In this document: positions 1-64,000 of the stretch, one piece after another
Layout: every line of letters begins with the position of its first letter
Numbering within the stretch: position 1 is the first letter of the stretch
Assembly: GCA_951406725.2 (NCBI GenBank)
Contig: OX597830.1
Location: 9,548,001-9,612,000, forward strand
Source of the DNA: Octopus vulgaris
Taxonomy: Eukaryota
Length of the DNA: 64,000 bases
Direction of reading: 5' to 3'
Notes under the pieces: model-generated
The model's input: the letters and a program-made list of their open reading frames with translations, nothing else
Told to the model about the DNA's origin: nothing
The model's database searches: none
Translations under genes and position numbers: made by a program

Positions 1-187
1 GGAGGAGGAAAGAGTGAGAGAAAGTTGTGGCGAAAGAGTCCGCAATAGTTCGACATTATTTTCTGCCGAAGCCGCGTAGATCTTAGGTGTTTCCCTCATA
101 AACACACATGCATCGCCCGACTGAGATTCGAACCCGCGATCCCTCAACCGCGAGTCCGCTGCTCTAACCACTAGGCCATATACCTCC
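1..187 (-). mobile_element. tRNA-derived SINE, head type B (5' part, cut by window edge)
   Basis: Minus strand reads GGAGGTATATGGCCTAGTGGTTAGAGCAGCGGACTCGCGGTTGAGGGATCGCGGGTTCGAATCTC with A/B boxes; similar to copies at 28639 and 43411. Confidence 0.8.
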
Positions 188-189
188 TC

Positions 190-296
190 AAAAAATATGG
201 AACCCTTCACAAATTTGCGTGTCATCCTTGCGCAGGGCCATACTAATCTTCTCTGTCTTGTTCTAATTTTAGGATATGTACCGGTGTAGCTAGTAC
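190..296 (-). pseudogene. U6: Full-length U6 snRNA pseudogene
   Basis: Reverse complement GTACTAGCTACACCGGTACATATCCTAAAATTAGAACAAGACAGAGAAGATTAGTATGGCCCTGCGCAAGGATGACACGCAAATTTGTGAAGGGTTCCATATTTTTT aligns to canonical U6; ACAGAGA box kept, catalytic AGC triad changed to AGT, 5' stem disrupted. Confidence 0.92.
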
Positions 297-504
297 ACAA
301 CTCAATTTCCCCCATTGAAATTAACTAAAATATAATTAATCCGTTCCATCCCTCGAAGACCCCCACAAAAATACTTTTTTATGGGTTCTAAAACAGAAAC
401 GGTGTAGTTACAAGTAAAATGATGGTTATGAAAAAAAGAGAATGCAAAAGAAATATGTAAACTGGTTTTATTAACTGAAATACCTGAAAGAGGGGACGAT
501 ATGT

Positions 505-617
505 GTGCTCGTACTGCGGATTTCCGCTCGTACTTCAAGACATAAATTCGTACGGGTCTCGGCTCGTACAGCAAATTACTCGTACAGTGGAGCATTCGTA
601 CTGCGAGGGTCTACTGT
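505..617. mobile_element. Right end of a pogo/Tigger-like DNA transposon or MITE
   Basis: Repeated subterminal CTCGTAC motifs ending CGAGGGTCTACTG followed by TA. Confidence 0.5.
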
Positions 618-672
618 ACAAATTAACGTTAAACTGAAGTATTACTCAAAACCTTTTGGTACGTTTTCTATA

Positions 673-1060
673 TTTTATCTTTAGTTGTTTCGCTCATTAG
701 ACGGCGGCCATGCTGGGGCACCGCCCTGAAGAATTTTTAAACTTTGGTATGTTTTCGGTTCACATTTTCCCGAATCGCTAGGTCACGGGAACGTAAGCAA
801 ACGAACACCGGTTAGCAAACGGTGGGGGGGGGGCAAGCACGGATACGAAGGCGCACATACACAGACATACACGCACACGCACACATACATATACATACAA
901 CAGGCTTCTTTCAGTTTGTATCTGCCAAATCCACTCACAAGGCTTTGGTTGGCCCATGGATATAGTAGAAGATACTTATCCCAGTTGTTGTGCTGTGGGA
1001 ATGAACCCGGAACCATACGGTTAGTAAGGAATTTGCTTATCACACAGCTACGCCTGCGCC
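673..1060 (-). mobile_element. tRNA-derived SINE family A (CORE-like body), diverged
   Basis: Aligns to the intact copy at 17429-17840. Confidence 0.8.
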
Positions 1061-1169
1061 TTATTTATTAAACTTCTATAAGAAAAAGAAACCATTGTGT
1101 CTTTGCAGTTTCGGACTGTTAGCCTTCGTCGCCTGCATACACACGTACGCACAAGCATGCACGCATCCA

Positions 1170-1272
<103 letters not shown>

Positions 1273-1749
1273 ACACAAAACATACAAACAACCACAGGGC
1301 GTCATGTGATGCTACATGTTTACTTTCATGCCAAATCACGGACTCAGAATAACAGATCCGACCCTAAATAATTCCACATCTAAAAGATTGAGTAGTGTAC
1401 AAGTGAAGTTAAGCGTCGTCTGATTAAACATCGACACTAAGTCTCTTCAGTCAGTTACCACTGACACAGAACTAAAACTAGGGATATTTCAAATTCCAGA
1501 CTTAGTCCCTGTGGGCCCTGTTCTCCAATTCATTACCCTAAAGGATATGTAAAATCGGGTGTGGTACACAAAAATGTAGAGACTTGTTTTTTTCTTTGCT
1601 GTTTAGATCAGTTCTGATTTGACGAGACTAATGACTAAAGGCGTTCTAACTATGACCATTCCGTGAGATATGATATGAGGAAGACTTGGCTGCTGTGTCT
1701 CGCAGAGATATTTATACTGTGTAGTGATTTTCTTATATGTATTTGTAGT

Positions 1750-2115
1750 GGAGATGCAATGGCCCAGTGGTAAGGGCAACGGTCGTTGGATCGCGGTTTC
1801 GATTCCCAGACCAGACGTTGTGAGTGTTTATTGAGCGAAAGCACCAAAAGTTCCACTGGCTCCGGCAGGGGGTGGTGGCGAATCCTGCTGTATCCTTTCA
1901 CAACAACTTTCTTTCACTCTTTCTTCCTGTTTCTGTCGTATCTGTATTTCAAAGGGCCAGCCTTGTTACACTGTGTCATGCTGAATTTCTTCCGAGAACT
2001 ACGTTTAGGGTACACGTGTCTGTGGAGTGCTCAGCCACTTGCTCGTTAATTTTACGAGCAGGCTATTCCGTTGATCGATCAACTGGAATCCTCGTCGTAG
2101 TAACCGACGGAGTGC
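1750..2115 (+). mobile_element. SINE head B with tail 1
   Basis: GGAGATGCAATGGCCCAGTGG ... GTAACCGACGGAGTGC; matches 28639-28990. Confidence 0.85.
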
Positions 2116-2221
2116 CACGATATGTGTTTGTACGTGTCGAAGGAGGTTGATGTGTTTGTAAATGTTTATGCGTACGTGAAGTTTTATGCATGTATAATTG
2201 CCTTACTCGATACCCTTTTTA

Positions 2222-2360
2222 TTGGAGTAAAGATTGTGTGCAAACATAACATGGCACTCCTGGTTTAGGACGAATGCTGCTGTAGTTTAACTGTACTTAC
2301 AGCAACATTCGTCCTAAACCAGGACTGCCATGTTATGTTGGCAAACAATCTTTACTCCAA
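2222..2360. repeat. Near-perfect ~140-bp foldback, arm shared with the hammerhead-bearing element at 50303-50530
   Basis: TTGGAGTAAAGATTG...GCTGTA / TACAGC...CAATCTTTACTCCAA, arms of about 62 bp. Confidence 0.85.
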
Positions 2361-2526
2361 AGTACTGTTGCTGAATATCTCTCGTTGTGAGATTTAAAAT
2401 TAGTAATTTTCGAGCCTTTTTATTGTTTGTATTTTTGTAAGTGTGTGTATTGTGGGTTTCATGTATATACATACATGCATGTCTAACTGTCTCCCTCTCT
2501 TTCTCTGTGACCTTCCCGAAATATGT

Positions 2527-2792
2527 ACTCTTTTAAACTGGGCCATGCTGGAGCACCGCCATCGGTCGAACAAAGTGACCTCAGGACTTATTCTTTGAAA
2601 GCCTAGTTCTTATTCTATCGGTGTCCTTTGCCGAACCGCTAAGTGACGAAGACGTAAACACACCAACACTGGTTGTCAAGCGGTGATATGTGGGGGCGGA
2701 CACAAACACAGACACAAAAACAGGCACTTATGGATATATACATATATATAAGACGGGCCTCTCAGTTTCCGTTTACCAAATCCAATCACAAG
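2527..2792 (-). mobile_element. SINE family A, 3' part
   Basis: GGCCATGCTGGAGCACCGCC...GCCGAACCGCTAAGTGAC matches other A copies. Confidence 0.8.
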
Positions 2793-3265
2793 CCAGGAAG
2801 ACCTCGGATGAGGTGGTGAAGTACGATCTTCGAACATTAGGCCTCACCTAGGCAATGACTAATGACCGATACTTTTGGAAATATGCTGTGTTTGAGAAGA
2901 CCCGGCAAGCCAAGTGAGACCATAACCCGTGGTTTATGCCAGGGGTGTAACCAGCCTACTTCTGCGTACCTTTCCTTGATTGGACACTAAACTCTGCTTG
3001 CGAAGACCTGTTGAAGCAAATGAAATTGAACACAAATTCGACGACTGGCACCCGTGCTAGTAGAGCACTAAGAGCACCATCCGAGCGTGATCGTTGCCAG
3101 AGCAGCTGACTGGCTTTCGTGCCGGTGGCACGAAAAAAGCACCAATCGAACGTGATTGTTACCAGCGTTGCCTTACTGGCACGTGAAAAAACATTCGAGG
3201 GAGGTCATTGCCAGTGCCGCTGGACTGGCTTCTCTGCTGGTGGCACGTAAAAAACACCATTTGAG
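2793..3265 (+). mobile_element. RTE-clade LINE 3' fragment with repetitive 3' UTR
   Basis: Translates (with lesions) to DEVVKYDLRTLGLT*AMTNDRYFWKYAVFEKTRQAK, typical of an RTE ORF C-terminus; followed by imperfect GGTGGCACG..AAAAGCACC repeats. Confidence 0.65.
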
Positions 3266-3266
3266 C

Positions 3267-3300
3267 GTTTACGTTTCGAGCAAAGCTCTTCTTCAGAAAC
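3267..3300 (-). ncRNA. Minimal hammerhead ribozyme motif (Penelope type, 2-nt stem III)
   Basis: GTTT-CTGAAGA-AGAGCTTTGCTC-GAAA-CG-TA-AAC; stem II GAGC/GCTC; stem I weak. Confidence 0.55.
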
Positions 3301-3715
3301 AGGAGACAGAGGAATGTCCAACAGAAAAGGAAGACAGAGGAAATTAAAAAGCCGATGATTCACATGTGGTTACACACACACACACATATATATATACGTA
3401 TACATACACTCACATACATATTTGTGCATGTGTACGTGTGCATATATGTGTGTTTGTGTGCGAGCTTATGTTCGAGTGTGCATGTGTGTATGCGTGCGTC
3501 TCTCACTGCTGGTAAGAAGCTGTCGAGTTTTATAGCCGTTCTCCATTTACCCCGTTATCTGATAAAGTACCCGTATGACAGAAGGTGGGCGCCGGGGTGG
3601 TAGGGGCAGTTAACTCAGCTGATGAACAGCGTGGGGACAGAAGACAAGGCGGTGGGGGCTGAAATACCTTGGGAGCGAGATATCCTAACATCATAGAAAT
3701 ACTGCAAAAAGAAGA

Positions 3716-3774
3716 AACTACCACCACTACCACCACCACTACAACTACTACTGCCACCACAACCACCACCACCT

Positions 3775-3823
<49 letters not shown>

Positions 3824-3952
3824 TACTACCACCACCACCACCACTACAACTACCACCAACACCACCACAACTACTACTACTACCACCACCACCACCACTA
3901 CACTACTACTACCGCCACCACAACCACCACTACTACAACTACTACCAACACC

Positions 3953-3984
<32 letters not shown>

Positions 3985-4120
3985 CACCACTACAACTACT
4001 AACACCACAACTACTACCGCCAACACCACCACAACTACTACTACTACTGCCACCACCACCACAACTACTACTACTACCACCACCACCACCACCACTACTA
4101 CTACTGCCACCACCACCACC

Positions 4121-4189
<69 letters not shown>

Positions 4190-4205
4190 GCTGCTGTTGT
4201 TGTTG
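3716..4205. repeat. Compound (CTA/CCA)n trinucleotide tract
   Basis: Directly visible. Confidence 0.95.
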
Positions 4206-4604
4206 CAGCTACATTTATTGATGTTGTTACTGACAGTAGGTTTCGAATGCTGGTACAGGAAGAAGGCGTTTACATCGATCCCACTGTTTAATCAGTATTT
4301 GTTTTATCGATCCGAATGGATGAAACACAAAGTCGACCTTGGTGGAATTTCATCTCAGAGCGTAAAGACAAACGAAATACCGCTAAGCGCTGTGTCCGGA
4401 GTGATAACTGTTCAGCCGACTCACCGCATGATATTAGGTTCAGGAAAAACCTCGTGCGCCGTGTTAAAATAATGCTTTCGAATACTCCGGATGGTGCTCG
4501 AAAATTAAGGTGTGTTACCTAAGTTCACTGGTAGTGAACAGCTGACATCGTAGTACATCGCCAGCGTTAGAGGCTGTGCAAAGGCAATAAAATAATAATA
4601 ATAA

Positions 4605-4790
4605 TCCTTTCTACTATAGGCACAAGGCCTGAGATTTTAGGGGAGGGTATAGTATAGTCGAATCTATAGCCCCCAGTGCTCATCTGGTATTATTTCATCG
4701 ACCTTGAAAAGATGAAAGGTAAAGTCGACCTCGGCGGGATATGCAATAACAACGTAAAGAATCGAAAAAGTGCCACATGACACTCCGACA
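4605..4790 (-). mobile_element. SINE family D fragment
   Basis: GATGAAAGGTAAAGTCGACCTCGGCGG core shared with many copies. Confidence 0.7.
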
Positions 4791-4987
4791 AGTGTCTAAG
4801 GAATACACTTTGGTGGAGGTCATAGTCGGCTTTGTTCACCCTAGTACGTGGTTGGCACTTGATCTTATCGGTCGCGAGAGAATGAAAGACAGATTGAGTC
4901 TCGATGGTTTTAAATTTGGAACTTGAAGAGGGCGGTTTTCTGCTAGCATGTGTATTTATGCATATTGATATTATATGTTATGTTAAA

Positions 4988-5308
4988 GACTCCGCCGGTT
5001 ACGACGACGAGGGTCCCAGCTGATACGATCAACGGAACAGCTTGCTCGTGAAATTAACGTGCAAATGGCTGAGCATTCCACAGACACGTGTACCCTTAAC
5101 GTAGTTCTCGGGGATAATCAGCGTGACACAGAGAGTGACAAGGCTGACCCTTTGAAATACAAGTACAACTCATTTTTGCCAGCTGAGTGGACTGGAGCAA
5201 CGTGAAATAAAGTGTCTTGCTCAAGGACACAACGCGTCGCCGGGAATCGAACTCACAACCTTACGATCATGAGCCGAATGCCCTAACCACTAAGCCACGC
5301 GCCCTCAC
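4988..5308 (-). mobile_element. SINE head C with tail 1
   Basis: Minus strand GTGAGGGCGCGTGGCTTAGTGGTTAGGGC...GAGTTCGATTCC...GTGTCCTTGAGCAAGACACTT, then the 3' half shared with B copies. Confidence 0.85.
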
Positions 5309-6689
5309 TGCATTGATATTATATATATACATATAGATATGACACATAAATTATGAAGTAAATTGACAATATACACATTGATTCAACAAAGACTCTTAGA
5401 GTCTATTCTGCAATCAGTAAAATAATCTACGATTCATTTAAAAAAAGACGATAATGAAAATTGGAAAATTGTTGAGACTCTCGAGGGAAAATGTTTATGA
5501 ATCTTCACTTGAGTGAATTTGAAAACAGGCGCCCAGGTGGGAATTAATGAATTACATTTACCAATATGGTAAGTTAAGTTTCGCTATATTGTCGTTTTAT
5601 TACATTCATCTATAGACTATTTAAGTGCTTCTAGTGCCCCTTTCCTGATAATTAAAAAGAAACTTAACTACATTTCAATTAAAAGAGAGTAATGAGTGAT
5701 TCATATCACCGTGGAATTTCTTTGTAGATACCCTTTTAATTTATCTTGGTTAATATTTTTATAAAACAACTTCGATCGGTAAAATAAGTAACGGGCTTGA
5801 AGTTCTTTTAACCACCTTTTGGGTGGTGTAATTTCCCACTCCACCAACTTGCCATTGTTATTTGCCGTGTTTTCTTTTAAAGTACAAAAATATAGTTCTT
5901 AAAATAAAAATACTTAAGGAAAAAGAAGGAAGAGTAAAACATCCAAACAAGAAGGAAGGAGAGAAAAAAAATTAGCAGTTTTTTTTAAAATAAAAGATAG
6001 ATGAAGAGAGAGCAACAGTTCAAATCACAGCAAAGGCCACTCGGTACACCAGGCCAAAATTTTAACACAATTGTTAATCAGTTAAAAATTCATTCCAATT
6101 TTCTTTTCATGGGTACTCCTTGACAGGAACAATATTGTGGAATTTTTTCTAAAAATTCCCACGGAGTTATTCCTGGACAAATTTTCAAACAAAATTTTGC
6201 CCACCAAACCAATAATTTTTACAACTAAGTGAAAAAACATTTTTCACTCAGCCTCAGGCAGACTAGAATCCTTTAAGGACTTCTTGCTTTGGAAACTAAT
6301 TGCTGTAAACAACAGACAGGAAAAATGTCTTACCTTACAGCTGGGTTTCAAAAATCTTCAATTTAAGACGGTTTCAAAAACACGTCTTACAGCTTCAGTG
6401 TCAAACTCTGATTCGCACATGCGCAATGAGGTAGCAAGCCTCCTGGTAAGCAAGCTCCTTTATTTTTTATAATTTGCCATTTAAGGCATTACACAGAGGG
6501 GACAAACAAGGACATACAAACATAAAGGGTAAGCAGCTTAACGTTTAAAAATACAATAAAATTACAATAAAACGAATGAATATTGTACAATGGTTTTCGA
6601 TAAAAATTCCCGTTTTTTTACAAAATATTATCACTTTAAGGACAGGTACCCAGTCATCCGAGTAGAGCCTTTACTTCTTCAATCCGGCC

Positions 6690-8345
6690 CCACCTACCTG
6701 GTGCCATTCATACCCAACTTCCATACCACAGGCTTCCATCTTTTCACAAAAATATCTCGTGAGAGACACCTCTTCTCCAGCCTGATCTTACTACCGAGGT
6801 GGTAACTAAAAAAGTTGATCAACCCCTGACCGGAGACAAAGGTACCTGTCACTATACCTTTCATACGCGTCTTCTATACTGTTTCTTTCAGTATGGATAC
6901 TACGCAGGCAAAACAAGCCTTCCTTTTGCTGTTGAGGAAAGGAGGTGGCACAATCTCAATGATAAACTCAGCTGATAGCTGTACTCTTCCCATCACTGGC
7001 AACAGTTGTTCGGCGAAAGCTATCAGTCCCGTTAACTCCGGACATTCCACGAATGCATGCAACACGGTTTCCTTATCCTGCTCACATCGCGGATATGACG
7101 GCGAGACGGCACTTCCGTGCCTTGACAGTTTATCACGAACAGGTAACGCCGCACGGAAACACTGCCAGGCCAAGGATTTTTAGTAATTATCCAGATATCT
7201 CAGCCTGAACGTTCTCCTGAACAAGTTGACCAATTGATTTTCATCGTAGCCCAGAGCCTCCTCCAAGGCGTCTTCAGACATAAATTCCACTAACCCGCTA
7301 TAGAAATTTGCGGTGGAACTCCCGTTGCCGGCACTGCCCGCCCGTGAGTGTAGCTGTAGTGCCTGACGGCACTCCAAGTGCCATCCTCCCAGTTTAAGTC
7401 TCCGCTTGATCCATGCCCCAATGTCCGTTAAGGATGTTAACTGAGGAAGGTAGAACCCAACGTGAGGTGACCACACCTACTCTCAGAGGTGCCTCAGCCT
7501 TAATGCGAGTTTTCGCATCCTCAGCCAAGGGATCCCTAGCCCACCCTTTAGCGACTTTTGGCAACAGACAGAGCGCCTCAAACGTAGCTTTCCTCCCTTC
7601 CACAAAAAGCGGGAGAGGATTCTTTCCAACTTGTTCAGCCACGAATCAGGGCAAGGCACCACGGTCAGTCGGTATGTGATAACAGATACTATAAACATCT
7701 GCACCATCTCCGCCTTCCCTAGCAAAGATAACGCCCGCCAAGACCAAGTCTGGGTTAGAGCAGTCACCTTGCTGGTTACCTCACTCCAATTCTTCTCTAT
7801 CTGGAGGTTTGGGCCAAACCAGACTCCTAGCAAATTAACAGGACCTTCCGTCCAACGTCCCACGACGTTATTGGACGTCATCGGCTTGCCCGTCCAGGTG
7901 CTGAGTTGCAAACCGACCGACTTGTCCCTGTTAACTTTTGCTCCGCTTATTAGCCTTTGATGGCCTCTTCCACGACGGGAAGCTGGCCCTCATCAGCCAC
8001 GATGACGGAGATGTCATCCGCGTACGCTGTAGCACCTCTTCCACACCGTAGATAATGCGGCGCGCCCCCTAGTGCCTCCAACCTCCGAAGCAATGGCCCA
8101 AGAGCCAACACACACAGAAGCGGGGACAGGGGCCACCCCTGACGAATTGAACGCTCAATCTTGAACGGCTTCGAAAAGAAACCGTTCACCTTGACGACAA
8201 ACTCGATGTCGCTGTACAAAGCAGCAATCCAACCGAGGAAGGTCGGGCCCAGGCCAGCCTTCCTGAGGAACGCCGCCAAGTACCGATGGTCGACATCATC
8301 AAATGCCTTAGACTGGTCTAAATGCACCAGTGCTCCCCCTGCGCC
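6690..8345 (-). pseudogene. LINE ORF2 remnant: reverse transcriptase and C-terminal cysteine-rich region
   Basis: LDQSKAFD, RSIRQGWPLSPLL, AYADD, LLGVWFG, GGLGIP, CEQDKETVLHAFVECP spread over frameshifted ORFs 7950-8420, 7483-7911, 7180-7476, 6874-7173. Confidence 0.92.
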
Positions 8346-8551
8346 ATAAAGTTTCCTAATCTTCACCAAGGAGTAGCGTGTGGGGGATGTGGGTGGGGGA
8401 TGTGATTGGGGAAGGTCCACGAGAACGTTTTTTTCGCACTTGAGAATTCGCCATCTGATACCTCCATGGTATCATCTGATGGGTGAGTGATAATATTTTC
8501 TGACACAGTGTTTTCTGTTGGTGCCACATCTTTCAAGGGGATTGTATAATT

Positions 8552-9466
8552 TTATTTTTGTAGGGACTTGTGCGTGCAGGGGCTGGGTTTTTCCATGTTT
8601 TGTTTTGGGACTGGCACCTCAACAACGGGAGTGGGAGTTTTTGTGTTTGTGGAGATTAATGTGTTTGCAGGGGTCGGGACTTTTTTGTTATTTGCAGGGC
8701 CTGGTGTTTGCCACAATTTACTTTGATAACAATCAGCTCGAATGTGGCCTTTTTTCCCACAATGGTAACAGGTGGGCTTTCGGCCTTCCAACTGTACCCT
8801 AAGGCAACATTGTCCCCGACGAATACCTTTCCGGAAGGACCTGAAGGTCCTCCTGTGTCCCTTAAATTATTACTGTAATGTTCCGACCAAGCCAATTCTG
8901 GGGAGCGGTTTGTAATATTTTTATTTGGTCCGCCCTATTAAACTACAGGGCGGCCTCTACATCTTGCGGGTCTTCTTCAGGTGGTACTTCGTTGATTTTC
9001 ACATGGGACGTTATTCGTCCCATATAAGTTGGTAGAAGCACCACCTCTTTGCACTTCAGGGGATGCACGGAATGCCCACGGGCCACCTCTTCCTTTGAGA
9101 AATGGACCTCAACAGAGACATATCCCTGTCCCCTCACGATATACACTATATCCTTCCATATCGGGGACAGGCACTTTTCGATTATTTCTTTTTCGAAATG
9201 TTTAAACCTGTCTTGTGGGCACAAGGTTTTATTCACTACGGTCCGTTTCTCTGTTTTTAACACAGTGGAGGAGGGTGATATCACAACATCACCTCCCTCC
9301 TCCTTCGTCCTTTTGAAATATTCCTGTAACATATCTGTCGAAATATCAATATTTTCGGTTGCCACTGCGGCAACCGCCGCAAACTTTTTCATAGTGTTGG
9401 CGCAATTGCCGACATCAACATTGCTCTCTACAAGAGCACATTGTTCACGAATGATTTCAACCGACA
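8552..9466 (-). pseudogene. LINE ORF1 remnant (gag-like, zinc knuckle)
   Basis: ORF 8943-9551 followed by frameshifted ORF 8552-8791 with CYHCGKKGHIRADC (CX2CX4HX4C), directly upstream of the RT. Confidence 0.8.
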
Positions 9467-10247
9467 TGGTTGAAATAAATACAATTTTAAAAAATGGGTT
9501 TCCCACAAAATTGGGAAACCTATAAAAAGGTTTTCCTCTCGCAGAGGACAATAATAATTTCTTTTAAAACAGCAATCCAAAGTTCAAATCCCACCCCCGC
9601 TAGGGGGATGAGCACAAAAGTTAATCGAAAAAGACTATTCACAGTTCGACAAATAACAAACTGCCACAATGGCCAACAATTGTAGTTCAATAATTTTTAA
9701 ACAAATTGTATTTTAAAACAAATTATTCCCCCGGTAAAACCGGGAAACAAAACAGTTCAATAATATTCAACAACCTCGCGTTCAAAAACAAAAAGGTAAT
9801 CCAAAAAGTAGTCAAACAAAACAGTAACAAGAATAACACAGCAGAAATTCTTACCACGAAGAATCAGATCGCGTTTGAACGACAAAATATTAAACAAGCT
9901 AATTGCCGCACAGCCATTCTTGTTTTTCTTTTTCGCTTTATTACATTTTTTACGAACGCGAACGAAAAAAACTATTAATATTTGTTTGCATATGAAATTC
10001 AAACGGAAGTTGACATTTAAAACAGAAGCGAATCTTGTAATGTTAACTATTATAATTTATGTTTAATATACAAATAAATTTTATAGTTTAAGAATTTTTT
10101 TTAATATTCATATATAATTTGTTCAAAGTAATATGACTTCTATTTAATAACATGGAAAAAAACCTGGACACAGTCCCACACTTCTTCAATCATTATATTA
10201 TAGATATACGAATCCCTGGCACTAATGAATCTATTCTCAGTGCGTTC

Positions 10248-10717
10248 CGTCCGAGTCATTGATAAAGATTGTACTACCTTCCTCTTTCACCAAAGAAAAG
10301 AAGGTGGCTTTTCTCTGCGTAGTAACCATACTGAAAGATGTGCAAGCGAAAGGGATTGCGACAGGCCAATTCATCTCCGGACTTGGGCTGGTAAATTACT
10401 TCGCCGCCCATCTTTCTAGCAAGATCCGTCTGGAGAGGAGGAGCCTGACGCAAAGTGCGTTTGGAAAAAGATGGACGACAGCGGTAAGAAAGATGAGAAT
10501 GCACGAGGCTGTACTTGCACGGTCGGTCGGAGCATAAAAGAAAAGAAAAAGATTACCAAAAGAGATAACCGACCGGCGATTAATTCACTTGCCCGGAACC
10601 CAAATTCCTTCCAATCATCACGTATATTTTTAAATCCCATCCGTATATGTAAATCCATCTGTCTTTCCTTGTAACGTCCCCTCTATGTAAACCTTTTTAT
10701 AGGTAAATAAAGAAATA
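10248..10717 (+). mobile_element. 5'-truncated Tx1-type LINE with 16-bp TSD
   Basis: IKIVLPSSFTKEKKVAFLCVVTILKD aligns to IEIVPPPFLNSKRKACFACVVSILKE of the large copy; TSD TATTCTCAGTGCGTTC at 10232-10247 and 10718-10733. Confidence 0.88.
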
Positions 10718-11991
10718 TATTCTCAGTGCGTTCTGGCAGATTCGAACGTGGATGCCCAAGACTTTGTTGTGTTTTGTCACAGGAGAATACCTTCTCTTTT
10801 ACGACTGATGTGTTTTTAAAACACTGCACTCGATTCATTAGCGCAAGGGATTCTTAGAGCGCTCGTGTTTCGATATCGTTCTCTCTTGTCAGCCAGAGGC
10901 ACCCCGGACTAATGATTGGAACAAAGCTCGAAGCTCTTGTTCACTATTTCAGTGAACAAGCTGTTTGCTGATTAATGTCGATATCTGCCAACCGATAATA
11001 ATTGCACGGTGAACGGATAATTATTTGCACAATGAACAACGAGAATCAAAACAATGATTTGTATATTTATTCTTAATATATTCCGCCAGACTCGGACGCG
11101 AATGCACTAATCGCTGCTGTGCTAAGCCACAGGTGAACAACTTCTCTTTTACTACGAATAACTCACAGTTCTTTGAGAGAATCGTGTCTATCATGAATAA
11201 ACGTCCTGTGTTTCTTCCAGCCGTTGTTTTTCATCATTTTCCACCACCATCCCCTCGCATCATCTCATCCCTCATATCATCATTTCGCGATTCTCCACTC
11301 CTCTCTATCTCAAACCCATTCTCCTTCATATAAACCACCAAACACCCCACCCCGTTTCGTTACGACGACGACCATAACCATCAAGAACAACGACTCCACC
11401 ACCTCTACCACTACCACCGTCACCACCTCCATCTCCATCTCCACCACCATCATCGCCACCGCCATTAGCACTGTCACCACCAACAACATCACCATTAAGC
11501 GATTATCACGAATCACCCAACACCACCATCATCACCACCACTGACAGCAACAACATCAAGAAGAACGACTCTACCACCACCGTCACCACCACCATCACCA
11601 CCATCACCATCTTCAGCAACAACAACAAGAACACCACTGTAAACACCGCCCCCACCCCTTGGCAGCCCGGAAATCCGATCTCTCATCCTATGGTTCATAT
11701 AATTTGTCCTTTTCCAATTTATTAATGTTGAATAAATGATCCAGATAAGAGAGTTCTCTTAACGTCGGCCCTGGTGAGTACTCGAGCACTACGCACGTTT
11801 GGGAATTTGCACACAAGCAACCATCTACGTTTCAACATGGCCTCTTGTCACTCGATGCTCTCTGACATCTCTTCAAGATATTTTTCACTCTGAATAATGT
11901 GCCTATATGTGTACTGGCATACATAAACATACATACATACATACATACATACATACATACATACATACACACACATACATACATACATACA

Positions 11992-12027
<36 letters not shown>

Positions 12028-12130
12028 TACACATATATATTTAATACACTATATATATATGTATTTATTTATATGCATGTATACATACATAGATACAAAT
12101 AAAAACATAATATATATTTGTAGATATACT

Positions 12131-12519
12131 CTTTTACTTGTTTCAGTCATTTGACTGCGGCCATGCTGGAGCACCGCCTTTAGTCGAGCAAATCGACCCC
12201 GGGACTTATTCTTTGTAAGCCCAGTACTTATTCTATCGGTCTCTTTTTTGCCGAACCGCTAAGTTACGGGGACGTAAACACACCAGCATCGGTTGTCAAG
12301 CAATGCTAAGGGGACAAACACAAACACACACACACACATATATATATACATATATACGATGGGCTTCTTTCAGTTTCCGTCTACCAAATCAACACACAAG
12401 ACATTGGTCGGCCCGGGGCTATAGCAGAAGACACTTGCCCAAGATGCCACGCAGTGGGACTGAACCCGGAACCATGTGGTTGGTTGGCAAGCTACTTACC
12501 ACACAGCCACTCCTGCGCC
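12131..12519 (-). mobile_element. SINE family A, full length
   Basis: Near-identical reverse complement of 17429-17840. Confidence 0.9.
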
Positions 12520-12759
12520 TATGTGTATGTGCGTGTGTCTGCGCGCGCACGTGTATAGACGCAGGCGTGGTTGTGTGGTAAGAAGCTTGTTTTCCAACTT
12601 ATATGGTTCTGGGTTCAAGCCAACCAAAGCCTTGTAAGTGGATTTTGTAGACCAAATCCGAAAGAAGCCCGTCATTGGGGGAGGGAATTAGTCGATTATA
12701 TCGACTCCAAAAGGATAAAAGGCAAGGTCGGTCTTGGCGGAATTTTTGGATAAAGCTAG

Positions 12760-13120
12760 CTAAGGCAGTGAGTTGGCACAAACGTTACGACGCCAGAAAA
12801 AATGATTTTCCGTTCTAAATTCAAATTCCGCCGAGGTCGATATTGCCTTTCATTTTTTAGGGCTTCAATCAAATAAGTACCAGCTGTATCCTGGGGTCGA
12901 TACAATCGACATGCTATTCCCTCTCCCCGAACTTATTGGCTTTGTTCCAATCCTTGAAACCAAGTAGGGCAGCGAGTGGGCAGAATCGTTAGCAGCCCGG
13001 ATGAAAATCTTAGCGGCATTTCGTCCAGCTTCACGTTCGGAGTTCATATCCCGCCGAGGTCGACTTTGCCTTTCTTCCTTTCGGGGTCGATAAAATAAAT
13101 GTCAATTAAGCATTGGGATC
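12760..13120 (+). mobile_element. Two adjacent SINE family D copies
   Basis: Head GGCAGAATCGTTAGC, B box GAGTTCA(A/T)AT, core GAGGTCGACTTTGCCTTTC..CCTTTCGGGGTCGATAAA. Confidence 0.8.
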
Positions 13121-13530
13121 GATTTGTGCCCTTTAATTAATTTTCGATCGTTAATCCTTATAGTAGTCTCATGAGGGGTGTCTAATTCACTTGGCCAATC
13201 CCAGAGAGACAAGCAACCAGTCTGTTTATGCATATAACAACTGCAGAGGCTTCAAAAAACTGGAAATTCTGATTTGCATACTACAAGTATTTATATGTTT
13301 ATAGTATAGGAAATTTCAGAATCTTCAAGATATAAGACGTAAATTACTTTTTATGGTGAAACTCGAAGTAGATAAAGCTATGACTACATACATGTATATA
13401 CGTATAGATGTGATCTGTATACATATACATAGAACTAGCTATAAATATTTGTATGCATGCGTGTGTATGTGTATATATATACATATATATGCATATACAT
13501 AGATACATATATATGCTCATACATACATAC

Positions 13531-13748
13531 CATGGGATATTGAAAAGTTCCTGGATTTGGGTAAAAGAAAATTCAGGAGGATCAGTTAATTATGAATGTA
13601 TTGAATGTATTCCTTTCTCAGATTCACACACTTATTGCAGTGGTGCTTCAGTTTTTCTGAGCTCTGTAAAAAAACCCGGGATGTGGGGGCCTTCAGCTAG
13701 GTCTTTCGCAAAAGACTTAACGTCGGAAACATTTTAGCACCTCCACAT
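13531..13748. mobile_element. Degenerate mariner-derived MITE
   Basis: Imperfect termini TGGGATATTGAAAAGTTCC / GGAAACATTTTAGCACCTCCA. Confidence 0.45.
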
Positions 13749-13895
13749 ATAACTCCTAGTTTATCTCTGTTTATGCAGATCTACGTGTGTATGAATAGTG
13801 TATGCGTGTTTCCATACGCATACACAAACATACACGCGTGCACACACACACATATCTACATATTTACGTTAATATATATATATATATATATATAC

Positions 13896-13959
<64 letters not shown>

Positions 13960-13970
13960 GTATATTGGAA

Positions 13971-14348
13971 GCACTCCGTCGGTTACGACGATTAGGGTTC
14001 CGGTTGAGCCGAATCAACGGAACAGCCTGCGGAAATTAACGTGTAAGTGGCTGAGCACTCCACAGACACGTGCACCCTTAACGTAGTTCTCGGGGATATT
14101 CAGCGTGACACAGAGAGTGACAAGGCCGGCCCCTTGAAATACAAGTACAACAGAAACAGGAAGTAAGAGTGAGAGAAAGTTGTGGTGAAAGAGTACATGC
14201 AGGGATCACCACCATCCCCTACCGGAGCGTCGTGGAGCTTTTAGGTGTTTTCACTAATAAACACTCACAACGCCCAGTCTGGGAATCGAAATCGCGATCC
14301 TATGACCGCGAGTCCGCTGCCCTAACCACTGGGCCATTGCGCCTCCAC
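13971..14348 (-). mobile_element. SINE head B with tail 1, full length
   Basis: Reverse complement of 28639-28990. Confidence 0.9.
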
Positions 14349-14450
<102 letters not shown>

Positions 14451-15071
14451 ATATATGTGTGTGTGTGTAGATAATAATCTACGCAAAATCTATATCTATG
14501 CACATTGGCATATAATGATCACGTGGATGTTTGTTGGAGCTGGTGTCCATTAAGAGCCTGTATCAATTAATAGGTATTATATCGGCAATGTGTTGATTGT
14601 AAATTAGCAAGATTGATTAATTACACATAAAACTCACATTCATTCCGCCGGATTAGATTTAAATGCGATTTTATTTTGTCTACACATATACGATATCATA
14701 AGAACGGATTAACTTTGGATCTTAAAAGTAAAAGTTGATACTGGACTATTTTATGAACACCCACTTGGTTTTTTATTTTGAAGCACGTGAAGTCATTCTT
14801 GTGTGACTGCAAGACAGGTGGCTGGAACCTGTGAAAGACTAGATGTGGAATATACAAATTTTATATAATACGTATGTATTAATTTACACACACACACACA
14901 CATGCACACACATACAAACCACACACATACACCCCGCACATATATATATATATTAATTGCTGGTAGGCACACCGTGTTTTGTTTTCCGACCAAAATATAT
15001 TACCAAATATATTAAGTGTTTTAAAGTCGATGCTGTGTTCTCCTTTTGTGTTAGCTGTGCGATGTAATCAC

Positions 15072-15314
15072 TTATAAGTTATCTCTATAGAATTTCTGTA
15101 GAATTTAGCGCCAGTACCGAAAGTTATGAAGTTTGGTGTACGAATACGCCTTTGTAAACAATGGGAGGGAACAATGACTCCTTAAATATGCGTATATAAC
15201 CGTTATCTATTTTTCTATCTTATAGCGCATAGTTTCCATACACGTATTCGTATACCAAACGATGTAACTTTTAATGCTGTCTCTAGATTCTATAGAAAAT
15301 CAGTTAGATACACT

Positions 15315-15318
<4 letters not shown>
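15072..15318. repeat. Imperfect inverted repeat (MITE-like), ~75-bp arms
   Basis: TTTCTGTAGAATTTAG...AAAGTTATGAAGTTTGGTGTACGAATACG pairs with CGTATTCGTATACCAAACGATGTAACTTT...CTAGATTCTATAGAAA. Confidence 0.6.
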
Positions 15319-15387
<69 letters not shown>

Positions 15388-15568
15388 AGGGCTTAGTAAA
15401 ATAAATTACTTTGCCACATACTGAACTCATTAGAAATAGCAGCTAAAGAAATTTCTTCAGCTATTTCTAATACTTAAAGAGGATCTCTCTCAGATAGTGC
15501 TTGCTTAAACCAACTCACAAAAGTATGGGGGAAAAAAAACATTAAAAAAATGAAGTGCAAAGGTTATT

Positions 15569-15620
15569 TGAGAACGTACGTTTCTAGATTAGTCAATTCG
15601 ACATTTCTTTCTTCAGCTCA
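15569..15620 (-). ncRNA. Minimal type-I hammerhead ribozyme
   Basis: TGAG-CTGAAGA-AAGAAATGTCGAATTGACTAATCTA-GAAA-CGTACG-TT-CTCA; stem I TGAG/CTCA, palindromic stem III. Confidence 0.75.
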
Positions 15621-16127
15621 GAATTCCTTGAATCGGATTTGGGAACACTGAAAGTCGGGAGCATACCCTTTCGGCTTCTAATCACCTCTAGAATTCTGCT
15701 CGAACTAAAAGTGCTATCAAATTCGAATATGCAAGAGAAGAATTTCTGCTCTCCCCTTTCCACCAGCGTGGGTTAAAATTGACAAACACCATGTATTAAC
15801 GGTGAAAACCGCAGCATTTAGCAGAGAGAGATGAATTATAATTTCAACAATTGAGGGTAAAATTAATTAATTATTAATCAATTTCACCAAGTATTCAGTA
15901 TGTAAAGGGACCATTATAGGCGAATTCAAAATATTACATTATATATAAGGGCTTAGTAAAATAAATTACTTTGCCACATACTGAACTCATTAGAAATAGC
16001 AGCTAAAGAAATTTCTTCAGCTATTTCTAATACTTAAAGAAGATCTCTCTCAGATAGTGCTTGCCTAAACCAACTCACAAAAGTATGGGGGAAAAAAACA
16101 TTAAAAAAATCAAGTGCAAAGGTTATT

Positions 16128-16179
16128 TGAGAACGTACGTTTCTAGATTAGTCAATTCGACATTTCTTTCTTCAGCTCA
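16128..16179 (-). ncRNA. Minimal type-I hammerhead ribozyme, identical second copy
   Basis: Same sequence, 559 bp from the first. Confidence 0.75.
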
Positions 16180-16432
16180 GAATTCCTTGAATCGGATTTG
16201 GGAACACTGAAAGTCGGGAGCATACCCTTTCGGCTTCTAATCACCTCTAGAATTCTGCTCGAACTAAAAGTGCTATCAAATTCGAATATGCAAGAGAAGA
16301 ATTTCTGCTCTCCCTTTCCACCAGCGTGGGTTAAAATTGACAAACACCATGTATTAACGGTGAAAACCGCAGCATTTAGCAGAGAGAGATGAATTATAAT
16401 TTCAACAATTGAGGGTAAAATTAATTAATTAA

Positions 16433-16910
<478 letters not shown>

Positions 16911-16915
<5 letters not shown>

Positions 16916-17215
16916 AATGAAATAAAAAGCAGAACACAAAGGATGTCGCGGTACACAGGTTTCGAGCTTTATAAAACAACTTATTCTTACATCAATGTAT
17001 AATCGACATAACAGATGGTTTAAAGCTCTCTTCAGCCGCATGCAATTGCTACACCAAAGACCTGTATCACATTATGAAAAGTCTGAGAAAGGAACATTTG
17101 GTATTATTTATAATGGTAGGTAAACACTGAGTATCACTGAGAAAGTATGTTTGTAAATCTCCATAATCAAATAGGTGTACAGGATATTATTGGACTCCAA
17201 AAAACCGTCCATACC
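16911..17215 (-). mobile_element. Solo copy of a hammerhead-bearing repeat (ribozyme at 16947-17040)
   Basis: TGCGG-CTGAAGA-GAGCTTTA...TAAAGCTC-GAAA-CCTGTG-TA-CCGCG; homologous to 19293-19600. Confidence 0.8.
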
Positions 17216-17243
17216 GTTTTCTCACTCATATATATATATATAT

Positions 17244-17299
<56 letters not shown>

Positions 17300-17371
17300 T
17301 TTATAGAAGGAGCTTCTATGTATTGAGTACCTTATTTACTGTGGTTAACCCCGACTTAACCCGGGACCTAC

Positions 17372-17428
<57 letters not shown>

Positions 17429-17430
<2 letters not shown>

Positions 17431-17840
17431 CGCAGGAGTGGCTGTGTGGTAAGTAGCTTGCTAACCAACCACATGGTCCGGGTTCAATCCCACTGCGTGG
17501 CATCTTGGGCAAGTGTCTTCTGCTATAGCCCCGGGCCGACCAATGCCTTGTGAGTGGATTTGGTAGACGGAAACTGAAAGAAGCCTGTCGTATATATGTA
17601 TATATATATATGTATGTGTGTGTGTGTGTGTCTGTGTTTGTCCCCCTAGCATTGCTTGACAACCGATGCTGGTGTGTTTACGTCCCCGTCACTTAGCGGT
17701 TCGGCAAAAAGAGACCGATAGAATAAGTACTGGGCTTACAAAAAGAATAAGTCCCGGGGTCGAGTTGCTCGACTAAAAGGCGGTGCTCCAGCATGGCCGC
17801 AGTCAAATGACTGAAACAAGTAAAAGAGTAAAGAGTAAGA
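17429..17840 (+). mobile_element. SINE family A, full length
   Basis: tRNA-like head GGCGCAGGAGTGGCTGTGTGGTAAG...GGTTCAATCCC, CORE-like CTTGGGCAAGTG, internal microsatellite, GTAAAAGA repeat tail. Confidence 0.9.
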
Positions 17841-17858
17841 GTATATATATATATACAT

Positions 17859-17933
<75 letters not shown>

Positions 17934-18180
17934 CATATCCATGTGAGTATGTGAAAAGCTTCTTCCTTATCTCTTAAGGAGAGTATTCATAGCTTGGAAT
18001 GGAAGCTTATATATTGACATATATACTATACACACACATACGTATATGATAATATGATGGCAACTCACCTTTTCGACGTATGAGTGTTTCAATGAAAAGA
18101 TTTTTTTAAAGGTTTAAAAATAAAAAAAAATTGCTGCATCAATTTGCGATGGATGCGTGAATGAAATTTAAGTCCATGTA

Positions 18181-18690
18181 CAGTAATCTTTTGACTATCG
18201 CGGGTATTACATTACAAAACCCGGCGCGATAGGTGAAAATCTGCGAAGTAGAACCGGTACTGTACTGTATATTTTTTAAGATTACTTTTATAATTTGTAA
18301 ATATTTATTTTCTGCAAAGGAACACCATGGAGGAATTGACACCGCGATAGGTGAACGATTAGGTATTTATGTATATAGGGTGTCCTTCAAATCTCTTTAC
18401 AATATAAAGCTTCAAAGTATAGAGTCTGTAAAGATAAGTTATGGACATCCTGTATATAAATATACACTAATCCCTCGGCTATCGCGGTTGTTACGTTCCC
18501 AAACCCCCCGCGATAGGTGAAAATCCGCGAAGTAGAACCAGTGCTGTACTGAATATTTAAAAAAATTATTTTTATAATTTGTATATATGTATTTTATTAT
18601 GAATACAAAACAACACCACGAAGGAGTTTACGACGTAAGTTTAAATAATAAATCGCGACAGGTGAGCCGCGATATGGCGAGGGATTACTA
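18181..18690. mobile_element. Two pogo/Tigger-like MITE copies around a ~77-bp Tc1/mariner-type MITE (18376-18452)
   Basis: CA(G/C)TAATCCCTCG ... CGAGGGATTACT termini, duplicated CGCGATAGGTGAAAATC; inner AGGGTGTCC...GGACATCCTG with TA flanks. Confidence 0.65.
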
Positions 18691-18895
18691 TATGGATTTT
18701 ACTGTGAAACTGAAATCGCAACACTGGTGATTTCGAATTTGCATGGTACTGGATAAACATCCTTGTTGATTGCAGGATATAATTAGTTCATTATTCTGTT
18801 TTTTTTTTCTTTCAACTCAAGTTGTTTAGATGCTTCATGACACATTGTACGCCACGCTAATGGATCTAGGCAATAACTTACCCAAAATATTAAAT

Positions 18896-18938
<43 letters not shown>

Positions 18939-18944
<6 letters not shown>

Positions 18945-19250
18945 ATCACGTGACCGACCAGACCATTAGATGTTATTACACATCGCTGGTCACAATGCGT
19001 TCCCATTGCTTTAGCCTTCCAATGACGCCACCCCGCTGACTAAGCGAGCAGGCCAACAGAAGAAAGAGTGGGAGAAAATGTGGTGAAAGAGTACATCGGG
19101 GATCGCCACCCCACCCCACCTGCCGGAGCATCGTGGAGCTTTTTTTAGGTGTTTTCGCTCAATAAACACACACAACGCCCGGTCTGGGAATCGAAACCGC
19201 GATCGTACGACCGCACGTCCGCTGCCCTTACCACTGGGCCATTGCGCCTC

Positions 19251-19251
<1 letters not shown>
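18939..19251 (-). mobile_element. SINE head B with tail 2
   Basis: B head at 19060-19251; 3' part matches 46900-47025. Confidence 0.8.
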
Positions 19252-19292
<41 letters not shown>

Positions 19293-19295
<3 letters not shown>

Positions 19296-19844
19296 CAAAT
19301 GAAATCAAATGAAATCAAAAACAGAACACAAAGGATGTCGTGGTACACGTGTTTCAAGCTTTATAAACGACCTATTCTTACATCATTGTATAATCGACAT
19401 AAAGGATGGTTTAAAGCTCTCTTCAGCCGCATGCAATTGTTATACCAAAAATTTACATCACATTATGAAAAATCCGAAAGGTACAATTAGTGTTACCCAT
19501 AATGATAAATATATCAAGTCTCACTGAGAAAGTATGTTTGTAAACCTTCATAACCAAATAGGTGTGTAGGGTATCATTGGACTTCGAAAATCTGTCCATA
19601 CTTTAGAAACATACTTTCTCAGAGAGACTCGATATACCTATCATTATGGGTAATAACAAATATACCTTTCGGATTTTTTATAATGTGATACAAGTCTTTG
19701 GTGTAGCAATTGCATGCGGTTGAAGAGAGCTTTAAACTATCTGTTATGTCGATTATACATTGATGTAAGAATAAGTTGTTTTATAAAACTCGAAACACGT
19801 GTACCGCGACATCCTTTATGTTCTGTTTTTGATTTCATTTGATA
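19293..19844. mobile_element. Inverted pair (~240-bp arms) of a hammerhead-bearing repeat, Penelope-type inversion
   Basis: Arms 19303-19544 and 19602-19844; hammerheads at 19339-19431 (-) and 19715-19808 (+) with stem III CACGTG. Confidence 0.8.
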
Positions 19845-19946
19845 CTTATACCCTCTCACCTCTGCTACTAGCTGGCGTATATAGGAGCTTGCACTTATCA
19901 AATATTCACCCTAAATTTATTGTACGTACCTGACCGATGTATATAG

Positions 19947-20249
19947 GCGCAGTGGGCTGTGGGGAAAAAGCTTCCTTCCCAACCACATGGTTATGGGTTC
20001 AGTCCCACTGCGTGGCAGATGTATATATATATATATATATATATGGATGTATGTATATATGTATGTATTTGGTTGTCTGTGTTTTTATCCCCACCGTCGG
20101 TGTGTTTTAGTCCCCATGACATAGTGGTCCAGCAAAAGCGACCGATAGAATAAGTACTAGACTTACAAGGAATAAGTCCTGGAGTCGATTTGTTCGACTA
20201 AAGGTGGTGCTCCAGCATGGCCGCAGTCAAATGACTGAAACAAGTAAAA

Positions 20250-20252
<3 letters not shown>
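19947..20252 (+). mobile_element. SINE family A, internally deleted
   Basis: Head and tail match 17429-17840. Confidence 0.8.
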
Positions 20253-20308
<56 letters not shown>

Positions 20309-21455
20309 TATATAATATTTATCACACACACACACATTTAATCAGGGAAACAGTAATTTGAAAGTATTTGTACTCTCAAAATCCAGATAAAGGGTAGAGG
20401 AAATTCATTGTTTGCATTAATCCCGTGAATAGTATTCCACAAAGTACAATAGAATACAATGAACGGATAATCAAAAAAGCAGGTGAACTAGATTAAGTTT
20501 ACAACCCGGTAATGTTTACCAGAAAAAACATAAGACATACAACTAATATGGACTTAAGTGTAAGTCAATTACATCAACTCCAGTATTTAACTGGCGCTTA
20601 TTCTATCGACCTCGAAAGGATGAAACGCAGAGCCGACCACGTCGAAATTTGAACACAGAATATGAAAGACCGGCGGAATGCCGTTAAGTATTTTGTCGGC
20701 TGTGCGAACGATTTTGTCAGCTCGCCGCCATCATAGATACAACTAATATTGTAAAAACTCTGTATAAAAGACGTTGTAGGCCTGAGATATAAAACAGATT
20801 TCTTGATCCTGTGATCTAAAATAGAATTTTATGTTTGTGATGTAGAACAGACATTGTCTCTATTTAGTAAAGCTGGCTTCTTAATTCTGTGAGAAATATA
20901 TTAAAAAAAACAAAACAAGAAAAGAAGGAAACAAAAATTAGATTTTGTCACTGTGAACTAAGACAGACCATAAACGTATGAGCTGTGAAATAGACTCTCA
21001 TTCACAGCGTAAAAGTATATTATTTTTCTGTTGGTAGCCAAGTAGAGGCTGGCGGTAGTGGGGAAACTTCATTGTTTAAAAATGAAAACAGGAAACAGGC
21101 CAAATCCAGGTGTTTCTATAACCATATAACCGTTTGAATTACACTGATTTTGTGTAACCCGACGAATTCGTGTCCCAGACAATAGAATCAGACCGTTTTT
21201 TTAATTTAGTATCGTTCATCTTTAATCTCGTATTTGTTTCAGGCATTAGACTGCTGCCATGCTAGGGCACCTTCTTCAAGGATATTTAGTTGAATGAATC
21301 GACCCCAGAGATTAGATTTTTAAAGCCTGGTACTTATTCTATCGGAACCATTTAGCCGAACTGCCATATTACTAGGAGATAAACACACCAACATAGGTTG
21401 TCAAGCTGTAGTGGGGTACAAACTCAGACACACACGCACACACTAACACACACAC

Positions 21456-21507
<52 letters not shown>

Positions 21508-21522
21508 TTATACATACATATG

Positions 21523-21886
21523 TGGAGGCGCAATTGCCCAGTGGTTAGGGCATCTGACTCGCGGTTTCGATTCCCAGACCGGGCGTTATGAGTGTTTATT
21601 GAGCGAAAACAGCTGAAGCTCCACGAGGCTCCGACAGGAGGTGGTGGCGAACCCTGCTGTACTCTATCACCACAATTTTCTCTCACTATTTCTCCTTTTT
21701 TCTGTTGTACTTGTATATCGAAGGGCCAGCCTTGTCACACTCTGTCTCTCGCCGAATCTCCCCGAGAACTACGTTCAGGGTACACGGGTCTGTGGAGTGC
21801 TCAGCCACTTGCACTTTAAATTCACGAGCGGGCTGTTCCGTTGATCGGATCAACTGGAACCCTCGTCGTGGTAACCGACGGAGTGT
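21523..21886 (+). mobile_element. SINE head B with tail 1
   Basis: Matches 28639-28990. Confidence 0.85.
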
Positions 21887-21888
21887 CA

Positions 21889-21939
<51 letters not shown>

Positions 21940-21996
21940 GAAGGGCTTCTTTTATTTTCCATCTACCGAGTCCATTCACAATGCTATAGCCAAGCT

Positions 21997-22428
21997 GGAT
22001 CTTTTCGGTTTGAACGGCAGTTTTTAACATAATTTCTAGGTAACTAAAACATTTTAAACTTCGTATACTGGTAGAATGTGTTAATAAAACATCTTTTTCT
22101 CTTGGCTTTATTGAGAAAATTCTATAGTTTGTAAGATATTTGTTGTTTTTTTTCTTCAATTTCTGCAATTTCAACCAATCAAATACGTCTATTGAGGTAA
22201 AAAACATTCTGTGTCGTATGAATATGTCCCTCGTTTAAGACACAGATTGGGTTTATTTACAATTGTGAAGCACAAAAGATACCCTTCCCCCCACCCATAT
22301 TCCTAACCCTAACTAACCCTAACCCTAAAAAGAGTGAAATGCAATAGATCGATACTAGGGTCATAATTATGGGTGACAATTTCATATGACACCGCTAGAA
22401 AAGACTGCCGTTCAAACCGAAAAGATCC
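21997..22428. mobile_element. Non-autonomous DNA transposon with 25-bp perfect TIRs, nested in a family A SINE
   Basis: GGATCTTTTCGGTTTGAACGGCAGT / ACTGCCGTTCAAACCGAAAAGATCC; internal CCTAAC repeats at 22302-22327. Confidence 0.8.
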
Positions 22429-22796
22429 GCAAAGTTTTACTATAGGTTATACAAGATGTTATTGTATAACAAGATGCCATGCAGTGGGACTGAACCCGGT
22501 ACCATGTGGTTGGGAAGCAAACGTCTTACTACACATCCACACCTGCGCCTACATGTAGAAATTAAGTTTGCAAAGGGGCAGAATCGTTAATACACCGGAA
22601 TAAATGCTAAGCGGCATTTTTTCCAATTGTACATTCTGTGTCCAAATGCCAACGGTATCGACTTTAACCCTTTATCATTTCCACGTCGATAGTAACAGTT
22701 GACCATTGAGGTCGATGTAATCGACACACCATACCATCTCTCCCGAAATTGCTGACCTTGTGCAAAAATTTGAAATTAGTATGTGGAAATAATTAA

Positions 22797-23141
22797 GGCG
22801 GTGACCTGGCAGAATCCGTCGAGGTCGACTTTGCCTTTCATCCTTTCGGGGTCGATAAATTAAGTACCAGTTACGCACTGGGATCGATGTAATCGACTAA
22901 ATCCGTTTGTCTGTCCTTGTTTGTCCCTTCTGCGTTTAGCCCCTTGTGGGTAATAAAGAAATAGGTATTACGTCTGCCACTACGTTCTGAGTTCAAATTC
23001 CGCCGAGGTCGACTTTGCCTTTCATCCTTTCGGGGTCGATAAATAATGTACCAGTTACACACTGCGGTCGATGAAATTCCTTTGTCTGTCCTTGTTTATC
23101 CCTTGTATGTTTAGCCCCTTTGTGAGCAATAAAGAAATAAG
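22797..23141 (+). mobile_element. SINE family D, tandem body dimer with Tx1-like tail
   Basis: Two bodies each ending TTTGTCTGTCCTTGTTT...TAAAGAAATA. Confidence 0.85.
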
Positions 23142-23460
23142 AATCGTTACAGCTCAGCGGTATTTCGTCCGACTTTACGTTCTGAGTTCAAATGCCACCG
23201 GCGTCGACTTTCATAATATTCGGGTCGATGACGTAAGTAGCATTTAAAAAACTTCTGTCGATGTAATCGACATTTCTTTTCCTTCCGGAATTGCTGGTCT
23301 TGTGCCAAAATTTGAAAGTTATATGCAGAAATAATGAGTTCCTCCACGATTGTAGGAATTGTGTGTTTAATTAGCAGTATGAGCAATGAGCGGTCTAAAC
23401 GAAGTCGTGGAGAAGACTAAACGTATTGATTAAATAGAACATGTAACGAAACTTGGCTAC

Positions 23461-23869
23461 TTATTTCTTTACTATCCACAAGGGGCTAAACACAGAGGGG
23501 ACAAACAAGTACATACAAACGGATTAAGTCGATTATATCGACCCAGTGCGTAAATGGTACTTAATTTATCGATGTCAAAAGGATAAAAGGCAAGTCGACC
23601 TCGGCAGAATTTGAACTCACAACGTAACGGCAGACGAAATACTCATTTCTTTACTACCCACAAGGGGCTAAACACAGAGGGGACAAATAGGGACAGACAA
23701 AAGCAATAAGTCGATTATATCGACCCCAGTACGTAAATGGTACTTGATTTATCGACCCCGAAACGATGAAAGGCAAAGTCGACCTCGGCGGAATTTGAAC
23801 TCAGAACGTAACGGCGGACATAATACGGCTATGCATTTCGCCCGGCGTGCTAACGTATATGCCAGCTCG
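23461..23869 (-). mobile_element. SINE family D, tandem body dimer with Tx1-like tail
   Basis: Reverse complement of the same structure. Confidence 0.85.

Positions 23870-64000: not shown

Follow-up and report, generated by a model that had tools for sequence, protein, structure and literature searches.

The window analysed here, a 64,000-nucleotide stretch of the Octopus vulgaris genome (contig OX597830.1, positions 9,548,001 to 9,612,000, forward strand), contains two LINE copies and several copies of a SINE, SINE D. LINE copy 1 (6461..9890, minus strand) belongs to family 1, of L1/Tx1 type, and is 85% identical in DNA to full-length relatives over the 3' 1.9 kb. On the minus strand it comprises a 5' UTR, a decayed ORF1 (9519-8429), a broken RT and C-terminus (8378-6697) and a 3' UTR. 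Full-length family-1 relatives measure 5.43-5.48 kb; in copy 1 an internal deletion of ~2.07 kb near 8400 has removed the endonuclease and the start of the RT, and an RVT_1 domain is still present. The tail of copy 1 (6461..6521, minus strand) consists of a TGTCC tract, a predicted hairpin with a TGCC..GGCA stem and the end AAAATA, without poly(A). Behind it lies the 3' copy of the family-1 TSD (6445..6460, minus strand), which derives from the head of the SINE targeted by family 1 ("SINE A"). At the other end of the element, comparison with family-1 5' junctions identified a decayed 5' part of the SINE A head together with the 5' TSD copy (9904-9891) at 9891..9919 (minus strand). A second element (5700..6444, minus strand, extent uncertain) directly follows the TSD of copy 1. 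It is 77% identical over 138 bp to the element behind loci L025/L289, it contains no match to family-1 ORF1, and its position suggests that it is probably stacked at the same SINE-head site as family 1.

LINE copy 2 (10248..10717, plus strand) belongs to family 2 and is a 5'-truncated 470-bp insertion composed of the end of ORF2, the 3' UTR and the tail (10650-10717, plus strand), which has an ACCT..AGGT stem and terminal AATAAAGAAATA. The insertion is flanked by a 16-bp TSD (5' copy 10232-10247, 3' copy 10718-10733, plus strand); because the tail lies inside this TSD, it is part of the element and not of its target. The SINE D tail quoted in the first-pass annotation (22899-22963, plus strand) belongs to a two-unit array (22795..23140, start approximate, plus strand) whose tails end at 22963 and 23140 and which lies within the head of a sister SINE whose tail is different. 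Further SINE D sequences in the window are a dimer with one TSD around both units (23462..23876, start approximate, minus strand), a 5'-truncated copy (25073..25260, minus strand), a 3' fragment followed by a sister-SINE body with another tail (28338..28420, plus strand) and a dimer with a full head (47403..47804, minus strand). The sister SINEs (4596-4760, 23140-23325, 42880-43300 and 63530-63720) have their head and body in common with SINE D and carry two other tails, one of them ending in (ATT)n; no partner LINEs for them were found in 30 RT loci. The SINE D head contains what we take, by eye and against the consensus, to be A/B-like boxes, and ARAGORN found no tRNA in the window. Elsewhere, 199-260 resembles a minus-strand U6 snRNA copy, and frames at 58801-59853 and 60490-61275 (plus strand) read, by eye, like Tc1- and mariner-type transposases.

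The first-pass annotation had proposed that SINE D shares its 3' tail with Tx1-type LINEs. The three ends on which this was based are all present, and the match stands above all shuffles: local alignment of the SINE D tail with the 3' UTRs of copies 1 and 2 gave scores of 56 and 58, and the maxima of 2,000 dinucleotide shuffles each were 40 and 34 (0/2000 reach the observed scores). The tail common to SINE D and the LINE group spans 40-60 letters. Copy 1 has the first ~30 nt in common with SINE D (28/31), mainly the TGTCC tract, and differs in its hairpin and end; copy 2 is 74% identical over 68 nt and has the terminal AATAAAGAAATA in common, with a tract looser than that of copy 1. The proximal TG/TC-rich tract is of low complexity, and an unrelated SINE contains a comparable one (31683-31707 and 37851-37875 of the window). 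The two LINE copies had also been described as diverged in protein yet retaining the motif, and this holds: identity is 51% across ORF2 residues 1042-1129 (copy 2 versus an intact family-1 ORF2), and both tails match SINE D. Nor is the motif absent from most sampled copies of these families. Relatives were collected genome-wide with tail-free ORF2 queries, and among the best 30 of 40 scored loci for each family, the tail was present in 29/30 family-1 and 28/30 family-2 members. The pairing of LINE and SINE D tails is real and genome-wide.

A zf-RVT search of the 2.8-Gb genome, in which 150 of 25,803 candidates were scored and about 90 stretches, some overlapping, were taken, revealed a radiation of L1/Tx1-type families with ORF2s that are 52-99% identical. 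Most of them have the same kind of end: a pyrimidine-rich TGTCC tract leads into a predicted stem-loop, whose inner stem varies, and then into AATAAAGAAAT or something very close to it; the LINE samples favour young, high-scoring copies. The end pattern was matched in 127/142 loci, a count that includes at least six misplaced matches and passes over several loci scored as having no end in which one is visible by eye. After a stricter filter, a run of at least five A residues followed 0/123 LINE ends, which bears out the earlier description of these LINEs as essentially poly(A)-less; the corresponding counts were 1/120 for SINE D ends and 0/29 for family-4 ends. Among the contig rows shown from four RNA runs, none had a loose poly(A) end on the family-1 end, and contigs are a kind of data that cannot show transcript ends. 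Family 4 is very young and abundant: 150/150 scored matches were at least 99% identical, a tail-type end was found in 29/30, and many members (L451-L480, L183, L191, L194) have full frames of 1,146-1,149 aa. The genome thus sampled has many intact ORF2s, with differing inner stems and targets.

The LINEs are members of the L1 group. Their RT region scored 159 bits against human L1 ORF2p and 76 bits against R2, and two other LINE types of the genome, which we take from their motifs to be CR1-like and RTE-like, scored 49 and 73 bits against human L1 ORF2p. In a 40-row tree, 12 octopus rows, including window copy 1, and two database proteins fell on one side of a 100/99 branch; six RTs of other types were separated from the octopus L1/Tx1 rows at 99/99, and copy 1 grouped with family 1 at 100/99. 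Family 2 was left out of the tree because no retrieved copy had a single frame with the catalytic motif, and by tblastn its relatives are 57-76% identical to family-1 ORF2. The ORF2s of two intact relatives contain PF03372 (EN), PF00078 (RT) and PF13966 (zf-RVT) over cut-off, and ORF1 in two relatives contains zf-CCHC as its sole domain, with scores at or slightly above cut-off. In the Tx1 clade, ORF1 is described as having a CCHC knuckle in place of the mammalian Transposase_22 (PMC5203782). Of the earlier Tx1/L1-clade assignment, the L1 grouping therefore comes from the RT itself; no named Tx1 element (Tx1L, Keno, Kibi, Koshi) occurred among the 120 + 120 homologues and cluster members listed, so the name Tx1 is based on the ORF1 type and target specificity. 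The nearest named homologues among the matches listed are unannotated proteins of Argonauta (A. hians being nearest), Branchiostoma, Holothuria and Paramuricea. Octopus genomes are reported to be rich in SINEs and to contain L1-Tx1 families (PMC8967140; PMC13282606).

SINE D is ~230 bp long, and its last 24 nt have 99,045 exact matches in the genome, some of them being LINE ends; 35 SINE D tails were counted in 464 kb (the window together with 40 stretches selected by their position). TSDs were callable in 49/132 terminal units. These copies end in GAAATA in 47/49 cases, the pre-insertion base is A in just 15/49, and the TSD measures 14-18 bp in 43/49. SINE D and the Tx1-type LINEs end at the same base, ~5-6 nt past an A(A/G)TAAA hexamer. 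A comparison of TSD length, target motif and age had been suggested as a check on the partnership, and its outcome was divided. TSD lengths overlap, with 15-17 bp in family 1 (8/12 longer stretches) and 13-23 bp in family 2 (16/27). The ages of SINE D and family 2 appear compatible by a crude measure, SINE D copies being ~93% identical to their majority and family-2 copies 91-97% identical to their nearest neighbours. The target motif did not conform: SINE D shows a flank preference for (G/T)(G/A)TA(T/C), which differs from families 1-4 and fits no sampled family well. The presence of TSDs did not discriminate between SINE D (35/60) and sister SINEs with other tails (8/22; P = 0.09).

Not supported was the choice of the window LINE families, 1 and 2, as the partner of SINE D. 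Over the last 40 nt of SINE D, a third family (L088/L121) matched best, at 36/41, compared with 28/40-29/41 for family 2 and 24/43 for family 1, which matches SINE D in the proximal tract yet not at the end. Over 56 nt, the closest was L081, a family-2 relative (46/58). The exact donor was not found. Five pattern searches were performed, with 30 loci inspected from each of 120, 176, 50, 51 and 58 matches, and they returned SINE copies or truncations; the patterns exclude SINE-like upstream letters, and two of the searches would miss a LINE with the SINE hairpin that targets the SINE D head. Of 250 loci, 4 had Tx1 ORF2 C-terminal matches and none of these ended in the D tail. Since the complete D tail was found in no LINE and a third family is closer, copies 1 and 2 are, by sequence, members of the donor radiation and not demonstrated partners. 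No terminal D-tail match was found in the 3' regions taken from 30 RT loci that belong to other LINE types; many of the ORFs there are broken, so these regions do not take in every true end.

Single-sequence folding of the tails predicted a recurrent architecture in which UCU-n-UGU pairs with AUA-A-AGA to form an outer helix that encloses a family-specific inner stem (GCCC/GGGY, ACCU/AGGU, GAUU/AAUC, AUCC/GGAU or AACC/GGUU). A stem of at least 4 bp adjoining the hexamer was predicted in 55/77 distinct LINE ends (family 1 excluded) versus 22.6% of shuffles. Among hand-picked LINE ends, 18/18 folded better than the shuffle mean, with z <= -1.5 in 12/18, and the tail of copy 1 gave z = -2.85; two SINE D ends folded weakly (z -0.54 and -0.76). 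In an unfitted MAFFT alignment, 84% of cells pair compared with 79% when shuffled (0/500) and covariation is 0.196 compared with 0.125 (0/500), values to be read with the structure having been derived from the very sequences scored and the families being related. Two-sided change is seen at each of the four inner-stem pairs. The number of two-sided pairs in this alignment did not exceed that of shuffles (65/500), and RNAalifold returned no consensus structure for it. The inner hairpin is a prediction that these comparisons support fairly well. The outer helix is nearly invariant, is without two-sided change and overlaps AATAAA, the most conserved part of the tail. Polyadenylation could explain such a helix, whose pairing may simply follow from conservation of the poly(A) signal.

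Our preferred explanation is that SINE D is probably copied by Tx1-type ORF2 proteins that recognise the predicted 3' stem-loop, not poly(A). A Tx1-type ORF2p would bind the ~35-nt stem-loop, made up of the outer UCU-n-UGU/AUA-A-AGA helix and a family-specific inner stem of 3-6 bp, and, whether the template is LINE or SINE D RNA, reverse transcription would begin at a set position immediately downstream of the stem-loop. The SINE D tail could have come from an unsampled family, an extinct family or recombination between families, and SINE D is perhaps served by more than one LINE family. It is unlikely, though worth weighing, that recognition is instead loose, with the Tx1-derived tail acting mainly as a polyadenylation cassette (U/GU-rich tract, UGUA, AAUAAA) and ORF2p copying whatever RNA its particle contains, starting close to the 3' end. 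The conservation of AATAAA, the outer helix without two-sided change, the RNAalifold result and the weakly folding SINE D ends all fit such a cassette. Polyadenylation, however, places cleavage 10-30 nt downstream of the hexamer and adds poly(A), and the genomic copies stop ~5 nt past the hexamer without an A-run. In addition, the hexamer is AGTAAA in 69/95 SINE D tails, which keep the same end base, and the inner stem changes in sequence between families yet stays paired.

Two further alternatives concern the origin of the tail. It seems quite improbable that SINE D owes its mobility to a different type of LINE (CR1-like, RTE-like or R4-like) and that the tail is a relic or arose by low-complexity convergence. 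LINEs of other types are abundant (also in PMC13282606, Table 1), TSDs are found in sister SINEs with other tails too, and the proximal tract is indeed of low complexity; yet the CR1-like family ends in a different sequence followed by (ATT)n, the 30 RT loci described above, a set in which R4-like ends are not included, had no terminal D-tail match, and SINE D ends at the Tx1-type end base without terminal repeats. Hardly credible is the proposal that the shared sequence is a LINE target or the remnant of a neighbouring SINE, Tx1 elements having inserted into SINE D. Insertion into other repeats is common among Tx1-clade elements (PMC4494074), and the family-1 target is indeed a SINE. In copy 2 and in full-length copies, however, the TSDs enclose the tail; the tail differs from family to family, and the SINE targeted by family 1 is another one, which lies downstream of the tail. 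For families 1-3, TSD positions rule out the tail as the insertion target.

Exact SINE D tails continue into AGGTATTTCG, from the middle of the element's own head, in 24,847/99,045 cases, and SINE D forms self-arrays with a period of 184-187 bp and up to ten units, often within one TSD. At loci L388, L389, L390 and L381, SINE D arrays of 4-10 units are present whose units share locus-private changes; such private changes imply that local amplification contributes. The tail variant of SINE D also predicts the flank, GGGT occurring with GGTAT (74:3) and GGGC with AGAA (18:3; P = 8e-14), a statistic drawn from non-independent copies and from loci of which many were pattern-selected. Among 20 pairs of TSD copies with differing first bases, the match to AGGTAT lay in the 3' copy 15 times and in the 5' copy three times (P = 0.008), some of the TSD calls being doubtful. 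Tentatively, read-through bases behind the tail might pair with the nicked target and so give rise to the AGGTAT and AAGAA flank classes and the 184-bp arrays. Such pairing would account for the link between tail variant and flank, for the AGGTAT bias of the 3' TSD copy and for the 184-bp arrays formed with the element's own head. It is conceivable, though we would not favour it, that the octopus Tx1 LINEs are L1-group retrotransposons wholly independent of poly(A), which start reverse transcription inside the RNA at a set point past a stem-loop while RNA bases further downstream pair with the nicked DNA, and that the read-through flank of a passenger helps to choose its landing site. The link between tail variant and flank also fits different partner families for different SINE D variants.

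L1-clade LINEs with tail-sharing SINEs have been described in maize (ZmSINE2/ZmSINE3 and LINE1-1_ZM) and Chlamydomonas (SINEX-3_CR and L1-1_CR) (Ohshima 2012, PMC3472496; 2013, PMC3747384). As in octopus, an L1-clade LINE and a SINE have a common 3' end, there of about 50-80 nt; the maize hairpin, comparable to the one predicted in octopus, combines a variable, compensating stem with conserved flanks, and its stringency was also deduced from sequence. The octopus case differs in being from an animal, in involving Tx1-type LINEs and in having genomic copies without poly(A), whereas the algal pair ends in poly(A); moreover, the octopus tail occurs in many families, and the copy number of SINE D is roughly 100,000 or higher. 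According to the cited work of Ohshima, only three SINEs have L1-clade tails among >800 L1-clade families, and stringent recognition was proposed to be ancestral. Crocodilian SINEU elements are presumed to be mobilised by Tx1-clade LINEs, Tx1-Mar, and that study describes Tx1 families comparable to those of octopus, with transposons, microsatellites and snRNA genes as targets, as well as tandem insertions (Kojima 2015, PMC4494074). Unlike SINE D, SINEU elements begin with snRNA heads and end in poly(A), and the sections cited report that a LINE with the SINEU-1 3' terminus was not found (PMC4494074). The link between SINEU and Tx1-Mar is a common target, whereas in octopus it is a common tail and the family-1 target is a SINE head. 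The L2-clade elements UnaL2, ZfL2-1 and ZfL2-2 and their SINEs have a common 3' stem-loop, as is predicted in octopus (Hayashi 2014, PMC4176376); those pairs were proven by assay, and the octopus pair is known at the level of sequence.

Mollusc SINEs with conserved central domains have been described (Matetovici 2016, PMC4758252; Nishihara 2016, PMC4824008; Martelossi 2024, PMC11481361), and like the octopus SINEs they combine a tRNA-like head and a common body with swapped tails; the octopus SINEs OR1/OR2 are named in the same papers. The partners named there are CR1, L2, CR1-Zenon, Nimb and I, in contrast to the Tx1 type of the proposed SINE D partner, and "Tx1" is absent from the main text of PMC11481361 and PMC4824008. 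The main octopus SINE types are given as tRNA-Core and tRNA-Deu (PMC8967140), and no L1/Tx1 tail pair appears in the cited sections of Kojima 2018 (PMC5786205). No animal or octopus Tx1/SINE tail pair was found in the literature searched; repeat databases and supplements may hold one. Such a pair in an animal Tx1 lineage would extend stringent L1-clade recognition to animals. The surprise is moderate, because recognition of RNA secondary structure is already attributed to non-mammalian L1 machineries (Kojima 2020, PMC7245038). The intact octopus ORF2s are close enough to human ORF2p for structure-guided comparison and offer a natural panel in which the reading of a hairpin can be set against the reading of poly(A).

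Many Tx1 families show target preference, for which a threshold of 20% of flanks has been used (PMC4494074). Family 1 has a single insertion site within the tRNA-like head of SINE A, a SINE different from SINE D, as seen in 28/30 3' flanks (best 30 of 40 scored), and SINE D was not found at this site in the samples. Most of the 29 family-4 ends are followed by TATC-type repeats ((TATC)n), and no target specificity was seen for families 2 and 3. At L257:796-959, a Tx1-type 3' end adjoins the first base of a full-length U1 snRNA (Rfam, 125 bits); this LINE is possibly a U1-targeting family, of which there is one clear copy only, and the first few flank bases of L253 are similar. The 3' flanks of L134, L247, L251, L260, L082, L123, L242 and L243 contain recurring CTGATGA..GAAA-like letters. 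By eye these resemble hammerhead ribozymes, although an Rfam scan of three such flank loci detected no hammerhead model, and the families concerned may target another repeat. The ends of L261, L274 and L272 are followed by (TTA)n and those of L131 and L279 by (TC)n-type microsatellites, as has been described for other Tx1 families. At L085, L126, L127, L129 and L138, and at L123 and L124, the 3' flank is the start of a copy of the same family, forming head-to-tail stacks.
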